In this document: piece by piece, positions 1 through 64,000 of the stretch
Layout of the letters: each line of letters begins with the position of its first letter
How positions within the stretch are numbered: the stretch's first letter is position 1
Assembly: GCA_016188545.1 (NCBI GenBank)
Contig: JACPHO010000006.1
Location: forward strand, 693-64,692
Direction: 5' to 3'
Source of the DNA: Candidatus Shapirobacteria bacterium
GTDB lineage: Bacteria > Patescibacteriota > Microgenomatia > UBA12405
DNA: 64,000 bases
Notes under the pieces: model-generated
Database searches by the model: none
Seen by the model: the letters and a program-made list of their open reading frames with translations, nothing else
What the model was told of the DNA's origin: nothing
Program-made: the position numbers and the translations under genes

Positions 1-321
1 AGAAGTTAGAAGTTTTCCATTATAAAGATACATTCCAATCTCTGCTTGCAAACTATCAACTCTCTCCCCATAAGCATTCATCAAATAGCTCATCGACCTT
101 CCACTACTAATGGTAATGTGGAATCTTTTTTTAAGCTTATTTAACTTCTCCAAAAAATCAATCCGGGGCGGATAGCTTTCCAGTACTAGTTGTCCATTTT
201 CAAATAAAAATTCTGTCCCTTTTTGCTTAGTAACCCCATCACCATCAAAACAAATCACTTTAATATTCGCCAAATATTCACTTGTTAGTTGCTCTATTGG
301 CAAATTCAAATTCGTCTGCAT
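1..321 (-). CDS. HAD-superfamily phosphatase, KdsC/YrbI-like (partial, runs off window start)
   Basis: Reverse-strand translation from ATG at 321: MQTNLNLPIEQLTSEYLANIKVICFDGDGVTKQKG... with the HAD DxDG-type motif; the ORF continues past position 1. Confidence 0.5.
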   Translation of the reverse strand, partial: MQTNLNLPIEQLTSEYLANIKVICFDGDGVTKQKGTEFLFENGQLVLESYPPRIDFLEKLNKLKKRFHITISSGRSMSYLMNAYGERVDSLQAEIGMYLYNGKLLTS

Positions 322-330
322 TAACCAATT

Positions 331-705
331 CTACACGTTTACCAACTTTTTCAACACCTCCAGACCCAAATAAGCACATTTTTTCCGGCTTGGAGTCAAT
401 TCTACTCCCATTATTTTTTCAATCTCCGTTCCCGACATTTTTTTTATTTCAGTTAACTTTTTTCCAATTACCATGTCAAGAAGTATATCGGCAGCAGCCA
501 GAGATATCGCACAGCCTCCCCCGGAAAATTTAGCGTCGACTATTTTTCCTTTCTCAACTTTAGCCGTAATCCGCAAACTATCACCACAGCTCATATTCAC
601 TTCACCAGCCTCAATCCCACCTTCAAGTATTCCCTTATGTGTCGGGTATTTGTAATGATCCAAAATTATTTCCTGATATAGATCATCCATTATCTGTCTC
701 CTCAA
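331..705 (-). CDS. sufU: Fe-S cluster assembly scaffold SufU/IscU-like (NifU-like)
   Basis: 124 aa; LYQEIILDHYKYP, CGDSL and GGGCAIS motifs typical of SufU; immediately downstream of sufS in the same operon. The true start may be the internal MDDLYQ. Confidence 0.8.
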   Translation of the reverse strand: MRRQIMDDLYQEIILDHYKYPTHKGILEGGIEAGEVNMSCGDSLRITAKVEKGKIVDAKFSGGGCAISLAAADILLDMVIGKKLTEIKKMSGTEIEKIMGVELTPSRKKCAYLGLEVLKKLVNV

Positions 706-1915
706 AAATTTTCCTTACCTCTATTAGTCCTTCGACAAATGCATCAATATCCTCTTTGGTGCTATAAATACCCAAACTTGCCCTCAGAGTCCCAGATGGC
801 AACCCCATTAGATTATGTAGTGGCATAGCGCAGTGATGTCCAGCTCGGACGCATACGTTAAATTTTGACCCCAAAATTGAGCTCCAGTCGTGGGCAGTTC
901 CCATGTCTTCGTCGTTAAAAACAACTGAAAACACTCCAATCCGGTTATTTTTTTTACCCAAAACCCTTATATTACTGTACTTTTCTAACTTACCAATAGC
1001 ATAGTCAATCAGTTCTTTTTCATGACTAGCCACTGTCTCCATTCCAATTCCCGACAAAAAATCTACAGCAGCACCCAACCCAATTACTTGAGCAATTGGT
1101 GGTGTCCCCGCCTCAAACTTTTCCGGCCCGATCGCCCAACTTGCCCCTTCCTTGTGTACTTCCTTAATCATTCCCCCACCAAAGTTTTCTGGGGACATTT
1201 GTAGTTGGCGAGATGCTTTGGCATACAGCACCCCCACCCCAGTTGGCCCATACATTTTATGAGCCGAAAATGCATAAAAATCAACATTAAGTTCCTGAAT
1301 ATCTACCTTAAAATGTCCCACTGCCTGGGCTCCATCAATCACAATACAAATTTTCGGATTTATTTTTCGGGCTCGCTCAACTATTTCCTCAATTGGATTT
1401 ACAGTTCCCAGCACATTGCTTACCTGGGTCAATGCAATCAGTTTTGTTTTAGGACCAATATAGGTCTCCATGTCTGCCATAACTAGCTGAAAATCCTCCA
1501 CCAACCAATATCTAAGTATTGCCCCTTTACGTTTACACAATTCTTGCCATGGAACCAAGTTTGAATGATGCTCCATCTCACTAATTACCACTTCATCCCC
1601 TTCAAGAATATTATCCTCTCCCCAACCTCTAGACACCAAATTAAGGGAAGCTGTTGTTCCGGAAGTAAAAACAACTTCACTTTCATGCTTAGTATTTATA
1701 AAGGTGGCTACTTTCTTTCGTACGTTTTCGTACTCCATTGTTGCCCTTTCAGACATTGGGTACAGCCCCCTGTGAATATTTGCTGAATACTCGGTGTAAT
1801 ATTCCATAATCTTGTCCAGTACCACTTGTGGTTTTAGAGTTGTCGCTCCACTATCCAAGTAATGTAGATCAGGATTTTTGATTAGTAGTGGAAAAAGTTT
1901 TTTATAATCTGCCAT
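683..1915 (-). CDS. sufS: Cysteine desulfurase SufS (class V aminotransferase)
   Basis: 410 aa; PLP-lysine motif SAHKMYGPTGVGVLY and C-terminal HHCAMPL catalytic Cys region; lies in the suf operon. Confidence 0.9.
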   Translation of the reverse strand: MADYKKLFPLLIKNPDLHYLDSGATTLKPQVVLDKIMEYYTEYSANIHRGLYPMSERATMEYENVRKKVATFINTKHESEVVFTSGTTASLNLVSRGWGEDNILEGDEVVISEMEHHSNLVPWQELCKRKGAILRYWLVEDFQLVMADMETYIGPKTKLIALTQVSNVLGTVNPIEEIVERARKINPKICIVIDGAQAVGHFKVDIQELNVDFYAFSAHKMYGPTGVGVLYAKASRQLQMSPENFGGGMIKEVHKEGASWAIGPEKFEAGTPPIAQVIGLGAAVDFLSGIGMETVASHEKELIDYAIGKLEKYSNIRVLGKKNNRIGVFSVVFNDEDMGTAHDWSSILGSKFNVCVRAGHHCAMPLHNLMGLPSGTLRASLGIYSTKEDIDAFVEGLIEVRKIFEETDNG

Positions 1916-2051
1916 ATTTTATTTTAGTACTATTTTTTATTACGAAACGTTGTTTATATTTTAGTAATTATGAAGTAATAATTTTTTAGTTCGTTGAGCC
2001 CATACTTGGACCTCACTGGAACTAAAAAATTCGTTAACGAATAATTACCAG

Positions 2052-2471
2052 TTAAGATAAAAACGCCTCAATAATCAACTCTTCAGACTCTTTTTTTGAT
2101 AATCCTCGACTCATCAGATAAAATATTTGCTCTTCATCAATTCTCCCTACTGACGCTGCGTGCGAAGCCTTAACCTCATTACATTCAATCTCAAGTTCTG
2201 GGATCGCTTCGGCTCGGGCATTTTCTCCCACAAGTAGTACTTTCTGTCTCAAAAACCCCTCAACCAACTCTGCCCCATTAGCAATAATAATCGTCCCTTT
2301 AAGTTTTAAAAAAGCGTTCTCTCGAACTACAGCCCGAATTTCCACCTCTCCAGTCTGACGTGGTTTGGTATATCTGGATACAGTTGTTAGGTTTACCGTC
2401 TCCCCCGGATTCACCACTAAAATCTTTTTCAGATTCAATCCGTTGTAGTTAATATTTATTACTTTTGTCAT
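2052..2471 (-). CDS. sufD: SufD-like Fe-S assembly protein (short, C-terminal domain only)
   Basis: 139 aa; the C-terminal block (HAASVGRIDEEQIFYLMSRGLSKKESEELIIEAF) parallels the SufB C-terminus ([34 protein letters not shown]); positioned between sufB and sufS. Confidence 0.7.
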   Translation of the reverse strand: MTKVININYNGLNLKKILVVNPGETVNLTTVSRYTKPRQTGEVEIRAVVRENAFLKLKGTIIIANGAELVEGFLRQKVLLVGENARAEAIPELEIECNEVKASHAASVGRIDEEQIFYLMSRGLSKKESEELIIEAFLS

Positions 2472-2513
2472 TATGTTTTTATTTTTTACTTTTGAATTTA
2501 GAATTTGTCGGCA

Positions 2514-3944
2514 TCAGCCGACACTCCCCTCCATTTGCAAATTGATTAATCGGTTTAACTCAAGACTATATTCCATTGGCAATTCTTTGACTATCGGTTC
2601 GATAAAGCCATTAACGATCATTGCCTCAGCTTCATGCTCTTCGAATCCTCGCGACATTAGGTAGAACAATTGCTCTTCCCCTATCTTACTTACAGTTGCT
2701 TCATGCTCTAGGACTACATTATTTTCATCAATTTTATTGACTGGGTACGTGTCGCTACGGCTGGTTTTATCTAAAATTAAGGCGTCGCAAACCACCTTAC
2801 TTCTCGAATTACTGGCCCCCTTGTTCATCCGTATGAGACCACGATAGCTAGCCCGCCCTCCCCGAAGACTAATTGATTTAGAAATAATTCTACTAGTAGT
2901 ATCTGAAGCCAGATGAACACATTTTCCACCAGCATCTTGATGTTGGCCATTTCCAGCTACGGCTACTGACAAAATCTCACCATGAGCTCTTTTACCCACC
3001 AAAAATACTGCCGGGTACTTCATGGTAACTTTGCTTCCCAAGTTACCATCAATCCACTCCATTACTCCATCTTCCTCGACCCTAGCCCTCTTAGTCACCA
3101 AGTTGTACACGTTAGTCGACCAGTTTTGAATAGTGGTATAGCGACACCTGGCATTCTTTTTTACAAAAATTTCCACCACTGCCGAATGTAGCGAGTCTGT
3201 CGTATATATTGGGGCAGTACAGCCTTCAACATAATGGACATAAGCCCCCTCATCGACAATGATCAGTGTCCTTTCAAATTGTCCCATATTTGCCGAATTT
3301 ATCCGAAAATATGCTTGCAGTGGCAGATCAACTTTTACTCCCTTGGGCACATAAATAAATGATCCTCCAGACCAGACCGCACTGTTTAAAGCGGCGAACT
3401 TATTATCAGCACTAGGAATAATTTTTCCAAAATATTCTTTAACCAGTTCCGGATATTTAATAAGTGCCTCATCCATCCCGCAGAAGATTATCCCCATATC
3501 GGACAACCGATTGATCAAGCTTCCATAGACCACTTCCGATTCGTACTGAGCTTTAACACCACCTAAGTATTGCTTTTCTGCCTCAGGGATCCCTAATCTA
3601 TCATAAGTATTTTTAATATCTGCAGGCACATCTTCCCATTTTTTTTCAGTTCTTTCACTGGGTTTGATGTAATAAAAGATATTGTCAAAATCAATTCCCG
3701 ACAAATCAGCTCCAAAATCCGGCATCGGCTTATCCAAGAACAACTTATAAGCATGAAGCCGGTATTCCGCCATCCAAAGTGGCTCCTTTTTCATTGCCGA
3801 TATCATTCGGACTACCTTTTCGTTTAGTCCTCTTTCAGCTTTAAACACATAGTTTTCCGGCATGGAAAAGCCATACTTGTACTCACCAGGAGAATAATTT
3901 GTATCTTCAGGTTTAGTATCTTTAATTGGGGCAAATCTAGTCAT
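2514..3944 (-). CDS. sufB: Fe-S cluster assembly protein SufB
   Basis: 476 aa; conserved SufB core and C-terminal FYLMSRG motif; sits between sufC and sufD. Confidence 0.9.
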
Positions 3945-4702
3945 TAATTTTCGTTTTTGTAACCATCTTTTTCAATCTTCACCGCCAGCTCTCCGGTTCC
4001 CGACCGTACAATCAACCCACCTTTAAGCACAATTACTCTATCAGGGATTAAGTATTTCAAAATTCGGTTGTAGTGAGTAATCACCAGGACACCGATTTTT
4101 CTTTGTTTGGCCACCAGGGCTACCGTTTTGGCAATCCGTTTTAAAGCATCCACATCCAACCCCGAATCGATTTCGTCCAAAATTACTTGTTTTGGGTTAA
4201 AAACAATTAACTGAAGAATCTCTAATTTCTTTTTTTCTCCACCAGAAAATCCGTCATTCAATCCTCTTTTAAGTAAATCTGGATTCAATTCCAATAGTTC
4301 TGCTTGCTTCTCAATCCAGGCTCGAAACTCAATTAATTTCATCCCTTTTCCTTCGGGATTACGCTTTTTATAAAGTTGGTACAGAAAGCTGTTTACAGTT
4401 AGGCCACTTATAGCTACCGGATACTGGTTTGCCAGAAAAAGCCCCTCGTTAGCTCTTTCATCTGGACTCATCTCATCCAACACTTTTCCACCTAGTTCTA
4501 TGTTTTTACTTTTTACTTTTGAATTTTTACTTTTGACTATCTCGTATTTTGGATGACCAGCCAAGGCAAAGGCTAGGGTTGATTTTCCCGATCCATTTGG
4601 ACCCATGACAGCGACCACTTCACCAGGTTTTACCTCAAGACCAACTCCTTTTAGAATTTCTTTTCCGCCAACATTTACCCTCAAATTGGTTATTTTCATC
4701 AT
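3944..4702 (-). CDS. sufC: Fe-S cluster assembly ATPase SufC
   Basis: 252 aa; Walker [13 protein letters not shown] signature FSGGEKKK, Walker [12 protein letters not shown]-loop ITHY; carries the insert [11 protein letters not shown] after the Walker A region. Confidence 0.9.
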
Positions 4703-4772
4703 ACTCCTACTATTTTAGTAGTAGTATGGCCAATTTACAATAGGTAGCTGAAACTGGCTATACTCTATTCTG

Positions 4773-4845
4773 AGCCTGGAAAGGAACTTGAATCCTTGAC
4801 CTTCCCCTTACCAAGGGGATGCTCTACCAACTGAGCTATCCAGGC
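4773..4845 (-). tRNA. tRNA-Thr (anticodon GGT)
   Basis: Reverse complement GCCTGGATAGCTCAGTTGGTAGAGCATCCCCTTGGTAAGGGGAAGGTCAAGGATTCAAGTTCCTTTCCAGGCT folds as a cloverleaf: 7-bp acceptor GCCTGGA/TCCAGGC, anticodon loop TTGGTAA, T-loop TTCAAGT. CCA is not encoded. Confidence 0.85.
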
Positions 4846-4934
4846 GACTCGCTATTGTAACAAAAATTTTACCACTTACTAACCAGAAGATAGGTTCTTT
4901 TGCTATAATTCCTCATCTTAATTAGTAATTATTA

Positions 4935-5019
4935 ATTAATTTCCGGAGAGTGGGCAGGACGGTAATGCGCTAGTCTTGAAAACTAGTGGGAGCAATCCCT
5001 AACAGGTTCGACCCCTGTA
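4935..5019 (+). tRNA. tRNA-Ser (anticodon TGA), long variable arm
   Basis: GGAGAGTGGGCAGGACGGTAATGCGCTAGTCTTGAAAACTAG + long variable arm TGGGAGCAATCCCTAAC + T-arm AGGTTCGACCCCTGT + ACTCTCC G CCA. Acceptor GGAGAGT/ACTCTCC; anticodon loop CTTGAAA; CCA encoded. Confidence 0.85.
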
Positions 5020-5042
5020 CTCTCCGCCAGTTGGGAAAAGCG

Positions 5043-5064
5043 GGCGAATTCAGCAAAATTCGCC
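5043..5064 (+). terminator. Hairpin GGCGAATT-CAGCAA-AATTCGCC directly after tRNA-Ser
   Basis: Perfect 8-bp stem seen in sequence; no strong U-tract follows, so terminator function is uncertain. Confidence 0.3.
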
Positions 5065-5166
5065 AGCCGATATTGCCCTGAAATCCGAAATTTTTATCTT
5101 TTAAAACGAAGTTCAAGCCGATATTTTTTAAGAAACTCCTAAATTCATAAGGATTGTTTTTCCCTA

Positions 5167-6189
5167 TTAATACTCCCTAAGTACCTGCAATATCTTTTCA
5201 GATAAGAAGGCAAACTCTTCTTTTGATTTCTCAATATTCTCTTTAGTTCCAACTTGAATCTCTTCGATTAAACTTGGATCTAGGTCAAAAATAGCAACAC
5301 CAATTTCCTGACATTTAGCCGGTATTCGGCCATAATCTTGAATTACTGCCAGTGGATTTTTCCAACTTTTTTCAACCAAACCATTACGACCATGTTTTTC
5401 TGATAGATACTTCTTAACTTTATTTGGAATTTCTTCAATCCAATGACGATGGTCTTTAATGGGTTTCTTGGCATAGACATTGTATGCATTAACAATATAG
5501 CCAATGAATAGCCCATCACCTGATAATACGAATTTACTCTCAGTACTACCTGACAAAGCCTTACCGGTAACTTTCCAATTTTGTTTCCATTTCTCGAACA
5601 TACTACCCAAGTTTTCAATACCTTGAACCGAAAAAGCGTCAGGCATCATTGGGACAACAAAATAATCTGATCCAAGAAAAATAATTTGATTTAGCAAACT
5701 GAGACTAGGAGAACTGTCAATAATAAAAATATCAACTTCATCGTTTAACCCTTTTTCCCGCAAAAATCTATCAATGGCACTAGTTTGGAAATAGCCTAAT
5801 TGTTGGCCGGCAGCCGCTTGTCCGTAAGCAGTAACTAATATATTTTCATATTGAGATAAGTTGACACTACCTTTTAATAAATACAAATTCTCAACATTGT
5901 TACTTTTAATGAAAGGTACAGTTAAGTCAATATCAGCACCACCTTGGACTATGCCTTTTAAAACATCTGAAATATCTTTGTAGGTTGAAGAGAATAATGT
6001 GTCGGTGTAGTTGTTGTCCCCCAAAACTAAACGCGACAAATTGCATTGAGGATCAAGGTCAACTAAGACAACTTTATACCCCTGCTTGGCTAAAAATACG
6101 CCAACATTATAAGATAACGTAGTTTTACCAACACCACCTTTATTATTTGCAAAAAGGAGTTTTTTGGTACGAGGAAAAATCATGCTCAA
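5167..6189 (-). CDS. ParA/MinD-family P-loop ATPase (orphan, extended C-terminus)
   Basis: 340 aa; deviant Walker A KGGVGKTT near the N-terminus and VVLVDLDPQ; no parB partner is nearby. Confidence 0.7.
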   Translation of the reverse strand: MSMIFPRTKKLLFANNKGGVGKTTLSYNVGVFLAKQGYKVVLVDLDPQCNLSRLVLGDNNYTDTLFSSTYKDISDVLKGIVQGGADIDLTVPFIKSNNVENLYLLKGSVNLSQYENILVTAYGQAAAGQQLGYFQTSAIDRFLREKGLNDEVDIFIIDSSPSLSLLNQIIFLGSDYFVVPMMPDAFSVQGIENLGSMFEKWKQNWKVTGKALSGSTESKFVLSGDGLFIGYIVNAYNVYAKKPIKDHRHWIEEIPNKVKKYLSEKHGRNGLVEKSWKNPLAVIQDYGRIPAKCQEIGVAIFDLDPSLIEEIQVGTKENIEKSKEEFAFLSEKILQVLREY

Positions 6190-6819
6190 ATTAGTTTATC
6201 ATAGAGGTAGCTATTCTTTTATCGGCTTTTAGTGTTCTACTTTCTGCAAAAAGCTTGAAAGATATTTTTCTTTTAACGATCAAAGATACGAGCCCACCTT
6301 TGTATTACTTTTTGCTTCATTTTTGGTTGTTTATTTTATTTCTGCTCTTTGGGTATCAATATTTCACGAGAGATATTTAATACCAATTTTACCGATTTTT
6401 ATTATTTGGATAGTTTATTCTTTATTTAAATTGTCCAACTTAAATAAAACCATTATCATATGTCATTTTTGCTATCAGTATTTCTTATGTTATCTTTCTG
6501 GTTCGAGGTTCTGAAGAAATAGTTAAAAAGACAACTAAACCTGCTATTAATTATGGTGTTTCTCAAGTTCTTTCTCAAATTGGTAGTGACGATGTAATAA
6601 TTCCAGAATCGGAACTTAATTTTTTGGAAATTAAATATTACGTAAAAAAACAGAGGCCAGATATACCTGTATATGTCTATTTACCTAATAGAAATCCCGT
6701 ATTCTATATTGGTTCGGTTTTATTTGAAGAAAGTGAAATTATTGATAAATATCCAGAAAATAAAAAGATTTGGATTATTACAAAAGATGGAAAGGTTCCA
6801 AGCCTCACAACACCGCCAA

Positions 6820-7083
6820 TCAGTCTCTCCCCACCCTTCGCGGTGGATGCAAAACGTGGTCAAAAATCATAAAGTGACCCGTCGACTCTTTAACTTCATG
6901 CAAAAAACCGTCCCCCGCTGCTTCCTGAACATCCAAAAAGTGACCTCTATGTCTTGGAATATCCCAAATAGCAGCTTTGGCAGCAGCCACCCCTTCTTCA
7001 CTCGTCACCGCCAATCGAGTCCCTCCACAAGTTAGACAAAGAATCACTCTTAACCCAGACTTATTTTCCATTTTATTTACCAA
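6820..7083 (-). CDS. Hypothetical small protein (GC-rich relative to flanks)
   Basis: 87-aa ORF (RVILCLTCGGTRLAV...) in a locally GC-enriched patch; no family recognised. Confidence 0.3.
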   Translation of the reverse strand: MVNKMENKSGLRVILCLTCGGTRLAVTSEEGVAAAKAAIWDIPRHRGHFLDVQEAAGDGFLHEVKESTGHFMIFDHVLHPPRRVGRD

Positions 7084-7411
7084 TCATTCTACCCACAGCC
7101 ATTGACAACAAACTCATTACTAATGTCGCTATTAAGGTTGTTTTAAAAGAGTCACTACCTACCCCCGGTACGACCTTCATCGCCAGTTGCAACACAATCG
7201 CGTTAATAACAAAGGTAAATAGTCCTAAAGTAAGGATGTTAATAGGTAACGTCAATAAGAATAATATCGGCTTTACCAACACGTTCAGTAAACTCAACAC
7301 CAACACTAGTACCAGAGCCCCCGTGAATCCAGAGACCATAAAACCAGGAACTAGATATGCGGTAGCCAATATAACCATCGCCCGAAGTACCCAGCTAATT
7401 AGATTATCCAT
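7073..7411 (-). CDS. Small 4-TM membrane protein, DUF360/phage-holin-4-like
   Basis: 112 aa, almost entirely hydrophobic helices (LVLVLVLSLLNVLVKPILFLLTLPINILTLGLFTFVINAIV). Confidence 0.5.
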   Translation of the reverse strand: MDNLISWVLRAMVILATAYLVPGFMVSGFTGALVLVLVLSLLNVLVKPILFLLTLPINILTLGLFTFVINAIVLQLAMKVVPGVGSDSFKTTLIATLVMSLLSMAVGRMIGK

Positions 7412-7450
7412 ATCCTATTATAATACATACGCTTTCTGCTAATCTTAATC

Positions 7451-8905
7451 GTGGACAGTATCAACACCTCAATCAAAAGTCACACCGGACTCATCATTAT
7501 AATAGCTATCGCTGTTAGCTTTGTCTTCCCTGGGTTTGGCTCCCAACTAAAACCTTATCTCAACTCATTTTTAATTGCCATGATGTTCCTTAGCTGTCTT
7601 GACCTTAAGATATCCGAAATCGTTCATAGCCTAAGTGATTTCAAAAACATTTCTTTAATGCTCGTCATTGTTCACATGGTATCCCCCTTAATAATATTTT
7701 TACTTCAAGGCTACTTCTCCCCACCTGTATTTCTCGGGTTGATTATTTCTGCCACGATTCCTGCCGGCCGTAGCGCCGTCTTTTTATCACACATCTATGG
7801 TGGAGTTCCCATTAAAGCCCTAGTGTCTACCTCGGTCAGTAATTTTCTCAGCCCAATTACTGTTCCACTTTTTGTTTGGGTCTTTGCCCATACCGTCATC
7901 AAAATGGATCTTTTCGATATGAGTCGGACAATAGTTTATCTTGTAGCAATCCCTCTAATACTGGCGGTACTATTCGGTAAAACAAAGTATGGCCATAAAC
8001 TAAATGAATACTCACCCAGTATTTCGATAGTCATTTTATTCTTCATCATCTTGGGAATTATTTCGCCACTAAAAAATGTCGTCGTCGAAAATCTTCAACT
8101 ATCACTAATTCTGGGAGTCGTAATTTCTGTTCTGATCGTCGTCGACTTTTGCCTCGGCTACTTTTTAGGCAAAAATCACCCCGAGAAAGTTACCTACGCT
8201 ATCAGTAGTAGTTACAAAAACTACACCTTAGGAACACTTTTAGCCTTGACTGTTTTCACTCCTCTAGTCGCCCTACCATCAGTTATTTATACAGTCGTGT
8301 CTAATCTACTTTTGATTCCACTCCAAATGTTTCTTGCACCAAAAACTAAACCCAAGCCACACCACCATCACAAACGTCACAATGTTTTTCTCTTGGTGTC
8401 AGGGGTGTTTTTCGCCATAGTCCTCGCCTATAGTCCACTTCTCAACACTCTTCTTGAATACTTTTCCCCACACCCCCTCATTACTGCCTTCATTGCTGGT
8501 GTGCTGTTTGCCTCAACTTTTACAGTTGCCACAGGGGGCATACTGCTTATAAAGCTCAGTGAGCATTACTCCCCCCTCCTTCTGATTCTTTCCGCTGGTA
8601 TGGGTGCAGCTTTTTGCGACTATCTAATTTTCTCCCTCGTCAAAGACAAAGCTCCAACTCATGTCGCCCCTGTTTATAAAAACATGTTCAACCATAGTCA
8701 TCTCCATAAGATTCTCCATACCCATTACTTTGCTTGGACTTTACCAGTCATTGGCGCCATTGTTATGGCTTCACCTCTTCCTGATGAAATAGCTGTCAGT
8801 CTTTTGGGGATATCCAAGTTAACTGATACCAAATTTATACTTATAGCCCTAACCTCGCATCTAATCGGTATGGCCATCGTCGTTGCCGGTTCTAGACTAC
8901 TTTGA
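7451..8905 (+). CDS. Polytopic membrane protein; N-terminal bile acid:Na+ symporter (BASS)-like domain plus C-terminal 4-TM domain
   Basis: 484 aa; BASS-like signature ISATIPAGRSAVFLSHIYGGVPIKALVSTSVSNFLSPITVPL; His-rich linker KPKPHHHHKRH; more TM helices follow. Confidence 0.55.
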   Translation: MDSINTSIKSHTGLIIIIAIAVSFVFPGFGSQLKPYLNSFLIAMMFLSCLDLKISEIVHSLSDFKNISLMLVIVHMVSPLIIFLLQGYFSPPVFLGLIISATIPAGRSAVFLSHIYGGVPIKALVSTSVSNFLSPITVPLFVWVFAHTVIKMDLFDMSRTIVYLVAIPLILAVLFGKTKYGHKLNEYSPSISIVILFFIILGIISPLKNVVVENLQLSLILGVVISVLIVVDFCLGYFLGKNHPEKVTYAISSSYKNYTLGTLLALTVFTPLVALPSVIYTVVSNLLLIPLQMFLAPKTKPKPHHHHKRHNVFLLVSGVFFAIVLAYSPLLNTLLEYFSPHPLITAFIAGVLFASTFTVATGGILLIKLSEHYSPLLLILSAGMGAAFCDYLIFSLVKDKAPTHVAPVYKNMFNHSHLHKILHTHYFAWTLPVIGAIVMASPLPDEIAVSLLGISKLTDTKFILIALTSHLIGMAIVVAGSRLL

Positions 8906-8942
8906 CATGGTATTCTTAGTTGTTAATGTTTAATCTCTTCCC

Positions 8943-9260
8943 ATGAATATTCAGATCATTGGTGATAACTTTAACGTCTCTCAAAGCACTAAAGACCTTG
9001 TTGAAGAAAAAGTCGGTAAACGATTAGATAAACTCCTGACTAAGTTTGCCCCGGAAATGAAAATAGTCCTGATGCATATTGAAAAGGATAAATTTGACAA
9101 CCTTCACATCAACTTGGATATGAACCTCCCAGGTAAAGAACACATCTTTGCTAACACCTCACACAAAATTCTTGAGTCAGGACTAATTCACCTCGCTGAA
9201 GAAACAGAAAAACAAATTAAAAAATATAAAGACAAACTCGCTAACTATAGCCTGGGTTAA
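8943..9260 (+). CDS. hpf: Ribosome hibernation promoting factor (HPF/RaiA, short form)
   Basis: 105 aa; MNIQIIGDNFNVSQSTKDLVEEKVGKRLDKL matches the HPF/YfiA N-terminal pattern. Confidence 0.75.
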   Translation: MNIQIIGDNFNVSQSTKDLVEEKVGKRLDKLLTKFAPEMKIVLMHIEKDKFDNLHINLDMNLPGKEHIFANTSHKILESGLIHLAEETEKQIKKYKDKLANYSLG

Positions 9261-9276
9261 CACGATATACTGACTT

Positions 9277-10152
9277 ATGTTCCTAGCACTGCTGGTACTA
9301 TTACTTGTCGTATTTGCGCGGCCTGCTAACGCTCAAATTCCCCTATTCTACCAGCTTCTTGAAGCATATCATCCTGTTTACTATTACAATCCCATCATCA
9401 GTCTTTCTAGTCCAGAAGTTCTTGGTGTCGGAACAAGTGCTACAGCTACGGCCACCCCCACTTCTGCTCCTACTAATATTGGTGGTGGTGACAAAGTAAC
9501 CACCATAGCTCTTTTAGGTGATTCCATGATTGACACCCTTGGCCAATATGTCACTACCCTCGACCAATCCCTTGCTCGCCAGTACCCAAATCGCTCGTTT
9601 AACCTTTTAAATTATGGCGTTGGCAGCCGCGACATCGAATACGGTCTCTATCGTCTAACTAATGGTTATGAATATCAAGGAAAACATATCGACAGTTTAG
9701 TTTCCGCCAACCCCGATATTGTTGTCGTCGAATCATTTGCTTACAACAACTTTGGCAACACCCAGCCAGGTATTGATCGTCACTGGCTAGCCCTTGGAGC
9801 GATCACCACTACTATTAAACACCGACTTCCCAAAGCCAAGATAATTATTGCTGCTACTATCGCCCCCAACTCCATTGTCTACGGCAATGGCATTAAAGAC
9901 CTCCATCTAACTTCACTCGAAAAAATTGAAAAAGCTAACACCACCAAACTCTATCTCCAAAACGCCATCAATTACGCTACTTCTCAAGGGTATCCCTTAG
10001 CCAACGCTTATCAAGCCAGTCTTTCTGGTAACGACGGTCAGCGTCAATATATCAGCTCAACCGACAATCTCCACCCTTCAGCAATGGGTGCTTCACTTTT
10101 TTCTGACTCCATTGCTAAGACTATTGAAAAACACAAGTTACTTGAGAATTAA
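9277..10152 (+). CDS. Secreted SGNH/GDSL-family hydrolase
   Basis: Signal peptide MFLALLVLLLVVFARPANA; block-I motif ALLGDSMID with catalytic Ser. Confidence 0.65.
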   Translation: MFLALLVLLLVVFARPANAQIPLFYQLLEAYHPVYYYNPIISLSSPEVLGVGTSATATATPTSAPTNIGGGDKVTTIALLGDSMIDTLGQYVTTLDQSLARQYPNRSFNLLNYGVGSRDIEYGLYRLTNGYEYQGKHIDSLVSANPDIVVVESFAYNNFGNTQPGIDRHWLALGAITTTIKHRLPKAKIIIAATIAPNSIVYGNGIKDLHLTSLEKIEKANTTKLYLQNAINYATSQGYPLANAYQASLSGNDGQRQYISSTDNLHPSAMGASLFSDSIAKTIEKHKLLEN

Positions 10153-10159
10153 TTCAAAG

Positions 10160-10378
10160 TTAAGCCGAAGCAGGTCCTACTATTCTCACTGTTGGCATTC
10201 CTGAGAAAGCTCTCCTAGATTCCTCTTCTAACTTTTGACGAATTCTCTCTGCTTCTGCGGCTGAAACAGTTTCTTTTGACCACAACGGACGACTTACACC
10301 ATCTTGATGAGTAAACATTCCCGGTACCAATCTCTCAATGATAACTTTCCCTTCAACTGCGGTTGCTGTTACTGCCAT
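10160..10378 (-). CDS. Hypothetical small protein
   Basis: 72-aa ORF, GC-richer than surroundings, immediately downstream of the next small ORF (two-gene module). Confidence 0.3.
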   Translation of the reverse strand: MAVTATAVEGKVIIERLVPGMFTHQDGVSRPLWSKETVSAAEAERIRQKLEEESRRAFSGMPTVRIVGPASA

Positions 10379-10384
10379 ATTTTT

Positions 10385-10636
10385 TTAATAACTTCTAACT
10401 AATAACTCACCACACTCACAGGTTATTTCATTTGGAATACGCCTCAAAAATGCCCCAAAATCTGGGGCATCCGTCAATTTAAATTCTTTTATCTGTAAAA
10501 TCTTGTCATCACTTACTCTAGGAACAGTACATCTCAACCCACCGCACTTATGAACATAATAGGTCAACACTCTACCAGTTACCTCACGACTCACTGCTAT
10601 TGTCGCCATTTGCCAATTGTAGCATACCCGATACAT
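10385..10636 (-). CDS. Hypothetical small Cys-containing protein (possible zinc ribbon)
   Basis: 83-aa ORF; KCGGLRC ... CEC Cys pairs; likely start at the internal MATIAV. Confidence 0.3.
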   Translation of the reverse strand: MYRVCYNWQMATIAVSREVTGRVLTYYVHKCGGLRCTVPRVSDDKILQIKEFKLTDAPDFGAFLRRIPNEITCECGELLVRSY

Positions 10637-10801
10637 ACTCTGTCTACCACTAAAGACTTAAAATTTAGGTACAAAAAGTAAAATGTTTGTGATATATAAA
10701 TATTATGATTTTAAAAATAAACTACGCCAAAAAGACAAGCATGGTCTAGGTAAAAACTTATATCATTGCCATAACTTCGGATTTGTTTTACAATATCAGC
10801 C

Positions 10802-10981
10802 ATGGCCAAAGCAAAAAAAACACCTCGGATTTTGATCGCCCTCAACTGCGCAGTCTGTGGAGCACAAAACTATCTTTCCGAAAAGAATAAAACCAATACT
10901 CCAGACAAACTCAAATTCATCAAGTATTGCAACTGGTGCAAAAAACGTACCGAACACAAAGAATCCACCAAACTAAAGTAA
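10802..10981 (+). CDS. rpmG: 50S ribosomal protein L33
   Basis: Not in the ORF track (59 aa). MAKAKKTPRILIALNCAVCGAQNYLSEKNKTNTPDKLKFIKYCNWCKKRTEHKESTKLK carries the L33 zinc-ribbon pattern C-x2-C ... C-x2-C and NTPD. Confidence 0.85.
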   Translation: MAKAKKTPRILIALNCAVCGAQNYLSEKNKTNTPDKLKFIKYCNWCKKRTEHKESTKLK

Positions 10982-11039
10982 TCCGTAATTCGTAAACCGT
11001 AAACCGTGTTACGTATTACTTTTTACGTATTACGAAATA

Positions 11040-11837
11040 ATGAATAATCTCGAAAACATCTACATCTCCCCTCTCGAACTGTGTAATTTGCGTTGTCTAT
11101 ACTGCTACACTGACAAAACTAAAAGTATTTTGAGTAACGATCAAATACTGAGTTTTATCGATAATTACTCTCATCTTATTCATAAATCATATTTCCTAAA
11201 TCTTAAATCAATTATCTTCTGTGGTGGTGAAGTTTTCACTCTCAAAGACTTTCCGTCTCTTGTCAACACTGTAATATCTAAAGGTATTTTTGTCTCAGTG
11301 ATTACCAACGGTGTTATCGACCGTCTTGATGAAATTAAAGAACCACACAATTGCCAACTCATCGTTTCCTTCGACGGCCCTCAAAAAATCCACGACCATA
11401 ACCGAGGTAAAGGAAACTTCAAAAAATCAAAAGGTTTTGTCAAAAAAGCCCTAAGGTTAGGTTTTCCGATCGAAATATTTTATCTAATCACCAAAGATTC
11501 TTACCCCTACAAAGACACCTTTCCTAAGTTGTTTTATTCATACTTCATACTTCATAAATCATATATCCATTTCACCTATCTTACCGACCGTCTCGGTTCA
11601 CTGACCAAAGACCAGGAAAAAGACATCCGCACTAACTATCCTTGTTATCCACCCAAAGATTTTGGCTGCAATGTCTTCTCTTTACAATCAAATGGTAACT
11701 TTTATGGATGTTGTGAATCAGCCCGATCCATCGGAAATCTAAGCGACCCGCTTATGCCAACAGTCCGCAAATATCTTGATATCATCACCCTCCACCCCAA
11801 GTGCTCCGATCCTGATTATTGGTGTGGGCTAAAATAG
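11040..11837 (+). CDS. Small radical SAM enzyme with C-terminal Cys-rich (SPASM/twitch-like) region
   Basis: 265 aa; CNLRCLYC (CxxxCxxC) at residues 15-22; C-terminal CNVFSLQSNGNFYGCCES and CSDPDYWCG. Confidence 0.65.
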   Translation: MNNLENIYISPLELCNLRCLYCYTDKTKSILSNDQILSFIDNYSHLIHKSYFLNLKSIIFCGGEVFTLKDFPSLVNTVISKGIFVSVITNGVIDRLDEIKEPHNCQLIVSFDGPQKIHDHNRGKGNFKKSKGFVKKALRLGFPIEIFYLITKDSYPYKDTFPKLFYSYFILHKSYIHFTYLTDRLGSLTKDQEKDIRTNYPCYPPKDFGCNVFSLQSNGNFYGCCESARSIGNLSDPLMPTVRKYLDIITLHPKCSDPDYWCGLK

Positions 11838-11887
11838 CCAAACAACCTGGTTATTTGCTCACCATCAAAAAAGCGATAGAATTTACT

Positions 11888-13285
11888 ATGCCAACAACCC
11901 AAGATAAGGCCAAAGAAGTTTTACTTCACAATCTTTATGAAGTTGAACTAAACCACATCCTCTACCGCCGCACTGTACCTTCCCGCGAATTTTATATCCA
12001 TCAATGGAATTGGGATTCCGCCACTCACGCCATGGGGTTAGTTCACATCGATCCAAGTCGTGCCTATGATGAAATAATCTCCTTAATCTCCGGACAATGG
12101 GACAATGGGCTGATTGCTCAAATAACCTTCAACCCCAATGAGTCTAAGTATTTTCCCGGACCTCAATTCTGGAACACCCAGCAATTTTCCCAAGGGGAAA
12201 TATCCACTTCGGGTATAACCCAACCACCACTTTTGGGTTTTAGCATCTGGTATGTTTATCAGAACTCTCCTAATAAGAAGGCTGCCACTGAGTTTTTATC
12301 AAAAACTCTCCCCGCCTTAAAAAAATACCATCATTATCTAAAAACGTTCCGTGACCCAGAAGATTCTGGGTTGTTAACAGTCGTTCACCCTTGGGAAAGT
12401 GGTTTAGATAACAGCCCTCGTTGGGATGACCCACTCAAAAATATTAGCTTAGACTCCATTCCCGATTCAGTAAAAATTTTGGTAAATACTTACAGAAGTG
12501 ACAACAAGATCGGTAATAACACACATCGTCCTGGTCTTGAAGATTACTATCGCTATATGTATTTAGTTTATCTATTCTCGGAGTGGAAATGGGACTATTC
12601 TAAAATAGTTACCGATTCACCATTTGCTGTTAAAGATATCTTGTTTAATTCACTTTGGGCATTGTCAAATGAGGCACTTTCCTCATTATGTTCAACTGTT
12701 AGTGAATCTGAGGATGCAGCTTATTTCCTAAAGCTCGCCAACCAAACCTCACTCGCCATTCAAAAACAGTGGTCGGATTCAGAATCACTTTTCCAAGACG
12801 TTGATGTTAGCCTCGGTCAACACAAAGCAATTACGTCTAATACCATTTCCACCTTCTCCCCATTAATGACTTCCGGTGTCACTCTAGAAATTATCAAGTC
12901 TTTGCACACCCGACTAAATGACCCTTCACAATACGCCACCCCATACCCTCTTCCCACTACCTCACTCAATAATCCTGTCTTTGAAACCAAACGTTACTGG
13001 CGTGGACCCACTTGGCCTATTACCAACTTATTTACCATTCTCGGACTACATCGTTATCGTCAAAACCAAAAATGTCTGCAGCTTAGAGATAATTTAATTA
13101 ATAATACCAAGCAAATGATAGATTCATCGGGGTTTTTCGAATACTTTGATCCCACTCTTGGTTTGGCACGTCCCAACAACCAAAATGCAGCTTACGGTTT
13201 TGGATCCTTTAGTTGGACAGCCGCTATTTACACTATACTTTCGCAACCAAACTTTACAAAACTCAAACTACCTCTAGAAACCTAG
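11888..13285 (+). CDS. Glycoside hydrolase, GH63-like (alpha/alpha)6-barrel (mannosylglycerate/glucosylglycerate hydrolase-like)
   Basis: About 465 aa from ATG 11888 (the ORF-track start 11819 overlaps the upstream gene). Long soluble protein with a W/Y/acidic-rich catalytic-domain pattern (VVHPWESGLDNSPRWDD, YWRGPTWP) typical of GH63/GH15-like enzymes. Confidence 0.5.
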   Translation: MPTTQDKAKEVLLHNLYEVELNHILYRRTVPSREFYIHQWNWDSATHAMGLVHIDPSRAYDEIISLISGQWDNGLIAQITFNPNESKYFPGPQFWNTQQFSQGEISTSGITQPPLLGFSIWYVYQNSPNKKAATEFLSKTLPALKKYHHYLKTFRDPEDSGLLTVVHPWESGLDNSPRWDDPLKNISLDSIPDSVKILVNTYRSDNKIGNNTHRPGLEDYYRYMYLVYLFSEWKWDYSKIVTDSPFAVKDILFNSLWALSNEALSSLCSTVSESEDAAYFLKLANQTSLAIQKQWSDSESLFQDVDVSLGQHKAITSNTISTFSPLMTSGVTLEIIKSLHTRLNDPSQYATPYPLPTTSLNNPVFETKRYWRGPTWPITNLFTILGLHRYRQNQKCLQLRDNLINNTKQMIDSSGFFEYFDPTLGLARPNNQNAAYGFGSFSWTAAIYTILSQPNFTKLKLPLET

Positions 13286-14506
13286 CTGTTTAAGTTTTTC
13301 CTCTACTGCTTCGTGTGAAAAATACTTCCTGGCGATTTCAAAATTAACATCCGTCATCTTTTTTATTTTTTGTTTATCTGCCAGTATTTGCCGAACTAGT
13401 TCCACTGTATTATCAGTAACTTTTCCATTAATTGCTATTGTCTTAAAACCTAATTTCTCCAAGTCAGTCCGATAAACTTTGTACCTATTTATAAATACCG
13501 GCACTCTAAAATAAATTGCTTCGATAAACTGATTTCCAAAACCTTCAACTTCAGAAGGGTAAGTCATCAGGTCACAGTTATGAAAGCAGTCCCATAAAGT
13601 GTAACTCCTTCTACCGTTTATTATCATCCGATTTGCTTCGACCCTATCGCCAATAAAAACAGCTCGAATTTTTTTAGATTCCACCAATTTCCTCAACTCT
13701 CCCTCATAATCACCAGACTCATCTCCATGCCTCCCCGCCAACACCAAGATTACTCGAGGGTCATTCAACTTAGCCACCAGCTCAATCGATAGTTCAATTT
13801 TTTTGCGAGGCACAATCCTGGTAGCCTGCAAAAATACAATGTCGCTTTTACTTATTCCAAAATCCTTCCGCCACTGTTGTGAAAACCCATTTTTATACGC
13901 TTTTAGATTATTAAAATCAAAACAATCTCCGATAACCATCGAATCAACCCCCGCTCGTTTTTTAAGTTCTAGCGCCGAAATGCTATTGATAGTTACGTGC
14001 TTTATCAGCGGACTAACAGGTGGGAAAAATTTTTGAAAAAACTCAAAACAACTGGACCTCAAATATCTTTTCCTCTCCCACCAAAAGTCATGATGTTTGG
14101 CAATTGTCGGAATTTTGAGATCATCAATTACTCTCGATAAGGCTACCGCCAATGGGAAATGGATTGGCAGACTAAAAACATTTGCCACAATTAAAGCGTC
14201 GAATTTATTATTGATAAACTCTTCCCTTAATACACCCTCAATCCTTCCCGCCAATTCATATATCCTTTTTTCTATTTTTCGATACGAAATATGGTTATCT
14301 ACCACCTCCCGGTGAACTTCGTTGACATTCGGACTGGTAAAGTGGAGCTCTGGAATCAGAATACCCCTCCGATCCAATTCTCCCGCTACAAACACCACCT
14401 TGTGCCCCATTTTTTTCAGTATTTTTCGCCACCGCACCGCCTCCAGGCTAACTCCATCATTTCCCGCAATCCTAAATGACAAATATCCGATTTTCACTAA
14501 CCCCAA
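13274..14506 (-). CDS. Glycosyltransferase family 4 (GT-B fold)
   Basis: 410 aa; C-terminal donor-binding EX7E-like region (TYPSEVEGFGNQFIEAI) and GT4/GT1 architecture. Confidence 0.65.
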   Translation of the reverse strand: MGLVKIGYLSFRIAGNDGVSLEAVRWRKILKKMGHKVVFVAGELDRRGILIPELHFTSPNVNEVHREVVDNHISYRKIEKRIYELAGRIEGVLREEFINNKFDALIVANVFSLPIHFPLAVALSRVIDDLKIPTIAKHHDFWWERKRYLRSSCFEFFQKFFPPVSPLIKHVTINSISALELKKRAGVDSMVIGDCFDFNNLKAYKNGFSQQWRKDFGISKSDIVFLQATRIVPRKKIELSIELVAKLNDPRVILVLAGRHGDESGDYEGELRKLVESKKIRAVFIGDRVEANRMIINGRRSYTLWDCFHNCDLMTYPSEVEGFGNQFIEAIYFRVPVFINRYKVYRTDLEKLGFKTIAINGKVTDNTVELVRQILADKQKIKKMTDVNFEIARKYFSHEAVEEKLKQLGF

Positions 14507-14757
14507 TATATTATTAGCTCACCAGTAAATCAACCACCACTTCTAATTTACTTCTACTTAAGTATCCCCATCCTGATTACAGGTGTGGATAAAATAATAA
14601 TTTAAAGAAGTAATCGTTTTTATAGTCTGTTTCCCTGTCCGCCTGTGGCGGAAACCTGCATTGCAGACTTGATTCTCGTCAATAAAAAATGGTTACAAGG
14701 ACTTGATAAGTTTTAGTTATAAAAAATATCAAAAAAGTTTTTAGGTACAATACACTC

Positions 14758-15621
14758 ATGACCCTCTCCGAATTGCTAAAATTCACCCGCCAATACTTCT
14801 GGAATCTAGGATTTGAAGAAGTCGAGGTAAATTATTTAAACGAGTCCCTCCCCCTTGAACCAAATCTCTATTCATTCGAGACAGTTTGGCGCAATCTCGG
14901 GACAAAATACTATCTGCCAACTTCTCCGGAATTTGCCTTAAAAAACTACTTAGCCAACCACAAAATAGACTGTTTTAGTATCAGCCATTGTTTTCGTGAC
15001 CTGGAAAATAGTGGACCTCAGCATCACCCTGAATTTATAATGTTGGAGTGGTATGAGGTACATAAAAGTTTGAATGACATTCGTACCTCTACTGAAAAAT
15101 ATCTAAAAAAACTAATTCCCGAAATTACTTTTACCTCTTTGACCCTTCCCCAAAATCTTCCTGACAACGAACCTGATTTTAACCAGTTTTTCCTCAACAA
15201 GATCGAACCAACCATTCCCAAAGAAGGCGCCGTTTTTATCACTGGTTATCCGTCATTTTTAAGTCCACTTGCGATACGAGAGTCTGGTGAAGTATACAAT
15301 TTTTTAGAGCACAGCGATCGCGACCAAGCTAGAGCGGAGCCCGAAGGTAGCGAGCATCTAAAAAATTCGTATACAAGCCATAGATTCGAGCTCTACATCA
15401 ATGGTATTGAAATTGCCAATGCTTGCGAGGAAAACCGCGACCCAGAACAAATAAAGTCTGCCTTTATAAGTGAACAAAATTTTCGTCAAAAAAAATCCCT
15501 TCCCTCCCATCCATTTTCTGAAAAATTCATCACAGACTCCTCGCAACTCCCTCCTTCGAGTGGCATTGGACTTGGTTTGGAACGTTTGCTAATGTTAATA
15601 AACCACTCCCAAAAGATATGA
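14758..15621 (+). CDS. Class II aaRS catalytic-core paralog, EpmA/PoxA (EF-P lysine ligase)-like
   Basis: 287 aa, no anticodon-binding domain; LysRS class II motifs FRDLENS..HHPEFIMLEWY (motif 2), ELYINGIEIANACEE, GIGLGLERLLML (motif 3). Confidence 0.6.
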   Translation: MTLSELLKFTRQYFWNLGFEEVEVNYLNESLPLEPNLYSFETVWRNLGTKYYLPTSPEFALKNYLANHKIDCFSISHCFRDLENSGPQHHPEFIMLEWYEVHKSLNDIRTSTEKYLKKLIPEITFTSLTLPQNLPDNEPDFNQFFLNKIEPTIPKEGAVFITGYPSFLSPLAIRESGEVYNFLEHSDRDQARAEPEGSEHLKNSYTSHRFELYINGIEIANACEENRDPEQIKSAFISEQNFRQKKSLPSHPFSEKFITDSSQLPPSSGIGLGLERLLMLINHSQKI

Positions 15622-16286
15622 TCGATCAACCCCAAGACCGCCGCGGTAAAGTCATGGCTGACACAACCACTCTTATGCTTCTCAAAAGTATTAAGGAGTT
15701 GGAGAAAAAATCGACCACTGACTCTCTCACTGGGTTACACAATCGGGACTTCTGGGAACAGGAAACCCCCATCCTCGAACAATCTAAGCGTATGGGATAC
15801 ACCATAATTTCCATTGATGTTGACGGGCTAAAAGAAATCAATGATTCAAAAGGACATCTGGCCGGTGATATTTTGATAAAAAATGCCGCCAACATCCTCA
15901 GGCATACGTTTCGCATCGAAGATCATCTAATTCGTCTCGGTGGTGATGAGCTTTGTGTGATTGTTCCATATGATATGGATCAATTCAAAAACGCTTACGA
16001 GGAATATTTAATAAATACCCTCGACCAGGACGAGTCCAAAGTTCCTAGTATGGAGCAGTTCATAGAGAAAATCCTCACAGACCGATTTAATGACAAAATA
16101 GCTGCTTTCAGTAATTCCCCTGAAGCTGGAGAATATCAAGTAGCTCTTTCTTTTGGGATGTGTACTTCCCTACCCAACGACAACCTTACACCACCTCACA
16201 ACCTAACCAAAGCTTTTAATAACGCCGATGCCCGCATGTATCTAATGAAAGAACTTCATCACCAGTCAGTCACAAATAATATATAA
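15618..16286 (+). CDS. GGDEF-domain protein (diguanylate cyclase-like; motif reads GGDEL)
   Basis: 222 aa; SLTGLHNR, IISIDVDGLKEINDSKGHLAGD, RLGGDELCVIV. Confidence 0.7.
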   Translation: MIDQPQDRRGKVMADTTTLMLLKSIKELEKKSTTDSLTGLHNRDFWEQETPILEQSKRMGYTIISIDVDGLKEINDSKGHLAGDILIKNAANILRHTFRIEDHLIRLGGDELCVIVPYDMDQFKNAYEEYLINTLDQDESKVPSMEQFIEKILTDRFNDKIAAFSNSPEAGEYQVALSFGMCTSLPNDNLTPPHNLTKAFNNADARMYLMKELHHQSVTNNI

Positions 16287-16293
16287 TTAGTCT

Positions 16294-16464
16294 ATGGCCC
16301 AACAACAACAAAAAAATACTCGAATTAAAGCACCTCAAAAACCAATGATGACTCTACCTCCCAAACCATTCTCGCAACCATTCAACAAGCCTTTCTTCAA
16401 CAACAAACAGAAAAGTTTTGCCACTGCTTTTCGCACCCAGAGTAAAGGGGGCGGAGGAAAATAA
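16294..16464 (+). CDS. Hypothetical small low-complexity protein (56 aa)
   Basis: ATG...TAA ORF MAQQQQKNTRIKAPQKPMMTLPPKPFSQPFNKPFFNNKQKSFATAFRTQSKGGGGK; not in the ORF track; basic and Pro/Gln-rich. Confidence 0.2.
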   Translation: MAQQQQKNTRIKAPQKPMMTLPPKPFSQPFNKPFFNNKQKSFATAFRTQSKGGGGK

Positions 16465-16551
16465 CCACAAAAATAAACCAAAAACAATGTTACAATAGGT
16501 TACAAGAGTCAGTCTGTACATTTTAGCTTTTTCTTATACTTTTGTCTTCCT

Positions 16552-17031
16552 ATGACCCCTAAAAACACCAATAAAATCGGCAACTATCTGATCGATTCTA
16601 ACCAAGTCTACTCCATCTATAAGATCGAAAACGACCGTCTTTTCTACCGTCCAGCAGTCAGTGGTGGCAACCACCCTTCTGTCACTGGATCTATTCCTGA
16701 GGCCAACATTGCCATGGCTGGTTTTCGTCCACTGTTAAGCGCCGAAGAAATCAAAACCTTCTTTACTCAGTTAATTAAAGTCCGTCCAGCTACTGAGCCA
16801 ATTGACTCCAAGCTTTTCAAAGAACTTCTAATCAACAACAACCCTCTCGAAATTATTCCCTTACTTAAACAGCTTTGGAAAACCAAAAATCTTCCCAATA
16901 CTAACTTTTCCGGCACAAATCGCGATACTTTAGAAGATATCATCTCCCACCTAACTTTGGAATTCTCCCTAGCTACCAAAAAATCCCCCGATTCCATTCG
17001 TAAGAAGATAATGGCTTCTCTGGTCAAATAA
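16552..17031 (+). CDS. CarD/CdnL-family RNA-polymerase-binding regulator-like
   Basis: 159 aa; N-terminal IGNYLIDSNQVYSIYKI..RLFYRP and SIPEANIAMAGFRPLLSAEEIKTFFTQL resemble the CarD_CdnL_TRCF domain. Moderate certainty. Confidence 0.45.
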   Translation: MTPKNTNKIGNYLIDSNQVYSIYKIENDRLFYRPAVSGGNHPSVTGSIPEANIAMAGFRPLLSAEEIKTFFTQLIKVRPATEPIDSKLFKELLINNNPLEIIPLLKQLWKTKNLPNTNFSGTNRDTLEDIISHLTLEFSLATKKSPDSIRKKIMASLVK

Positions 17032-17697
17032 TTATCGTTTTCCAGTTCCAAAAATCAGCGCTGTAGCCGTACCCTTTGTACCTATCCCTACGTAATTCCA
17101 CCGGTTATTCACTTGATTATCATCATGTGGCTTATCACCAGCATAGACCCACTCAATTAGATGTACACCCTCCATCCTATATCCAAAACTAATATTTTCT
17201 CCAACCCAAGTAAATCCTAGCTTGTCATAACCATTATCCTTTTCTAAAAAGTCAACAAACCCCTTGTGCTCATCAGTCGACTTAATACTAAACAAATAAT
17301 CAGCCCTACTTTTGGCATATTTTGCCAAGCCTTCATCCCAGGTTAGTCTTTGTGATCCCCGTCTGACCCGATACTCATTAAGAGCATCAAGTATCTCTTT
17401 GGGTGTTCCCATCCTTTCATCATGTCCTACCTGCATAGTCCAAGTATGTTCGCCCACTTGTCTAGCTACACCCCATTCCCCTGTGGGCACAGCTCGAACG
17501 GGTATCTTAGTCGATATTACTTTAACAATTTTCTGTGTCGGTATCGGAGTCATCGTCAGCGTTGGTTCAACATCTTCTTTTATCTTTTGGATTTTGATTT
17601 TTGGATTTTCTTCGACAACATATCCCACCATTGGATCAATTATTTTGGTTGTAAAAAAACTTAGAACCCAAGCGATCAACATTGAAATAAATTCCAT
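17032..17697 (-). CDS. Membrane-anchored CAP/SCP/PR-1-like domain protein
   Basis: 221 aa; N-terminal TM helix; CAP motifs HTWTMQVGHDE, GENISFGY, HYTQVVW-like WNYVGIG. Confidence 0.55.
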   Translation of the reverse strand: MEFISMLIAWVLSFFTTKIIDPMVGYVVEENPKIKIQKIKEDVEPTLTMTPIPTQKIVKVISTKIPVRAVPTGEWGVARQVGEHTWTMQVGHDERMGTPKEILDALNEYRVRRGSQRLTWDEGLAKYAKSRADYLFSIKSTDEHKGFVDFLEKDNGYDKLGFTWVGENISFGYRMEGVHLIEWVYAGDKPHDDNQVNNRWNYVGIGTKGTATALIFGTGKR

Positions 17698-17710
17698 TCC
17701 CTATTTTACC

Positions 17711-17983
17711 TTACGCCACTATTCTCAACACCACCGGCAAAGCACCTATAAAATCCGCCACACCCATACTTACATCTGAGGGTAAAATTGCTAAGTTCAC
17801 TCTGGCTTCAACTCTAACTCCATTGCCATTAACAAATCCTGCCTCAGGCACCACATCGCCATCATTTAGATGTCTTCTTTCAATTGCGTTTAAGGGAATT
17901 TGTGACTCAACCTTGGCTGTATGCCAATACATAAATGAAGTCGACGCCCCATTCACTCGATACTGCCAGATACCTCCTGCCAT
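17711..17983 (-). CDS. Hypothetical protein
   Basis: 90-aa ORF only; no recognisable motif. Confidence 0.2.
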   Translation of the reverse strand: MAGGIWQYRVNGASTSFMYWHTAKVESQIPLNAIERRHLNDGDVVPEAGFVNGNGVRVEARVNLAILPSDVSMGVADFIGALPVVLRIVA

Positions 17984-18114
17984 ATTACTTATTATACTCC
18001 TTCTCTCTTCCTTCCTAAATTAGGATATTTTTTGTTAAAATCAAAGGCACCTTAGCAAAACAATATCTCATTTCTCAATTGAAAATTGTTTATTGAAAAT
18101 TGAAGATTAATTTT

Positions 18115-18186
18115 AGGCCCATAGTGAAATGGTTATCACTGGGATCTCCAAAATCTCCATTCGAGGTTCGAATCCTCGTGGGCCTG
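18115..18186 (+). tRNA. tRNA-Trp (anticodon CCA)
   Basis: AGGCCCATAGTGAAATGGTTATCACTGGGATCTCCAAAATCTCCATTCGAGGTTCGAATCCTCGTGGGCCTG; acceptor AGGCCCA/TGGGCCT, anticodon loop CTCCAAA, T-loop TTCGAAT. Confidence 0.8.
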
Positions 18187-18206
18187 CATACCTGTCTTTA
18201 TAATTA

Positions 18207-18824
18207 TTAGGCAACAAGCTTCTCAAAGTTTTCGTAAAAATCCAACACTATTTCTCTGGCTTTCTCTACCGAACATATATTATCAATAACATTTATTATC
18301 TCCTCGGCCACTCCAATTGGTAATTTCGTTACCCCAACAAAACTTCTCACAGCCTCATTGCTATTAGTAGACAAAAAATATTTTGACAACATCTCATGCC
18401 ATTTTTTTATCTGAGATTCTTCAATGCCATAATTACGTTCTTCGTCGTATATAGAATTAAAATAGCCTGCCACAACTTCATTGTTTACAAACTTATTTGC
18501 CAAGACTCCATCTTCAAATAATTTCATCGCTTGTGTTTTATATGGTGACTCTATAAAAAAATCATACAACCCTCTCTCAACCACAAACTTCTCCCTTGCA
18601 TGATCGACCAGTGAGTGAAACTTTACTCCAGCTTCAAAAGAATCGCTCAATATTATTTCTGATAAACGAATCTTTCCGAAATGAGTCTTCTCCCGATCAA
18701 TTACTCCCAAATATCGGATGTCAGGGAAACTCGTCCCCACCACAAACTTTCCAATATCCTTACCATTAAAAAACTTATCAAATACTTTCTCTGCTATTAC
18801 CACGTGTGTTGTTGGTGCTGCCAT
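18207..18824 (-). CDS. Hypothetical protein (possible metal-dependent hydrolase-like His/Asp pattern)
   Basis: 205 aa; HVVIAEKV, FPDIRYL and FHSLVDH blocks; no confident family. Confidence 0.35.
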   Translation of the reverse strand: MAAPTTHVVIAEKVFDKFFNGKDIGKFVVGTSFPDIRYLGVIDREKTHFGKIRLSEIILSDSFEAGVKFHSLVDHAREKFVVERGLYDFFIESPYKTQAMKLFEDGVLANKFVNNEVVAGYFNSIYDEERNYGIEESQIKKWHEMLSKYFLSTNSNEAVRSFVGVTKLPIGVAEEIINVIDNICSVEKAREIVLDFYENFEKLVA

Positions 18825-18860
18825 AATCTATTTTATCTTAGTCGCTACCTATCTACATCC

Positions 18861-19202
18861 CTATGTCACTATTGGTAAATTTTCACTCTCCCACTGAGCT
18901 ATACCACCCGTCATATTAAAAACATTTTTGTAACCATGTTTCATCATATATTCCACTGCTGCCTCACTCCTCACCCCACTATGGCAATAAACATAAACCT
19001 TCGAATTTTTGTTAGGAATTATTTTTAGTATGTCACCCTCAAGGTTATCTAAAGGCAAGTTTATCGCTGTTTTAATATACCCCTCGTCAAATTCTTCCTT
19101 AGTCCGGACATCAAGAATTATTATTTCATCACCCTTAGTTATAAATCCATAGACTTCCTTCGGTTTTATTTCTGGAATTTCCATATTCATCATTATACCC
19201 AA
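18861..19202 (-). CDS. Rhodanese-domain sulfurtransferase
   Basis: 113 aa; active-site loop VYCHSGVRS. Confidence 0.8.
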   Translation of the reverse strand: MGIMMNMEIPEIKPKEVYGFITKGDEIIILDVRTKEEFDEGYIKTAINLPLDNLEGDILKIIPNKNSKVYVYCHSGVRSEAAVEYMMKHGYKNVFNMTGGIAQWESENLPIVT

Positions 19203-19229
19203 CTTCTAAAATAATCACCGCTGTCTTTA

Positions 19230-19320
19230 GTGCCCATAGTGCCAGTCTACAGAAGTTATCGATTCAGTGATTGCGGGCAGGTAGTTGGTAGCGCGGTCCG
19301 AAAGCTTTCGGACAGGTCAG
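19230..19320 (+). pseudogene. tRNA-like pseudo-fragment (5' acceptor/D-arm-like + aberrant anticodon-arm palindrome)
   Basis: GCCCATAGTGCCAG ... GGTAGTTGGTAGCGCG GTCCGAAAGCTTTCGGAC AGGTCAG; matches D-loop/D-stem of the downstream tRNA-Ala but does not fold into a canonical tRNA. Confidence 0.4.
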
Positions 19321-19409
19321 AATACAAAGACTCATCACCAATTGTTTTTTATCCTGAAAAATTTTCCATTCCACGTTATAATCGAACACATAGTCGCAAT
19401 ACTATAGCC

Positions 19410-19485
19410 GGGCCCATAGCGTAGTTGGTAGCGCGTCCCCATGGCATGGGGAAGGTCAGGGGTTCGAGTCCCCTTGGGTCCACCA
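19410..19485 (+). tRNA. tRNA-Ala (anticodon GGC)
   Basis: GGGCCCATAGCGTAGTTGGTAGCGCGTCCCCATGGCATGGGGAAGGTCAGGGGTTCGAGTCCCCTTGGGTCCACCA; G3:U70 identity pair present; CCA encoded. Confidence 0.85.
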
Positions 19486-19642
19486 AATGTCCGGAATAGT
19501 TTATATTCTTAGGTCACAAAAGAAACTATCAAAATTGCTAGGCAAATTGAATACAAATTAAAAAGATTAAAAAATAAAAAAATAATTGAAATGATAATAA
19601 CCAAGGGTGAACTATTTATTAACAAAAAAGAAAACATAAACT

Positions 19643-19720
19643 GGTAGCACGGTCCGAAAGCTTTCGGACAGGTCAAGGGGAAGTTTATCCGCCAGTGGCG
19701 GAAGTCCCCTTGGGTCCACA
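19643..19720 (+). pseudogene. tRNA-like pseudo-fragment (D-arm + same palindrome + T-arm with hairpin insertion + acceptor 3' end)
   Basis: TGGTAGCACG GTCCGAAAGCTTTCGGAC AGGTC AAGGGG aagtttatCCGCCagtGGCGGaagt CCCCTTGGGTCCACA; the 3' end is near-identical to tRNA-Ala but lacks CCA and has a 25-nt T-loop insertion. Confidence 0.4.
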
Positions 19721-19724
19721 ATTT

Positions 19725-19973
19725 CTAACAAGACTGTATTTTACGAGCACAGCCACCCACAACTTCTTCCACAGCCTCTACAGTTCCTGAATTAATTTTT
19801 CGGCTGCCCGTTCCGTCTACTTGAGTTACGTTTGATACTCTGACACGAGCCCAACCCCATTGACATCCGGGACATTTAACCATCCCTTTTCCATTCACGA
19901 TACCTGTTATATTTGTTGCTGTGTCGCCAGACGTTAATTCACGAACACAACCTATCCACTCAATGTCAACCAT
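19725..19973 (-). CDS. Hypothetical small Cys-containing protein
   Basis: 82-aa ORF (CPGCQWGW); GC-richer patch; may not be a gene. Confidence 0.2.
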   Translation of the reverse strand: MVDIEWIGCVRELTSGDTATNITGIVNGKGMVKCPGCQWGWARVRVSNVTQVDGTGSRKINSGTVEAVEEVVGGCARKIQSC

Positions 19974-20031
19974 GAATCGTGATTATACTTTATTGACATT
20001 ATTTGATCTAGTAGTATACTATCTTCCAACT

Positions 20032-20631
20032 ATGAAAAAACTATTTTTTGCTTTTATTATTCTTGTTTCTAGTTTCTCGTTTCTAGTTTCACCTGTATTA
20101 GCTGAAGATGAAGTTCGTAAACTAATGTTAGACCTCAAAGTCAAAGGTTTTTCTCAAACTGTTTGGCAAGATAATCTAAGTAGCTCCAATATAATTTTTG
20201 CCCCAGGCGACAAATTCCAAGTCCAAGTAAAAATACGTAACGAAGGCAACCGCAACCAGACCCAAGTCAAGGTTCGCCAAACACTCCCTTCAACCGTCAC
20301 TTCCGACTCTCCCGTCGAATTCACCATTCCTCAGATCTCCGCCGGGCAGGACTATGTCAAAGACATTACTGTTACTGTAAAAAACAAAACCGATGTCTAC
20401 AAAGCGTTGACCAACAACTCACTTCGTTTCACTGCCAAGTCCGAAGTTGGTACCGAGTCCAGTGATTTTGCTGCTTTTTATACCAGCAATGGCACTAAAG
20501 ATATTGCCAAATCAAACACTCCCGTTCTTCCAAAAACAGGTGCTGCTTCAACTCTCATCTTCGGCTCAGCTATAGCTGCTGTCCTAGCTATTGCTGGACT
20601 CAAGCTTCGCCAAGCTGTTCGTGGATACTAA
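20032..20631 (+). CDS. Secreted LPXTG cell-wall-anchored protein (sortase substrate)
   Basis: Start at ATG 20032 (MKKLFFAFIILVSSFSFLVSPVLA signal peptide); C-terminus LPKTG + hydrophobic stretch + KLRQAVRGY positive tail. Confidence 0.7.
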   Translation: MKKLFFAFIILVSSFSFLVSPVLAEDEVRKLMLDLKVKGFSQTVWQDNLSSSNIIFAPGDKFQVQVKIRNEGNRNQTQVKVRQTLPSTVTSDSPVEFTIPQISAGQDYVKDITVTVKNKTDVYKALTNNSLRFTAKSEVGTESSDFAAFYTSNGTKDIAKSNTPVLPKTGAASTLIFGSAIAAVLAIAGLKLRQAVRGY

Positions 20632-20653
20632 AATAAATCATGATGATTTCAAG

Positions 20654-20681
20654 GACCCGCTTCGGCGGGTCTTTTTTTTAA
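20654..20681 (+). terminator. Rho-independent terminator
   Basis: GACCCGC-TTCG-GCGGGTC followed by T8, 20 nt after the LPXTG gene stop. Confidence 0.75.
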
Positions 20682-20851
20682 TATATCAAATACATACATC
20701 TCTAATTGACATTATAGGACTCGTCTGCTACACTATAGGCTAGAAAAATATACCTAGAGATCAGTAGAGAAAAAGGGGTTAGGTGGCTCCTTGTCATTTT
20801 CTTACTCCTTTTCTCTTCTGACCTCTAACCGCACATTTACAATTTGTTAGA

Positions 20852-20880
20852 TTGACAATCTGTCCAATTCTTGATAATAT
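20852..20880 (+). promoter_or_regulatory. Near-consensus sigma70-type promoter TTGACA-N17-TAATAT
   Basis: TTGACA at 20852-20857, 17-nt spacer, TAATAT at 20875-20880 (TG at 20872-20873). Confidence 0.4.
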
Positions 20881-20888
20881 TTTATCAA

Positions 20889-20954
20889 GAAAGAGCTCAG
20901 GGATTAAAGTTCCCGACGTCGACCCGCAGGGCGAGAGAGAGAGCTCTTTTTTTT
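20889..20954. terminator. Large composite hairpin (AAAGAGCTC ... GAGCTCTTT) with T8 on the + strand; bidirectional terminator or small structured RNA
   Basis: Self-complementary GAGCTC arms at 20893-20898 and 20941-20946 enclose GGGATTAAAGTTCCC and CCCGCAGGG sub-hairpins; T8 at 20947-20954. Confidence 0.5.
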
Positions 20955-21354
20955 ATGTCTTTATTTCTCCCAACCAAACACACGACAAAAAATATGGCTT
21001 ACCGCCACCAACTTTTGTCACCACTGTCTTTACCAACACGTTGTCGACCTCCGCTTCAAATGACCAATACTCAACGATTAAGTACTTTTTCTTTCGTTGG
21101 TTATAATCACAATATTTCCTACATTTTTTCAAGACACCGACCACTCGTGGTAAAGCAAAAAATCTGGTAATCAATTCATTTACCGATCGGTCTTTTTCCA
21201 CAAAATGATTCCAACCGCTATGCGTAAAATAAATATGTTTTTTAAGAGCAGGTGAATACACCTTTGTCCCTTGCAATTTGCCAATATAAAAATCTTTTGC
21301 TAGCTTCTCAGCATATTCATAAGTCGTTTTTTGAATATGGTTTAAGTCATCCAC
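20953..21354 (-). CDS. Hypothetical protein (downstream part of a TGA-interrupted reading frame; GTG start)
   Basis: 133-aa ORF; the upstream ORF 21358..21567 is in the same frame, separated by one in-frame TGA. Confidence 0.35.
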   Translation of the reverse strand: MDDLNHIQKTTYEYAEKLAKDFYIGKLQGTKVYSPALKKHIYFTHSGWNHFVEKDRSVNELITRFFALPRVVGVLKKCRKYCDYNQRKKKYLIVEYWSFEAEVDNVLVKTVVTKVGGGKPYFLSCVWLGEIKT

Positions 21355-21357
21355 ATA

Positions 21358-21567
21358 TCAATCTAACACAAAGTTATCAAAGAAGTGATAATTATTACAA
21401 ATAATTACTATTTCTTTGGTAATTCTTGTCAGCCTTTGGCTGATATTACCAAATGGCAAAAACCAAATACTTAGCATCGCGCTAAACAATTTGGAGCTTG
21501 CCAGTCCGAAGCTCGCAAGAGCGTAGGATGGTTCTTTAACAATCTTTTTTCTTGTCCGCCGTAGCAT
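21358..21567 (-). pseudogene. Upstream part of the same TGA-interrupted frame
   Basis: Reverse-strand reading: ...GAT TGA TAT GTG GAT GAC... (D * Y V D D) joins the two ORFs in one frame. Confidence 0.3.
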
Positions 21568-21905
21568 AGTTCTCGCGAAGGCGGATCATATTCGAGCTAA
21601 ATTCTAGTTTGAATATGCTTTCTTTTCAAAAAATGTGTGTATTTTGTGGTGAACTTTGACCGTCATTGCGAGGCAGTTTACCCTGAGCGAAGTCGAAGGG
21701 TGGCAATCTCTTTTTTTAATGGATCCATTTCTGGTGGCAGTATTTTATTCTCAAATTGCTTGAGGCTAAGATACTGTCACTAGAGAAATTTTCTAGAGGT
21801 TGAGTAATACTTCAAAAAGTACAAACAGTTGTACTTTAAACCCAAACATTCGCCACCGGATCCGGCGAAAATTTTTTCAATTGTCACCCTGAAAGGAGAC
21901 AACAA

Positions 21906-22577
21906 ATGAACGACTCTATGAACGTCCCTGCACGACGCAACACAAACTGGCTCGCCATCATTTTGGGCGGCCTCCTGACACTATGCCTCCTCTGCGTACT
22001 TCCAGGAATGGCATACACGTCCTGGAACATCGGCAATTCCCAACCTGCGGCCTCCGTGACCCAGATCCCCGCCGAAGCCCCCGAGCTGCACAAGCCCGCC
22101 GAGTTCCAGACCATCACGGTCAACTCGAAAGAGTACGGAACTGATTTTACCGATCGCCTCACCTTCACCAATGGCGAGATCCTCACGGGTCACGTCGCAC
22201 CTTATGAAGGCACCGAACTCGACAACATCCAGCACACCTGGGTTGACTACAATGTCGAAGTTCCTGAAGGCACGGCCTATGCTGTTGCATTCGGCTACTC
22301 GGTCAAGATCAATGGCAAGGAATACCAGCCCGGCGCTATCATCATGCTTCCAACCGATGGCGGCACCGTCAAAGTCAGCATTCTCGATGGAGAGCTGGTC
22401 TTTTGGCGTGATTTGACTGCCATGCATGATGACATCAGCGATCGCATCAGCACTGAAATTGCCAATGGCAACCTGAGCATTGATGGCCCCCTTGCCTTCT
22501 CGTTCTGCTCTCAGGAGTTCACTGGTTACGTGCCCCGCGAATTGCTCGAAGCCAATAAGGTCCAGATCGTCAAGTAG
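21906..22577 (+). CDS. Secreted/membrane-anchored hypothetical protein in a GC-rich (foreign-looking) segment
   Basis: 223 aa; perfect SD GAAAGGAGA 7 nt before ATG; N-terminal TM/signal (WLAIILGGLLTLCLLCVLPGMA); GC3-rich codons unlike the rest of the window. The long opposite-strand ORFs are typical high-GC artefacts. Confidence 0.6.
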   Translation: MNDSMNVPARRNTNWLAIILGGLLTLCLLCVLPGMAYTSWNIGNSQPAASVTQIPAEAPELHKPAEFQTITVNSKEYGTDFTDRLTFTNGEILTGHVAPYEGTELDNIQHTWVDYNVEVPEGTAYAVAFGYSVKINGKEYQPGAIIMLPTDGGTVKVSILDGELVFWRDLTAMHDDISDRISTEIANGNLSIDGPLAFSFCSQEFTGYVPRELLEANKVQIVK

Positions 22578-22747
22578 GCGCCTTGGCTCAGGCCGCCCCA
22601 CATTTTCAGAGACCCGGCAATAGCCGAGTCTCTGAATCGTGGTGGGGATTCCCCCACCACCCACACACAAAAAAGAAAAGAAAGAAGAAAAAGGTTAGCA
22701 TATTCCGATGTGTATCGGAACTGACGATTCCAAAAGGATGAAATGCT

Positions 22748-23632
22748 ATGTCCAATCTCAAAACAAAATATCCATTAATCAGCGTCATCATGCCGGTGTA
22801 CAATTCCGGAGAATTCCTAGCCCCAGCTATCGTTTCCATCCTCTCACAATCCTACAAAAATTTTGAATTTATCATTGTCGACGATGCCTCAACTGACAAC
22901 TCTTGGAAAACCATCCGTTCTTTTGCCAAAGCTGATAAACGTATCAGAATCTACCGAAACTCCATCAATTTAGGTGTCAGTTTAACTGCCAACATCGCCA
23001 CTTCCCATGCCAAAGGCAGATACTTAGCCCGCATGGATTCTGATGATATCTCCTCCCCTGACCGTCTTCAAAAACAAATAAATTTTTTTAAAAAACACCC
23101 CCAAACAATTCTTATTGGCGGCCAATGCACCATCATTAATGAATTAAACCAAGTTATTGGGTATAAAAACTTCCCTCTCTCCCCTCACGAAGCTCTCATG
23201 GACATGCTCTTTTGGGCGGTCCCTATCCAGCAAGGTTTTATGATGATCAACCTTCAAAAATTACCATCAAATTTTACCTGGTATGAAGCAGGTAAAAAAA
23301 CAGCTGAAGAAATTGACCTGTTTTTCAGGCTCTCCGAATACGGAAAGTTTGCCAATCTTGCTGATAACTTATACTTTTATCGCCAATTGTCAGGCAGTCT
23401 TTCTCACCAAAATCCCAAAAAAACTTTTTATCTCACCCTCCAATCTCGGCTACTCGCCGTCAAGAACGGCTACCAGCCATCAATCAAAGCATGGTTCCTC
23501 AACTTTGCTCAAATATTTTTAGTTGCTATTTTACCAACTTCCGCCATCTACAACATTTGGTATTTAGTTCGTGGCGTCAGCCAGCTAAAGTTAAGACTTG
23601 TCCCCACCTCCCTCTCCAGTACCAAAGCATAA
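22748..23632 (+). CDS. Glycosyltransferase family 2
   Basis: 294 aa; ISVIMPVYNSGEFL, IIVDDASTDNS, DSDD motifs (GT-A fold, DXD). Confidence 0.8.
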   Translation: MSNLKTKYPLISVIMPVYNSGEFLAPAIVSILSQSYKNFEFIIVDDASTDNSWKTIRSFAKADKRIRIYRNSINLGVSLTANIATSHAKGRYLARMDSDDISSPDRLQKQINFFKKHPQTILIGGQCTIINELNQVIGYKNFPLSPHEALMDMLFWAVPIQQGFMMINLQKLPSNFTWYEAGKKTAEEIDLFFRLSEYGKFANLADNLYFYRQLSGSLSHQNPKKTFYLTLQSRLLAVKNGYQPSIKAWFLNFAQIFLVAILPTSAIYNIWYLVRGVSQLKLRLVPTSLSSTKA

Positions 23633-23659
23633 TCAGCCACAATTCAGTATACTATTCCC

Positions 23660-24442
23660 ATGATCAGAGCTACTATTTTTTTCCTCAGAAGTCTTCTCTA
23701 TCACCTTACCTATTCAATATCGTCAAAAACCCCTGACAAAATAATCCTCTGTTATCACTCTGTTGGTGGTCCTAGTTGGGATTACAATGTCAAATTAAAC
23801 GATTTCAAAGATCAAATCGATTACCTTCTAACCCTTTATCAACCAACCACTTTAGACAAAATTATCACCGCGACAGCCCCCTCTTTTGTACTCACCTTTG
23901 ATGACGGCTACAAAAGTATTTTCAAAATTCACGAGTTTTTAAAGACAGAAAATATTTATCCCACCCTATTTCTTCTATCCGACAAGAAAAATCTGAATCA
24001 CCAAGAAATCGATAACAATATAAGTCTACTCAAAAATCATCAAGTCCGAAAACTAATTGCTTCCGGTTGGAAAATCGGTTCCCACGGCAGTCAACATCAA
24101 GATTATTGGCAACTCAAACCAAACGAAATTAGTTCTGAGATTGTCAAATCAAAAAGCGATCTTGAAAAAAGATTTGGAGTACCAATCAGTTGTTTCTCCT
24201 ACCCAAAGGGTAGATACTCACCAGCAATAATTGACGCAGTCAAAAACGCCGGTTACAAGATGGCCGCCACTATGGATGATGGAATCTTGGATAAAACAAC
24301 AAATCTCTATACCATTCCCCGAATCGGTGTCGACAAAACACTTAATATAGATGAGTTTAAAAGAGTATTAGCCATCTCTACAATTACCGCCAGAGGTATT
24401 GTCAAAAAACTCGGTGGCAAATTATTAGCTAAACTAATCTAG
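23660..24442 (+). CDS. Polysaccharide deacetylase (CE4/NodB homology domain)
   Basis: 260 aa; TFDDGY, HGSQH and proline-containing NodB motifs. Confidence 0.7.
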   Translation: MIRATIFFLRSLLYHLTYSISSKTPDKIILCYHSVGGPSWDYNVKLNDFKDQIDYLLTLYQPTTLDKIITATAPSFVLTFDDGYKSIFKIHEFLKTENIYPTLFLLSDKKNLNHQEIDNNISLLKNHQVRKLIASGWKIGSHGSQHQDYWQLKPNEISSEIVKSKSDLEKRFGVPISCFSYPKGRYSPAIIDAVKNAGYKMAATMDDGILDKTTNLYTIPRIGVDKTLNIDEFKRVLAISTITARGIVKKLGGKLLAKLI

Positions 24443-24711
24443 TTCTTGTACACCTCTTCATGTTTTCCAATTGCTACAAAATAAGCAGTATTCTCATCAA
24501 TATAATAAAAAATCATTCTGATACTCTCATTGATAGAAATACTCCACGATTCTTTCATTGATCCTGTTAGTTTATGCAACCTTAATGAAGGTCTTGACTT
24601 GTCCAAACAAAATATTTTTAATTTGCTTGCCACCAGATCATACAGCTTCTTGTTCTTCTTGGCTATTTTGAATAAATCTTTTTCTACTTTTGTGTCAAAT
24701 ATTACTTCCAC
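24439..24711 (-). CDS. Type II toxin, RelE/ParE family
   Basis: 90 aa; LHKLTGSMKESWSISINESIRMIFYYID..AYFVAIGKHEEVY (RelE fold signature). Confidence 0.7.
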   Translation of the reverse strand: MEVIFDTKVEKDLFKIAKKNKKLYDLVASKLKIFCLDKSRPSLRLHKLTGSMKESWSISINESIRMIFYYIDENTAYFVAIGKHEEVYKN

Positions 24712-24982
24712 TCTTCAGTTTAGCAAAATACTCATCGATATTATCAATTTTAATAGATTTGCTTTTTCCTGACAACGAGTCCGCGACTCTCTTCTTTACT
24801 CTATCCGAAGCCTCAAAAGTCGGGTACTCTTCCTCAACTTTGTTGACCATCAAATATTTGATATACGAGGCCAGAGTCATCCCCCACTTATCAGCCCTTT
24901 TCTTGACTTCATTTTTGAGAGCCACAGGCAAACTAATTTTTATCTGGGTAATTGCTTGATTCATACCACTATTATACCCCAA
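24695..24982 (-). CDS. Antitoxin, ribbon-helix-helix type
   Basis: Overlaps the toxin start by 17 nt; QIKISLPVALKNEVKKRADKWGMTLASYIKYLMV is RHH-like; probable start at the internal MNQAIT. Confidence 0.6.
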   Translation of the reverse strand: MGYNSGMNQAITQIKISLPVALKNEVKKRADKWGMTLASYIKYLMVNKVEEEYPTFEASDRVKKRVADSLSGKSKSIKIDNIDEYFAKLKSGSNI

Positions 24983-25064
24983 TAAATGGTCTAATCAAGT
25001 GCCTGTATCATAATTCGACAGATACAGCCAAAATTTCTGGCGTCTTTTAGTATAAAATAATTTA

Positions 25065-27848
25065 GTGCTCAAAAAAATATTTTCCTCACCATTTTTTTAC
25101 CCATCGCTCCTAACTATTGTTTTGTCGTTAATTTGTTTCGCCAATTATGTTCCCAACACCTATCTCACCGGCTGGGACAATCTCATGCCCGAACTCAATA
25201 TTTGGATGAACCTCAAGAGGTCACTTTTTGCTGTCTGGCAAGAATATCAAGGCCTTGGCCTTGTTGGTGGTATGGGCCACGCCACAGATTTGATCCGACA
25301 ACTAATTATTTTACCCTTTACTCTAGTTCTCCCTACCAATCTCATCCGCTATCTCTGGCATTTTGCCATGCTATTTCTTGGAACATTTGGAATCTATTTT
25401 GGTGTCAACAAATTATTCTTAAATCATAAATCATATTTCATAATTCCTTTTTCAAGTGCCCTATTTTATCTTCTCAATTTTGGCACCATCCAGTATTTTT
25501 GGGCTCCCCTCGAAACTTTTTCCACTTTTTGGGGATTTTTCCCTTGGCTTATATTCTTCCTTTTTGACTATCTCGAAACACCAAACAACAAAAACCTCAA
25601 AAAAATATTTTGGATAAACCTGCTCGCCATCCCCTCATTTTATGTTCAGACTCTATTTGTAGTCTATATGTTATGTGTTTCTCTTATCCTTTTTTCTCAC
25701 TTTGTATTCCATTTTAGAAGTTGGAAGTTAGAAGTCGGAAATTCCATCAGAACTATTCTACTGATCTTGCTCATCAATAGTTTCTGGCTCCTGCCTCAAA
25801 TTTACTTCCTAAAAGAAAATCTTCACAGTCCGATTGCCGGGATTGGCAACTTCATGTCCTCCGAAGAAAGCTTTACCCGTAATCAAAACCGTGGCTATCT
25901 TTCCGATTTTCTTATTTTACGGAACTATTACATCGATTTTCCCGACTCCCAAGGACCATTTATGGCACCATGGATTGTCCATTTTTCCAGTCAATATATC
26001 CTTATTTGTGGATATATCATCGGGTCTTTGACTATTTTTGGATTAATATTTCTTCTGTCTGCTCCAAAACAGCTTAGTTTCAAAAAGCTCTCAGTAGTTT
26101 TTATTTTCCTACTTTCTGCCCTCACCTTACTTTCAGCCACACCACCCTTTTCTGGATTCAATACCCTTATTCGTTTTTCAGACTTACTCAACCAAATATT
26201 TCGAGCCCCTTTCACCAAATTTATAGTCCCCACCATTTTTTCTTTTTCCTTGCTTATTGCTTATGGGCTCCATGCTTTAGCTCAATTTTTCACCCAAATT
26301 AAGTATTCCCAAAAAGTATTTACTCCACTATTTTTTATTTTTTACTTTTTACTTTTATTCACTTTCTCCTTTCCTGTCTTTAAAGGCAATCTATTTTCCA
26401 GCAAAATGCGACAAACAATTCTACCTGAATATTTTGAGATGTTCAGACACCTCCAAGCCAAATCTCCAACAGCCCGAATCAGCAACCTCCCTTCTGGTTC
26501 TTTTTGGGGATGGACAAATTATTTGTGGGGCTATCGAGGCTCAGGTTTTATTTGGTACTCTCTCCCCCAGCCAATACTCGACCGTGCCTTTGATGCTTGG
26601 AACCTAACGAATGAACAATACTACTGGGAAATCAATCTAGCTCTCCAAAAAAGAGACCCCATCCTCCTTTCTCAAGTTCTAAAAAAATATTCGATTGAGT
26701 ATATTTTGTTTGACAACAACATCTATTTTCCCGACGAATTTATCTATGCCAAACAAAGCGTAGCTACTCCCAGTTTGTTACTACAAACACCAGGTGTCTT
26801 TCTCGATCAAAGGTTTGGCAATATAAGTCTTTACAGAACTTCAGTTACTACCTCTCCATACCTTCTCACCAACCCTACCAACAGCTCCAACTCAGGTTTC
26901 CTATCTGAAGACAGTATCTACGTCCAACACCAAGACTACATCTCCACCCCATCAACTCAGAGCCTAGATTATCCTTTTGTCAATTTATTTACCAACCGTC
27001 TCCAAAACGAAATCCCCTACCAATTTAAAGTTGACAGTGACACACTTTCTATTTCACGCAAGTCAGACAACTACAAAACAACTATTCCATTAGACAATTC
27101 CATTAATATAACCAAGAATAAATCCAAAAACATCAGTCTTTTATCCAACCGCCACAATTCTCAGCTCCTTGCTTACAACTTTCCTAGCGCCACTTTATCA
27201 AAGTCGTACCTCATTCAGGTCAACTACCAATACCTCACCGGGCTGCCACTAACAATATCTGTCAACAGTGACAACCTACAACAAAAATATCTATACACCA
27301 AACTTGACAAAAAAACTGGGCTTCAGAACGCATGGTTTGTAATCCCAGCTCGGGAAACAGAGAACTATAACCAAGGTATTACAGTGGTTTTCAACAACAC
27401 CTCATTTAGCAAATTTCTAACCCAAAACAAAGTCGTCGACGTGAACATATATCCCATCCCTCTTTTCGATTTAATCCGACAATCAAGTCCCAAATCAAAT
27501 CAAATTTCTAGCAGATCCGACCTAAAATTCAAAAGCGATATCTATCATTACCAAGTTGATGTTGACTCAAATTCAACATCAAATTCCACTCTCGTCCTCC
27601 CTCAGTCCTTCTCTCCTGGCTGGCTCGCCTTCTATTTTAATTGTAAGGGTAATGCTTTATGCTTACCTACTCTCCTATCCAACCATGTCCTCATCAACAA
27701 TTGGGCCAATGGTTGGCTTGTCTCGCCGAAGCCAACCAGCGAAGGCGGAGCATTTACTATCTACATCTTCTTTTGGCCCCAGCTTCTGCAATTTCTTGGC
27801 TTTGGACTACTTATTGGCACCTTTATCTGGATTTTGAAAAAACACTAA
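25065..27848 (+). CDS. YfhO-like GT-C family membrane glycosyltransferase
   Basis: 927 aa; about 14 N-terminal TM helices, a large soluble C-terminal domain and a final C-terminal TM (LQFLGFGLLIGTFIWILKKH): YfhO/GT-C topology. A GT2 gene lies upstream. Confidence 0.55.
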   Translation: MLKKIFSSPFFYPSLLTIVLSLICFANYVPNTYLTGWDNLMPELNIWMNLKRSLFAVWQEYQGLGLVGGMGHATDLIRQLIILPFTLVLPTNLIRYLWHFAMLFLGTFGIYFGVNKLFLNHKSYFIIPFSSALFYLLNFGTIQYFWAPLETFSTFWGFFPWLIFFLFDYLETPNNKNLKKIFWINLLAIPSFYVQTLFVVYMLCVSLILFSHFVFHFRSWKLEVGNSIRTILLILLINSFWLLPQIYFLKENLHSPIAGIGNFMSSEESFTRNQNRGYLSDFLILRNYYIDFPDSQGPFMAPWIVHFSSQYILICGYIIGSLTIFGLIFLLSAPKQLSFKKLSVVFIFLLSALTLLSATPPFSGFNTLIRFSDLLNQIFRAPFTKFIVPTIFSFSLLIAYGLHALAQFFTQIKYSQKVFTPLFFIFYFLLLFTFSFPVFKGNLFSSKMRQTILPEYFEMFRHLQAKSPTARISNLPSGSFWGWTNYLWGYRGSGFIWYSLPQPILDRAFDAWNLTNEQYYWEINLALQKRDPILLSQVLKKYSIEYILFDNNIYFPDEFIYAKQSVATPSLLLQTPGVFLDQRFGNISLYRTSVTTSPYLLTNPTNSSNSGFLSEDSIYVQHQDYISTPSTQSLDYPFVNLFTNRLQNEIPYQFKVDSDTLSISRKSDNYKTTIPLDNSINITKNKSKNISLLSNRHNSQLLAYNFPSATLSKSYLIQVNYQYLTGLPLTISVNSDNLQQKYLYTKLDKKTGLQNAWFVIPARETENYNQGITVVFNNTSFSKFLTQNKVVDVNIYPIPLFDLIRQSSPKSNQISSRSDLKFKSDIYHYQVDVDSNSTSNSTLVLPQSFSPGWLAFYFNCKGNALCLPTLLSNHVLINNWANGWLVSPKPTSEGGAFTIYIFFWPQLLQFLGFGLLIGTFIWILKKH

Positions 27849-28117
27849 TGTTCTCCATAAACTTCTTTGTGAGTACCAATATCCGACAGAACAATTGTGT
27901 CATTTTGAGAATAAAATAATATTCGTAAATCATCATTGATTGAAATACTCCAAAACAAACTCAGATCACCTTCCAATTGATGTAGCCTCAGTCCATCATT
28001 ACTTTCTCCATTCAACAGTTGTTGCACAACATCCTGTATTTCTATACCCAGACTCTTGTTTTTTCTCAATATATTCTTCAACCGTTGGTCAAAATTATCA
28101 GTTGTTCTCAATCTCAC
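27845..28117 (-). CDS. Type II toxin, RelE/ParE family (paralog of 24439..24711)
   Basis: 90 aa; LHQLEGDLSLFWSISINDDLRILFYSQNDTIVLSDIGTHKEVY. Confidence 0.7.
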   Translation of the reverse strand: MRLRTTDNFDQRLKNILRKNKSLGIEIQDVVQQLLNGESNDGLRLHQLEGDLSLFWSISINDDLRILFYSQNDTIVLSDIGTHKEVYGEH

Positions 28118-28377
28118 TTAATCATTTTAGCAAAGAATTCATTTATGTCAGTTATCTCGTGTAATTTTCCATTTTTCTCGTCAATCTTAGCCTGTTTCAA
28201 AGCCTCAATAGATCTTTTCGATAGATGGTAGACTGGAATACCAGACTTCAAATCCATCATCAAAAGATGTTTCATATATCCAGCCAGAGTCAGATCATAT
28301 TCTTCAGCTCTTCTCTTCAGCTTTGCCTTTAATTTTAACGGCAAGTTTATTTTAATCTGTGTTTGTTTCTGGATCAT
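28114..28377 (-). CDS. RHH antitoxin (paralog of 24695..24982)
   Basis: 87 aa; QIKINLPLKLKAKLKRRAEEYDLTLAGYMKHLLM; overlaps the toxin by 4 nt. Confidence 0.6.
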   Translation of the reverse strand: MIQKQTQIKINLPLKLKAKLKRRAEEYDLTLAGYMKHLLMMDLKSGIPVYHLSKRSIEALKQAKIDEKNGKLHEITDINEFFAKMIK

Positions 28378-28505
28378 AAAATAATCATAGCACCAAAATC
28401 AGGACTTTTCAAGTACCACATCTCTAACACTATATTTGTTTTCCCTATCGCGAAGAGATTTCTTCACTACATGTAACTATGACAATGTATATACAATGTC
28501 AATAA

Positions 28506-28539
28506 ATAATATTATGTAATATAAATTACATAATATTAT
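28506..28539. promoter_or_regulatory. Perfect 15-bp inverted repeat ATAATATTATGTAAT-ATAA-ATTACATAATATTAT (operator-like)
   Basis: Verified base by base; lies 40 nt upstream of the ATP-grasp gene start (GTG 28580). Confidence 0.6.
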
Positions 28540-28579
28540 CACATTGATTTATCTCCAAAACGCCCTATATTAAAAGTAC

Positions 28580-29650
28580 GTGAACAATACTATTGTTAAC
28601 CTACCTCATACTCGACAACTTATTGCCAAAAATAATCATAGTTGCCGCAAACTACCACAGAAAGTCGCCATCATCTACACCGACGAAAAAAGGGAATATT
28701 TCTATACAGAGGAAGAATTTTGGACAGTCGAAGGTTCTGAAGATGAAGCTCGCGAATTTCAACCTTACTTTGACCAACTAAATATCCAAACCTGTTATCT
28801 CAAGGGCGATTCAAATCTAGTTAAAAACCTCCGCCATGAAAAACCAGATATGGCTCTTAATCTCGTTACTACTGTCAAAGGATATGACTATCTCGGCGCC
28901 ACTATTCCTGCCACTCTAGAACTACTAGAAATACCTTATACTGGTGCCGCTATATTGGGATTTTCCCTTGGTTGTAATAAATATCTAATATACGCTCTCT
29001 TATCTCAACACGGAATCCCTGTACCTAGATTCCAACTACTTACATCAACCAAATCAACCATTGACCCATCACTCCGTTACCCTTTGATTCTCAAACTAAA
29101 CGAAGAGCATAGTAATGTTGAAATTAAACGGGAATCAATCGCTGAAAATGAGACTCAATTGCGTAAACGACTCCGTTATCTCATTAATAAATACGAACAG
29201 GATGTCCTCGTTTCCGAGTTTATTGACGGTCGAGAATTTGGTGCCTTCGTCTTCCAGTCATATAACAAAAAAGCCTATACAATTGAACGTAAAATTCATC
29301 TTCCCAACAACAACTCCCGACACGAATTTTTGGATTACGATATCGTCTGGGGAAATGATTACGACAACTACAAAAAATATGTCCATTATGAAAAATTCCA
29401 CGATCCTCTCCTCAACGCCTATGTCAAGAAAGCTTTCAACATTATCAAGATGGACGACTATGGAAAATTTGATATCCGGATGGACAGTCTTGGCAATTAT
29501 TACTTTATCGACGCCAATGCCAACTGCCACTTTGCACCTCTCACCGGCAGTTCATCAGAATTATCAATTGCTATGAAAATGTATGGAATTTCCTTCAAAA
29601 CTCTTCTCAAACGTCTACTACAAAACACCATGCGGGAATGGGGCTATTGA
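28580..29650 (+). CDS. ATP-grasp ligase, D-Ala-D-Ala-ligase-like family (paralog 1)
   Basis: 356 aa (GTG start); LNLVTTVKGYDYLGATIPATLELLEIPYTGA, an ATP-grasp core, GKFDIRMD and YFIDANANCHFAP. Confidence 0.65.
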   Translation: MNNTIVNLPHTRQLIAKNNHSCRKLPQKVAIIYTDEKREYFYTEEEFWTVEGSEDEAREFQPYFDQLNIQTCYLKGDSNLVKNLRHEKPDMALNLVTTVKGYDYLGATIPATLELLEIPYTGAAILGFSLGCNKYLIYALLSQHGIPVPRFQLLTSTKSTIDPSLRYPLILKLNEEHSNVEIKRESIAENETQLRKRLRYLINKYEQDVLVSEFIDGREFGAFVFQSYNKKAYTIERKIHLPNNNSRHEFLDYDIVWGNDYDNYKKYVHYEKFHDPLLNAYVKKAFNIIKMDDYGKFDIRMDSLGNYYFIDANANCHFAPLTGSSSELSIAMKMYGISFKTLLKRLLQNTMREWGY

Positions 29651-29683
29651 TAATTACTAATCATCAACTATCATTAACTACAT

Positions 29684-30715
29684 ATGAATTTCAGTGACAA
29701 CTCTGATTCTCAAATAACTCCCAACCAACACCACCTTCCCCAAAAAGTTGCCATCCTTTATTCCGATGTCAAACGCGAGTTCTACGCCACCGAGGAACTC
29801 TTTCTCAGCGAAGCTGATGCCTACATTTATGCCAACGATGTTGCCAAATACGTTGCCAAAATGGGGATTGATGTCATCGCTTTAGCTGGTGACGTTGACA
29901 TGACCGACAAACTTCAAAAATATGACCCTGATATGGTGCTGAATCTCGTCGACTCTGTCAACGGAGAATCACATCTCGGTTCTTCTATCCCCGGAGTCCT
30001 GGAGGTTCTTCAAATCCCCTACACCGGTGCCGGAACACTCGGTTGGGCGCTGGGTTGTAATAAGTTTCTAATGTATCAGATACTTCAAGCCGCTGGGGTA
30101 CCGGTTCCAACTCATCAGCTAGTCAACAGCAGCAGTGACATGATTGACCCCTCCCTCCGTTACCCCCTGTTTCCCAAATTAAACAACGAACACAGTAGCA
30201 TTGGTATCGCCGACGATAGTATTTGTTACAACGAGAAAGAACTCCGAGCCAAATTAAGAGACTTGATTACCACTTACAGACAACCAGTATTGATTGACGA
30301 ATTTATTGCTGGCATCGAAGTCACCGCAGCTATCCTCGAAGGCGTCAACACTAAAGTCTATGCAGTTCAAAGAAAAGTAAAAGGTGGTAAAGAAGATGTA
30401 GTCACTTTTGATAAAAAATGGCGCGACTATCTTGACATGTCCTATACCAAATTCGAAGATCCAGTACTGAAAGGTCATGTCAAAATGGCATTTGATTTAC
30501 TGAAAATGTCTGACTATGGTCGGATTGACGTTCGTGTCGACGCTGCTGGTAGGTTCTACTTTATCGATCCTAACTGCAATCCATTTTTTGGTCCACCCAA
30601 GGAAACCCACGCAACTTACAGTATGATTCTTGACATGTACGGCGTCACTTTTGAAGAAACCCTCAAGCGAATGTTCCAAAATACCCTCGAAGCCGAACAT
30701 AACGGCTGGCATTAA
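29684..30715 (+). CDS. ATP-grasp ligase, D-Ala-D-Ala-ligase-like family (paralog 2)
   Basis: 343 aa; same architecture as paralog 1 (LNLVDSVNGESHLGSSIPGVLEVLQIPYTGA, GRIDVRVD, YFIDPNCNPFFGP). Confidence 0.65.
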   Translation: MNFSDNSDSQITPNQHHLPQKVAILYSDVKREFYATEELFLSEADAYIYANDVAKYVAKMGIDVIALAGDVDMTDKLQKYDPDMVLNLVDSVNGESHLGSSIPGVLEVLQIPYTGAGTLGWALGCNKFLMYQILQAAGVPVPTHQLVNSSSDMIDPSLRYPLFPKLNNEHSSIGIADDSICYNEKELRAKLRDLITTYRQPVLIDEFIAGIEVTAAILEGVNTKVYAVQRKVKGGKEDVVTFDKKWRDYLDMSYTKFEDPVLKGHVKMAFDLLKMSDYGRIDVRVDAAGRFYFIDPNCNPFFGPPKETHATYSMILDMYGVTFEETLKRMFQNTLEAEHNGWH

Positions 30716-30844
30716 TTAGTCCTTTAGTGCTCTAGATCGTAAGAGCTTTAGTTTTCAAATAAGGTAAAAGTTTTAGATTGTCTTTAAATAACTTTTCAAA
30801 ATCTTCACGAGTTATTTATTAATAAAACCAAAGATTTGTTTTTA

Positions 30845-31025
30845 GGGAGGACTTTTCGCAGTCAACCTACTCTACTTATTTAATTGACTTTAAAGTCAGA
30901 CACGTTTCCAGAGTGGAGGTTTCGCAGAAGACCTGTTTTTGGTTCGGAGGTCTTCGAGAATTCAGATAACTGCCGGACGTGCGTATGAGAACAGTAGAGA
31001 CTGCAGATTATCGGTCCATGGAGGA
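30845..31025. repeat. Structured intergenic repeat element, copy A (TTTCGCAG-containing modules)
   Basis: Shares GGAnnTTTCGCAGTCA, ACGTTTCCnnAGTGGAGGTTTCGCAG and CGGnACGTGCG..TGAGA..GATTAyCGGTCC blocks with copy B at 57515..57705; sits in a convergent intergenic region. Confidence 0.55.
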
Positions 31026-31044
31026 AATGTGTTTGAGTTTATGA

Positions 31045-32208
31045 TTATTTTTTAATAATTTGCGCCATCCTCTTCCCCAACTCTTCAAAATCTTTTTCCA
31101 CCCACCCTCTAGTCGTCATTGCCGGAGTCCCAATCCTAAGTCCTGACGGTCTAAACGGACTCCCTTGCTCATTGGGAATAGTATTTTTATTGACGATAAT
31201 GTCGTTTTCCTCGAGTCTCTGCGCCACCTCTTTTCCCATCCCCTCACCCACATCAATTAACATCAAATGATTTTCTGTTCCCAGAACTTTCAACCCCTCT
31301 GATTTTAGCGTCTGCGCCAACACAATAGAATTTTTTACTATTTGTTCTGCATATTTTTTAAACTCTGGTCTCGACGCCTCTTCAAACGCCACTGCCATTG
31401 CTGCTATATTGTTCAAATGTGGCCCACCCTGTAGTCCCGGGAACACCGACTTGTCAATTTTTTTAGCCGCTTCCGGATCTTTGGCTAAGCCGTTTTCAGT
31501 AACTCCAATAATTGCCCCCCTGGGACCACGTAATGTTTTATGAGTCGTTGAAGTAATAATATCGACAAATGGTGCTGGGTCAGGATGAACCCCACCCACA
31601 ATCAATCCAGCAATATGAGACACGTCTGCCACCAACCAAGCATTTACACTCTTAGCCATTCTTGAAAATTTTTCCCATTCCAGTATCCATGGATAAGCCG
31701 TCGCTCCCACAAATATTAATTTTGGTTTTTCCCTCTCTACGTCCTGCGCCATTTTTTCATAATCAATCTTTCCCTCTTCATTCACCCCATACTGCATACT
31801 TTGAAAATATTTTCCTGAAAAGGTCACTCCCGGATGTCCGTGGGTCAGATGACCTCCTGCTGAAAGTTGCATGCCGTAAAATTTGCCACCATGTTCCAAA
31901 AGTCCCACCAATACCGCCATATTTGCTGGACTACCAGAATATGGTTGAACATTTAGGTGAGGCACACCAAATAATTTTTTACCACGATCGATAGCCAGTT
32001 GTTCAATTTCATCAACTATTTTATTCCCTTGATAGTAGCGTTTTCCCGGATAACCTTCGGCATATTTATTTGACAAATCAGATCCCAGTGCTGACTTGAC
32101 CTCTTCTGAAATAAAATTTTCACTGGGAATTAGTTGCACCTGTTTGCGCTGCCTTTCAGTTTCTTGTTTAATCAAATCAAATATTGGATCCATTGAGTAT
32201 TTTATCAC
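31045..32208 (-). CDS. glyA: Serine hydroxymethyltransferase
   Basis: 387 aa; YAEGYPGKRYYQG, TTHKTLRGPRG (PLP Lys), conserved SHMT blocks. Confidence 0.9.
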   Translation of the reverse strand: MIKYSMDPIFDLIKQETERQRKQVQLIPSENFISEEVKSALGSDLSNKYAEGYPGKRYYQGNKIVDEIEQLAIDRGKKLFGVPHLNVQPYSGSPANMAVLVGLLEHGGKFYGMQLSAGGHLTHGHPGVTFSGKYFQSMQYGVNEEGKIDYEKMAQDVEREKPKLIFVGATAYPWILEWEKFSRMAKSVNAWLVADVSHIAGLIVGGVHPDPAPFVDIITSTTHKTLRGPRGAIIGVTENGLAKDPEAAKKIDKSVFPGLQGGPHLNNIAAMAVAFEEASRPEFKKYAEQIVKNSIVLAQTLKSEGLKVLGTENHLMLIDVGEGMGKEVAQRLEENDIIVNKNTIPNEQGSPFRPSGLRIGTPAMTTRGWVEKDFEELGKRMAQIIKK

Positions 32209-32600
32209 TTCTCCATTATTTCTTTTCCCAACTTTGAATTTTTTGAAATGATTCCAAACTCTAGATACTCAAAGTCGTCAGCTACAAAATACTTATCAAA
32301 ATATCTTTTTTTATCTTTTTTTAGAGCCATCAACTCATTTATTCCCATTTGTAATCTAATAAGCTCCTTATCCATACTCTCAATTTCCTGTTCAACCGCC
32401 CAACGAGTTGCCGTAATATATCTCGAAACGTTTGAATTGTCTTGGTCACCCATATCCAATCTCCTAAGTCGTAACTTTTCTGTCAGCTCCCCAACTTTAC
32501 TTCTCAGTTTTTTCACCACCCCATCTATATCCACCATCACCAATTTTAACAAAAAAGCACACCAAGGATTATAATACATCATGATTACCTTTCCCATCAT
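32205..32600 (-). CDS. Hypothetical coiled-coil protein
   Basis: 131-aa ORF; the likely true start is an internal Met; heptad-rich (ELTEKLRLRRLDMG, IRLQMGINELMALKK). Confidence 0.35.
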   Translation of the reverse strand: MMGKVIMMYYNPWCAFLLKLVMVDIDGVVKKLRSKVGELTEKLRLRRLDMGDQDNSNVSRYITATRWAVEQEIESMDKELIRLQMGINELMALKKDKKRYFDKYFVADDFEYLEFGIISKNSKLGKEIMEK

Positions 32601-33327
32601 CGCCTTCTTCTTCGTTGTTTATCTGGTTTTCAAATCCATCATCATCGTCAACCAATATGAACGTGGTATCGTCCTCACCCTCGGTGTCTACTCCTACACT
32701 CTCGGTCCCGGCCTCAAGCTCGTTGTCCCTATTCTCCAAAGAGTTATCAAAGTTGATATTCGTATCAACACTCTCGATATTCCCAAGCAGGAAATCATTA
32801 CTAAGGACAATGTCGCAGTTTCTATTAATGCCGTCGTCTATTTCCAAGTTACCAAAGCCGAAGACGCCGTCCTCAAAGTCAAAGACTTTGGTTATGCCGT
32901 CTCCCAATACGCCCAAACAGCTCTTCGAGATGTTATTGGCGGTGTTGAACTTGACCAACTTCTGACCGACCGTCAGAAAATTAGTGACGAAATCAAAGCT
33001 ATTGTCGATAAAGAAACCATTGACTGGGGTGTCGACGTCACCAGTATTAAGCTTCAAGATATCGCTGTTCCTGACAACATGAAACGGGTCATGGCTAAGC
33101 AGGCTGAAGCTGAGCGCGAGCGCCGTGCCACCATTATCCGTGCCGAAGGTGAGCTTAAAGCTTCCGAAAACCTCAACAAAGCTATGCACGCTCTTCAGGA
33201 GTCAGGAGCCATCTCCCTTCGTTCACTTCAAACTATCGAAAACGCCACCAACGGCCCTAACAACACTGTTATTTTCAGTATGCCAATGGAATTGCTTGAA
33301 GGTTTCAAAAACCTAGTCAAAAAATAA
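32581..33327 (+). CDS. SPFH/band-7 (stomatin/HflK/C-like) membrane protein
   Basis: 248 aa; N-terminal TM, then IVNQYERGIVLTLG and a PHB-domain pattern and coiled-coil C-terminus. Confidence 0.8.
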   Translation: MITFPIIAFFFVVYLVFKSIIIVNQYERGIVLTLGVYSYTLGPGLKLVVPILQRVIKVDIRINTLDIPKQEIITKDNVAVSINAVVYFQVTKAEDAVLKVKDFGYAVSQYAQTALRDVIGGVELDQLLTDRQKISDEIKAIVDKETIDWGVDVTSIKLQDIAVPDNMKRVMAKQAEAERERRATIIRAEGELKASENLNKAMHALQESGAISLRSLQTIENATNGPNNTVIFSMPMELLEGFKNLVKK

Positions 33328-33350
33328 TATTAATAATTAAACACATAATA

Positions 33351-33707
33351 ATGACGAATTCAAAACCAGTAAAAGAACACATTTTTTTTCCCGACAAGCT
33401 AAAGGGTGAGGGAAAGTTGGATGGACGCGAGGAGATAGTCCTTGTTTTTGAAAAAATCTGCAACCAACTTGACGAAGCTAGCCTTAACCCGAGCAAACCA
33501 GATCTAAGTAAATTAGTTGAAACCTGTAATACCAACGTCCATGCAAGGGGTGCCGCACTATCAATTAGAGACCATCTTCACTCAGTACTCGAAGAGTTGG
33601 ACCTCGTAAAAGGACCAGAAGCCAGAGAAGTTGAACAAAAATACGCCTTCGCACTTGGAGCAATCTACATAGCAACTTCACAACCATACAGAAAGTCAAT
33701 ATTGTAA
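33351..33707 (+). CDS. Hypothetical protein
   Basis: 118-aa ORF; no motif. Confidence 0.3.
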   Translation: MTNSKPVKEHIFFPDKLKGEGKLDGREEIVLVFEKICNQLDEASLNPSKPDLSKLVETCNTNVHARGAALSIRDHLHSVLEELDLVKGPEAREVEQKYAFALGAIYIATSQPYRKSIL

Positions 33708-33735
33708 TTTAGTAAAAACTTAATAAACTATTTTT

Positions 33736-34509
33736 ATGAGCCTTCAAGACAAATTAGCAGTAATCAACCAACTAAACGAAACCAAAGGACAAGAGCTGGC
33801 AGTGCTATCTCAACTCCCCGCTTTTCGCGAACAAGCTGAAACCGAACACGATTGGCCCATGGTTGCCCAAAGCTATTGGCAAGAACATTTAGCCCATCAA
33901 CATTTGGTTATGAACGACCAAGATCCAGACGATTCTCACCGTACCGCCATGCTCACTACGGCTCAATCTGCTCATCAAGTTGTTATCGATCATAACTTAT
34001 CCGAACTCCTCGGTAATTCTCATCGCTTCCTCGGCCGGGCTTACACCTACAATGGACGACATGAAGAAGCCAAAACCGAATACCAAACTGCCATTGATCT
34101 TCTCCAAAAAGTTCAGGATCCCCGCTATCTGGAAGTCAGTGGCTTTTTAGCCGAATCTTTGATTCGTACCGGAGAAGTCGAAAAAGGTCTTGCCCTAGCT
34201 TATGAAATTTTCGACAAATACGACACTGATCCTTTAGCTCTAACTCTTCAAAAAGCCGATAATTATGTTTATCTCGTCTGGCGTACTGGGATATTTCCCC
34301 GCCTTCAAATTGCTCTTGATGATGTCCAAGCCGTTTATGACAAGGCTAAACTAAAATCTTATCTGGAAAAATCGCAAGCACTTCTAACTGACACTGACAA
34401 ATTTGCCTATCGACTTACTGAGATATCCAAGTCATTATCGCTAATAGTTTTTTTACTTGCGTACTACCTCCCCCTCATCACCGATCTTGGTCATCACCCC
34501 CGCCTGTAA
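33736..34509 (+). CDS. Hypothetical protein (helical/TPR-like)
   Basis: 257-aa ORF; its 3' end overlaps the convergent TrmB-like gene and may be read-through. Confidence 0.35.
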   Translation: MSLQDKLAVINQLNETKGQELAVLSQLPAFREQAETEHDWPMVAQSYWQEHLAHQHLVMNDQDPDDSHRTAMLTTAQSAHQVVIDHNLSELLGNSHRFLGRAYTYNGRHEEAKTEYQTAIDLLQKVQDPRYLEVSGFLAESLIRTGEVEKGLALAYEIFDKYDTDPLALTLQKADNYVYLVWRTGIFPRLQIALDDVQAVYDKAKLKSYLEKSQALLTDTDKFAYRLTEISKSLSLIVFLLAYYLPLITDLGHHPRL

Positions 34510-35271
34510 CCATAAGTTCTCAAATATTTGTCGATTCATATCTGCCAACGGTTGGTTTTGCATCTCAAAACAAAATACATCCCCTTTTTCCAAGTAGTGA
34601 CAGACCGCGTAAATGTCATTGTAGATAAACACATCCGTTTTAATACTTAGTTTTTTTTCACCCACCCACCTTATGTTCCACCAATTTTTTACCATCGCTT
34701 TAACCTTAGTAAACGGTTCAATTCTTTGTTTATTCGTCAAAGTACGAACCAATATTCTGTTTTCCACTATTCCCTCCCTAAGTTTTTCTGCTTCTTTTTG
34801 GGGCATATAGGCATCAGCTGTCGCCACTTCATAAGAAAGCAATTCCCCTCTAGCTCGCAACACGTTCCAATTCACTCGACTCAGTCCTTCAACTCCTCTG
34901 TAATATAAAATTCTCGATCCTGGCATATCAATTCCCAGCTTTTGACTTAGTAGATCAATTGTTTCTGGTAACTGCTGACTCAAAGACATTAACTCGCTTT
35001 CCCTAACCATCAAAAGTGTCTTCAATTGGCTAGGATCTCCGGCCACAAATTTGAATCCACCACTATCAAGTTTCTGAGTAACCAATCTTTTGTCAATCAA
35101 TCTGTCCAAAATTCGATACACCTTAGTCCGACCAATACCCAACAAGCGGCTAAGTGACAATGCAGTCGATACTCTTTTTTCCAGTAATTCAAGGTAAACT
35201 CTAGCCTCATCTTGATCAAGTCCGTAAGTCATTAATCTAGAAACCATGTTGTCTGTTTGTTCGGACATCAC
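34453..35271 (-). CDS. TrmB-family transcriptional regulator
   Basis: 272 aa; N-terminal wHTH LGLDQDEARVYLELLEKRVSTALSLSRLLGIGRTKVYRILDRL plus a TrmB C-terminal domain. Confidence 0.65.
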   Translation of the reverse strand: MMSEQTDNMVSRLMTYGLDQDEARVYLELLEKRVSTALSLSRLLGIGRTKVYRILDRLIDKRLVTQKLDSGGFKFVAGDPSQLKTLLMVRESELMSLSQQLPETIDLLSQKLGIDMPGSRILYYRGVEGLSRVNWNVLRARGELLSYEVATADAYMPQKEAEKLREGIVENRILVRTLTNKQRIEPFTKVKAMVKNWWNIRWVGEKKLSIKTDVFIYNDIYAVCHYLEKGDVFCFEMQNQPLADMNRQIFENLWLQAGVMTKIGDEGEVVRK

Positions 35272-35327
35272 CTATGACTTTAGTTCACCAAGTGAGAAAC
35301 TGTCAACAGTTAATATTTCATTAACTT

Positions 35328-35570
35328 ATGACTGAAAAAATAACCATACCTGGTACTTTTACTAATAATGAACTTCAGCAAATCGCCCACGCTAGATACA
35401 AACATCTCACTTTTGGAGATGTTGATAGCTTTGCAGATGGTGTTGCTTCTGCCTATCTTGCCTGTCAGGAAGAAAGTCCAGAGGTTATCAAAGAAATCTT
35501 TGGTGATTATCCGTTTGTAGTCGAAGTATCAGATGAGACATATACTGAATTACTAAAGCTATTAAAATAA
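35328..35570 (+). CDS. Hypothetical small protein
   Basis: 80-aa ORF. Confidence 0.25.
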   Translation: MTEKITIPGTFTNNELQQIAHARYKHLTFGDVDSFADGVASAYLACQEESPEVIKEIFGDYPFVVEVSDETYTELLKLLK

Positions 35571-35574
35571 TCCT

Positions 35575-36435
35575 ATGAAACCCACTCGTGGTGCCAGCCT
35601 GATTCTCACTTCTGCTTTCTTTTATGCCACCTATGGCATCTGGTCGAGAATCATGGGGAATGCTTTTGGTGAATTTTCTCAAGCTTGGACCCGAGGACTG
35701 GTGTTACTAATCTTTATTTTAATTTTCAACTTTAAATATAAAATATTTAAACCTCTTCAAAAACGTGACCTGCCCTGGTTGGCCATAATCGGTTTGGCCG
35801 GTGGTATCAACCAAGCTCCATATTATTTTGGCTTTCAACATCTTAGTATCGGCACCGCCACCCTCCTTTTTTATGCCGCATTAGTCGTTGGCGGTTATCT
35901 TCTTGGCAAAATATTTTTTAAAGAACAGATTACCGGTATCAAAATTGTTAGCCTAGTGTTGGCTATTGTAGGCATGGCATCCATCTATCACTTTCAACTC
36001 TTACCATCCCAATTTTTGGCCGCTGGAATGACCATCATTTCTGGATTACTTGGAAGTATCACCGTCATCATTCCTCGAAAACTAGTCGGCAACTACCCAG
36101 AGTTTCAAGTCATGGTTAGTTACTTTTCGCTCCAAATCATCTTCAATGGAGTTCTCTCTATTTTGTTTCACAACTCCATTCCTCATATCTCAAACATTAC
36201 ACCATGGATTGGGCAGCTCGCCTATGCCATCGCCATGCTATTTGCCAACTGGGCAGCTATCGAAGGCTACAAACATTACGACGCCAGTATTGGCAGTCTC
36301 ATTGGCCTTGCTGAGATCATCTTTGGTGTGGCCTTTGGAGTCATCATTTTCCACGAACCACTAACCATAGGCATTACCTTAGGCTCTTTGATTATTATTT
36401 CTGCTGCCGCCCTGCCCCATCTAAAGCTCGGGTAA
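35575..36435 (+). CDS. EamA-like (DMT superfamily) transporter
   Basis: 286 aa; about 10 TM helices in a duplicated EamA-domain pattern. Confidence 0.65.
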   Translation: MKPTRGASLILTSAFFYATYGIWSRIMGNAFGEFSQAWTRGLVLLIFILIFNFKYKIFKPLQKRDLPWLAIIGLAGGINQAPYYFGFQHLSIGTATLLFYAALVVGGYLLGKIFFKEQITGIKIVSLVLAIVGMASIYHFQLLPSQFLAAGMTIISGLLGSITVIIPRKLVGNYPEFQVMVSYFSLQIIFNGVLSILFHNSIPHISNITPWIGQLAYAIAMLFANWAAIEGYKHYDASIGSLIGLAEIIFGVAFGVIIFHEPLTIGITLGSLIIISAAALPHLKLG

Positions 36436-36437
36436 TT

Positions 36438-36839
36438 CTATTTTTTGTAAGTCCTCAGCCCCTCAATCATTTCAAAGTGTTTTAAATTATTAGTCACCAA
36501 TATCAAGTTTTTTTCAATTGCTGTTGCAGCGATAATTAAATCCATAATTGGCCGAGTCATACCTTTTTTGTAATGTTTTGATTGTATCAATGCATATGTT
36601 TTAGCTATTTTTTCGTCAAACGAAATTACGCTCATATTTCCAATTTCAATAAAACTTTTGTACCAAGATTCCTCGCTTCTTCCATACTTTCCACGATAAA
36701 CACCTTGAAAAAATTCTGCCGTTACCACACTACATATTTCACACTCAGGAATTTCGATACCTTTCAATATATTTGCCCTTTCATCCCCTCGGTACAAATC
36801 AATTAATACACCAGTGTCAAGTAAATATTTTTTTACCAT
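36438..36839 (-). CDS. vapC: PIN-domain toxin VapC
   Basis: 133 aa; LLDTGVLIDL with an acidic catalytic residue set; overlaps the upstream antitoxin gene. Confidence 0.75.
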   Translation of the reverse strand: MVKKYLLDTGVLIDLYRGDERANILKGIEIPECEICSVVTAEFFQGVYRGKYGRSEESWYKSFIEIGNMSVISFDEKIAKTYALIQSKHYKKGMTRPIMDLIIAATAIEKNLILVTNNLKHFEMIEGLRTYKK

Positions 36840-37096
36840 AGCCTCCTCTTTGTCTCACCATATTTATCCACCATTTTCTTAGCTTTTAATATATCCCGAG
36901 CCACTTTTTTACTCCCTTTTCCAAAAAAATCATCCCAACTAGGTTTTTTGACTATTTTTTTCTTGGATACTACAAATTCTAATCTAGATTTTTTACTATT
37001 TATATACACTCTTCTTTTACCCGATTCGGCAATTTTAATCAAATTAAAAAAATTTCTTCTGGCCTCTGTGGGAGTTACAATTAAATCAGTCATCAC
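36833..37096 (-). CDS. vapB: Antitoxin (Phd/YefM- or VapB-like)
   Basis: 87 aa; N-terminal VTPTEARRNFFNLIK; 7-nt overlap with vapC. Confidence 0.6.
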   Translation of the reverse strand: MMTDLIVTPTEARRNFFNLIKIAESGKRRVYINSKKSRLEFVVSKKKIVKKPSWDDFFGKGSKKVARDILKAKKMVDKYGETKRRLW

Positions 37097-37138
37097 TAAT
37101 TCTACAAAACATGTACACTTTTGTCAACATGTACATGT

Positions 37139-37714
37139 TTATTCACCCCTAATCTTCTTTTCCCACCTCCACACTGCCGTCCCCTTTTCAGGCACTACTG
37201 TTTCAAAGGTCTCGATATCAATTTCTGCCATTTCTTTCACTTTTCCGAAATGTAGAGCAAAGCCTGTGCAAGCTAAATAAAACTTATCATCGTATTCTTT
37301 GGCCTGTATCATAGTATTATCACCAGCACCTTTTCCATCAATCTTGTCAAACAATTCTGCTGTATCACAAAACAATCTAGCTGAATCAGCATTCAACAAA
37401 GCCTGATCAACATTTCGCTCTGCAGCGTAAGACATGTACAAACAAACCGCCCTGCTAACTCTATCCATTTTATCCAACTCGGTGATAATTGCGTTTGTTT
37501 CAGGAGCTACAACATCGTTATAATAACGAGCCATCAATGGTCTGTCACTGATAATTCTGCTTGCGCGGTCATCAGTCATCTCCCACCCTCGACTTACTTT
37601 ACTTAAAAAAGTAAGAGTGTCGTAGTCAAATTGCCCTTTCACAAAATTCTCCGCCCCTTTACTAATTTCAGTAAACTGAGCCCTGTGTTCGATATTTGTT
37701 GTCTTTTCTGTCAT
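37139..37714 (-). CDS. Hypothetical protein (cluster gene 4)
   Basis: 191 aa; no motif recognised. Confidence 0.4.
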   Translation of the reverse strand: MTEKTTNIEHRAQFTEISKGAENFVKGQFDYDTLTFLSKVSRGWEMTDDRASRIISDRPLMARYYNDVVAPETNAIITELDKMDRVSRAVCLYMSYAAERNVDQALLNADSARLFCDTAELFDKIDGKGAGDNTMIQAKEYDDKFYLACTGFALHFGKVKEMAEIDIETFETVVPEKGTAVWRWEKKIRGE

Positions 37715-37803
37715 AGTTATTTTTAATTTTTAACTACGAAAATTGTATCCTATAACAAAAACTACAGCTTGAGCTTGAAACCCCTTTTTCTGACTGTATA
37801 ATT

Positions 37804-38703
37804 CTATTCCTGACCAAACACAAACCCCTGTCCCTTTACGGTTCTTATCATTCTCTTTTCACCAACATCTCCAATTTTTTTCCTAATTTTAGACATTATT
37901 TGATCAATTGCCCAATCCGAATATTTTTCCTCTGTATCTTTGGACCAAAGTATCTCTGCAATTTGGTTTCGAGTTACCATGGTACTTTTATTTTTGAATA
38001 ATTCGTCCAGCACTTGATACTCTTGAAAACTCAAGTCAGTTTCCAAATCAATGTTTCCATTCAACCATAGTTTTCCATCTTTTGCTTCAATCCTATTCAA
38101 ACACTCCCCCAGTTTATTTCGCAACCACTCCTCAAACAGTGGCGAAAACACTCTTCCGTTATTTACCAACCCAGTCTTAGTTAAATACTCACCAAAGCCT
38201 TTTGGTTTTCCTCGCATTAAATCCATCAGTTGTGTTTGACTAGTTTCACTTAAGCACCCCCACAACATCTCAAACGTCGCTTCCACTACCCCATCCATTT
38301 CTTTTCTGCCCTCAATCGGTCGGTATTTACCATTTATATCAAACCACACTCGGTTTACTTGATAATACAAATAAAAATTTCCCAATAACTCTTTAACTCC
38401 AACCACCTCCTCACAACCTTGACCAAACACAAATTTAATTTTATTGGGATTCTGATGATAAAAAGTAACAAGTTTTCTCCATATCATCATTCTTTTTTCG
38501 TTTGTGATCGAATCAAGTGAATTAACCACCACTGTACCCTCATAATTATCCAAAACCGGTTCTACTTCTGACGGAATGTCCACTACCAACCAATTATTTT
38601 TCTTCCCCAGCTCTCTCATTTGATACGACCGACCGCTTTCAGGTAGCCCAATTACAAACACCACCCCATTATTTTCCAAAACCTTTTTTATTTCATCTTC
38701 CAT
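37804..38703 (-). CDS. P-loop-like NTPase domain fused to C-terminal OmpR/PhoB-type winged-helix DNA-binding domain (cluster gene 3)
   Basis: 299 aa; N-terminal VVFVIGLPESGRSYQM (degenerate Walker A, R in place of K); C-terminal LSFQEYQVLDELFKNKSTMVTRNQIAEILW...IRKKIG...IRTVKGQGFVF matches trans_reg_C. Confidence 0.55.
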   Translation of the reverse strand: MEDEIKKVLENNGVVFVIGLPESGRSYQMRELGKKNNWLVVDIPSEVEPVLDNYEGTVVVNSLDSITNEKRMMIWRKLVTFYHQNPNKIKFVFGQGCEEVVGVKELLGNFYLYYQVNRVWFDINGKYRPIEGRKEMDGVVEATFEMLWGCLSETSQTQLMDLMRGKPKGFGEYLTKTGLVNNGRVFSPLFEEWLRNKLGECLNRIEAKDGKLWLNGNIDLETDLSFQEYQVLDELFKNKSTMVTRNQIAEILWSKDTEEKYSDWAIDQIMSKIRKKIGDVGEKRMIRTVKGQGFVFGQE

Positions 38704-38709
38704 AGCTCA

Positions 38710-39939
38710 TTATACTGTTTTTATTTTCTTTCCACCGGCAAAAGCCACTCCATCCATCGGTCCTGGATTCCAGTGATCAGTAAACTCACTTTTTATCTTG
38801 GTTTTTTGCTTTTCATCTACTCCATCCAATACAGCATCAACAAAATCACCAACCGAGTGAAATGTACCCTCTGCCATCTCTTCATCCAATTGATTAGTCA
38901 TCCTAACAAGTTTTTGCCATTTATCAGGAGAATTGTATGTTTCCAGTAATGCCTCATCAAGATCCCCCGTGTACCAACTCAAAAATCCAAAGTTTATTGC
39001 CACCATTTTAAACCAACCAAAATTACCATTAGCGGCTTTTACCATTCTTTTTGATAAGGTTTTCATTATATCCAGCGACTCGCCTGCCCAACTTGCATTC
39101 TCCACCACCTCATTCCGCCACTTATCCTGCACTTCTGGTGCCATTCTCATTCCGAATTGAGTCATTACTGCCACTTTTCCGACATTGTAAGCCCATTCCC
39201 TCATTACCATATTAGCCAAATTCACTTCACCATTTTCAAATAACTCTTGTGCAACACCAGGAGAAAATATTGATTGTTCGTTTATCTCTATTAAATAAGT
39301 AACCACTTCTCTACCAGATAACATTAATATTTGTGACCCTTGGTTGTTTACCAAAATAGGGTCCATGTCATTTTTTAATAATTTTGCTCGCATATATATT
39401 TCTAGATCAGTGCCAGTGTTCTCGATCCCCAATTTATTATTTATTTCTTTCACCGTGCCCACACTTGTCTTTAGATCAGAAATTGACATCACTTCCACCC
39501 CGTTTTGTATAATATCCACCCGAGGATAATCCGCTAAATTACTCCCCACCACCTCATAACCATCACCTAGCTGGTCTTGCAATATGGTTATCAGCTGATT
39601 AACATTCCCGATATCATCTACCATCAAATCAATATCTGCATTTCGAGTTGAATCAAGTTTTTCAGTTAACAATCCACCCTCAGTAACCATATCCGAACAT
39701 ATCGGCACAGTCGAATCCAAAACTGGTAACACATCATCTCTTTCAATCAACATAGCCATACCCCCATATATTAAGAATTGATCATGGGTTTCTGACAGCA
39801 ACACTTCACTTACTTTTGAAAATGTTTCATTTTCATGCAAAGCTTTATATCTGTTCTCTTGGTTATAAGTCAAACCAGTTGCAATACTTATCTGAGGTTG
39901 CAAAACATCAACAAGTACTACCATTCCATCATTGTACAT
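38710..39939 (-). CDS. Hypothetical protein (cluster gene 2)
   Basis: 409 aa; no motif recognised; 6 nt upstream of gene 3. Confidence 0.45.
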   Translation of the reverse strand: MYNDGMVVLVDVLQPQISIATGLTYNQENRYKALHENETFSKVSEVLLSETHDQFLIYGGMAMLIERDDVLPVLDSTVPICSDMVTEGGLLTEKLDSTRNADIDLMVDDIGNVNQLITILQDQLGDGYEVVGSNLADYPRVDIIQNGVEVMSISDLKTSVGTVKEINNKLGIENTGTDLEIYMRAKLLKNDMDPILVNNQGSQILMLSGREVVTYLIEINEQSIFSPGVAQELFENGEVNLANMVMREWAYNVGKVAVMTQFGMRMAPEVQDKWRNEVVENASWAGESLDIMKTLSKRMVKAANGNFGWFKMVAINFGFLSWYTGDLDEALLETYNSPDKWQKLVRMTNQLDEEMAEGTFHSVGDFVDAVLDGVDEKQKTKIKSEFTDHWNPGPMDGVAFAGGKKIKTV

Positions 39940-40817
39940 TACCCCTTACACTTCGGACATTGTTTTTTCTTTTTAATAAAAAAATTTCCACAGCCATTAC
40001 ACCTCTCCAATCTCGAATCCAAACTTTCACTACTAACTACAGGAGCCATCGAAAACAAACTATTAAATGGTGACATCGTACCCAAAAGTGATGTGTTCGA
40101 TACTCCATGATTTCCTCCCATTATTTGAAAACCATTTCTCGCCATAAACATTTCCAATTGTGCCCCCCACCAAATATCCCCACCTCTTTTGGCGACTTCC
40201 GACTCCGGGCTGTTTCTAAACCTGGCAATCATCTCTTCGGCCAAATGTTTTGTTAACTGATCTTTGCTATTCCTGATCTCTTCCCAAATTTCCGAATTTC
40301 CAAACGCCTTTTCCATCATATCCCAAAGCTCACCTTCACTCTTAACATCGACTGCCAACGCCTGTTCTCTCAAGTCCTCAAGATTTCTAATTTCATCCAT
40401 TACCACTGCACCTTTTTCTTGTAGTTTTCTCACCATTTCCAACAATTCTTCTGGTGATTCATTTTTCAACACGATTCCTCGACATTCCATGGTTACCTCT
40501 TGAAATCTTCCAGTGACTATAGCTACAACTACCCGGCTTCCATCTTTATACACACTCCTTCCTAATTCTGGACTAGCCCAAACGACATAGTTGTGACCCA
40601 TCATTGCCAGCCTTCTCATATTCTGCATCCCCTCATTTTCTGCTCTACCCAAAACGCTATTCTTATCACAAGGAAAATCGGGCTCTCCATTGGCCTTGAA
40701 CCTCAGCATGTACGGGACAATTCTGTCTTTTAGTTCCGCCTTTCTATTCTCTACAAATGCCGCTGCCAATTCATCGTTTGGCGACCTACTCTCAACCAAT
40801 CTTTTTACTCTATCCAT
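39939..40817 (-). CDS. Hypothetical protein with C-terminal zinc ribbon (cluster gene 1)
   Basis: 292 aa; C-terminus CNGCGNFFIKKKKQCPKCKG; stop overlaps the start of gene 2. Confidence 0.45.
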   Translation of the reverse strand: MDRVKRLVESRSPNDELAAAFVENRKAELKDRIVPYMLRFKANGEPDFPCDKNSVLGRAENEGMQNMRRLAMMGHNYVVWASPELGRSVYKDGSRVVVAIVTGRFQEVTMECRGIVLKNESPEELLEMVRKLQEKGAVVMDEIRNLEDLREQALAVDVKSEGELWDMMEKAFGNSEIWEEIRNSKDQLTKHLAEEMIARFRNSPESEVAKRGGDIWWGAQLEMFMARNGFQIMGGNHGVSNTSLLGTMSPFNSLFSMAPVVSSESLDSRLERCNGCGNFFIKKKKQCPKCKG

Positions 40818-40828
40818 ATTTTTCTCTT

Positions 40829-40900
40829 GAACGAAGGCGGCGCTTTACCGTAGCGGCACTGCGAGGGAATTCCTGCCTACCGGCAGGCAGGTCACCCTAC
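40829..40900 (-). ncRNA. GC-rich structured leader/hairpin element upstream of cluster gene 1
   Basis: GAACGAAGGCGGCGCTTTACCGTAGCGGCACTGCGAGGGAATTCCTGCCTACCGGCAGGCAGGTCACC: strong CCTGCC..GGCAGG hairpin and CGCT..AGCG hairpin in otherwise AT-rich DNA; 12 nt from the ATG. Confidence 0.35.
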
Positions 40901-40913
40901 TTCAAAAATAATT

Positions 40914-41366
40914 TTATCCTTCTTCTTTTCGACTTAACATAAATAAATAATCTGACAAACGGTTGATGTAAGCTAGCAATTTTGGGCTGACATCTTCTTT
41001 TTTAGACAAAGCCACCAATCTTCTTTCCGCTCGACGACATACCGTTCTGACCCAATTTATTTTTTTGGCATTTTTATTTTTAAAAATCAAAAAATTTGTA
41101 ATTGGTTTTAATTTCTTTTCAATCTTTTTTATTTCTTTTTCAAATTGTTCTATTCTTAAATCATATTTCATACTTCTTACTTCGTAACCCAACTCTCCCA
41201 TAATTTCATAAATATCTCGCGCCAAATCTTTTTGACCCACAATCATTAATAGCGCCTGTAACTCGTCAAGTGTTCCCACTGTCTCCAAAAGCTCACTATC
41301 TTTAGCCATTACTTTTCCCAAGAATCGGCTCTTCCCATCATCACCAGTTTTCGTTACCACACTCAT
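40914..41366 (-). CDS. ATP:cob(I)alamin adenosyltransferase, PduO-type
   Basis: 150 aa; [10 protein letters not shown]-terminus and [11 protein letters not shown]-terminal motif. Confidence 0.7.
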
Positions 41367-41409
41367 TCTGTCTTATTCATAAATCATAAATCGTATTTCA
41401 TAATTCGGT

Positions 41410-43977
41410 TTACGAACACTTAGAGTATCCACAATAGCCATTGGAACATTTAAAACACCCTTCTTCAGCATAAAGTGGTGAGCCACAGTCGGGACAGGAG
41501 CTGAATTTACTCTCACCCTCGGTCTGCTTGACTCGTAGTTCCGCTAATATTTGCTTACCAGAAGTTGTCGTGACTTGTGTTTGTTCTTTTGGTTTACCCG
41601 TCGTAGCGTCAGCGGAGGCGGGCAGATCTAATTTTAGTTTTTCTTCCGCAAACATGTTCAGTTGTTCACCTCGAGAAATCTCTAAAATAGCCTTGCCAAC
41701 TGCATCAAACATACTCAGAACAGCATTGTTTCCCATCCCTACTTTCTGTCCACATGATACTCCCACCAGTTCGTCTGCCACCTCGTCTAAAGTTGCTCCA
41801 TATTTTAGTGCGAGGGATGCTAGTCGTCCAGTAACCTCAGACGCCCCAGCTAGGTAACCACCTGATTTTCCCAAATTCACAAACACCTCAACCGGTCCAT
41901 CCCCCTCCTCAAAAAATACCGAGGTATATACCTTACCCACATCACAAGTTTTTCGCAATCGTACTCCCCGAGCTGCCTCTGGTGTTTTTTTCTTGGCTTT
42001 TAAGTGCAACACACTTAAGTGCGACTTTCCATTACCCTCAACTGCAACAGTCTTTTCTTTAACAGGAGCAATCACTTCTTTCTCACGACTACCACTACGA
42101 TAGATAGTAATTCCCTTAGTGCCCAGAGCATAAGCCAATCGGTATGCTACCCTCACATCTTCCACAGTAGCTTCCTTAGGAAAGTTAATAGTCTTACTAA
42201 CTGCATTGTCAGTATATTTTTGAAAAACTGCTTGGATTTTGACATGCCATTCTGGGGAAATTTCCATGGCAGTCCGATAGATATTTACAATATCATCAGG
42301 AAGGCCTTCGATTCCGGTTAGTTTTCCTCCATTTTTTACTATTCTGTCCAAAAGTTGCTCATTATAGAGATCCCTTCTTTTTAATTCAGCCACAAATACC
42401 GGATTCATCATATAAAGAGTCTTCCCTTCGACAGTATTTTTTTGGTACCCCAGCGAAAATGCTGGTTCTACTCCCGAAGATGCATCAGCAATCATCGAGA
42501 TGGTTCCGGTTGGCGCTATGGTCGTCAGTGCCATATTTCGAGGACGGTAATCAGTATTAGCAAATACTGACACATCCCATGCTGGGAACACTCCTCGGGT
42601 CTTTGCTAACTCAACAGAAGCAATCTTTGTCTCATCTTGGACAAACTTCATTATTTTTTCAGCCCAAGCAGCACCCTCGTCAGAGTCATAACGAATTCCC
42701 AGTTTGAAAAGCATATCCGCAAAGCCCATCAGTCCCAAACCCACCCGTCGGGTTTTACTAACCATTTCTCGAATTTTGACCACTGGGAATTGATTCACCT
42801 CCACCACATTATCCAAAAAATGAATTGACTCGTGGACCACTCTCTTAAGTTCGTTCCAGTCCAAATCTCCAGTTTCTAGTTTCTGGTTTCTAGTTTCTGT
42901 TTCAAAATTTGATTTTACAAATTTTGAAACATTAATCGAACCCAAATTACAGGCATCATAAGGCAAAAGTGGTTGTTCACCACAAGGATTAGTTGCCTCA
43001 ATACGACCCATTGAAGGTACTGGATTACTGCTTGATTCATTCATCCGATCGATAAAGACTAGACCTGGATCACCATACTGCCATGCCAGTCGTGTTACCA
43101 AATTAAATACTTTATAAGCATTCAATTTTATAGTCACCTCACCCGTTCGGGGATTAATTAAGTTGTATCCTTCACCTTCGTTAGTTGCCTTAGCCCAATC
43201 GTATAGTTTCTTAGTCCACAACTCAATTTCTCGAAGTCGAGCATCCACGTCGCGAGAGGCTTCCGCTATCCTAATTTTTTCAACAATATCTTCTGGAAAG
43301 CTGTCATCAGTCACAAATTTTTTATCACTATCAATCTTCTCCATAAAAACATTTGTCACCGCCAGAGAGATATTAAAATTAGTCAGCGAATACTCATCTA
43401 ACTTCACCACCGAGAAACGTAGTACATCCGGGTGATCTATCGACAGCATGCCCATGTTTGCCCCCCGTCGAACTCCACCCTGTTTAATCTGGGATGTCAC
43501 ATCGTTGTACGCCTGCATGAAGGATACGGGGCCAACTGTAGTGCCGCCAGAAGTGGCAATATAGTCGCCAAAAGGTCGTAGTCGGTTAAAAGAAAATCCT
43601 GTTCCCCCCCCACTTTTATGAATCTTAGCCATATCAGTCATGGTTTCCAAAATCCCGCTCATCGAATCCTCTATAGGTAGCACAAAACAAGCCGATAACT
43701 GCTGATGTTTTTTACCGGCATTTACCAAGCAAGGAGTGTTGGGGAAAAACTTCTGTTCCGCCATCAAGTCATAAAAGACCTGCGCCTGTGCTTCGACATC
43801 CACCTCACCCTTTCCGAAAACTGCATCTCCCTTGGCTAAGTTGTAAGCCACTCTCCAAAAAATATCCTTAACCGATTCAACGAGCTTTCCCGATTCATCC
43901 TTCATTCCATACCGTGTTTGAGTAATGTACTTGGCATTGTCAGACAATAGCGGTTCAATTAGGTTTTGGTTATTCAT
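41410..43977 (-). CDS. nrdJ: Class II (adenosylcobalamin-dependent) ribonucleotide reductase
   Basis: 855 aa; FFPNTPCLVNAG, CGEQPLLPYDACNLGSINVSKF, C-terminal Cys-rich zinc ribbon. Confidence 0.85.
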   Translation of the reverse strand: MNNQNLIEPLLSDNAKYITQTRYGMKDESGKLVESVKDIFWRVAYNLAKGDAVFGKGEVDVEAQAQVFYDLMAEQKFFPNTPCLVNAGKKHQQLSACFVLPIEDSMSGILETMTDMAKIHKSGGGTGFSFNRLRPFGDYIATSGGTTVGPVSFMQAYNDVTSQIKQGGVRRGANMGMLSIDHPDVLRFSVVKLDEYSLTNFNISLAVTNVFMEKIDSDKKFVTDDSFPEDIVEKIRIAEASRDVDARLREIELWTKKLYDWAKATNEGEGYNLINPRTGEVTIKLNAYKVFNLVTRLAWQYGDPGLVFIDRMNESSSNPVPSMGRIEATNPCGEQPLLPYDACNLGSINVSKFVKSNFETETRNQKLETGDLDWNELKRVVHESIHFLDNVVEVNQFPVVKIREMVSKTRRVGLGLMGFADMLFKLGIRYDSDEGAAWAEKIMKFVQDETKIASVELAKTRGVFPAWDVSVFANTDYRPRNMALTTIAPTGTISMIADASSGVEPAFSLGYQKNTVEGKTLYMMNPVFVAELKRRDLYNEQLLDRIVKNGGKLTGIEGLPDDIVNIYRTAMEISPEWHVKIQAVFQKYTDNAVSKTINFPKEATVEDVRVAYRLAYALGTKGITIYRSGSREKEVIAPVKEKTVAVEGNGKSHLSVLHLKAKKKTPEAARGVRLRKTCDVGKVYTSVFFEEGDGPVEVFVNLGKSGGYLAGASEVTGRLASLALKYGATLDEVADELVGVSCGQKVGMGNNAVLSMFDAVGKAILEISRGEQLNMFAEEKLKLDLPASADATTGKPKEQTQVTTTSGKQILAELRVKQTEGESKFSSCPDCGSPLYAEEGCFKCSNGYCGYSKCS

Positions 43978-44441
43978 TTTTTATTTGAAAAATTTTTAAT
44001 AATGTCTTCGAATTCTTTAATTTCAGTTATATTGTTATAGATAGTCGCGAATCTGATATAGGCCACCGGGTCTGTTCGTTTAAGAATATCCATCACTAGT
44101 TTTCCAATTTCACGGCTAGGTATCTCCACGCTTTCCCAGTTCAGTAGCTTCATCTCAATTTCATCGATCAGTTTTTGTCTTTCGTCTTCTTCTATTCGCC
44201 ACAAAGCCTTCTCAAAACACTTTTCTAACTTTTCTCTCCGGTAGTCTTCTATATGTCCATCTTTTTTAATTACTTTCAGCTCAATATTGCCAAGCTTTTC
44301 GTAGGTAGTAAACCGCTTATTACACTTAAGGCACTCTCTTCGCCGTCGGGTTGCTTTTCCTTCAAACGCATCCCGGGATTCCAGGACATTCGATTCATCA
44401 TGATTACAATAAGGACACAACATATAGTGGATGTCATTCAC
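43974..44441 (-). CDS. nrdR: Transcriptional repressor NrdR
   Basis: Zinc ribbon CPYCNHD...CLKCNKRF plus ATP-cone; start probably at the internal MLCPYC; 4-nt overlap with nrdJ. Confidence 0.85.
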   Translation of the reverse strand: MNDIHYMLCPYCNHDESNVLESRDAFEGKATRRRRECLKCNKRFTTYEKLGNIELKVIKKDGHIEDYRREKLEKCFEKALWRIEEDERQKLIDEIEMKLLNWESVEIPSREIGKLVMDILKRTDPVAYIRFATIYNNITEIKEFEDIIKNFSNKK

Positions 44442-44532
44442 TATACATACTACAGACAGTGCCAGTCAACTATTAATTAATAATACAGAGGCAGTCAAAA
44501 TTCTACATTGCGGAGAATATAAAATGAACAAA

Positions 44533-44787
44533 CTACTTATACACTTCTCTTCTATGTCTAATCCTATTTACCACAATTTTGTTACCATCAATGTCAAAAC
44601 AAATTCGATAGTCACCTACTCGATATCTAAAACTACCTTGATCAAAGTTAATTAAACTTTTCGATAGACCAGTCGGATCATTTTTTAGATATATCAACTT
44701 ATTGTAAATATTTTTAACTAAAACCCTATCCAATTTATCAATATCCTGTCTAGCATTTTTCGTAATTAAGATTACGTACTCCACCAT
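44533..44787 (-). CDS. Type II toxin, RelE/ParE family
   Basis: 84 aa; FRYRVGDYRICFDIDGNKIVVNRIRHRREVY. Confidence 0.75.
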   Translation of the reverse strand: MVEYVILITKNARQDIDKLDRVLVKNIYNKLIYLKNDPTGLSKSLINFDQGSFRYRVGDYRICFDIDGNKIVVNRIRHRREVYK

Positions 44788-45032
44788 TAAATATTGCCAA
44801 ATACTTCATCCATTGTATAGTACTCACCTCTTTTGTACTGTGCTCTCGATTCCTTAACAGAAGCTAAAAACTTCTTGTCCCCCAGTTCCAACAAGTCTTC
44901 TAAATCATCAACATCGATTATAGCCTTACTTACTTTACCTTTTTGAGTTATCAGCAAATACTTGCCCCTTTTAACCATTTTCAAAGCATCGGCCAAATTA
45001 TTTCTTAATTTCGTACTGCTAACAATATTCAT
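44787..45032 (-). CDS. Antitoxin, Phd/YefM family
   Basis: 81 aa; N-terminal IVSSTKLRNNLADALKMVKRGKYLLITQKGKVSKAII; stop overlaps the toxin start. Confidence 0.65.
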   Translation of the reverse strand: MNIVSSTKLRNNLADALKMVKRGKYLLITQKGKVSKAIIDVDDLEDLLELGDKKFLASVKESRAQYKRGEYYTMDEVFGNI

Positions 45033-45153
45033 ATGTACATTATAACTGTACAGTTTAAATCTGGCAACAACTAAATAGCATATATTTCAAAATAGACTTA
45101 CCATTTAGAACCCGTCTATAACAAACAAAAGGTAGTGTATAATAAAACGAAAT

Positions 45154-45537
45154 ATGACACAAAGTAGGATCATTCCCGAAGCAAAGATCTGGCCACTTGA
45201 AAAATTCCAACCTGCCTTTCCCAACTTCCCCATCGAAGTCAAAGACGGGCAAGTTGCCATCAACTCCGACTCGGTCATCTGTACCGACATGGTAGTTTGC
45301 GCCACCCATCGGGTTACTTTAGTTCCCGACCTCACCTCCACACTAACGGCTGCCAAACCAATACTTGAGAGAGTCTGTCCAATTCCAGAATGTCAAACTC
45401 GTGCAATAGTTAGGCCAAAGCATTATGTTACCAGTGCTGACACACGACAATCCTGGAACCACATAAAAAAAGAGGTCGCAGCCAGCCATCTCAGAATACA
45501 CGGGCCTGCTGGTAAAACTCACCCACCCAAACCATAG
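45154..45537 (+). CDS. Hypothetical protein (GC-richer patch)
   Basis: 127-aa ORF with an AT-rich -10-like box upstream; the overlapping minus-strand ORFs are considered spurious. Confidence 0.3.
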   Translation: MTQSRIIPEAKIWPLEKFQPAFPNFPIEVKDGQVAINSDSVICTDMVVCATHRVTLVPDLTSTLTAAKPILERVCPIPECQTRAIVRPKHYVTSADTRQSWNHIKKEVAASHLRIHGPAGKTHPPKP

Positions 45538-45549
45538 TATCGCACTTCA

Positions 45550-45840
45550 ATGTATAATACCCTCATGCGTGGCATTATAAAATTCCTCCAGGAAGTCCGT
45601 ACCGAATTTGGCAACATCTCCTGGCCCAAAAAAGATTCTTTATTTCAATTGACTTTTGTGGTAATATCAATCTCCCTCATTATCTCCCTGATTTTGGGTG
45701 GTTTTGATTATTTGTTTACCCAATCGTTTAACCTACTAGGTCAACCTACAGTAGTAGCTCAACCAACCATCACTGCCCCACCGGTTAATCTAGCACCAAC
45801 GATTACCGTTATCAGTCCCACAACCAGTATCAAAAAATAG
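45550..45840 (+). CDS. secE: Preprotein translocase subunit SecE (with Pro/Thr-rich C-terminal extension)
   Basis: 96 aa; single TM LFQLTFVVISISLIISLILGGFDYLF; canonical position before nusG. Confidence 0.75.
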   Translation: MYNTLMRGIIKFLQEVRTEFGNISWPKKDSLFQLTFVVISISLIISLILGGFDYLFTQSFNLLGQPTVVAQPTITAPPVNLAPTITVISPTTSIKK

Positions 45841-45879
45841 CAACTTTACAAACTTTATTAACTTTACAAACTAACTCCC

Positions 45880-46476
45880 ATGCCCAACAACGCCAGTAAG
45901 ACCAAACAAAAAGATTTTTTATTTCAACTCTCTCCTTTAACTCCACCAATTGATGCTGCCTGGTATGTCATTAACACCTATTCTGGTCACGAATACAAAG
46001 TCATCGACGCTCTCAAAATCCGTATCAAAACCATGAGCTTAGAAGGTGAAATCTTTCAAGCCATCATTCCTATCCAGTCAAAAATGGTTATCCGTCGTGG
46101 TACCAAGGTCAAAACTCAAGAAAAAACTTTCCCTGGTTATGTTCTCATCCAAATGGTTCTTACCGACGATTCTTGGGTCACTGTTCGTACCACTCAAGGA
46201 GTAACTGGTTTTATCGGTGTCGATAACAAACCCTCCCCCATTTCTCAAGCCGAAGTTGACCAGATTCTCAAAACCACTATCGAAGACAAGCCAAAATATC
46301 AGGCACCGTTTGGAATTGGCGATGTCGTCAAAGTCACCAACGGCCCATTTACCGACTACATTGGCGCTATTGATAGTATCGATCAGGAACGCGGTAAGAT
46401 TCGTGTCCTTATTTCTTTCTTCGAAAGAGAGACACCTGTTGAGCTTGATTTCTTACAAGTTACCCGTGAGTTATGA
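45880..46476 (+). CDS. nusG: Transcription termination/antitermination factor NusG
   Basis: NGN domain (WYVINTYSGHEYKV) and KOW (FGIGDVVKVTNGPFTDYIGAI). Confidence 0.85.
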   Translation: MPNNASKTKQKDFLFQLSPLTPPIDAAWYVINTYSGHEYKVIDALKIRIKTMSLEGEIFQAIIPIQSKMVIRRGTKVKTQEKTFPGYVLIQMVLTDDSWVTVRTTQGVTGFIGVDNKPSPISQAEVDQILKTTIEDKPKYQAPFGIGDVVKVTNGPFTDYIGAIDSIDQERGKIRVLISFFERETPVELDFLQVTREL

Positions 46477-46570
46477 GAACTATTTTGGGACGCTTCTACC
46501 CAAAATATTAAATTAAATAATATTTATTAAACTAGCGCTCTAGAGCACCAAAGCTCTATCGCTCTAATAT

Positions 46571-46996
46571 ATGGCAAAAAAAATTAAAACAATCGTCAAG
46601 CTAGCTATCCAAGCCGGAATGGCCAACCCCGCTCCTCCAGTTGGTACCGCTCTTGGTCCTCAGGGCATCAAGATCATGGACTTCTGCAATGAGTTCAATG
46701 AAAGAACCAAAGACATGAAGGGATCTCTTATTCCTTCGATCATCACCATCTTTGAAGATCGTTCTTTCACTTTCATCATCAAGAAACCTCCAGTTTCTGA
46801 CATGATTAAAAAAATCACTGGTATTAGTAAAGGTAGTGGCACCACCGGTCGTGAAAAAATCGGTAAAATCACTGCCGCCCAAATCGCCAAAGTCGCTGAA
46901 GATAAATTAGTAGATCTTAATACCAATGATATCGAAGCTGCCAAACGTATGGTCGCCGGCACTGCCAAATCCATGGGGTTTGAAATTGTAGACTAA
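46571..46996 (+). CDS. rplK: 50S ribosomal protein L11
   Basis: 141 aa; PAPPVGTALGPQGIKIMDFCNEFN. Confidence 0.95.
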   Translation: MAKKIKTIVKLAIQAGMANPAPPVGTALGPQGIKIMDFCNEFNERTKDMKGSLIPSIITIFEDRSFTFIIKKPPVSDMIKKITGISKGSGTTGREKIGKITAAQIAKVAEDKLVDLNTNDIEAAKRMVAGTAKSMGFEIVD

Positions 46997-47017
46997 TTTT
47001 TAATAATTTAAACCAAA

Positions 47018-47770
47018 ATGAGCAAAACCTCACAAGAAAACAAGGTCAAAAAGACCAAAAAGCTTGCTGTGGAAGATCAAGTAATTGATCAAAAGGCTCC
47101 AGAAACTGAAGTAACTACTCCAGTCGAGGAAACCACAGACCTGTCCGCCGTGGCGGAATTAAAAACCGCCAGAACTGCTAAAGTTCGTGGCAAAAGATAC
47201 CAAAAAGTCCGTAAGCTCGTCGATGCTAATAAGCTCTACAGTCTTAAGGAAGCCGTCAAACTAGTCAAAGCAACCTCTCTTTCCAAGTTTGATGGTAAAG
47301 TCGAAGCCCATGTCACCATCCTCGACATCGGTAATGCCGGAGAAATTGTTTTCCCCCATCTTGAAGCTAGTAGCAAAAGAATTGTCGTTCTCAATGACAC
47401 TGTTCTCGCCGAGATTAAAGGTGGTAAGGTCAACTTTGACATTCTTATCGCTACTCCCATCACCATGCCCAAACTTCTTCCTTTCGCTAAACTCTTGGGT
47501 CCCAAGGGATTAATGCCCAACCCCAAAAGTGGTACTCTCACCGACAAACCAGAAGATGCTCTCAAAAAACTTTCAGTCGCTAAGACTGTTATTAAAACTG
47601 AGAAAAAAGCTCCTGTCGTTCACATCGTTGTTGGTAAAGTTTCCCAACCTATTGCTGAACTAGAAGCCAATGTAACTGAACTCATGAAGGTCATCAAAGT
47701 CATCAAGATTAAAAAACTTGCTCTTTGTGCTACCATGGGCCCTTCAGTCAAGATTGAGATCGTCAAATAA
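47018..47770 (+). CDS. rplA: 50S ribosomal protein L1 (with about 50-aa N-terminal extension)
   Basis: 250 aa; KRYQKVRKLVD...YSLKEAVKLVK..FDGKVEAHV L1 core follows a Lys/Glu-rich extension. Confidence 0.9.
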   Translation: MSKTSQENKVKKTKKLAVEDQVIDQKAPETEVTTPVEETTDLSAVAELKTARTAKVRGKRYQKVRKLVDANKLYSLKEAVKLVKATSLSKFDGKVEAHVTILDIGNAGEIVFPHLEASSKRIVVLNDTVLAEIKGGKVNFDILIATPITMPKLLPFAKLLGPKGLMPNPKSGTLTDKPEDALKKLSVAKTVIKTEKKAPVVHIVVGKVSQPIAELEANVTELMKVIKVIKIKKLALCATMGPSVKIEIVK

Positions 47771-47780
47771 TTCTATTTGA

Positions 47781-47815
47781 ACCAAAAAAACCCGCTCGTA
47801 AGGGCGGGTTTTTTT
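47781..47815. terminator. Terminator hairpin AAACCCGC-TCGTAAG-GGCGGGTTTTTTT (repeat copy 1)
   Basis: A-tract + GC stem + T7; follows the rplA stop. Confidence 0.75.
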
Positions 47816-47816
47816 A

Positions 47817-48893
47817 TTATCCCAATTCCACTGCCGATACTTTTGTAAGTTCTTGCCATTCTATAGTCTCTGGAGATACTTTTTGAACTGTTCCCTCATA
47901 TAGGTCAAAAACAAATCTATAGTTTTCATCGTTTCCGACAATTAGACAAGCACCCATTCCATAAGAGTCAGATTCTTTTCTTCTACCTAGCCCAACTTCG
48001 GACCAACTAGTTTTGGCCACAATTTCTTCATTATGTATCTGACCACCAGGCAGGTATGCCAATACCACAGGAAACTTTAATTTAAATAAAGTCATCTCAC
48101 TTGTATCAAAAATATTTTCACCTCCCAACATTGTGGTTAAAATAGACTTTATATCTTCACCACCCACTACGGCCTTAACCACCTCTTCTCGTATTTCAAT
48201 CTGTTTTTCCAAGTTAGTTTCACCTTTAAACATAGCCACCAACATTGCTACTGCCTGCAATTCAGTAAACTCCACAAATTTAGAAAATTGCTCTGCTGTG
48301 TCACCATCACCATAAAATTTATTTATAAGCATCATTGACTCATCCGACAACAGACGGTTTTCCCAGAGGCCTTTTGCTTTTTGAAAAACTCCATTCCAAT
48401 CATTCTCCACAGTCGCTTCTTTTTTTATAACTGGAGTTTCCTCCTTAGCTCTAAAACTAGCAACGGCTTTTCTCACCTCAATCATATCCACACTCTGTTC
48501 TCTTTTTTGAACAACCTCCTGCCACCTTACCATAGCAATCCAGTAAATTCTTTCCAAATAATCCTTTCGGACATCACCTTTTAACCCAGAAATGCCATAT
48601 ACATCCTGCCTCGACACTTCAGCCACCATTGCATTTCGCATCTCATCATCATGTTGCAAACGCCAATATGCACTACAAGTTGCTATCGGGTATTTTTCTA
48701 GACTCTGCATCATTGTCAGACTTACTCTAATTACAGTATCATTCACCTTAAACCCCTCTTTGATTTCATCCATAGCTAATAACACCCTTGCCTCAACCTG
48801 ATTTATTGCACCATCACCAATTTTTCGGGGCTGTCTTTCACTTGGCTGGACCATTCCCACCAAAGAATCCAACATATCTCTTCTTGCTGACAT
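47817..48893 (-). CDS. Hypothetical protein bracketed by duplicated terminator hairpins
   Basis: 358 aa from the ATG at 48893; the ORF-track N-terminus (to 48968) reads through the hairpin at 48908..48943 and is rejected. Confidence 0.45.
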   Translation of the reverse strand: MSARRDMLDSLVGMVQPSERQPRKIGDGAINQVEARVLLAMDEIKEGFKVNDTVIRVSLTMMQSLEKYPIATCSAYWRLQHDDEMRNAMVAEVSRQDVYGISGLKGDVRKDYLERIYWIAMVRWQEVVQKREQSVDMIEVRKAVASFRAKEETPVIKKEATVENDWNGVFQKAKGLWENRLLSDESMMLINKFYGDGDTAEQFSKFVEFTELQAVAMLVAMFKGETNLEKQIEIREEVVKAVVGGEDIKSILTTMLGGENIFDTSEMTLFKLKFPVVLAYLPGGQIHNEEIVAKTSWSEVGLGRRKESDSYGMGACLIVGNDENYRFVFDLYEGTVQKVSPETIEWQELTKVSAVELG

Positions 48894-48907
48894 GTAAATA
48901 TTGTAAC

Positions 48908-48943
48908 ACTGAATAAAAACCCGCTCGTCAGGGCGGTTTTTTT
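48908..48943. repeat. Second near-identical copy of the terminator hairpin (AAACCCGCTCGTCAGGGCGGTTTTTTTT)
   Basis: About 30/32 identity with 47781..47815 in the same orientation: direct repeats flanking the 358-aa gene. Confidence 0.6.
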
Positions 48944-48966
48944 TGATTTGACAATCTATACTAGAC

Positions 48967-49515
48967 ATGTTATTCTATACAAAATTGTATATGATAAATA
49001 AACTAGATATTTTATTAAAACAGCCTCAAAAAATATATCACACCAATGATTTACGAATTTTGTGGAACATCACCAAACTTACTACTCTCTACCAAACTAT
49101 ATCCCGGCTTATTAAAAAAGGTGTTTTAATTAAAATACACAAAGGGCTATATTGCACCATTCCCATTACCAATCTTGACCCCATCGAACTTGGATCTCGT
49201 CTTATTAATCGTTTTTGCTACCTCACCACCGAAACCATTCTCGCTCAAAGTGGAACCATCAATCAATCACCAAACAAAATTACGTTCGTTTCCGACATTT
49301 CCAAAAAAATTACTGTCGGCAATAACACTTATTTATACCGGCAGTTAAATGATAAATATTTATACAATAGTATTGGTATTAATCTACAACCAAACGGAGT
49401 ATTAGTTGCTTCAACCGCCAGAGCCGCTGCCGATGTGCTCTATTTTCAACCCAATTACCACTTCGACAACAATAGTATCATTATTCAAAAAGGAGTTTAT
49501 GATAGCCAACCGTAG
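48967..49515 (+). CDS. AbiEi-family antitoxin/transcriptional regulator (type IV TA)
   Basis: 182 aa; N-terminal wHTH with the characteristic ...LIKKGVLIKIHKGLY motif. Confidence 0.6.
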   Translation: MLFYTKLYMINKLDILLKQPQKIYHTNDLRILWNITKLTTLYQTISRLIKKGVLIKIHKGLYCTIPITNLDPIELGSRLINRFCYLTTETILAQSGTINQSPNKITFVSDISKKITVGNNTYLYRQLNDKYLYNSIGINLQPNGVLVASTARAAADVLYFQPNYHFDNNSIIIQKGVYDSQP

Positions 49516-50224
49516 AGTCGATATTATTCATAAAGTTCATTTATTACGAGTCTTAACTAAAATTGTTGATAATCCAATTTTATCTCAGTCACTATATTTT
49601 AAAGGTGGAACTTGCGCATCAATGCAAAATATTTTAGATAGGTTTTCTGTTGATTTAGACTTTGATATTAATCCTAAATCAAACGAAAACACTTTAAGAA
49701 CCGAATTTCACACCATTTTCAAAAAACTAGATTTCACCCTCGATCAAGAAAGTCAAAATGCTTTAGAATTTTTTCTCAAATATAAAAACGATCCAAATCA
49801 GCGTAACACTCTCAAAATCGATGCTCTAAACTTTCAGGTTAAGTCAAATTTATATGCTCCAGTTTTTCTTCCCGAAATCAACCGAATTGTAAATTGTCAA
49901 ACCAAAGAGACAATTTTTGCCAACAAATTGGTTGCCATCAAAGATCGTTTTGACAAACACGAATCAATCGCCTGCCGTGACTTGTATGACATTCATCATT
50001 TTTTCATGATTGGTTTGCAATATCGATCAGAAATCATTGTTGAAAGGACAAACCTTTCTCCTCAAAGATATTTTAAATATTTAATTGATTTCATCAAATC
50101 CAAGATTACACAAACCTTAATCGACCAGGACCTCAACACTTTACTATCACCAGAGTCATTTAATAAAATCCGCAAAATCCTCAAACCTGAAGTGCTCCTC
50201 CTATTGCAAAATCAAGAAAAATAA
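49499..50224 (+). CDS. AbiEii/AbiGii-family nucleotidyltransferase toxin (DUF1814)
   Basis: Start ATG 49499 preceded by AAGGAG; YFKGGTCASMQNILDRFSVDLDFDI matches the GGT...RxSxDxD NTase motif; overlaps AbiEi by 17 nt. Confidence 0.65.
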   Translation: MIANRRVDIIHKVHLLRVLTKIVDNPILSQSLYFKGGTCASMQNILDRFSVDLDFDINPKSNENTLRTEFHTIFKKLDFTLDQESQNALEFFLKYKNDPNQRNTLKIDALNFQVKSNLYAPVFLPEINRIVNCQTKETIFANKLVAIKDRFDKHESIACRDLYDIHHFFMIGLQYRSEIIVERTNLSPQRYFKYLIDFIKSKITQTLIDQDLNTLLSPESFNKIRKILKPEVLLLLQNQEK

Positions 50225-50244
50225 TCTGATATAATCAAAACCTA

Positions 50245-51603
50245 ATGTCTCCCGTTCACTGCGGTCTCGATTTTGGTACCACCAATTCTTCACTGGCGGT
50301 ATTTTCCGGCAATACACCTCAGATTATCCCAATAGATGAGCAAAATAATAATCCATCCGTTTTAAAATCCCTCCTGTACCTCAACCCTCGCCAAGAATCA
50401 GCCGTTGGTGCATCCGCCATCAAAAACTACCTGTCAGATCTCGACACCCTCCCATCTGTCCCCCTAAGACTCGAAGAAACTGGCCGATTGATCAAAACTT
50501 TTGGACCATCAACTGCCAGTGGAGTCGGTCCAGTAGTTTTTGTCCCCGAAATTATTGAAGTTGATGACAGTGGTCGCGGACGACTGCTTCAGTCTCTCAA
50601 GTCCGTATTAACCAACCCCAGTTTCACCGGCACCAACATCTTCGGTAAATTTTACTCTCTTGAAGAACTCCTAGGAATACTCATGCAGGAAATAAAATCA
50701 TCTGCCGAAACACACCTAGGCCACACTCTTGATTCCGTTGTTCTTGGTCGTCCTGTCAAATATGTCGGTACGGGTCAAAATCAAACTGCCATCGACCGCA
50801 TGGTCAGAATTGCCACTTCAGCCGGATTTAAAAACATCGAATTCGAGCTAGAACCAATCGGTGCCGCCCTTAACTACGGAATTAATATCAAAAATAACCA
50901 AAACATCCTTGTTTTTGACTTTGGCGGAGGAACTCTGGATATCTGTGTTATGAAACTCCCTGAGAAAAAAATTCTTTCTGTCTCTGGTCGAGGCATAGGT
51001 GGAGATCTTCTCAATTCTCGTATCGTGCAAGCTAAGATTGCCAAATATTTTGGCGTCTACAGCCAGATTAATCACAAAGTCCCCTTCCCTAGTGACTACC
51101 GCCTGGCTCTAACCTCATGGTATCGCACCTCCCTACTTAAAAACGTCAAAGATTTAGGCATGCTCAAAGATCTATCGATTCGCTCCACTGATCCAGAATA
51201 TGTCCAAAACTTTTGTAATCTAGTCGAACACGATTACGCTTTTGATTTTTTCTCCACCATTGATCGCTTAAAGGTAAGTCTATCAACAACTGACTCTGCT
51301 GATTTTAACTTTCACCGTTCCCATCTCAACCTACAACAAACTATCACCCGAAATGATTTTGAGAACTCGATAATTAATGAACTCGATGAATCAAAACTTT
51401 GTATCAACGAAGCTTTGTCAGCCGCAGGTCTAAAATCCACCGACATCGACCAGGTTATTCTCACCGGCGGTTCTTCCCAAACTCCTGTCTTTAGGCAATT
51501 AGTTGATAGTATATTTACCCCTGACAAAATTATTGCCTCTGACTACTTCACCGCGGTCGCCGCTGGACTCAGTATCCGCGCCCACCAGATATTTGGTTCT
51601 TAG
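50245..51603 (+). CDS. Hsp70-family actin-like ATPase, nucleotide-binding domain only
   Basis: 452 aa; CGLDFGTTNSSLAV (phosphate-1), VFDFGGGTLDICVM (phosphate-2/connect-1), ILTGGSSQTPVF; no substrate-binding domain. Confidence 0.65.
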   Translation: MSPVHCGLDFGTTNSSLAVFSGNTPQIIPIDEQNNNPSVLKSLLYLNPRQESAVGASAIKNYLSDLDTLPSVPLRLEETGRLIKTFGPSTASGVGPVVFVPEIIEVDDSGRGRLLQSLKSVLTNPSFTGTNIFGKFYSLEELLGILMQEIKSSAETHLGHTLDSVVLGRPVKYVGTGQNQTAIDRMVRIATSAGFKNIEFELEPIGAALNYGINIKNNQNILVFDFGGGTLDICVMKLPEKKILSVSGRGIGGDLLNSRIVQAKIAKYFGVYSQINHKVPFPSDYRLALTSWYRTSLLKNVKDLGMLKDLSIRSTDPEYVQNFCNLVEHDYAFDFFSTIDRLKVSLSTTDSADFNFHRSHLNLQQTITRNDFENSIINELDESKLCINEALSAAGLKSTDIDQVILTGGSSQTPVFRQLVDSIFTPDKIIASDYFTAVAAGLSIRAHQIFGS

Positions 51604-51648
51604 CTAAATACCCTCTTCACAAACGGCTGGTATTATTTAGTCCCACAA

Positions 51649-53448
51649 GTGATAAATTTAACTATGCCCTCCCGCTCAAAATCATCTATTAACTACCCCT
51701 TCCTCACTTTTGCAGCCGATATCTGGGAATACACTCGTGGCTATCATCGCCGTTTTCTCACTTGGTACACCCTATTCTTTATCTCCTCACTAATAAGCTT
51801 TTTGGTTCCTGTTTATATGGCCAAGATAATCGACAGTGTCGCCATCAAACAAACCGGCAATATTGTCTATTATATTTTAATAATATTTGCTATTGAGTTT
51901 GGCCGCATCATAGGTCGTAACCGTATCAAGTTAGCTATATACAAGTTGGCTGAAATCTGTCGGTTATCAAGTCGCCAGCGCTGGATTTCCAAAGTACTTA
52001 GTTTCGATCTTAAGTGGCATGATAGTCAAAATTCCGGTAAAAAAATCTCCATCCTGTCTCGCGGTTCAGACCAACTAAAAGGACTAATCCAGTTTATTAC
52101 TAAAGGTGGTGGTGGTATCGACATCTTCGTCAGTATTATCGGTGTCATAGTTATTTTTTTCACTCTGAACTACAAGTACGCCATTCTTTGTTTTGTTAAC
52201 GTCACCTTCTACATGGGTACACTTATTTATCAGACCCGCCGCCTCAACCAAAAACGTCATCAGATCAACCGGACCTCCGACAATGTCATGGGTAAAAACT
52301 TCGACTTTTTTTCCAACATGTCACTTATCAAAAGCCTAGGCATTGGTCAAAATATCAACCAAGCTCTGTTTGTCAAAGAATCACATCTTAAGGAAAAAAC
52401 CATAAAATACACCATTTTGGAGTTCAATAAATGGATCTATATCAACACAGTTTCCCAAGTCTGTCATATCATCGCCATTTTTCTAGTCGTCGATGACATC
52501 CTCAACCAACGAATATCTATCGGTTCTTTTTTTATCTATAACGGTTACATTAACCGGCTTCAAGACGGTTTGGGAGGTCTAGCTGAATGGGTCAACGATC
52601 TTATTGAAAAATACTTAGGCCTCTACAGAATTCATCAACTGTTACATTCCGGAACTACTACCACCTCAAACGGACAACAAGCATTTCCTGATAATCTAGA
52701 ACTTATCAAAATAGACCATCTTTCTTTTGGCTACAACAACTCCCGTTTAATCCTCGACGACGCCAACCTATTACTAAAATCAGGCAACAAATATGGCTTT
52801 GTTGGTATTTCCGGATCAGGTAAGTCGACTCTTAGTAAATTACTTCTAAAACTCTATCTTCCCTCCTCAGGCACTATCTACTTTAATAATCGAAAAATTA
52901 CTCAAATAAATACCGATTCAATTCACCAACACATCAGTGTCGCCCCTCAAGATAACGAAATATTTAACCTGTCTTTCAAGGAAAACATAACAATTGCCTC
53001 CACAAGTAAACGGTTCAATCCCCAATTATATGAGCTAGCTATCAAAACCTCTGAGTGTCGGTCAATCCTCGACAAAATTAAAAATAATCATCAAACAATT
53101 CTCGGAGAAAAAGGTATCAAGTTGTCGGGTGGTGAACGCCAAAGATTAGGTATTGCCCGGGCGATCTACAAAAACACTCCACTTATAATTTTTGACGAAA
53201 GCACTTCTGCTCTCGACTCTAAAACCGAATCAAAAATCCTCGCTAGTCTAGAAAAATACTTTGCTTCCAAAACTATCATCTGGATAGCCCACCGCCTATC
53301 CACCCTTCGTTTTACTGATGAAATTATCGTCTTTGATCAAGGGAAAATAGTTGAACAGGGAAGCTTCAAGTCCTTAATTTCAAAAATGGGACACTTCTAC
53401 GAACTCTGGCAAATCCAAAAAAAGACCAACATAAAACGGCTTTCTTAA
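51649..53448 (+). CDS. ABC transporter, fused permease-ATPase (type I exporter)
   Basis: 599 aa; 6 TM then GISGSGKSTL, LSGGERQRLGIARA, IIFDESTSALD. Confidence 0.85.
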   Translation: MINLTMPSRSKSSINYPFLTFAADIWEYTRGYHRRFLTWYTLFFISSLISFLVPVYMAKIIDSVAIKQTGNIVYYILIIFAIEFGRIIGRNRIKLAIYKLAEICRLSSRQRWISKVLSFDLKWHDSQNSGKKISILSRGSDQLKGLIQFITKGGGGIDIFVSIIGVIVIFFTLNYKYAILCFVNVTFYMGTLIYQTRRLNQKRHQINRTSDNVMGKNFDFFSNMSLIKSLGIGQNINQALFVKESHLKEKTIKYTILEFNKWIYINTVSQVCHIIAIFLVVDDILNQRISIGSFFIYNGYINRLQDGLGGLAEWVNDLIEKYLGLYRIHQLLHSGTTTTSNGQQAFPDNLELIKIDHLSFGYNNSRLILDDANLLLKSGNKYGFVGISGSGKSTLSKLLLKLYLPSSGTIYFNNRKITQINTDSIHQHISVAPQDNEIFNLSFKENITIASTSKRFNPQLYELAIKTSECRSILDKIKNNHQTILGEKGIKLSGGERQRLGIARAIYKNTPLIIFDESTSALDSKTESKILASLEKYFASKTIIWIAHRLSTLRFTDEIIVFDQGKIVEQGSFKSLISKMGHFYELWQIQKKTNIKRLS

Positions 53449-53471
53449 TCTAGCTTTTACTTTTTTTAAAT

Positions 53472-53696
53472 CTACGAGTTAGCCTCAGTGATTGCCTTTT
53501 CCATATTTGCCGCCGCCCAACCAAGTGTTTTTCTCATTACCGGTACCGACACGCCTTCATCTTTAGCTGCTTGTGCTACGCTCAATCCCTTATGAGCCAC
53601 CTCTACGGCTCTCCTGGCTTGAAAGCCTGGCAGGGAAACTTCTAAATCTTCGGGTGATATCCCAGATAAAAAATCAACGGCTCCTTTTGTACTCAT
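53472..53696 (-). CDS. Small HTH protein (GC-rich; possible transposase OrfA-like remnant)
   Basis: 74 aa; HTH segment GLSVAQAAKDEGVSVPVMRKTL; GC content above its flanks. Confidence 0.25.
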   Translation of the reverse strand: MSTKGAVDFLSGISPEDLEVSLPGFQARRAVEVAHKGLSVAQAAKDEGVSVPVMRKTLGWAAANMEKAITEANS

Positions 53697-53736
53697 ACAA
53701 ATATCATACCACTATCAATTTTTTATAACTCACAGT

Positions 53737-54150
53737 TTAGATCAATTCGTCCTTAATTAGCTTCGGAAATAAATTTTGATACATACTTTCCGATACCCCT
53801 ATCTGATTATTAGTATAATCGTCTTTTGAATACCACAACATTTCTCCTATCTCTGCACCTAAAACTATTACTCCAGAAAATTCTTTCACCAAATAACAGT
53901 TAACTCTCTGGTATTGTTCGCCTTCGCCAATCCTAGCCTCATATGAAAAATATTTTTCAATAGTGGTTGGAGATATCGACATTTCCTCACCCAACTCTCT
54001 ATTCATCGCCATTAGGTCATCCTCCCCAGTCTCCACTTTTCCTCCAGGGGTAAAATAAAACTCTTTATAAAACCCCTCATTTCCTTTTACCAGTAAGATC
54101 TTTTTATCCTTAATGATTAAGGCCGATACTCTTGTCCTGACTATCTTCAT
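53737..54150 (-). CDS. NUDIX hydrolase
   Basis: 137 aa; Nudix box GGKVETGEDDLMAMNRELGEEMSI. Confidence 0.8.
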   Translation of the reverse strand: MKIVRTRVSALIIKDKKILLVKGNEGFYKEFYFTPGGKVETGEDDLMAMNRELGEEMSISPTTIEKYFSYEARIGEGEQYQRVNCYLVKEFSGVIVLGAEIGEMLWYSKDDYTNNQIGVSESMYQNLFPKLIKDELI

Positions 54151-54153
54151 TAG

Positions 54154-55020
54154 TTATTCTAATCCCAACTCAATTATTTTATCGAGTAGCTTTGAATACG
54201 ATATTCCAGCTGCCCTCGCCTCTTTTGGCAGTAATGAGTTTTTTGTCATCCCCGGTAAGGTATTGATCTCCAGCACAAATATTTTTCCCTCCCTAACTAT
54301 CATATCGACTCTCGCAAACCCATTCGCTTTAACAGCTTTATAAACTTTCAAAGTTATCGCCTCCACCTTTCTTTGTAATGCTGGCGATATTCTGGCGGGA
54401 CATATTTCATCGGCCATACCATCAACATATTTTGCTTCATAGTCAAAAAATGGATTTTTAGGATGAATTTCAATAATAGGTAACACTACTGGTAAGTCGT
54501 TTCCCAACACCCCACACGACAGTTCCAGTCCCTCAATATATTTTTCCACTATCGCCTCCTTACTATATTCCTTGGCTTCAACAATCGCTTTAGTCAGCTT
54601 GTTTTGTTGTTTGACAATACTCACTCCCACACTAGAACCGCCGTCCACTGGCTTAACCACACAAGGTGTTTCAGTTGTCAGTGGTGCCATTAATATCCCC
54701 TCACTCTCCATTACCTTTCGGAATATCATTTTGTCCATCCCTACCGCCGACGCCATCACTCCGCTCCCGGTGTATTTGATTCCTCTTGTTTCTAAGTATC
54801 CCTGAATCGCCCCATCCTCTCCACTCTTACCATGTAAAACCAGGAATGCGATATCTGGTTTAAATTCTGTCAGCTTATCTATCTCGCTGGGCATGTCCAC
54901 TGACAAAACTTCATATTTCTTTTTAGATAAGTTATAGACTACCTCGCTGCCTGAGTTAAGTGACACCACCCTCTCACTACTGTCTCCACCCATTAATACA
55001 GCTACTTTTAATTTTGTCAT
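54154..55020 (-). CDS. ddl: D-alanine--D-alanine ligase
   Basis: 288 aa; KVAVLMGG, FLVLHGKSGEDGAIQGYLETRGIKYTGSG, ATP-grasp C-terminal blocks. Confidence 0.8.
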   Translation of the reverse strand: MTKLKVAVLMGGDSSERVVSLNSGSEVVYNLSKKKYEVLSVDMPSEIDKLTEFKPDIAFLVLHGKSGEDGAIQGYLETRGIKYTGSGVMASAVGMDKMIFRKVMESEGILMAPLTTETPCVVKPVDGGSSVGVSIVKQQNKLTKAIVEAKEYSKEAIVEKYIEGLELSCGVLGNDLPVVLPIIEIHPKNPFFDYEAKYVDGMADEICPARISPALQRKVEAITLKVYKAVKANGFARVDMIVREGKIFVLEINTLPGMTKNSLLPKEARAAGISYSKLLDKIIELGLE

Positions 55021-55107
55021 AACCGATTATACTACACTATTTACTTTATTAACACTAATATTAAGTTCAAACTTTACTTTTACAACATAAACTGATATAT
55101 TAGAAAC

Positions 55108-56235
55108 ATGGCCGAATACAAAACATTAAATGAAATCACTGTTTGCAGCTCCTCTCTTGTACACAACTACCACTACTATCAAAAGCTATCTCCACATGCT
55201 GTTATTTGTCCCGTCATCAAGGCCAACGCCTACGGTCATGGTTTGCGGGAAGTCGCCAAGATTATTGACGAACACCTGAGTCCACCCTATCTCATGGTCG
55301 ATTCTCTCTATGAAGCCTACGAACTTAGCAAGCTCAAAACCCGCACACCTATCCTTATCATGGGTTTCACCGACCCACAAAACTATGCTGTTTGGAAAAA
55401 GCTCCCCTTTACTTTCACTGTCTACGATCAAAGCTCACTCTTAGCACTTAACCAACACCAAAAAGGCGCTAAGATTCATATCAAACTCGATACTGGCATG
55501 TGCCGTCTAGGAATTCAAAAAAAAGATGTCAAGAGTTTTATAAAAACTCTCCTCGAATGTCGCAATCTTAAAGTTGAAGGTATATACTCCCACCTTTCTC
55601 AAGCTGATGATCCCAAAAAAACCACCTTTACCAACAGCCAGATCAAATCCTTTAAAGAAATGGTCTCTATTTTTGAATCTGCGGGTTTTACCTTCAAATA
55701 CAAACACATTGCTGCATCAGCTGGTGCCAGCACCATCCATGATCCATATTTTAATCTTATTAGACTAGGCCTCGGTTTTTATGGTTATTCCCCATTTGGC
55801 CCCCACACTATCCCTGGTCGTCTTGATCGTCAATCTCTACGTCCCGCCCTCAGTTTTACTTCACGTATAGCTCTCATCAAACAAGTCAGTCCTGGCAATC
55901 AGATCGGCTATAGCGGTTCCTATCGTGTCAAACAGGACGAAACCATAGCCATTCTCACTGCCGGTTATAACGAAGGTATCCCCCGGGAGTTAAGTAACCG
56001 TTTTTCTTTTCTCGTCAAAGGTACTCAGTGCCCAGTTGTTGGTAATATCAGCATGGACATGACCACCATCAAAATCCCCCGCACAATTAATGCTCTTATC
56101 GGTGACACCACCACCATGATCTCTCCGGACATAAATTCACCCTGTTCTATTTATAAGTACGCTATAACCATGGATACGATTCCATACACCATTCTAACTG
56201 GACTACATCCCTCAACTAAAAGGAGGATAATATAA
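55108..56235 (+). CDS. alr: Alanine racemase
   Basis: 375 aa; VIKANAYGHGL (PLP-Lys). Confidence 0.8.
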   Translation: MAEYKTLNEITVCSSSLVHNYHYYQKLSPHAVICPVIKANAYGHGLREVAKIIDEHLSPPYLMVDSLYEAYELSKLKTRTPILIMGFTDPQNYAVWKKLPFTFTVYDQSSLLALNQHQKGAKIHIKLDTGMCRLGIQKKDVKSFIKTLLECRNLKVEGIYSHLSQADDPKKTTFTNSQIKSFKEMVSIFESAGFTFKYKHIAASAGASTIHDPYFNLIRLGLGFYGYSPFGPHTIPGRLDRQSLRPALSFTSRIALIKQVSPGNQIGYSGSYRVKQDETIAILTAGYNEGIPRELSNRFSFLVKGTQCPVVGNISMDMTTIKIPRTINALIGDTTTMISPDINSPCSIYKYAITMDTIPYTILTGLHPSTKRRII

Positions 56236-56240
56236 CACTT

Positions 56241-57509
56241 ATGAAAAATTTCATTAGCTCTTTTGTACTTACTTACCTTCGCCTTCTCGCTCATATCCAA
56301 CTTAGTAAAATCCGACTACTTCAAAAAATTAAAGGTAAAAAATTAACCATTGTCGGCATCACCGGTTCTGCAGGTAAGTCATCTACTATCAATGCCTGTG
56401 AGTCAACCCTACAAGACTATCTAAAAGTCAAAACCACAGCCGGTTCAAACTCCGAATCGGGAATTCCCCTAAACATCCTCGGGATCAAAGTTTCTTCATT
56501 TACCCCTGTAGACTGGCTAAAATACTGCGCCTTGGCACTAAGGAAACTGTTTGCCAACTGGGAAAGCTGTGATATCTACCTAGTCGAAATGGGTATTGAT
56601 AGTCCAACAGAACCCAAGAACATGTCATACCTGCTCAAAATAGTCCATCCTGATATTGGAATTTTTCTCAACGTCAACCTCACCCACTCCCAAGAATTCG
56701 AAAAAACCATATCCAGCCACCTCATAGGAGATCAAAAAACATCAAAAGTAATTGAGCTTATCGGCGCGGAGAAAGCCAAACTCGTCAACTCGCTACCGTC
56801 AACTGGATATGCACTGATTAATACTGCTGACCCGACAGTTCTCAAAACCACTCTCACTCTTAGAGCCAAAAAAATAATTCTCAAACCAGTTCATCTTGAC
56901 TTTCCACACTATGCTCCCCCAACCGATTTTGACATCTCCATCTCCGCCGCGATTAACTTAGCCAAAGTATTTGGGGTTGATGAAAAAACTGCCATAACCG
57001 GCTTGAAACAAAATCTGATTCTTCCTCCTAGTCGGTCCTCTCTATTCTCTGGAATAAACGATTCAACAATCATCGACTCTTCATACAACTCCTCACCTTT
57101 AGCCACCACTGCCATGCTTCAGGTACTCTCAAAACACAATAGCCCTCGTATTGCCATTCTCGGAGACATGCGTGAACTCGGAGATGAATCACCTGTCGCT
57201 CACCAAAAACTCTACCAACAGGCTGTCAAAGTAGCCAACACTATTATTAGTGTTGGACCGGAGACTCAAAAATATTTTGGTGATAAGTCTATAAAGTTCT
57301 TATATTGGTGGCAGGTTGGTGAATACCTACTCTCTCACAAAGAACTGCTAAAAAACGCTACTATTCTTGTCAAAGGATCTCAAAATACGATTTATCTCGA
57401 AGAACTTGTCAAACAACTTTTAGCTGATAAATCAGACGAATCAAAACTCTGCCGCCAATCCTCCTACTGGCTCGATCTCAAAACTAAGTTCCGAAGTTCT
57501 AATACTTAG
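56241..57509 (+). CDS. murF: Mur ligase family, MurF-like (UDP-MurNAc-tripeptide--D-Ala-D-Ala ligase), lacking N-terminal domain
   Basis: 422 aa; IVGITGSAGKSST P-loop, VEMGIDSPTEPKNMSY..IGIFLNVNLTHS; adjacent to ddl/alr. Confidence 0.6.
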   Translation: MKNFISSFVLTYLRLLAHIQLSKIRLLQKIKGKKLTIVGITGSAGKSSTINACESTLQDYLKVKTTAGSNSESGIPLNILGIKVSSFTPVDWLKYCALALRKLFANWESCDIYLVEMGIDSPTEPKNMSYLLKIVHPDIGIFLNVNLTHSQEFEKTISSHLIGDQKTSKVIELIGAEKAKLVNSLPSTGYALINTADPTVLKTTLTLRAKKIILKPVHLDFPHYAPPTDFDISISAAINLAKVFGVDEKTAITGLKQNLILPPSRSSLFSGINDSTIIDSSYNSSPLATTAMLQVLSKHNSPRIAILGDMRELGDESPVAHQKLYQQAVKVANTIISVGPETQKYFGDKSIKFLYWWQVGEYLLSHKELLKNATILVKGSQNTIYLEELVKQLLADKSDESKLCRQSSYWLDLKTKFRSSNT

Positions 57510-57514
57510 GAGTG

Positions 57515-57705
57515 CTTGAGACGTTTCCCAAGTGGAGGTTTCGCAGTAACAACTTTCAAACTATCACCAGATCGCCTATTGTTTTAGGTTGTTTTGAAAG
57601 GAACTTTCGCAGTCAGTCTGCTATTTGGTTGGAGACTGACGAGAATGTAGGTGACGGCGGTACGTGCGCTTGAGATTATGTTAGCCAGCCGATTACCGGT
57701 CCGAC
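57515..57705. repeat. Structured intergenic repeat element, copy B
   Basis: Shares three sequence blocks with copy A (30845..31025), the first two in swapped order; contains a perfect 8-bp hairpin GTCAGTCT..AGACTGAC. Confidence 0.55.
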
Positions 57706-57752
57706 TCAAAACAAGCTAAAACAACAGATATGGTGAAAAAACTTTTCAAGAG

Positions 57753-58388
57753 TTACAACGTCTCGATCTGATCCACAATCGTCACAATCTCTTGTGGCTT
57801 TCTTGCCACCCAGTTTGGAACATATCCCATCAACGCTTCCTCCGAATTATATCCCCAAGTTACCGCAATAATCCTTACTCCAGCCTTATGACTGGCAATC
57901 ACATCTTTAGTCTCATCCCCAACATAAATCAACTGATCTTTGTTTAATTTTCTTTTACGAATAACTTTTTTTAGTTTTCTGGCTTTTCCCCACATCAGTC
58001 CACTCGGAACAATATATTCAAACACTCCCTCCAATCCATTCTCACTAAAAAATCTCTGTATATTTTCTTTTGAATTTGAAGACAAAATTCCCATTTTTAT
58101 CCCCTGTTTTTGTAATTCCCGAAAAACTCCAGGCATTCCCGGAAACATATTGATGGTACTAATATCGTTTTTGAGTTCCTTAATTGCTCTTCTTCCTACT
58201 CTGATAAATTGAAACCAACTCACTCCGAATGCTTTCATGGCTTTTTTTGTCCCCAACCGCTTAAATTCTCTTTGCATTTCTTCAGTTACCGGCTCATAAC
58301 CATACTCCGGAGCCAACCGATTAAGAATTTTTACAGCCGCATCAAATGTGTCAGCAATCGTCCCATCAAAGTCAAAGACAATCTCCAT
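57753..58388 (-). CDS. HAD-superfamily hydrolase (phosphoglycolate-phosphatase-like)
   Basis: 211 aa; MEIVFDFDGTIADT (motif I), YVGDETKD. Confidence 0.75.
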   Translation of the reverse strand: MEIVFDFDGTIADTFDAAVKILNRLAPEYGYEPVTEEMQREFKRLGTKKAMKAFGVSWFQFIRVGRRAIKELKNDISTINMFPGMPGVFRELQKQGIKMGILSSNSKENIQRFFSENGLEGVFEYIVPSGLMWGKARKLKKVIRKRKLNKDQLIYVGDETKDVIASHKAGVRIIAVTWGYNSEEALMGYVPNWVARKPQEIVTIVDQIETL

Positions 58389-58390
58389 TA

Positions 58391-58960
58391 CTATCCATTA
58401 AATTCCTTATTCTTTCTCATTTCTTTTTCAATGAGATTTCGTAAGTAAACCGAGCGAGGTATCATTCTCTTTTGAGCTACCCAATCAAGGTAAGCCAAAA
58501 TCTTGGGACTCACAAAAAAGTTAAATCGCACGTCCGCCGTCTTTTTGGCCTCTTCAACTGCATCTACCAACACCTTCTCCAAATTCTGGTCATTATATTC
58601 TGCCCAAATAATTCTGTCGTCTTTTAGCCCCCTAAACACTGTTGGTTCTGCCCCTGTTCGGTAGAGAACTACTACGGGTTTTGATTTCTCCAACGCCAAT
58701 GTTATTTCATGACCAATATGCAATGTTGATGGAAATGAACCTTCAATCACCGAAAAGTCAGCCTGGTCTATCCACTTAACAATATTTTTGTAGTTTCTCA
58801 CCCTATCCTCATCTCCCATTTCCAAAGCCTTGTCAAGGGGCATCGACAAAGTATCCTCGAGGACCTTATAACCCTCTTTGCGTAACAACTCAACAATCCG
58901 CCTATACGAGTCGAGCAACTTCTCCTTTTGGTACAAAGCACCGGAAAAATATATCTTCAT
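58391..58960 (-). CDS. Nucleoside 2-deoxyribosyltransferase-like Rossmann domain fused to C-terminal RHH-like segment
   Basis: 189 aa; N-terminus MKIYFSGALY..; C-terminus VSPKILAYLDWVAQKRMIPRSVYLRNLIEKEM is CopG/RHH-like. Confidence 0.4.
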   Translation of the reverse strand: MKIYFSGALYQKEKLLDSYRRIVELLRKEGYKVLEDTLSMPLDKALEMGDEDRVRNYKNIVKWIDQADFSVIEGSFPSTLHIGHEITLALEKSKPVVVLYRTGAEPTVFRGLKDDRIIWAEYNDQNLEKVLVDAVEEAKKTADVRFNFFVSPKILAYLDWVAQKRMIPRSVYLRNLIEKEMRKNKEFNG

Positions 58961-58972
58961 CCCGCTATTATC

Positions 58973-59749
58973 TCAACCAACCAGTCCAAAAGTCAATATT
59001 ACCATTCTATCGATCACAACTTCTCTCCCACTCACTCGCTCGTGAAAGTTTTTTTGCCACTTTTTAAACTCAACATTTGTCAGATATGCCAAAACAGAAA
59101 AAGGCCGCGACTGTGTCCACATCTCCAAGGTCGATGGTGTAAACTGCTTTTTAACAGTCAAAATCACCCTATTTATAAGAGAAAAACCACCATCCGTAAA
59201 CGCTCTGACTATCACCGGCTCGTCCGGAGTTCTGGATAATTCTCTTTTCAAAACCTTTTCGAGTGACCGACAATAAGGTAACCCATAAAACTGCTCATGA
59301 TTAGTACTGGCAATAATCATGCTCCCCTTATCGCTAAGTATGGTCTTAACTCTGTTTACTAATCGTGGCAGATCGCCAACAAAGTGAATGCTTTGAAAAA
59401 ATATCACCAGATCAAACTTTATTGAAGACAGCTTCTCCGTCCAACCATTATCAAAGTCAGCTTTAATTACCTCTACATTAGTGAGCCCCTCTCCAACCAC
59501 ATTGTCCCTCAAACTTATCAGCATTTCCTCGGACAGGTCTACCCCCACAAACTTTTTATGTGGATACAGTTTTGCCAGTGGAATCAACAATCTACCCGAA
59601 CCACAGCCCAAATCTAAAATCGTCTCACTTGTCTCAACCTTCAGAGATAACTCTATCAACACCTTGCACAAAGCCCTTCTTCCCAAGGCTCTCTTGTGGC
59701 TAAAGTCTTTGGCCAAAACCGCTAAAATATCTTCCCTGACTAGACTCAT
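58973..59749 (-). CDS. Class I SAM-dependent methyltransferase
   Basis: 258 aa; motif I ILDLGCGSGRLL, acidic motif II VGVDLSEEM. Confidence 0.75.
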   Translation of the reverse strand: MSLVREDILAVLAKDFSHKRALGRRALCKVLIELSLKVETSETILDLGCGSGRLLIPLAKLYPHKKFVGVDLSEEMLISLRDNVVGEGLTNVEVIKADFDNGWTEKLSSIKFDLVIFFQSIHFVGDLPRLVNRVKTILSDKGSMIIASTNHEQFYGLPYCRSLEKVLKRELSRTPDEPVIVRAFTDGGFSLINRVILTVKKQFTPSTLEMWTQSRPFSVLAYLTNVEFKKWQKNFHERVSGREVVIDRMVILTFGLVG

Positions 59750-59795
59750 AAACTTGGAGATTATATCTTAAAAAAGTTGAATAATCCACAACTTA

Positions 59796-60809
59796 TCACC
59801 ATTCACTGTCATACCAACTGACAGCTTTGACCACTGCTTCCTCCCACCCACTCCCAACAGGTCCTTTTAAATTGTGATCCGCTCCTTTGTAAATCACCAA
59901 TTCAATATTTTTTCCAATCCCTTTGAGATTTGTTACCACAGTGTTTTGCCACTCTACTTTCACCCACTCATCCTGGGTTCCTTGCTGAATCATGATTGGA
60001 GAATTTATCCATTGATAATAATTGTCAAATGCATAACGTCTGGCATCGTAATGTCTTTGAAACTCATCAATCACATCTTTTACTGGACTCCCCTCATCTA
60101 TTGTTGACAACACACTTTCCGGAAATGGTTGGGTCATCGGTGCCCACATTACTGTGGGGTATTGCCCCCCAGTTACCTCCAGTACCGACATTACTATCTG
60201 TCCACCATTGCTATGCGCCCAAAAGCCGATTCGACTTTTATCTACCCAAGGAATCCTTTTTACCGATTCAAGTAAATCCAGTACTTCTACCACCTTATGA
60301 AACCGTGCCTCCAGCATATCAGTCGACTCCACATCACTATTGGCATAACCCAAAAAATCCAGACTGATTGTTACGTATCCTTGTTTTGCCAATTCATCCG
60401 CCATCTTCCAACTCCCCGACCCGGGATAATACCCTATCTTTTCGGCGTATCCCCGAACCATGATGATTACTGGACTTAAACTACTCCGCTCCGGCATATA
60501 GCTCATCATCCCACTAATCCATTTACCGTCGCTCTTAAATCTTACTTCTCTAGTTTCAAATTCGTTTTGACTTTTTACTTTTGAATTTTGAATTTTTCTC
60601 CTATCCTCCACTTCTTTTATCGGACCTAAGATTTCTATTTCTGAAGCTATTGGTATTCGTTTTCGTAAGCTGTCAAAATCATATTTTTCTAGACTCAATT
60701 CAATAATCTCCCTAGCAGATCCTTTTGGATTAATAGTTTCTCGTGGCCAAAAATAATATCCTAAAATAATTGAAATAATACAAAATATTACAATAATTGC
60801 CTTTTTCAT
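59796..60809 (-). CDS. Membrane-anchored alpha/beta-hydrolase (S9/dienelactone-hydrolase-like)
   Basis: 337 aa; N-terminal TM; nucleophile elbow GFWAHSNGG; low-complexity insert KIQNSKVKSQNEFE. Confidence 0.65.
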   Translation of the reverse strand: MKKAIIVIFCIISIILGYYFWPRETINPKGSAREIIELSLEKYDFDSLRKRIPIASEIEILGPIKEVEDRRKIQNSKVKSQNEFETREVRFKSDGKWISGMMSYMPERSSLSPVIIMVRGYAEKIGYYPGSGSWKMADELAKQGYVTISLDFLGYANSDVESTDMLEARFHKVVEVLDLLESVKRIPWVDKSRIGFWAHSNGGQIVMSVLEVTGGQYPTVMWAPMTQPFPESVLSTIDEGSPVKDVIDEFQRHYDARRYAFDNYYQWINSPIMIQQGTQDEWVKVEWQNTVVTNLKGIGKNIELVIYKGADHNLKGPVGSGWEEAVVKAVSWYDSEW

Positions 60810-61945
60810 AACTCCAATATCTTCTCCACCGCATTCCTGCTATTTATCATCTCAAATCTGTGTTCTAGTGGGAAAATATCCGCTGCCTTTTTCTCTATCC
60901 ATTTTATCTCCCAGCTAAAGTATTCTTTTTTATAACTCTCCACTACCAAATCTACCTCTCTGCCCCCATATTCCCTGTAAAAATATTGTTTCCACAATTT
61001 ATCGCAATTTCGCCTAACTTTTTCCACTTCCACAACCACCCAGTTTTCAAAAAGTCCCCCAAGATCAGGTCTTTTATCCAATTCTCTAAAATCCGACACC
61101 AATGCGTTTCGTATTCCCAAATCCATAAAATAAATCTTCCTTGCCTCTGATACTGACTTTCTGGTATTTAATTTAAACGATGGCAATTCTACCAAAATAT
61201 AATTTCTACAAAAAATATCCAGATAGTTGGCAATTGTTGCCGGACTAGATTGCAAGCTACTGGCAATTTCCCGATATGATACCTCCTGACCCAGTTGCAA
61301 TGCCACCATCATCAATACTTTTTTTGCCAATTCAGCACTCTGTAAATCATAAAAATTAACAATGTCCTTAAGTACATATGCTTCAACCAAATTCTCTAAT
61401 TTTTTTACTTTCTCTGTTTCGCCAGTAGTTTCCATTACCTCCGGATACCAACCAAAAGACAATGTCTTGGCCAACTGTTCCCTTGACCACTCTTGTATAT
61501 TAATTTCTTTGGGATTATCATTTTCTTTTGTTTCCCCCAAGGATAGGGGTAAACAATAATATTCTTCAAATCTTCCTGCCAACGTGTCAAAGTCCTTACC
61601 TGCCTTTTTCCGCAGTTCACTGCTACCAGTAGCAATAATCTTTATTTTCAGAACATCATGAATAATTTTTAGTATTTTTGTCGACTCCGGATAGTTTTGA
61701 ACTTCGTCAATCAAAATTACCTTCAAGTCCCCCACTATTTTTTTTAGCCAGTCCACATCATTTTTAAATTTTTCCCGGTCAGTTGAGATATCAAAATTAA
61801 ACACCGGTAAATCCATCTTTTTACCGTAATATTCCAAAATTGTAGTCTTCCCCGATCGTCTCGGCCCCCAAATAAACAATATATTCGTATTGTCTCTGTC
61901 TTCAATATATTTATCTATCTTTTCCTCGATCATTCTTCTAATCAT
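60806..61945 (-). CDS. AAA+ ATPase with DUF4143-like C-terminal domain
   Basis: 379 aa; Walker A GPRRSGKTT, Walker B ILIDEVQ. Confidence 0.65.
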   Translation of the reverse strand: MIRRMIEEKIDKYIEDRDNTNILFIWGPRRSGKTTILEYYGKKMDLPVFNFDISTDREKFKNDVDWLKKIVGDLKVILIDEVQNYPESTKILKIIHDVLKIKIIATGSSELRKKAGKDFDTLAGRFEEYYCLPLSLGETKENDNPKEINIQEWSREQLAKTLSFGWYPEVMETTGETEKVKKLENLVEAYVLKDIVNFYDLQSAELAKKVLMMVALQLGQEVSYREIASSLQSSPATIANYLDIFCRNYILVELPSFKLNTRKSVSEARKIYFMDLGIRNALVSDFRELDKRPDLGGLFENWVVVEVEKVRRNCDKLWKQYFYREYGGREVDLVVESYKKEYFSWEIKWIEKKAADIFPLEHRFEMINSRNAVEKILEL

Positions 61946-62064
61946 ACTCTAACTTAACAAATTAATACCAATTTGTAAAGTCACACTTTCCACTTTACCC
62001 TAAATTTGCCAACTTTACCCCATAATACTTGACAATCTAATAAGAGAGAGATAATGCCTATAAT

Positions 62065-62337
62065 ATGAAAAACTTACCAGAAAATTTAGTCATCCCAGTA
62101 GAACCAACCGCAGAAGAAATGGTCGCAATGCAAAAAAAATTTGACGGCATCTTTCGAAAAGTACTAGTTGCCTGTGACAATATCACCTTTGGTACACCTG
62201 TTTCTGAAAAAAAATTCGCCAAATACCTAGGTGGCCGAGATCAAGTTGAAATATACTACCAAATGAGATCACAACTTCCAGATCTTAAAATAAAGACTGG
62301 TGCGCAACTAGGCATTCGAACGAGACTGAATGGTTGA
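62065..62337 (+). CDS. Hypothetical small protein
   Basis: 90-aa ORF preceded by the conserved motif CTTTACCCCATAATACTTGACAATC and GAGAGAGA. Confidence 0.35.
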   Translation: MKNLPENLVIPVEPTAEEMVAMQKKFDGIFRKVLVACDNITFGTPVSEKKFAKYLGGRDQVEIYYQMRSQLPDLKIKTGAQLGIRTRLNG

Positions 62338-62389
62338 TCTTTTAACCCATAATACTTGACTTATTCATTAGTGAGAGAGAAAATACCTT

Positions 62390-62770
62390 ATGCCAAGAAG
62401 GATTCTTACAGCTGAACAAGGCCTACCCACTGGTCCAATAATGGATGCCGGCATAGTTGAATTAAAAGTAAAACAACTATTAGAAAAGGAGGCTGGTCAA
62501 AAACCTGTTATTCTGGATAATATGGCCATATTAAACCCACGAAATAGAGGGGCTGATCCAGCTTGGCACGGTGGCCATAAAGCAATTCAATTAGTATATC
62601 TTCCCCTAAATGACATACTCGCGGTTCACCGGGCAACAGAAAACGAAGCAGAAGCTGATCGTACTGACATCTACGTAATTCCACTCGATGAAGCCAGACG
62701 TTTCTTTACTGGAACCATAGAAAGCATAACTCATCCAGAGTGGCCAAAAGCAACCAGGATTGGAAGTTAA
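62390..62770 (+). CDS. Hypothetical small protein
   Basis: 126-aa ORF preceded by a second copy of the same upstream motif (TTTAACCCATAATACTTGAC) and GAGAGAGA. Confidence 0.35.
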   Translation: MPRRILTAEQGLPTGPIMDAGIVELKVKQLLEKEAGQKPVILDNMAILNPRNRGADPAWHGGHKAIQLVYLPLNDILAVHRATENEAEADRTDIYVIPLDEARRFFTGTIESITHPEWPKATRIGS

Positions 62771-62799
62771 ACACAATCCCTTTTCTTTTCCATGAACTC

Positions 62800-62990
62800 T
62801 GTTATACTATCCCTTGTTCTACCGAAGACAGCAGGCTTGGCTCGCCAAAACGAAAGTGAAGGCGGCTTATAAGAGATTCATCTCCCCCGCCGAGGCCAAA
62901 TTAGACTTTCTAATTGCGTCCCGAATTCGGGACCTTTTTAGTTTTTAACTAAATTACTAGAGCACTATAGCTCTAAAGCACTAAATCAAT
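62800..62990 (+). promoter_or_regulatory. Candidate ribosomal protein L10 (rplJ) leader with attenuator hairpin
   Basis: GC-rich structured segment (GGCTCGCCAAAACGAAAGTGAAGGCGGC, CCCCCGCCGAGGCC) and GTCCCGAATTCGGGAC + T5 at 62927..62947, directly upstream of rplJ. Confidence 0.45.
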
Positions 62991-63506
62991 ATGTCAAAAG
63001 CCAAAATCAACAAAATCGCGCAAGTCGAGCAAGTCGTCGTTAAGCTTAACAGCGCCAAGTCCGCTGCCCTAGTCCAATACCAAGGTTTAAACGCTGCCGG
63101 TGTCGTCGCACTTCGCGACAAGGTACGTGAGAATGGTGGAGCCCTCGAGGTCACCAAAAATTCCCTTATCTTCCGTGCTCTTCTTAAGATGGGTATCGCC
63201 CTACCTGAGGAATTAGTCGGACCAACCGCCATTGCCTATAGCAATGATGACGAAATCGCTCCTCTAAAAGAAATTGATGCCGTCAACAAAAGTTCTGAAA
63301 AAACTTTCTTCAAATACGGTATCTACCAAGGTAAACTTCTATCTGTTGATGATCTCAAAAAATTCATTTCTCTTCCTTCAAAATCCACACTACTCTCTCA
63401 ACTAGTTGGTGGACTTAGAAATCCTCTCGAAAGAATGGTTTACGCTATGCGCTACAACCAAACTCAATTAGTTATGACCATCAAGGCTATAGCTGATAAA
63501 AAATAA
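62991..63506 (+). CDS. rplJ: 50S ribosomal protein L10
   Basis: 171 aa; canonical L10 N-terminus (KINKIAQVEQVVVKLNSAKSAALVQYQGLNAAGV..LR). Confidence 0.9.
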   Translation: MSKAKINKIAQVEQVVVKLNSAKSAALVQYQGLNAAGVVALRDKVRENGGALEVTKNSLIFRALLKMGIALPEELVGPTAIAYSNDDEIAPLKEIDAVNKSSEKTFFKYGIYQGKLLSVDDLKKFISLPSKSTLLSQLVGGLRNPLERMVYAMRYNQTQLVMTIKAIADKK

Positions 63507-63541
63507 TTTGTTGTTAATAATTTATTAATTAATTAAAAAAA

Positions 63542-63922
63542 ATGGACGCAAAATTAACCAAAATTCTCGACCAAATTGCTGAACTTTCAGTAATGGAATT
63601 ATCCGAACTGGTCAAAGCTTTAGAAGAAAAATTCGACGTTAAGGCTGTGGCCGTGGCAGCCGCCTCGCCCGCCGGAGCGCCAGCGCAGGCAGGTCCTGCT
63701 GCTGAAGAGAAGACCGAATTCGATGTTGTTATTACCAACGCTGGTACTAATAAAATCGCTGTTATCAAAGTAGTCCGTGAATTCAAACCAGAGCTAGGAC
63801 TCAAAGAAGCTAAAGATATGGTCGATGCTGCTCCCGCAGACCTCGGAACCATGAAGAAAGACGCTGCTACCGATGCTAAGACCAAACTCGAAGCTGCTGG
63901 CGCAACTGTCGAACTCAAATAA
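63542..63922 (+). CDS. rplL: 50S ribosomal protein L7/L12
   Basis: 126 aa; Ala-rich hinge [22 protein letters not shown] and C-terminal domain [18 protein letters not shown]...AGATVELK. Confidence 0.95.
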
Positions 63923-63943
63923 TTCTATTTGTTTCAAACTTTA

Positions 63944-63975
63944 ATACCCGCCGCAAGGCGGGTATTTTTATTAAA
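63944..63975 (+). terminator. Rho-independent terminator after rplL
   Basis: ACCCGCC-GCAA-GGCGGGT followed by ATTTTTATT. Confidence 0.7.
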
Positions 63976-64000
63976 TCACTTTCAACACGTGTCCTCTCCC

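Follow-up and report, generated by a model that had tools for sequence, protein, structure and literature searches.

How did two metabolic genes come to lie inside a compact and widely conserved gene block of a streamlined bacterial genome, and does a fragment of the neighbouring gene record their arrival? The locus in question belongs to a Candidatus Shapirobacteria bacterium (assembly GCA_016188545.1, contig JACPHO010000006.1), of which we analysed a stretch of 64,000 nt, hereafter the window. In it, a GH63-like glycoside hydrolase gene and a GT4 glycosyltransferase gene separate a radical-SAM (rSAM) gene from an EpmA-like gene, and a second, imperfect copy of the rSAM 3' end lies beyond them. 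A first-pass annotation read this arrangement as a two-gene sugar-metabolism cassette that inserted at the 3' end of the rSAM gene with a target duplication. We consider it likely that the second copy is a relic of the original rSAM 3' end, left behind by a recombinational insertion of the segment that holds GH63 and GT4.

Gene content of the locus

The insert (Table 1) has as its neighbours SBF, S30AE, GDSL, two small ORFs, L33, rSAM, the EpmA-like gene, GGDEF, CAP and several genes without assignment. L33 stands as the first gene of the conserved block, whose order is S30AE-(GDSL)-L33-rSAM-EpmA, and in about 38 related loci it immediately precedes the rSAM gene. Orthologues of the rSAM protein were recovered from 40 loci at identities of 43-81%, and the C-terminal motif hP-x-C-x-DP-x-Y-x-C-x-L is kept across them.

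Table 1. Features of the rSAM-EpmA region, in window coordinates.
Feature	Position	Strand	Evidence or remark
Ribosomal protein L33 gene	10802..10981	+	Pfam Ribosomal_L33, E=2.7e-17
Radical-SAM (rSAM) gene, 265 aa	11040..11837	+	Pfam Radical_SAM, E=2.8e-15
Repeat copy 1: last 12 rSAM codons (KCSDPDYWCGLK) and stop	11799..11837	+	Coding, functional
Left junction and GH63 upstream spacer, 50 nt	11838..11887	+	
MGH1-like/GH63 glycoside hydrolase gene, 465 aa	11888..13285	+	Pfam PF22422, E=1.1e-84
GT4 glycosyltransferase gene, 407 aa, GTG start	13274..14497	-	Pfam Glycos_transf_1, E=1.5e-17
Predicted GT4 promoter (-35 TTGATT, 14533-14528; -10 TATATT, 14510-14505)	14505..14533	-	Consensus scan
Repeat copy 2: non-coding, likely relic of rSAM 3' end	14560..14597	+	Reads KYPHPDYRCG*
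Spacer 3' of copy 2 (ancestral rSAM-EpmA spacer)	14598..14757	+	Hairpin, EpmA promoter-like elements
EpmA/GenX-like class II aminoacyl-tRNA-synthetase-core gene, 287 aa	14758..15621	+	Pfam tRNA-synt_2, E=2.2e-31

The hydrolase scores 285.5 bits against Pfam PF22422 (cutoff 27), well within the family, and 288 bits against the NCBIfam GluglyHdase equivalog, under its cutoff of 550; judged by these profiles, it is a family member related to glucosylglycerate hydrolase, and a substrate-level equivalog assignment is not supported. The glycosyltransferase matches NCBIfam manno_glu_gly_synth over its full length and far better than any other model, at 266.7 bits and thus under the equivalog cutoff of 640, and is predicted to be related to mannosylglucosylglycerate synthase. 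Both of these enzymes have been described (PMC6608630, PMC5381378, PMC3736172), and the two genes look like a functional pair that might make and break a compatible solute of the glycosyl-glycerate type. The EpmA-like protein reaches 180.5 bits against NCBIfam genX/EpmA (TIGR00462), short of the equivalog cutoff of 286.9; 'EpmA-like' is a fair label for its predicted function.

The segment between the two repeat copies holds, as the first-pass annotation had it, exactly the convergent GH63-like and GT4 genes, whose 3' ends overlap by 12 nt. The two blocks of the predicted GT4 promoter, which is part of the inserted segment, are identical in L001, the related locus that shares this arrangement, and the promoter layout (-10, 17-nt spacer, -35) is repeated at three loci that carry GT4 without GH63 (L003, L086 and L088). 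The left-junction spacer measures 31 nt in L001 as against 50 nt in the window. Downstream of copy 2, the EpmA promoter-like elements (AAAAAATGGTTACAAGGA ... TACAAT) fall in a part of the spacer that aligns with L001, L002, L009, L019 and L034, and a hairpin at about 14624-14670 (z-score -3.7) is specific to the window.

Two copies of the rSAM 3' end

Imperfect direct repeats of about 30 bp had been reported around the gene pair, and they are present. The core of copy 1, ATCCTGATTATTGGTGTGGGCTAAAATAG, spans 11809-11837 and terminates in the rSAM stop codon TAG (11835-11837); the core of copy 2, ATCCTGATTACAGGTGTGGATAAAATAA, spans 14570-14597 and lies between the GT4 promoter and the EpmA-like gene. 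Both sequences agree with their original description, although copy 2 starts at 14570 and not at 14569. Local alignment of 11799-11836 with 14560-14596 gives 30 identical columns out of 38 with a single 1-nt gap (score 21), extending the likeness 10 nt upstream of the cores first noted; in the other direction, the sequences that follow the two copies cease to resemble each other at the rSAM stop codon. Read in frame, copy 2 gives LTSKSTTTSNLLLLKYPHPDYRCG*, with a TAG stop upstream and no ATG, GTG or TTG, and is therefore not an ORF, which bears out its description as a start-less ..YPHPDYRCG*.

Whether so short a resemblance means anything in AT-rich DNA depends on how it is sought. When each 60-nt tile of the window was compared with sequence up to 5 kb away, a score of at least 21 was attained by 16 of 2122 tiles and dinucleotide shuffles gave 1.6 per window, which makes the repeat marginal as a blind discovery; many weaker repeats are also present in the region. 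When the last 63 nt around the rSAM stop were compared with the 260-nt GT4-EpmA intergenic region, none of 5000 shuffles reached 21 (mean 8.4, maximum 17), and the same focused comparison in L001 yielded a score of 20 at the homologous position, again with 0/5000 shuffles. In this focused form, similarity to the rSAM end survives a significance test against background, failure of which the first-pass annotation had named as a refutation. Among all loci retrieved, the core GGTGTGG[AG][TC]?TAAAA is confined to copies 1 and 2 of the window, L001 and L042. Given the whole-window expectation of about 1.6, the argument depends on where the copies lie and on L001, a genome of common ancestry with the window.

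Several other readings of the boundary sequences were set aside. A second direct repeat, TTATT(T/A)GCTCACCA..AAA at 11851-11869 and 14510-14528, has a local P of 0.03 and is absent from the left junction of L001, and we take it as chance. On its minus strand, copy 2 contains a perfect DnaA-box 9-mer (14584-14592); this is the sole perfect box in 64 kb, about what chance would supply, and no local cluster that might suggest oriC surrounds it. A dif/Xer-like site was likewise dismissed: in its left arm, 9 of 11 positions agree by eye with E. coli dif, and the remainder does not match.

Empty sites and ancestral gene order

If the gene pair was inserted, relatives should retain the site without it. 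They do: in 36 of the 38 loci that have both genes, all from related Shapirobacteria and Microgenomates, rSAM is followed directly by the EpmA-like gene, at a distance of -23 to +216 nt. The order S30AE-(GDSL)-L33-rSAM-EpmA is kept in about 35 loci, including those with the most distant rSAM orthologues, which points to the EpmA-like gene as the ancestral immediate downstream neighbour of rSAM. GH63 occurs at this site only in the window and in L001/L042.

The position of copy 2 within this ancestral order can be read from the spacer that follows it. In L001, this spacer is homologous to the rSAM-EpmA spacers of empty sites, with a score of 30 against L002 (0/3000 shuffles) and scores of 30-34 against L009, L019 and L034, where the shuffle maximum was 21, and copy 2 therefore marks where rSAM ended in the ancestor. 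The duplication is real and significant, and copy 2 stands in the ancestral right-flank context; with the focused test and the recurrence in L001, this supports the earlier proposal that it is a remnant of the rSAM 3' end. A tree of the flanking genes joins the window and L001 as sisters (93-100% bootstrap) and places an empty site, L002, as their nearest relative (75%). The same arrangement without a repeat, a finding that would have spoken against the proposal, was not seen among the relatives; L001, the one other genome arranged in this way, has the repeat.

Age and conservation of the second copy

The L001 relic lies at about 11478-11506, in the same place as that of the window, and the two have decayed differently. 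Copy 2 of L001 retains TGG and GGATTAAAA where that of the window has AGG and GGA-TAAAA; the window's copy retains ATCCTGATTA at positions where L001 has decayed. Taken jointly, they reconstruct ..ATCC(T/A)GATTATTGGTGTGGATTAAAATAA, which is the rSAM end of L001. At their formation, the copies therefore agreed fully over at least 29 nt.

Between the window and L001, only 43% of 4-fold degenerate sites are identical, the GT4 proteins share 92% identity, and the genes of the cassette have diverged in step with host genes. Comparison of these sequences indicates that the insertion of GH63 and GT4 predates the split of the two lineages and is old, not recent. The GC content of the cassette (0.37-0.44) is the same as that of its flanks, and a foreign origin by composition was rejected; with flank-like GC and divergence at the pace of the host, nothing marks the cassette as recently foreign.

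Against this background, the 3' half of copy 2 is identical at 19 of 21 positions between the window and L001 (P ~1e-5 under neutrality). With neutral sites saturated between these genomes, the comparison argues for constraint: copy 2 is better conserved than would be expected of neutral DNA, and hence more than a simply decaying relic. We infer that some constraint must have preserved it, probably as upstream sequence of the GT4 or the EpmA promoter.

GT4 at other loci

GT4 alone occupies the rSAM-EpmA site in three or four other lineages (L003, L086/87, L088), with 69-71% identity between the window's protein and those of L003, L086 and L088. In the flanking-gene tree, these lineages do not group with the window as sisters (A+B monophyly 0%). 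The GT4 sequences from the GT4-only and the GH63+GT4 loci nevertheless form one clade, and a single simple insertion fails to explain this distribution. In the window the two genes lie together between the repeats, but their joint entry as one cassette is unsupported, GT4 standing alone elsewhere.

The GT4-only loci lack the rSAM-end repeat. They share the GT4 promoter with the window up to AAATCAACCA, have a different left junction, and have EpmA starting inside the GT4 promoter; the junctions have diverged. This last feature suggested that the 25-nt stretch separating copy 2 from the GT4 -35 element might descend from an EpmA 5' end; only AAATCAACCA is common, followed by similarity at background level.

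Farther afield, in other Microgenomates, GT4 is co-directional with GH63 and adjoins L33. An L33 gene is present on 24 of 43 metagenomic GT4 contigs, mostly divergent from GT4 and either adjacent to it or separated only by GH63. Given this linkage, the presence of the insert within 1 kb of L33 is an unexplained coincidence if the segment was inserted. Many CPR contigs have genes of the GH63 and GT4 families side by side, in one of three arrangements; a convergent GH63/GT pair of Dojkabacteria (L093/L094) was considered as a donor and rejected, its glycosyltransferase being only 34% identical to that of the window and of a different GT4 subfamily.

Proposed mechanism of insertion and alternative explanations

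What type of event would leave such a scar? Transposases typically duplicate 2-15 bp of their target, and their elements bear terminal inverted repeats and a transposase gene. The locus resembles such insertions in having direct repeats of the target immediately beside the insert, but a duplication of 29-38 bp, with 38 the probable length, is too long, and it comes without inverted repeats and without a transposase: the left end of the insert compared with the reverse complement of its right end gave a best score of 8 (P=0.48), no boundary pair figures in the list of inverted repeats of the region, and neither transposase nor integrase is encoded in the insert or its 14 neighbouring genes. A transposon was therefore rejected, and of the original interpretation, the insertion at the rSAM 3' end stands, supported by the empty sites and the relic, whereas the transposon-type target duplication does not; we infer that the mechanism was recombinational insertion.

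Genomic islands at the 3' ends of tRNA and tmRNA genes offer another likeness, in that their att sites are direct repeats of some tens of bp equal to the target 3' end and that relatives have empty sites. The target here differs in coding for a protein; with no tRNA within 3.5 kb and no Rfam element in the region, a tRNA or other known RNA as integration target was discarded, and no integrase is present.

A protein-coding target is known from e14 of E. coli K-12, where icd is intact and the C-terminal pseudogene icdC lies at the far end of the element (PMC13626634). As there, the insert lies inside the 3' end of a protein-coding gene that is kept intact by the copy of its end at the insert side, and a start-less C-terminal fragment at the insert's far end gives direct repeats. 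The repeat geometry and the empty site of such elements are found here; a recombinase at the island end is not. Moreover, e14, a prophage of 15 kb, encodes its own integrase and excises site-specifically, whereas the present segment comprises 2.7 kb with two metabolic genes and no recombinase; its repeats, only 79% identical, make excision unlikely, and the icdC fragment is longer than copy 2.

In Rhs, CDI and T6SS effector loci, homology-facilitated illegitimate recombination orphans the resident 3' end behind a new module (PMC5361080, PMC3240628). Those loci also have a conserved upstream anchor (here rSAM) and an old 3' end moved downstream of new DNA, and our copy 2 is still joined to the ancestral spacer. 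They differ in that their orphans are functional toxin-immunity modules whose displaced ends are unlike the new ones, whereas the copies described here started out identical, the displaced stretch measures only about 38 bp, and a donor allele was not found.

Under the recombinational insertion that we favor, the ancestor would have carried L33, rSAM and the EpmA-like gene in one compact block, the rSAM stop being followed by a short spacer or overlap and the EpmA start. A 2.7-kb segment (GH63 on the plus strand, GT4 on the minus strand, and the GT4 promoter) would then have become fixed between rSAM and EpmA, in an event that exactly duplicated the last 29-38 bp or so of rSAM; copy 1 would have remained on rSAM, keeping the gene intact, and copy 2 would have been left beyond the insert, still attached to the old spacer and EpmA. 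The left join of the new DNA would fall just after the rSAM stop, the right one about 38 bp upstream of it. A single crossover of the Campbell type through the end of rSAM could have this outcome, as could one-ended homology coupled to the illegitimate joining of an occupied allele to an empty one. The loci compared include no donor arrangement, and the junctions are too diverged for microhomology to be read.

The alternative that survives best, though we regard it as unlikely, is the remnant of an integrase-driven island that used the rSAM 3' end as attachment site and carried a replacement gene end, so that copy 1 would be attL and copy 2 attR, the integrase and the rest having later been deleted to leave GH63 and GT4. 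Direct repeats of 29-38 bp that end exactly at the stop of an intact target gene, the geometry of e14/icd/icdC (PMC13626634), are what it predicts, and the occupation of the same site by GT4 in two non-sister groups could indicate site specificity. Against it, mobility genes are missing from the cassette and its 14 neighbours, no ORF from 7451 to 18824 has a recombinase domain, neither GT4 relatives nor the repeat core had matches in the viral contig collection, the 36 other loci hold no island at the site, the GT4-only loci lack the repeat, and the composition of the cassette is native.

A scenario in which [GH63 GT4 L33 rSAM] was duplicated in tandem and the first GH63-GT4 and the second L33-rSAM were then lost seems to us very unlikely. 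It supposes that GT4, with or without GH63, formerly lay upstream of and divergent from L33, and that copy 2 is all that remains of the lost rSAM, namely its final 38 bp. It would account for the odd closeness to L33 seen on metagenomic contigs, predicts the position and orientation of copy 2 as well as the orientation of GT4, and makes mobility genes unnecessary. We would, however, expect other relics or an ancestor-like order, and no locus joins GT4-L33 to rSAM-EpmA: none of the GT4-L33 contigs has rSAM or EpmA, upstream of L33 the window shows no remnant of GT4, GH63 or rSAM, and GH63 at L33-linked loci is co-directional with GT4, not convergent. In the roughly 35 loci with the conserved order, S30AE often lies 25-40 nt from L33, with no GT4 within 8 kb.

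It is similarly doubtful that the GT4 module is a small integrase-less mobile cassette, repeatedly targeted to the junction of rSAM end and EpmA start in Shapirobacteria, with copy 2 kept as a functional site. Targeting might be due to a host or trans-acting recombinase or to allele transfer through natural transformation, and copy 2 might be an att-like site or a regulatory site upstream of the GT4/EpmA promoters. Occupation of the site in two non-sister groups, the match of each group's junction to the spacer type of its own relatives, and the conservation of copy 2 despite saturated synonymous sites would all fit. Finally, chance resemblance of two 30-mers, any insertion then having occurred without duplication, is effectively refuted: although shuffled windows contain pairs of such score and the region is rich in weaker repeats, the focused tests in two genomes, the different rSAM-matching positions retained in L001, the absence of the motif elsewhere and the agreement of copy 2 with the ancestral gene end relative to the conserved spacer all stand against it.

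Biological meaning

The rearrangement is clean but fairly ordinary and does not represent a new kind of system. It is a well-documented gene gain in a streamlined genome of the CPR (Patescibacteria), the scar of which can still be read: a predicted sugar-glycerate-type solute pair wedged into the compact, conserved L33-rSAM-EpmA-like operon, with both neighbours intact. With the empty sites and the GT4-only variant, the scar makes up a small natural series in which rearrangement of such genomes without obvious mobile-element machinery can be studied.

Results

The end of the radical-SAM gene (rSAM; ...AAG TGC TCC GAT CCT GAT TAT TGG TGT GGG CTA AAA TAG) recurs as an imperfect direct repeat, copy 2 (AAG TAT CCC CAT CCT GAT TAC AGG TGT GGA -TA AAA TAA), in the intergenic interval between the GT4 start codon (a GTG, minus strand) and the start of the EpmA-like gene, and local alignment of the two copies gives identity in 30 of 38 columns with one gap. 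Checked in the sequence, the first-pass annotation had described this repeat correctly save for a one-base offset. Its statement that exactly two genes lie between the copies also holds, in that these match Pfam MGH1-like/GH63 and GT4 and converge with a 12-nt overlap, as does its view that copy 2 lacks a start codon: there is none within it, and a stop codon lies just before.

Set against AT-rich background (the GC content of the window is only 39.7%), as the annotation had proposed, the similarity fared differently in two tests. As the result of a blind search, the repeat lacks clear significance: across the whole window, a partner reaching this score lay within 5 kb for 16 of 2122 tiles, and shuffled windows yielded 1.6 per window. 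As a defined hypothesis, however, it is significant, since none of 5000 dinucleotide shuffles reached the score of the rSAM end against the GT4–EpmA spacer (21 vs. a maximum of 17), nor did any of 5000 in L001, an independently assembled relative with the window's arrangement (20 vs. a maximum of 19). Locus L042, being 99.8% identical to L001, was left out as a separate count. Among all fetched loci, the core GGTGTGG(A/G)(T/C)TAAAA occurs only at both copies in the window, L001 and L042.

A scan with the rSAM protein, taking one genome per species, recovered 40 relatives, most of them from Candidatus Shapirobacteria or other Microgenomates. Relatives without the cassette, which had been suggested as a check, proved to be the rule: the EpmA-like gene directly follows rSAM in 36 of the 38 loci showing both genes, at distances of -23 to +216 nt and often of -4 to +7 (abutting or overlapping), and the order S30AE-(GDSL)-L33-rSAM-EpmA is kept even in the most distant rSAM orthologues. 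Among these relatives, only L001, whose rSAM is 81% identical, has the same gene arrangement as the window, and L003 has GT4 alone at the insert site. Copy 1 is under coding constraint, given that rSAM orthologues conserve the C-terminal motif P-x-C-x-DP-x-Y-x-C-x-L.

The block from S30AE to the EpmA-like gene is deeply conserved in about 38 Shapirobacteria/Microgenomates genomes (L001-L040). Its radical-SAM protein is small (250-320 aa) with a conserved C-terminal C-x-DP-x-Y-x-C motif, and the rSAM stop often overlaps the start of the EpmA/GenX paralogue. Lysine 2,3-aminomutase (EpmB)-like families were absent from the protein's top NCBIfam matches, and the pair might form a modification pathway, of EF-P type or another, yet to be characterised. 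The window's rSAM coding sequence also contains a 38-nt direct repeat (82% identical) encoding ..IHKSYFLNLKS.. and ..ILHKSYIHF...; the variable length of the orthologues (744-957 nt) suggests low-complexity insertions.

The relic (copy 2) of L001 reads TCAGACTGTTGGTGTGGATTAAAAAAATAA, and its own rSAM end CCAGATTATTGGTGTGGATTAAAATAA. This relic retains TGG and GGATTAAAA, which are changed in the window relic, which in turn retains ATCCTGATTA, changed in L001. The sequence reconstructed from the two relics together agrees with the L001-type rSAM end at every position across 29 nt or more; therefore, the copies were identical when formed, and the event is older than the split between the window and L001. 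Moreover, the L001 spacer 3' of the relic contains an element, TTCGCAG...TTGAACGTGG..CACATTCAC...AAAAA.T.TTTACAAGAA, that recurs in the interval from the rSAM stop to EpmA at the empty sites L002, L009, L019 and L034 (scores of 30-34, with shuffles reaching 21 at most); only its promoter-like part is left in the window. Because L001 and the empty sites have this element in common, copy 2, the spacer and EpmA represent the ancestral right flank, and so the 2.7-kb segment is itself the insertion, with copy 2 marking the old gene end.

Positions of the insert, its flanks and other features (window coordinates unless a locus is named)
Feature	Position (strand)	Remark
S30AE to EpmA-like block	8943-15621
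L33	10802-10981 (+)
rSAM	11040-11837 (+)
Repeat within rSAM	11176-11213 and 11534-11571
Copy 1	11799-11837	rSAM 3' end
Insert, left edge	at rSAM stop	similarity of sequences 3' of both copies ends there
GH63	11888-13285 (+)
GT4	13274-14497 (-)
GT4 promoter	-10 at 14505-14510, -35 at 14528-14533	perfectly conserved in L001; part of insert
Insert, right edge	about 14540-14560
Copy 2 (relic)	14560-14597	non-coding
DnaA-box 9-mer	14584-14592 (-)	within copy 2
Spacer region with hairpin	14624-14720	hairpin at about 14624-14670, z=-3.7
EpmA-like gene	14758-15621 (+)
GC-rich structured-looking stretch	19640-19720	about 150 nt downstream of tRNA-Ala
DnaA-box-like 9-mers	59231-59790	four in 560 nt, one mismatch each
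Conserved spacer element	L001 about 11553-11630; L002 about 8826-8900	also in L009, L019 and L034 spacers
Overlapping GT4-only junction	L003 9950-10010	also L086 and L088 (reverse strand)

In the rSAM–EpmA spacer element, which is conserved and non-coding, an inverted repeat, TGAACGTGG-n-CCACATTCA, precedes an A-run and the TTTACAAGAA promoter-like box; the element may serve the EpmA-like gene as an operator or leader. A different, stable hairpin with a CCGCCTGTGGCGG core occupies the equivalent position in the window. The hairpin core CCGCC(A/T)GTGGCGG occurs both here (14639-14651) and in the GC-rich stretch beyond tRNA-Ala, whose nested stems GGTCCGAAAGCTTTCGGAC and CCGCCAGTGGCGG, flanked by GGGGAAG/CCCCTTGGG, had no Rfam match at the gathering threshold.

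At 4-fold degenerate sites, the window and L001 are 43% identical, i.e., saturated, and their spacers are largely unalignable; the 3' halves of their relics are identical at 19 of 21 positions (P about 1e-5). Recent gene conversion from copy 1 does not account for this conservation, because three synonymous positions in the window relic match the L001-type rSAM end and not the window's own, and because conservation runs a few bases past the homology to copy 1. Some constraint is likely acting on the relic.

The 64 kb of the window contain a single perfect DnaA-box 9-mer, TTATCCACA, which arose through a 1-nt deletion within copy 2 (TAATCCACA at this position in L001); given that no cluster of such boxes surrounds it, this is probably chance. 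GC skew is uniformly negative throughout 1-64000 (-0.18 to -0.39 in 4-kb windows, with no switch), much stronger than in most bacteria.

The best NCBIfam matches are glucosylglycerate hydrolase for GH63 and, over its full length, mannosylglucosylglycerate synthase for GT4; because both scores are below the equivalog cutoffs, we place the genes in families only and assign no exact substrates. Members of these families synthesize and break down glycosyl-glycerate solutes (PMC6608630, PMC5381378, PMC3736172). Both window proteins match NCBI entries of Candidatus Shapirobacteria exactly, placing the window in a MAG of that name. GH63 and GT4-family genes adjoin in many CPR contigs, being co-directional in Woesebacteria-like contigs and, in Dojkabacteria, convergent with a 12-nt overlap, but there GT4 is of a different subfamily (34% identical). 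A functional pairing is plausible, as distinct from joint entry as a unit.

In the GT4-only loci (L003, L086/87 and L088), the order is L33-rSAM-GT4(-)-EpmA, without GH63 and without a relic. Here the GT4 stop codon is antisense to the last rSAM codons (CTA AAA, Leu-Lys; Phe-stop on the other strand), and the EpmA start codon falls between the -10 and -35 elements of the GT4 promoter, 25 nt from the start of GT4 itself, so that the signals of three tightly packed genes overlap on both strands. GT4 sequences of the window type and of the GT4-only type fall together in one clade, whereas a tree of L33, rSAM and EpmA groups the window type with empty-site L002 (75%) and the GT4-only type with empty-site L004-6 (80%), leaving their joint clade with 0% support. 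Junction style likewise follows each type's own relatives (a spacer as in L002; compact as in L004-6). Taken together, the tree conflict and the junction styles tentatively suggest that the GT4 allele was transferred among related backgrounds or that the site was targeted repeatedly, and fit one clean vertical history less well. A microhomology deletion of GH63 would be possible through CTA(A/G)AA, which the end of rSAM shares with the antisense end of GT4.

Discussion

Competence-like machinery is common in CPR bacteria. We favor a recombinational insertion through or beside the rSAM end, which would have proceeded either as a Campbell-type event or by the joining of an occupied allele to an empty one, homologously at one end and illegitimately at the other. 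The displaced 3' ends left by homology-facilitated illegitimate recombination resemble the window's repeat (PMC5361080).

The insert also has the same geometry as e14 at icd, which lies between an intact gene end and the icdC pseudogene (PMC13626634). That the segment is an integrase island reduced to two genes is nonetheless unlikely. None of the ORFs between 7.4 and 18.8 kb encodes a transposase or integrase, and the insert region has neither a tRNA nor an Rfam element; the insert shows no GC anomaly, and viral contigs held no relatives of GT4 or of the repeat core.

Elsewhere, 43 metagenomic contigs carry GT4 relatives at 48-62% identity; in 24 of them, from other Microgenomates (loci L044-L081), L33 adjoins GT4, divergent and adjacent in most and with GH63 between in seven; in the contigs checked (L046, 6340-9311; L076, 7736-9248), a PGA_cap gene is next. 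All of these GT4–L33 contigs lack rSAM, EpmA and S30AE. The window's insert lies 0.9 kb from L33, a striking and unexplained coincidence which, with this linkage, motivates a model in which tandem duplication followed by loss moved GH63 and GT4. We consider such a history unlikely, however, since the S30AE–L33 adjacency is deeply conserved and no relics of GT4 or GH63 lie upstream of L33. Finally, the target duplication in the first-pass annotation is excluded in its transposase-type form, because the repeat is too long and the insert ends bear no terminal inverted repeats, although the insertion that the annotation proposed is supported in substance by the empty sites and the ancestral right flank.

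As a fresh example of an already known kind of scar, the window's repeat is of modest interest, and it is chiefly useful for documenting gene gain in a streamlined genome.

Follow-up and report, generated by a model that had tools for sequence, protein, structure and literature searches.

The window analysed here, a stretch of 64,000 nucleotides (64 kb) from a Shapirobacteria genome, contains an intact tRNA-Ala(GGC) gene that is enclosed by two tRNA-Ala-like pieces, an outer 5' piece at 19230-19319 and an outer 3' piece at 19642-19719. The canonical tRNA-Ala of the original prediction, at 19410-19485, was confirmed by both ARAGORN and Rfam. The features of the locus are listed below in order; sequences used for comparison are designated by L numbers throughout.

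19230-19241, + strand: outer 5' piece, part 1, comprising the acceptor 5' strand and D-stem 5' strand of a tRNA-Ala copy, GTGCCCATAGTG; 10 of 12 bases match tRNA-Ala positions 1-12
19242-19280, + strand: 39-nt insertion that separates the D-loop of the outer copy from its D-stem 5' strand, with the 3' end TGCGGGCAG(G)
19281-19295, + strand: outer 5' piece, part 2, comprising the D-loop and D-stem 3' strand, GTAGTTGGTAGCGCG; 15 of 15 bases match tRNA-Ala
19296-19313, no strand assigned: left copy of the palindrome, in place of the anticodon arm; perfect, 18 nt
19314-19319, + strand: variable-loop remnant AGGTCA, the end of the outer 5' piece
19320-19409, + strand: spacer with a sigma-70-like promoter match, CTGAAA-17-TATAAT (19354-19382), by consensus only
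19410-19485, + strand: inner tRNA-Ala(GGC), intact, with CCA encoded and a G3:U70 pair (ARAGORN; Rfam tRNA, 64.7 bits)
19487-19521, + strand: GIY-YIG pseudogene, N-terminal remnant MSGIVYILRSQ(K), aligning to MPGYVYILKS of the L039 and L063 nucleases
19522-19647, + strand: GIY-YIG pseudogene, C-terminal 41 codons, ETIKIARQIEYKLKRLKNKKIIEMIITKGELFINKKENINW followed by a stop, in a frame different from that of the N-terminal remnant
19642-19651, + strand: D-arm 3' remnant TGGTAGCACG, the start of the outer 3' piece
19652-19669, no strand assigned: right copy of the palindrome; perfect, 18 nt
19670-19680, + strand: variable loop of the outer copy followed by the 5' strand of its T stem, AGGTCA AGGGG
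19681-19705, + strand: 25-nt segment in place of the T-loop, with the hairpin TCCGCC-AGT-GGCGGA
19706-19719, + strand: 3' strands of the T stem and the acceptor stem, and the discriminator, all of the outer copy, CCCCTTGGGTCCAC, without an encoded CCA; within a 17-nt repeat identical to 19467-19483

As originally described, the two outer pieces share a perfect 18-nt palindrome, GTCCGAAAGCTTTCGGAC. It forms the core of a 34-nt direct repeat (TGGTAGCRCG, palindrome, AGGTCA) at 19286-19319 and 19642-19675, with one mismatch and a spacing of 356 nt. Exactly two copies of the palindrome occur in the 64-kb window, compared with 0.01 matches expected from shuffled sequences, and two or more copies were seen in 0 of 100 shuffles. 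The description of the downstream piece also held: it ends in AGTCCCCTTGGGTCCAC, which matches the 3' end of tRNA-Ala in all 17 of its bases, and a 25-nt hairpin segment takes the place of its T-loop. Over their overlap the inner and outer tRNA-Ala copies are nearly identical, with the encoded CCA confined to the inner one. In the outer 5' piece a G2-to-T change breaks pair 2-71, and the D and T loops of the pieces are disrupted. The sigma-70-like match, a match to the consensus only, lies 28 nt upstream of the intact gene.

Neither outer piece was matched by the Rfam tRNA model (19000-20000, E<=10), and the joined pieces gave 0 genes with ARAGORN, including the relaxed and intron settings. 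Only after both inserts had been removed by hand and the T-loop restored did ARAGORN call the joined halves, as a tRNA-??? with a 4-base 'anticodon', AGCT. Rfam searches of the whole window at gathering thresholds and of 19000-20000 at E<=10 returned, at this locus, the real tRNA only; the weak matches (HPnc0260, Plastid-ycf2 and permuted tmRNA, 14.7 bits) either map to the intact tRNA or the sequence just 3' of it, or represent noise. A tmRNA or a Y-RNA-like tRNA mimic, candidates raised by the G3:U70 pair, found no support. Most likely, tRNA-Ala(GGC) is the working copy and the outer pieces are relics, the two halves of a displaced older tRNA-Ala copy. An independent Logan assembly (L076) is identical to the window over 19458-19759, so that stretch is not misassembled. 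A sequencing adapter or assembly artefact was ruled out by this identity together with the constant tRNA register of the palindrome across many independent assemblies.

Judged by its similarity to complete homologues, the interval 19487-19647 is a pseudogene of a GIY-YIG nuclease of ~95 amino acids. The ATG of the N-terminal remnant, of which ~11 codons are left, lies 1 nt past the CCA of tRNA-Ala, and the stop codon, TAG, is part of the D-arm remnant TGGTAG. A tblastn search with the L039 nuclease matched 19522-19644 (58.5% identity, E 1.3e-11); 10 nuclease homologues match that same C-terminal stretch and nowhere else in the window, and the GIY-YIG family HMM detects the remnant with an E-value of 4e-6. 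Approximately 43 internal codons have been lost, including the YIG motif and the region of the catalytic Arg, and the reading frame is shifted, leaving two frames without a complete GIY-YIG catalytic domain. The window element can no longer act alone; this copy is inactive and has little functional consequence, and tRNA-Ala(GGC) is intact. The original prediction had overlooked the pseudogene between tRNA-Ala and the 3' piece.

Intact counterparts of this arrangement are present in other CPR bacteria, at Thr, Asp, Val, Pro, Arg and Ala tRNA genes. An intact cassette consists of an intact tRNA gene preceded by its own promoter-like spacer, one or two incomplete copies of that tRNA with a perfect GC-rich hairpin in place of the anticodon arm, and a GIY-YIG gene of ~95 codons that starts 0-2 nt past the tRNA and in some variants runs into the tRNA 5' end. 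With nuclease copies detected by tblastn and the family HMM, the gene adjoined or overlapped a tRNA gene at 12 of the 12 independent loci examined, outside any intron or intein. The ORFs of L039 and L060 score 61.3 and 60.2 bits against PF01541 (GIY-YIG; cut-off 22.6). Peptides translated from tRNA D arms or T arms were recognised in at least 18 of the 49 database homologues that have an N-terminal extension, and therefore the gene lies directly after a tRNA in these cases as well. The nuclease family is large (6998 clusters at 50% identity, E<=1e-3). Its best matches among solved structures are UPF0213 (BH0048, EF2693) or Slx1-like proteins (2.8e-9 and 1e-7), and TIGR01453, a profile for homing endonucleases of the SegB/I-TevI type, gives 25-27 bits against a cut-off of 56, matching residues 3-43 only. 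No recognisable DNA-binding domain was found in the ~95-aa protein. A full-text literature search returned SegB and HNH/tRNA-array precedents and no description of such a cassette.

The 18-nt palindrome of the window is identical in the cassettes L060, L063, L039, L062 and L023, and other hairpins occupy the same position in L066, L067, L070-73, L078, L080 and L082. The inserts of the outer copy also recur: the sequence TGCGGGCAG(G) at the 3' end of the 39-nt insertion is found in D-region inserts of L040 and L074, and L056 carries an insert similar to the 25-nt T-loop segment. The genome search for the palindrome gave 59 matches, of which ~9 would be expected by chance (our estimate, 596 Gb / 4^18). 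Outside the cassettes it occurs in intergenic repeats of Bacteroidetes and CPR bacteria, and the family HMM found no GIY-YIG gene near it in the Bacteroidetes or the other CPR repeat contexts; the palindrome is therefore not specific to the cassette. A phage vector was rejected, a search for the palindrome having found no copy in IMG/VR viral contigs.

Comparison among genomes showed that orthologous sites are polymorphic, being either filled or empty. The tRNA-Thr(GGT) locus of the window itself is empty, while the syntenic locus in L045 carries a 5' piece there and full cassettes are present at tRNA-Thr(GGT) genes of other genomes (L060, L039, L066). Similarly, the 68-nt 3' piece of L067 is missing from L068. 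The original prediction had proposed a comparison with relatives to see whether a mobile element occupies the locus. At the tRNA-Ala locus itself this comparison is with the relative L077, where a tRNA-Ala identical at 74 of 74 positions stands without the nuclease remnant or the 3' piece; the L077 contig ends 24 nt upstream of the gene, and the comparison thus covers the 3' side.

The inner tRNA can also differ in allele from the halves that enclose it. In L039 the outermost 5' GCCCAGG pairs perfectly with the outer 3' CCTGGGC, and the inner gene has GCCCGGA/TCCGGGC. In L060 the outer pair is GCCTGGA/TCCGGGC versus GCCCAGA/TCTGGGC for the inner gene, and in L067 the T arms differ between outer and inner copies. 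The outer halves are thus mutually paired and unlike the inner tRNA in two or three intact cassettes. Inner and outer copies agree, where comparable, in the window, L066, L062, L080 and L082.

We consider it probable that a small selfish cassette of homing type, nested in a tRNA gene and carrying its own nuclease, has left a dead copy at the window locus. The suggestion in the original prediction of a disrupted ancestral tRNA and a mobile element was essentially right, with the element being the remnant of a GIY-YIG cassette and not an integrase-type island. A route by which such a cassette would spread can be proposed from the example of SegB of T4/T6 and similar free-standing GIY-YIG homing endonucleases. 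The nuclease would break a cassette-free tRNA gene, and repair of the break would copy in the cassette, using as the sole available homology its tRNA-derived arms, with the acceptor and D arm on the left and the variable loop, T arm and acceptor on the right. The incoming cassette would supply a working tRNA and so preserve host function, while the hairpins would mark the cassette ends and deprive the displaced halves of both target and homology. The architecture, the pseudogene, the intact homologous cassettes and the filled or empty state of orthologous sites were observed directly, whereas cleavage, homing and any function of the hairpins are inferred. Sequence-specific homing in particular is an assumption, because the protein has ~95 residues and no recognisable DNA-binding domain, and its nearest solved relatives are UPF0213 proteins and the structure-specific nuclease Slx1, with I-TevI and the Seg enzymes further away. 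The survival of an intact inner tRNA beside a nuclease that would cut tRNA genes also counts against the homing view.

A purely local origin, in which nuclease breaks at the tRNA are repaired by unequal or microhomology-based events to leave partial tandem tRNA-Ala copies in situ, with no horizontal homing, appears unlikely. It would account for the tandem 5' pieces in L023, L039 and L066 and for a tRNA-Asp locus at which samples L070-L073 differ in their number of [5' piece + nuclease] units (1, ~1.3 or 2), and there is a documented precedent in the SegB-dependent recombination that uses microhomology between a tRNA 5' region and the segB 3' end and amplifies tandem units (PMC13096335). The near-identity of the inner and outer copies in the window would also fit a local duplication of this particular copy. 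However, the inner tRNA and the outer halves of L039, L060 and L067 represent different alleles, an outcome that local duplication does not give. The same 18-nt palindrome accompanies a similar nuclease at tRNAs of different identity in different genomes, and the CCA in the window is found in the inner copy but neither in the outer copy nor in the L077 gene.

It is quite unlikely, in our estimate, that the palindromes are instead the true termini of the element, extruding as cruciforms or hairpins that are cut by a structure-specific GIY-YIG nuclease like Slx1 without any sequence-specific homing; the segment between them would then be excised or mobilised, or hairpin insertions would be seeded at the hairpin loops of tRNA genes. 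The kinship of the nuclease with UPF0213 and Slx1 is consistent with such a scheme, as is the position of the hairpins, always at the junction between the cassette and the displaced tRNA halves. Their stems belong to one sequence family, (G)TCCGA(T)...(A)TCGGA(C), and displaced copies carry additional hairpins precisely at the apexes of their D and T loops. In L066 the left hairpin is the reverse complement of the right one, as terminal inverted repeats would be, but this is the sole informative case of flipped hairpins. Furthermore, a second terminus is missing from the single-hairpin variants (5'-type or 3'-type cassettes), other repeats contain the palindrome without such a nuclease nearby, and excised or empty 'solo hairpin' sites were not seen. 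A broader proposal along these lines is that ~95-aa Slx1-like GIY-YIG proteins and perfect hairpins together make up an unrecognised class of mobile elements in CPR bacteria and possibly beyond, nested in tRNA genes, with cruciform-forming palindromic termini, a structure-specific nuclease, a replacement tRNA that permits invasion of essential single-copy tRNA genes across species, and hairpin seeding at tRNA-gene hairpin loops. We regard this as speculative and doubtful.

Two further origins named in the original prediction fared poorly. That an integrase-type island repeatedly entered and left tRNA-Ala, leaving these footprints, is highly improbable: a direct repeat does flank a segment beside a tRNA gene, but none of the ORFs between 14 and 25 kb looks like an integrase or recombinase (by inspection of the ORF list, with Pfam on four nearby ORFs), and the repeat core is a foreign palindrome, neither tRNA sequence nor a tRNA 3'-end att core. 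The 356-nt unit contains just the tRNA and the GIY-YIG remnant, and recombination at a 3'-end att site does not yield a 5' tRNA piece. Even less credible, to a degree that we consider nearly negligible, is a functional split, permuted or nested tRNA-like RNA in which the outer pieces pair around the inner tRNA through the 18-bp palindrome duplex and the acceptor stem. The minimum-free-energy fold of 19225-19725 does pair the two palindromes (z = -3.4), and in L074 a tRNA-Lys is nested within an outer tRNA-Lys between inverted repeats. Against this, the joined pieces have no anticodon loop, their pair 2-71 is broken and their D and T loops are disrupted, and neither ARAGORN nor Rfam calls them; L077 has the same tRNA-Ala without the 3' piece, and in other genomes the pieces are variably truncated or duplicated.

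The closest known counterpart of the proposed selfish cassette is SegB, a GIY-YIG homing endonuclease encoded in a phage tRNA cluster, the site of which includes the T-psi-C motif (PMC2330249). As in the cassettes, the GIY-YIG gene lies directly beside tRNA genes. The SegB target contains a conserved tRNA-gene motif (the T-psi-C stem-loop), SegB carries neighbouring tRNA genes along, and its recombination yields tandem units; at the window locus the nuclease reading frame stops within a D-arm copy, and L073, L023 and L039 contain tandem units. Unlike the cassette nuclease, SegB is phage-borne and much longer, with only the first ~35 residues comparable to the ~95-aa, UPF0213/Slx1-like CPR protein. 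The cassette is chromosomal and was not found by the palindrome search of IMG/VR, and neither split pseudo-tRNA arms nor hairpin-substituted anticodon arms have been described for SegB. The layout shared by SegB and I-TevI, an N-terminal GIY-YIG domain followed by a linker and a C-terminal DNA-binding domain, is not that of the cassette nuclease.

Homing genes borne by introns or inteins, such as I-TevI in the td group I intron, resemble the cassette in residing within a conserved essential gene, sparing the host and relying on the flanks for repair homology. In the cassette, by contrast, nothing is spliced; a whole replacement tRNA is carried, and the invaded copy is left as two dead halves. 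Integrase islands and prophages use tRNA genes as landing sites, keeping a working tRNA and leaving a displaced partial copy at the far end (attL/attR). The cassette locus shares the landing site, the working tRNA and the displaced partial copy, but the cassette has no integrase, its repeat contains a non-tRNA palindrome, both 5' and 3' partial copies are present, and it measures only ~0.35-0.5 kb. The minimal GIY-YIG proteins of the UPF0213 (BH0048, EF2693) and bacterial Slx1-like type are of the same size and single-domain and provide the best solved-structure matches. To our knowledge they have no assigned function or genomic association, whereas the cassette gene is consistently joined to tRNA genes and to tRNA fragments that carry hairpins. 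In archaeal split and permuted tRNAs the halves are also encoded apart, and a bulge-helix-bulge motif is where they join to give a functional tRNA (PMC3218864); the halves in the window, in contrast, are decayed, lack an anticodon loop and are bacterial.

If the homing interpretation is correct, the cassette would provide a selfish nuclease gene with an intron-free route into the essential, often single-copy tRNA genes of very small genomes, bringing a spare tRNA and turning the old gene into two dead halves. Horizontal replacement of tRNA alleles would be explained in this way, for example the CCA-encoding copy in the window and the C54 T-loop variants among cassette-borne tRNAs. The cassette nuclease would rank among the smallest candidate targeting nucleases, with a target rule based on either sequence or DNA structure. 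Such cassettes would further account for false ORF predictions extending from tRNA genes, including the 64-aa and 70-aa ORFs that overlap the window locus in the ORF list, as well as breaks of metagenome contigs at tRNA genes; L076 ends inside tRNA-Ala.

The tRNA-Ala locus of the window is a dead copy of a cassette that elsewhere combines an intact tRNA, a gene for a ~95-aa GIY-YIG nuclease and hairpin-bearing partial tRNA copies, and its interest lies in the family to which it points. ARAGORN, which the original prediction had proposed as a check, and Rfam agree on a single tRNA-Ala, and neither detects the partial copies on its two sides (the 5' and 3' pieces) as tRNAs.

Features of the tRNA-Ala locus
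19230-19319: 5' piece, made up of GTGCCCATAGTG (10 of 12 bases as in tRNA-Ala), a 39-nt insert, GTAGTTGGTAGCGCG (15 of 15 bases as in tRNA-Ala), the palindrome and AGGTCA
19410-19485, + strand: intact inner tRNA-Ala(GGC), CCA encoded
19487-19521: start of the nuclease remnant, 1 nt past the CCA and in a different frame from the rest, MSGIVYILRSQ (compare the N-terminus MPGYVYILKS)
19522-19644: remainder of the nuclease remnant, translated as ETIKIARQIEYKLKRLKNKKIIEMIITKGELFINKKENINW
19642-19719: 3' piece, made up of TGGTAGCACG, the palindrome, AGGTCA and AGGGG, a 25-nt segment with a hairpin substituting for the T-loop, and, as its last 17 nt, AGTCCCCTTGGGTCCAC, the same sequence as at the tRNA-Ala 3' end; no CCA

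The palindrome, GTCCGAAAGCTTTCGGAC, has exactly two copies in the window, at 19296 and 19652 (0.01 expected), each enclosed in a 34-nt direct repeat (TGGTAGCRCG-palindrome-AGGTCA; copies 356 nt apart). The original prediction had described the tRNA, the two pieces, the shared palindrome and the T-loop insert correctly, and an artefact was rejected on the identical sequence of 19458-19759 in an independent Logan assembly. Two ORFs overlapping the pieces and palindromes, of 64 aa (19230-19424, + strand) and 70 aa (19509-19721, - strand), are almost certainly spurious.

What had been missed is the nuclease. The palindrome occurs in the same tRNA register (GAGCR before, AGGTC after) in other genomes of the CPR, the ultra-small bacteria to which the source genome belongs, and in metagenomes. 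At these loci a ~95-aa ORF encoding a clear GIY-YIG nuclease (PF01541, 60-61 bits) separates the intact tRNA from the 3' piece; in the window the gene remnant takes this place. The 19522-19644 translation shares 58.5% identity with the C-terminus of the protein from one such locus, L039 (E 1.3e-11), and is matched by ten homologues, which match nowhere else in the window; the family HMM also picks up the remnant (E 4e-6). Some 43 internal codons are missing, the YIG motif and catalytic Arg among them. Its stop is a TAG within the D-arm remnant TGGTAG, and intact genes end alike (...INW*).

Cassettes at other loci (complete: identical palindrome present; variants: drawn from the contigs of seven homologous proteins)
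L060: complete; 5' piece, spacer, tRNA-Thr(GGT), nuclease, 3' piece with T-loop hairpin
L063: complete; tRNA-Thr(TGT)
L062: complete; tRNA-Asp
L039: complete; tRNA-Thr(GGT)
L023: complete; tRNA-Ala(GGC), contig binned as Victivallaceae
L066, L080, L082: variant; tRNA, nuclease, 3' piece
L070-73, L078: variant; 5' piece, nuclease, tRNA, the nuclease ORF stopping within the tRNA 5' end
L067-69, L074: variant; nuclease running into the tRNA

A tRNA gene adjoins the nuclease in all 12 independent loci. The nuclease family is large, with 6998 clusters (50% identity) at E<=1e-3 and 378 at E<=1e-10, and translated tRNA D-arm or T-arm peptides are found in at least 18 of 49 members with an N-terminal ORF extension, so those genes directly follow a tRNA. 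Many ORF calls of database homologues (P0002, P0054, P0067, P0097, P0123, P0135, P0186 and others) begin inside the upstream tRNA gene, so that their N-terminal peptides (AQLVE... and ...VAGSNPA, for example) are translated D and T arms; such starts are a systematic annotation artefact of the family.

Several observations indicate that the tRNA-Ala structure is an insertion and not an ancestral arrangement. L077, the only relative found for the neighbourhood (an 82-aa neighbouring ORF is 74% identical), has the same tRNA-Ala at 74/74 bases, lacking the encoded CCA, with neither nuclease remnant nor 3' piece; this comparison with a relative, of the kind suggested by the original prediction, covers the 3' side, the 5' side lying beyond the contig end. 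What L067 has and L068 lacks is exactly the 68-nt 3' piece. The window itself contains an empty site of the same family at 4772-5029, where tRNA-Thr(GGT) (- strand) and tRNA-Ser(TGA) (+ strand) have no pieces; the syntenic locus L045 has a 5' piece there, and full cassettes occupy tRNA-Thr(GGT) genes of other genomes (L060, L039 and L066), with the tRNA-Ser(TGA) neighbour also present in L039 and L060. In L039, GCCCAGG of the outermost 5' piece is fully complementary to CCTGGGC of the outer 3' piece, whereas the inner tRNA has GCCCGGA/TCCGGGC; an allele difference of this kind separates inner from outer copies in L060 and L067 as well. Nested or serial pieces in L063, L082 and L039 look like repeated invasions. 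Two origins offered by the original prediction were rejected: integration and excision of an integrase island, as inspection of the ORF list showed no apparent recombinase and the repeat does not consist of a tRNA 3' end; and a functional split or permuted tRNA, as the pieces have no anticodon loop and go uncalled by both ARAGORN and Rfam, and as a relative lacks the 3' piece.

A perfect hairpin (GTCCGAAAGCTTTCGGAC, GTCCGGTGGACACCGGAC, GTCCGATGTGACATCGGAC, GTCCGATGTCCATCGGAC, TCCCGATGAAATCGGGA, TCCCGATCGGAGATCGGGA or GTCGCCAAGGCGAC) replaces the anticodon arm in every partial tRNA copy spanning that position; the exceptions are both 5' pieces of L039, which end after the D arm, and the outer tRNA-Lys of L074, which retains its own arm. 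Displaced copies carry extra hairpins in the D-stem/D-loop region and in the T-loop between T55 and C56, and the 39-nt and 25-nt inserts of the window are of this kind. In the intact tRNA-Ala(GGC) the anticodon arm (19436-19452) already forms a near-perfect DNA palindrome of 17 bp, TCCCCATG-G-CATGGGGA, and those of tRNA-Thr GGT and TGT do likewise; the substitution in dead copies therefore swaps palindrome for palindrome. The hairpins might serve target destruction, break homology with the inner tRNA, act as nuclease substrate, or be independent palindromic insertions. The palindrome GTCCGAAAGCTTTCGGAC (59 genome matches, ~9 of them expected by chance) is also found outside cassettes: individual Bacteroidetes MAGs have several copies within intergenic repeats, and in CPR genomes repeats of the 'gtcattgcgag...caatctc' type have it at their apex. 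No family GIY-YIG gene lies near it in these repeats (non-cassette loci L001, L005, L011, L014, L021, L024, L031, L047 and others; L006, L012, L020, L036).

From the observed anatomy and polymorphism we infer a mechanism, for which homing as in free-standing GIY-YIG endonucleases is the best-supported model. A cassette-free tRNA gene would suffer a break, a cassette-bearing copy would template its repair with the tRNA-derived arms as the only homology on hand, and the working tRNA would then come from the cassette. The closest characterised case is SegB of T4/T6, a GIY-YIG enzyme of a tRNA cluster with the T-psi-C motif within its 27-bp site (PMC2330249); it makes the tRNA 5' region recombine with the 3' end of segB (PMC13096335). 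The CPR protein, however, is a minimal domain that fails the I-TevI/Seg-type profile, its nearest solved relatives being UPF0213 proteins and the structure-specific nuclease Slx1, which leaves room for a second, less likely model with the palindromes as cruciform termini recognised by structure. The left and right cassette hairpins in L066:1150-1900, GTCCGGTGGACACCGGAC and GTCCGGTGTCCACCGGAC, are mutually reverse complementary while their tRNA-derived flanks are direct repeats, as terminal inverted repeats or loop flipping would produce; only this one informative case was found. For the window copy, a nuclease-provoked, purely local duplication is also possible. Full-text searches of an incomplete library returned SegB and HNH/tRNA-array precedents but no account of minimal GIY-YIG cassettes that are nested in tRNA genes and bear pseudo-tRNA arms with hairpin substitutions; because of this coverage, the novelty of this presumed free-standing homing-endonuclease cassette type is provisional.

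Tandem units of 5' piece plus GIY-YIG gene number 1, about 1.3 or 2 at one tRNA-Asp locus (four samples, L070-L073), resembling SegB-type segmental amplification. An intact tRNA-Lys(CTT) at L074:1860-2080 is nested between the D arm and anticodon arm of a second copy, with CTGCCCGCTTCGCC and GGCGAAGCAAGGCGGGCGG as inverted repeats on its two sides. Cassette-borne tRNAs at L060:412-485, L063:58-133 and L067:1755-1830 have a TCCGAAT or TCCGAGT T-loop, with C replacing the near-universal T54, and TTCGA or TTCAA is the usual sequence in displaced or resident copies; the cassette-borne forms could be nuclease-resistant alleles, although the arrangement in L039 is opposite. Elsewhere in the window, the hairpin repeat 'gtcattgcgagg...caatctc', which is widespread, has one copy at 21663-21710 that lacks the palindrome and gives the spurious ORF peptide RHCEAVYPERSRRVAIS, and two small overlapping ORFs at 24439-24982 (- strand) resemble, judging by eye from their translations, a RelE/ParE-type toxin and its antitoxin.

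Follow-up and report, generated by a model that had tools for sequence, protein, structure and literature searches.

Allelic replacement loci, such as capsule and O-antigen clusters and pilin and S-layer variants, combine conserved flanks with divergent alleles and a discordant phylogeny, and they usually show a low-GC signature. GC-rich islands reportedly mark structural RNA genes in AT-rich genomes, as Klein, Misulovin & Eddy are said to have described in 2002. To our knowledge, the leader-trailer helix has so far been described for rRNA only. Genes of outlying composition are commonly put down to misassembly or horizontal transfer.

In rRNA operons, boxA holds the leader in place for pairing with the trailer (PMC10250234). 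The suhB-type boxA sites lie at most 50 nt from the start codon, where they repress translation and promote Rho termination (PMC5725501). For bacterial hammerhead ribozymes that flank a single gene, a role in the processing of polycistronic RNAs has been proposed (Perreault et al. 2011, PMC3088659). The locus described here, which is part of a 64-kb window (the whole stretch of DNA that was analysed), appears to unite three things known only apart: a boxA outside rRNA, an mRNA leader-trailer helix and a conserved hammerhead at a cistron boundary (Table 1).

Table 1. Elements of the cassette locus, in window coordinates.
Feature	Position	Strand	Basis or remark
Sigma-70-type promoter, TTGACA-17 nt-TACACT	20706..20734	+	Read from sequence
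Conserved 5′ leader hairpin, GGGGU.AGGUGGCUCC...CUUACUCC.UUUCUC	20755..20827	+	RNAalifold, 6 loci
Window-specific insertion of ~600 nt, splitting the leader	20832..21432	-	Absent from L001; boundaries approximate
Leader hairpin upstream of boxA, CCUUUGG...CCAAAUGG	21433..21456	+	Covarying equivalents in relatives
boxA-like element, GTTCTTTAACA	21531..21541	+	Perfect match to consensus GYTCTTTAANA (PMC5725501)
Leader-trailer helix, 5′ arm, UCUUUUUUCUU	21543..21553	+	Complement to 3′ flank
Terminator-like AT-rich hairpin with U-run, in the leader downstream of boxA	21587..21617	+	Consensus scan; inverted repeat I4
Lower-leader stem, UCUGGUGGCAG.../...CUGUCACUAGA	21730..21784	+	25-nt arms, 80% complementary
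Perfect palindrome (5′ UTR hairpin), AAAGTACAA-ACAG-TTGTACTTT	21816..21837	+	Ends 68 nt before ATG
5′ UTR hairpin directly upstream of the SD, UUCGCC-ACCGGAUCC-GGCGAA	21849..21869	+	Consensus scan, inverted repeats
Shine-Dalgarno sequence (SD), AAAGGAGA	21892..21899	+	7 nt before ATG 21906
GC-rich CDS, 223 aa	21906..22577	+	N-terminal membrane anchor/signal, short Pro/Ala linker, ~160-aa C-terminal domain
Antisense 229-aa ORF, by-product	21981..22670	-	Codon-aligned antisense frame
Two GC-rich 3′ UTR hairpins	22605..22660	+	Inverted repeats
Purine tract with helix 3′ arm (trailer)	22669..22694	+	Register in window ambiguous
Type III hammerhead ribozyme (predicted)	22697..22747	+	Covariance model R1, core, covariation
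GT2 glycosyltransferase, nearest conserved gene downstream of the slot	22748..23632	+	Pfam PF00535, E 1.9e-36

The GC-rich CDS is a lineage-specific gene of Shapirobacteria-like CPR bacteria that encodes a membrane-anchored or secreted protein and occupies a fixed slot. Of 14 loci in all, 11 are independent and have enough flank, and the gene order is identical in every one of these 11: the cassette gene lies upstream of the GT2 glycosyltransferase and a membrane protein of ~860-930 amino acids. Together with a polysaccharide deacetylase, GT2 and this polytopic protein form an envelope glycosylation module after the slot. The host genomes are Shapirobacteria-like and low in GC (31-46%). A scan of 185,579 species-representative genomes returned a single relative, labelled Methanoperedens, which has the CPR gene order and sits in the same slot. 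None was found in 2.9 million viral contigs, and we rejected a phage origin on this ground. A metagenome scan by hammerhead core string yielded mostly unrelated hammerhead loci, which served as a control set, and only two new slot members.

The encoded protein begins with a basic stretch, after which residues ~15-36 form a hydrophobic segment (Kyte-Doolittle 2.5); this arrangement is consistent with a signal anchor or signal peptide and agrees with the secreted or anchored 223-aa product of the original prediction. Compared with its closest relative, L001, the gene has a dN of 0.13 and a dS of 0.80, and the resulting dN/dS of ~0.17 indicates a real protein under purifying selection. The C-terminal domain is common to five close and ~60 distant clusters, and the N-terminal modules vary even between close alleles. 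Searches of Pfam, NCBIfam and PHROGs matched no known protein family, and no known structure was matched in the PDB by sequence or by Foldseek in the PDB and BFVD. An AF2 model computed from an alignment of 57 sequences had a pLDDT of 90.3; with only five sequences, the pLDDT was 65. The protein is probably exposed at the cell surface.

At 54.9% GC and 68.8% GC3, the CDS departs strongly from the window, which has 39.7% GC overall and in which the 55 other ORFs have a GC3 of 38.7 ± 4.7% (z = 6.4). The earlier description of a switch to GC3-rich codons is thus borne out, and a 200-nt GC profile, one of the checks that had been proposed, shows a sharp rise from 0.37 (21700-21899) to 0.59 (21900-22099) and a drop to 0.43 by 22600-22799. 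In each of the 14 loci, the cassette gene has a higher GC content than its flanks (mean +0.117, range +0.040 to +0.179; sign test, p = 1.2e-4), and the excess is still present between alleles that are 28-45% identical in protein, for which synonymous sites are saturated. Furthermore, cassette GC correlates with host GC (r = 0.62) at a constant offset, as is expected if AT-biased mutation balances a GC-favouring force host by host. Both G3 and C3 are raised, and both A3 and T3 are lowered. Ordinary translational codon bias is excluded as the cause because the genes for ribosomal proteins L1, L10 and L11 (GC3 0.41-0.43) favour GGT, GCT, CTT, CAA and AAA, whereas the cassette favours GGC, GCC, CTC/CTG, CAG and AAG. 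The GC elevation is confined to the CDS and the 3′ hairpins; the lower leader has a GC content of 0.39 in the window, 0.39 in L007 and 0.35 in L010.

The CDS is also predicted to fold strongly (−219.9 kcal/mol, compared to −124.6 kcal/mol for an equal length of GT2). In a synonymous-codon permutation test, which holds composition fixed, native cassettes had a mean folding z of −2.88 (n = 10) and 16 control segments one of −0.74 (Mann-Whitney p = 3e-4). Excess structure was found in eight of the ten alleles; a z of −2 or below was also reached by 3 of the 16 control segments, and the window CDS itself has a z of only −1.8 (0/30 permutations). Across eight alleles, RNAalifold found no conserved base-pairing inside the CDS (−5 kcal/mol, few pairs), so that RNA-level selection, if any, would favour foldedness in general, an effect not easily told apart from that of a compositional drive, for instance GC-biased gene conversion. 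The locus resembles the GC islands of structural RNAs in its sharp GC peak, AT-rich genome and highly folded predicted transcript, but it is protein-coding, its protein is under purifying selection, and the alleles share no RNA structure.

Gene and flank histories disagree at the slot. L007 and L010 are 86% identical in GT2 and 78% identical in the membrane protein but only 28% identical in the cassette domain, and their identity profile drops exactly between the helix arms, with the lower leader inside the swapped segment. Conversely, the window and L001 are 82% identical in the cassette domain and only 72% and 63% identical in the flanking proteins, with a dS of 0.8 in the cassette gene versus more than 2 in the flanks. 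Alleles have thus been exchanged among related genomes at this slot, and the exchange, which includes the lower leader, probably proceeds via recombination in the conserved flanks. The word cassette, used from the outset, is therefore apt for a unit exchangeable among related genomes, but not for an import from a foreign donor. In its presumed surface product, adjoining glycosylation genes and an allele phylogeny at odds with the flanks, the slot is like the known allelic replacement loci; it is unlike them in that the cassette is a single small gene all of whose alleles are GC-richer than every known host.

The leader promoter comes after the terminator of an upstream LPXTG/CARDB gene, and a homologous promoter, TTGACATTATAGG...TATAAT, is found in L001 and L004. 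We infer transcription of the leader solely from this promoter consensus. Of the 26 pairs in the first leader hairpin, 11 show compensatory changes, and the hairpin has no Rfam family. In the window, the insertion that splits the leader carries an ORF (20953-21354, 133 aa) on the strand opposite to the cassette gene. Its product is weakly LPD3-like: it has eight relatives, one of which, 73% identical, passes Pfam LPD3, while the window protein reaches only E = 0.011.

The boxA-like 11-mer was scored on the consensus of PMC5725501, which may not be that of the host lineage, and the window contains two matches to it versus 0.72 expected. At the equivalent leader position, boxA is present with 0-2 mismatches in 9 of 10 other loci with leader sequence (it is perfect in five loci and has 1-2 mismatches in five more). 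It sits downstream of the promoter with partners like those of rrn leaders, namely a hairpin upstream, with position-matched covarying hairpins in L001, L004, L006 and L011, and a pairing segment downstream. This arrangement parallels the rRNA operon leader with its boxB, boxA and boxC, its Nus-factor antitermination and its 16S/23S leader-trailer helix (PMC10250234; PMC4807359), in which a hairpin precedes boxA and a segment that pairs with the trailer follows within ~10 nt. Like the suhB-type boxA (Baniulyte et al. 2017, PMC5725501), the element is located in an mRNA 5′ UTR outside rRNA operons; unlike it, the cassette boxA is ~365 nt upstream of the CDS in the window and 150-210 nt upstream in relatives, and it goes together with a putative leader-trailer helix. 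The 64-kb window contains no rRNA operon, and nusG (45880-46476) is the only Nus gene seen in it.

Further structures crowd the lower leader. The base of the 25-nt-arm stem is conserved in L001 and its upper part covaries, and its G·U pairs are possible only in + strand RNA. The hairpin next to the SD has a counterpart at the same place in L001, CUCCC-CCGGAUCC-GGGAG, with a compensatory stem. The palindrome between them is indeed perfect, as had been claimed, but is located 7 nt upstream of the coordinates given for it (21823-21844). The window contains ~11 distinct perfect hairpins of at least 9 bp versus 1.5 expected from shuffles, which makes the palindrome non-random yet not unique; a conserved operator is excluded, as L001 does not have it. 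The SD that the gene had been said to own is present.

The 5′ arm of the predicted leader-trailer helix begins 7-13 nt after boxA and finds a perfect complement of 11-16 nt in the 3′ flank in 9 of 10 loci. The arms belong to four unrelated sequence classes, each perfectly complementary over 11-16 nt, which was matched by 0-1 of 300 shuffles, and the cross-locus duplex matrix is block-structured. The helix measures 16 bp in L133 and 13 bp in L010. Some arms lengthen through G·U pairs that are possible only as + strand RNA. The helix of the window has an 8-nt perfect run (11 nt with G·U pairs), equalled by 20 of 300 shuffles and by itself not significant; the trailer homologue GAAGAAAGAGAUU pairs perfectly with the post-boxA segment in L001, L003, L006 and L011. 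The helix encloses protein-coding sequence, with no rRNA detected within it by Rfam; it acts like a leader-trailer helix yet stands outside the rRNA class. The enclosed RNA is, like rRNA, strongly folded and GC-rich relative to an AT-rich genome. Unlike in an rRNA operon, it is an mRNA that has an SD and is translated into a conserved protein, the helix has 11-16 bp compared to 17-44 bp, and the 3′ boundary bears a predicted hammerhead ribozyme.

Between the stop codon and the trailer, the strong hairpins of the original prediction were found at 22605-22636 (14-nt arms, 93% complementary) and 22639-22660 (9 bp, perfect, loop ATTC). They lack a downstream T-run and therefore do not qualify as intrinsic terminators. 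Relatives have another strong hairpin, CCCCCGUGGGAAC...GUUCCCACGGGAG, in this place. At the gathering threshold, Rfam returned only tRNAs and noise in the window and 13 other loci; at E ≤ 10 in the interval 20600-22800, it also returned noise and tRNAs only, with no hammerhead match.

The covariance model R1 identifies exactly one copy of the hammerhead per locus, always at this site, in nine loci (E 1e-23 to 2.5e-6). The model was used since MAFFT alone misaligned hammerheads with a long stem II. In the resulting alignment, 97.1% of the cells are paired and 12 of 16 pairs are changed on both sides; none of 500 shuffles reached 97.1%, and slid controls gave at most 49%. In the window, stem III is formed by 22697-22701 and 22743-22747, stem I by 22703-22709 and 22714-22720, and stem II by 22728-22731 and 22736-22739, with the core CUGACGA at 22721-22727 and GAA at 22740-22742. 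Both CUGA(U/C/A)GA and GAA are invariant across 11 loci. The minimum free energy fold gives the three-way junction in the window and in L001, with stems I and II loop-closed and stem III open. Cleavage is predicted after A22702, the non-G cleavage site H17, next to the A15.1-U16.1 pair A22743-U22701. The U15.1-A16.1 variant occurs in L009 and L010 by manual reading but in one locus only in the model-fitted alignment; such hammerheads are reported to be slow but active (PMC3088659). At the closing pair of stem II (10.1/11.1), seven other loci, L006 and L007 among them, have G-C, whereas the window, L001 and L133 have U·U (UUCC-AAAA-GGAU), which makes the activity of the window copy uncertain.

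This predicted ribozyme shares with bacterial and prophage hammerheads (PMC3088659; Rfam Hammerhead_3/Hammerhead_1) the CUGANGA...GAA core, A15.1-U16.1, a non-G cleavage site and three covarying stems, and its intercistronic position likewise suggests mRNA processing. Unlike them, it is chromosomal, conserved in a core CPR envelope operon and has no adjoining integrases. It also differs from them in that it has U·U at 10.1/11.1 in the window and two relatives, overlaps the SD of the next gene (AAGGA, 22734-22738, in the loop and 3′ strand of stem II), abuts with its 3′ end (22747) the GT2 start codon and falls below the Rfam thresholds: at gathering threshold, no Rfam hammerhead was found in the window or 13 loci, the best trace being a 15.4-bit local match to the Hammerhead_1 core in L007.

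What, then, keeps this gene GC-rich? The original prediction suggested a horizontally acquired gene or an assembly chimera. A composition that shifts abruptly where the gene starts and again where it stops would suit a chimera or a contaminating fragment, but the same gene, junctions and GC excess recur in independent assemblies from other samples, including conserved non-coding flanks on both sides, and functional elements span both junctions: the SD on the 5′ side, and on the 3′ side the trailer together with the hammerhead. An assembly artefact is practically inconceivable. Recent acquisition from a high-GC donor, with amelioration still to come, would account for the strongly atypical composition, the lack of a Pfam, NCBIfam or PHROG match and the N-terminal modules that differ among close alleles. 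Of the hallmarks of a genomic island, however, only the atypical composition is present, and patchy presence, mobility genes and insertion signatures are absent. The gene proved to be a conserved core gene of its lineage, found in one slot of low-GC genomes in 11 of 11 loci with enough flank and nowhere outside that context (the scans gave no viral member and only the one species-representative genome), and its GC excess is present in 14 of 14 loci, even between the most divergent alleles. Its flanks contain neither an integrase nor a tRNA target nor direct repeats, and the LPD3-like insertion close by is AT-rich and a separate feature. The foreign-gene reading fails on these grounds, also by the refuting condition that the original prediction had set for itself, and we regard a recent donor as very improbable. 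Long ORFs on both strands had also been noted. The antisense ORF is real, and L006 has one of 219 aa in the same relative frame, which could mean that the region is GC-rich because a second gene overlaps it on the other strand. The frame is codon-aligned, so that antisense stops correspond to sense TTA, CTA and TCA, of which the region contains one versus ten expected. Antisense stops break the domain region 4-19 times in L003, L005, L007, L010 and L011, and the substitutions between the window and L001 are mostly at sense third positions; dual coding is extremely improbable and is rejected because of these frequent stops, and the ORF is a by-product and no gene.

Two further explanations were considered. 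The helix arms could act in DNA, as the inverted repeats of a phase-variable cassette that flips its orientation, given 11-16 bp repeats around a promoterless surface-protein gene. Against such an inverton, which is improbable, stand (i) the identical orientation of the gene relative to GT2 in 14 of 14 loci, (ii) the absence of a recombinase encoded nearby, (iii) the fixed distance of 7-13 nt between boxA and the 5′ arm, like that of boxC in rRNA leaders, (iv) arm extensions by G·U pairs valid only in + strand RNA, and (v) the same layout of promoter, boxA, arm, arm and hammerhead around unrelated small genes. A more serious contender, although still an unlikely one, is a recombination hot spot with GC-biased gene conversion, in which exchange would be so frequent that G/C-biased repair raises GC3. 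Folding stability would then be a side effect. This explanation fits the documented allele exchange, the dS below that of the flanks, the joint rise of G3 and C3 and fall of A3 and T3, and the cassette GC that follows host GC at a constant offset. The exchanged lower leader (L007/L010) is not GC-enriched, however, and the permutation test at fixed composition still shows excess structure in most alleles. We know of no demonstration of GC-biased gene conversion in CPR bacteria. The high GC of the cassette is a property that is maintained, not a foreign trace, and its most likely cause is RNA-level selection.

The best reading, on which we would stake about half of our confidence, is that this selection acts on a long-lived, strongly folded mRNA that is framed in rRNA style and trimmed by a ribozyme. 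According to this model, a strong promoter would give rise to a long untranslated leader, in which boxA would recruit Nus factors and make RNA polymerase resistant to termination, as happens on rRNA operons. The nucleotides directly downstream of boxA would pair with the trailer behind the CDS and bracket the message by a leader-trailer helix. The type III hammerhead would then cut the polycistronic transcript between the cassette gene and GT2, so that the 3′ end of the cassette mRNA would be base-paired and protected by hairpins, and the mRNA would be uncoupled from the glycosyltransferase message. The candidate boxA, helix and hammerhead draw their support from sequence and covariation; Nus binding, self-cleavage, mRNA stabilisation and their causal tie to GC content are what the model would add to them. 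In the window, this framing looks partly eroded, with a split leader, an 8-bp helix run, a U·U hammerhead and a folding z of −1.8.

The layout might extend beyond this slot. The order promoter-boxA-arm...arm-hammerhead is found around three unrelated small ORFs (L033, L043 and L130), and a boxA-like motif directly follows the hammerhead in 3-4 of 113 loci versus 0.2 expected. At unrelated metagenomic loci with this hammerhead core, GC is higher in the 600 nt before it than in the 600 nt after it in 45 of 54 cases, with a difference of +5.6 points (p = 2.6e-7). It is possible, although we lean against it, that uncultured bacteria including CPR use a general, undescribed mRNA maturation module composed of promoter, boxA, leader-trailer helix and type III hammerhead. 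Messages of such a module would be made like rRNA, that is, anti-terminated, uncoupled from translation, paired at their ends and trimmed by a ribozyme, and they would be under selection for GC-richness and self-folding; the module of Shapirobacteria would carry an exchangeable surface-protein cassette.

A gene that is 4-18 GC points (mean 12) above its host, with alleles less than 30% identical, points to a standing force, be it selection or biased conversion. With a family of ~60 clusters, a fold that is predicted confidently but has no match, anchors that vary and alleles that are swapped, the protein is a candidate determinant of host contact or phage reception in CPR episymbionts. If the proposed mechanism is true, it would offer a testable answer to the purpose of bacterial hammerheads and would show how slow-growing AT-rich symbionts manage to express one surface protein strongly or durably.

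The 223-aa ORF flagged for its switch to GC-rich codons, whose product is 100% identical to the NCBI hypothetical protein HYV64_04875, does stand apart in composition: its GC is 54.9% and its GC3 68.8%, against 39.7% GC for the window of this Candidatus Shapirobacteria (CPR/Patescibacteria) contig and a mean GC3 of 38.7% (sd 4.7) for the 55 other window ORFs (z = 6.4). In a 200-nt profile, GC rises abruptly at the start codon, from 0.37 to 0.59, and is down to 0.43 about 90 nt past the stop. The long antisense ORF, the SD and the two 3′ hairpins are present as described, as is the upstream palindrome, which lies 7 nt upstream of where it had been placed; counting this one, the window has about 11 distinct perfect hairpins of ≥9 bp (1.5 by chance). 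Over the whole window (1–64000), the + strand has a strong excess of C over G (negative GC skew), independent of gene orientation; at third codon positions, + strand genes favour C and − strand genes favour G.

Close relatives of the protein number only four among 5.8 billion proteins, and searching 1.84 billion representatives with a profile returned about 60 clusters, with one member annotated as Shapirobacteria; none were found in the viral contigs searched. Among 185,579 species genomes there was one match, on a contig binned as Methanoperedens with a gene order of CPR type. This contig, locus L006 (DATMWB010000028.1), is deposited as Candidatus Methanoperedens sp. and matches the Shapirobacteria loci in sequences and in order (NTP-transferase, cassette, GT2, 893-aa membrane protein, SHMT, thymidine kinase); it is probably CPR sequence that was binned wrongly, or co-abundant with the archaeon.

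DNA context was obtained for 14 loci from independent samples (handles L001–L011, L051, L083, L132 and L133). Gene order is identical in every locus long enough to judge: at least one upstream gene (an NTP-transferase in most loci), the GC-rich gene, a GT2 glycosyltransferase, in some loci a polysaccharide deacetylase, then a membrane protein of ~860–930 aa and, where the locus reaches far enough, SHMT. On the strength of this recurrence an assembly chimera is rejected. The gene exceeds the rest of its locus in GC in 14/14 loci (mean +11.7 points, range +4.0 to +17.9, p = 1.2e-4), its GC rises with that of the host (r = 0.62), and the excess persists in alleles with only 28–45% identity to the window protein, which rules out an unameliorated recent import. 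Given this persistence and the same slot in relatives, horizontal acquisition from a foreign donor is not supported.

The window's upstream neighbour is a CARDB-domain protein with a C-terminal LPKTG sortase-type motif and a TM tail, which places the slot among cell-surface genes. The polytopic 927-aa membrane protein, beside GT2 in all loci (52–78% identity), has no match in Pfam, NCBIfam or PHROG. Between the deacetylase and this protein a toxin–antitoxin pair is inserted; L001, the compared relative, has a short spacer only.

Identity comparison across loci shows that gene and flank histories disagree. Loci L007 and L010 are 86% identical in GT2 and 78% in the membrane protein, and only 28% in the cassette domain; their nucleotide identity is ~76% in the upper leader, drops just past the post-boxA arm to a background level that spans the lower leader and the CDS, and is back to 78–90% at the 3′ hairpin and hammerhead. 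Conversely, the window and L001 are 82% identical in the domain and 72% and 63% identical in the flanks, with a dS of 0.8 in the gene and 2.1–3.4 in the flanks. Cassette alleles are thus exchanged among relatives at one slot. As L007/L010 identity collapses inside the slot and recovers at both sides, the label "cassette" is apt for an exchangeable unit, with the exchange running among relatives.

The slot is framed by RNA elements resembling those of rRNA operons (see table). Downstream of a consensus promoter lies a structured leader hairpin, GGGGU.AGGUGGCUCC...CUUACUCCGUUUCUCC, kept in 6 loci and belonging to no Rfam family. The boxA, which matches the consensus GYTCTTTAANA (PMC5725501), recurs at the equivalent leader position in relatives; 7–13 nt past it, in 9 of 10 loci, begins a segment with an 11–16 nt perfect complement behind the CDS. 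The arms fall into four unrelated sequence classes, and complementary runs of such length arose in 0–1/300 trials with shuffled flanks. The boxA–arm...arm geometry is that of the rRNA leader–trailer helix, in which Nus factors on boxA retain the leader for pairing with the emerging trailer (PMC10250234). The window's second boxA-consensus match, antisense within an ORF, is probably due to chance (0.72 expected per window).

Features of the slot, its surroundings and comparable modules (window coordinates unless a locus is named)
Feature	Coordinates	Detail
CARDB-domain protein	19921-20631	orthologue L001 1124-1726, 55% identity
Consensus promoter	20706-20734	
Leader hairpin	20755-20827	11 covarying pairs
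AT-rich insertion	20832-21432	between 5′ leader hairpin and boxA region; missing from L001
Insertion ORF	20953-21354 (-)	133 aa, 9-member family
boxA	21531-21541	GTTCTTTAACA, perfect consensus match
Palindrome	21816-21837	
Cassette ORF	21906-22577 (+)	223 aa
Hammerhead	22697-22747	predicted cleavage after A22702
GT2 ribosome-binding site region	22734-22750	AAGGA formed by loop and 3′ strand of stem II
Toxin–antitoxin pair	24439-24982 (-)	YafQ/RelE-like toxin (89 aa), RHH antitoxin (94 aa)
Membrane protein	25065-27848	927 aa
Second boxA match	35916-35926 (-)	GTTCTTTAAAA, within ORF 35575-36435
Arm class 1		5′ AAUCUCUUUCUUCU, 3′ AGAAGAAAGAGAUU
Arm class 2		5′ UUUGCAAGACUAA, 3′ UUAGUCUUGCAAA
Arm class 3		5′ AUUUGCUUGCUC, 3′ GAGCAAGCAAAU
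Arm class 4		5′ AUCCACAAAACUCUUC, 3′ GAAGAGUUUUGUGGAU
Complete module, L033	1890-2620	small ORFs of the three modules unrelated, 76-116 aa
Complete module, L043	6120-6700	
Complete module, L130	1880-2330	

A three-way junction with a hammerhead core separates the trailer from the GT2 start codon. The covariance model R1, derived from five loci, detects it in nine loci, in each of them once only and at this position; in the alignment 97% of cells are paired and 12/16 pairs have compensatory changes. The Rfam search did not call it. Bacterial hammerheads beside single genes are known, and the U15.1–A16.1 variant is slow but active (PMC3088659); two of the relatives carry this variant. In the window, L001, L005, L006 and L011 the GT2 SD lies within stem II and the ATG directly follows stem III, so that folding of the ribozyme may compete with the start of GT2 translation; in the remaining loci the ATG is further downstream.

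Relatives of the cassette protein, which is a real protein, have in common a C-terminal domain of ~160 aa (dN 0.13 and dS 0.80, window versus L001). Their N-termini are unrelated, comprising a TM anchor in the window (a basic N-terminus, then a 20-residue hydrophobic segment), lipobox-type signals, or a zinc-ribbon plus TM, followed by Pro/Thr/Ala linkers. An AlphaFold model from 57 sequences reached a pLDDT of 90.3 and a pTM of 0.85, and searches of Pfam, NCBIfam, PHROG, PDB sequence, PDB-Foldseek and BFVD gave no significant match. The N-terminal architecture and the envelope-glycosylation neighbours suggest surface exposure.

Two explanations of the GC-richness were rejected. The antisense ORF is codon-aligned, so that its continuity depends on the avoidance of sense TTA, CTA and TCA, and in five orthologues it is interrupted repeatedly; ordinary codon optimisation is at odds with the ribosomal-protein genes L1, L10 and L11, which have a GC3 of 0.41–0.43 and other preferred codons. 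The main rival is GC-biased gene conversion at a recombination hot spot, by which the exchange itself would enrich GC; the lower leader is compositionally ordinary, so the GC-richness is not spread over the whole exchanged segment. The CDS also folds to −219.9 kcal/mol, versus −124.6 for an equal length of GT2. When synonymous codons were permuted within each gene, leaving protein, codon usage and GC3 unchanged, native cassettes were more stable than their permutations in 10/10 alleles (z ≤ −2.8 in 8), with a mean z of −2.88 versus −0.74 for 16 control segments (p = 3e-4); for the window's cassette z was −1.8, and 0/30 permutations were equally stable. As comparison of the CDSs found no base-pairing pattern common to the alleles, the signal is one of generic foldedness.

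The evidence is best read as a conserved expression slot with an exchangeable, GC-rich, self-folded coding cassette. The slot would yield an anti-terminated message whose ends would pair and which the ribozyme would then trim, while the cassette within it would be held GC-rich and self-folded; the binding of Nus factors, the cleavage, the stabilisation and their causal link to GC are inferred. In the window itself this arrangement seems partly degraded: a ~600-nt insertion with an LPD3-like ORF splits the leader, the leader–trailer helix is weak and hammerhead stem II begins with U.U. A 73% identical homologue of the insertion ORF scores above the Pfam threshold for LPD3, the large polyvalent protein-associated domain 3 that is characteristic of mobile elements, and the window protein itself reaches only E = 0.011.

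Beyond this locus, R1 matches many unrelated metagenomic loci full-length, some twice per locus, and at least 120 (L012–L131) carry CTGAYGAGTCCAAAAGGACGAA; compact type III hammerheads of this kind are frequent in metagenomes, and Rfam at gathering score called none of these loci. In 45/54 of them GC is higher over the 600 nt before the ribozyme than over the 600 nt after it (+5.6 points, p = 2.6e-7). Three (L033, L043, L130) show the complete order of TTGACA/−10 promoter, boxA (GTTCTTTAAAA or GTTCTTTGAAA, at the transcript start), 10–13 nt arm, ORF, complementary arm, hairpin and hammerhead, and L130, L014, L023 and L053 have a further boxA-like motif no more than 10 nt downstream of the ribozyme. 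Considering (i) the metagenomic hammerheads, (ii) their GC asymmetry, (iii) these three layouts and (iv) the post-ribozyme boxA-like motifs, the evidence suggests that promoter–boxA–arm...arm–hammerhead may be a more general module.
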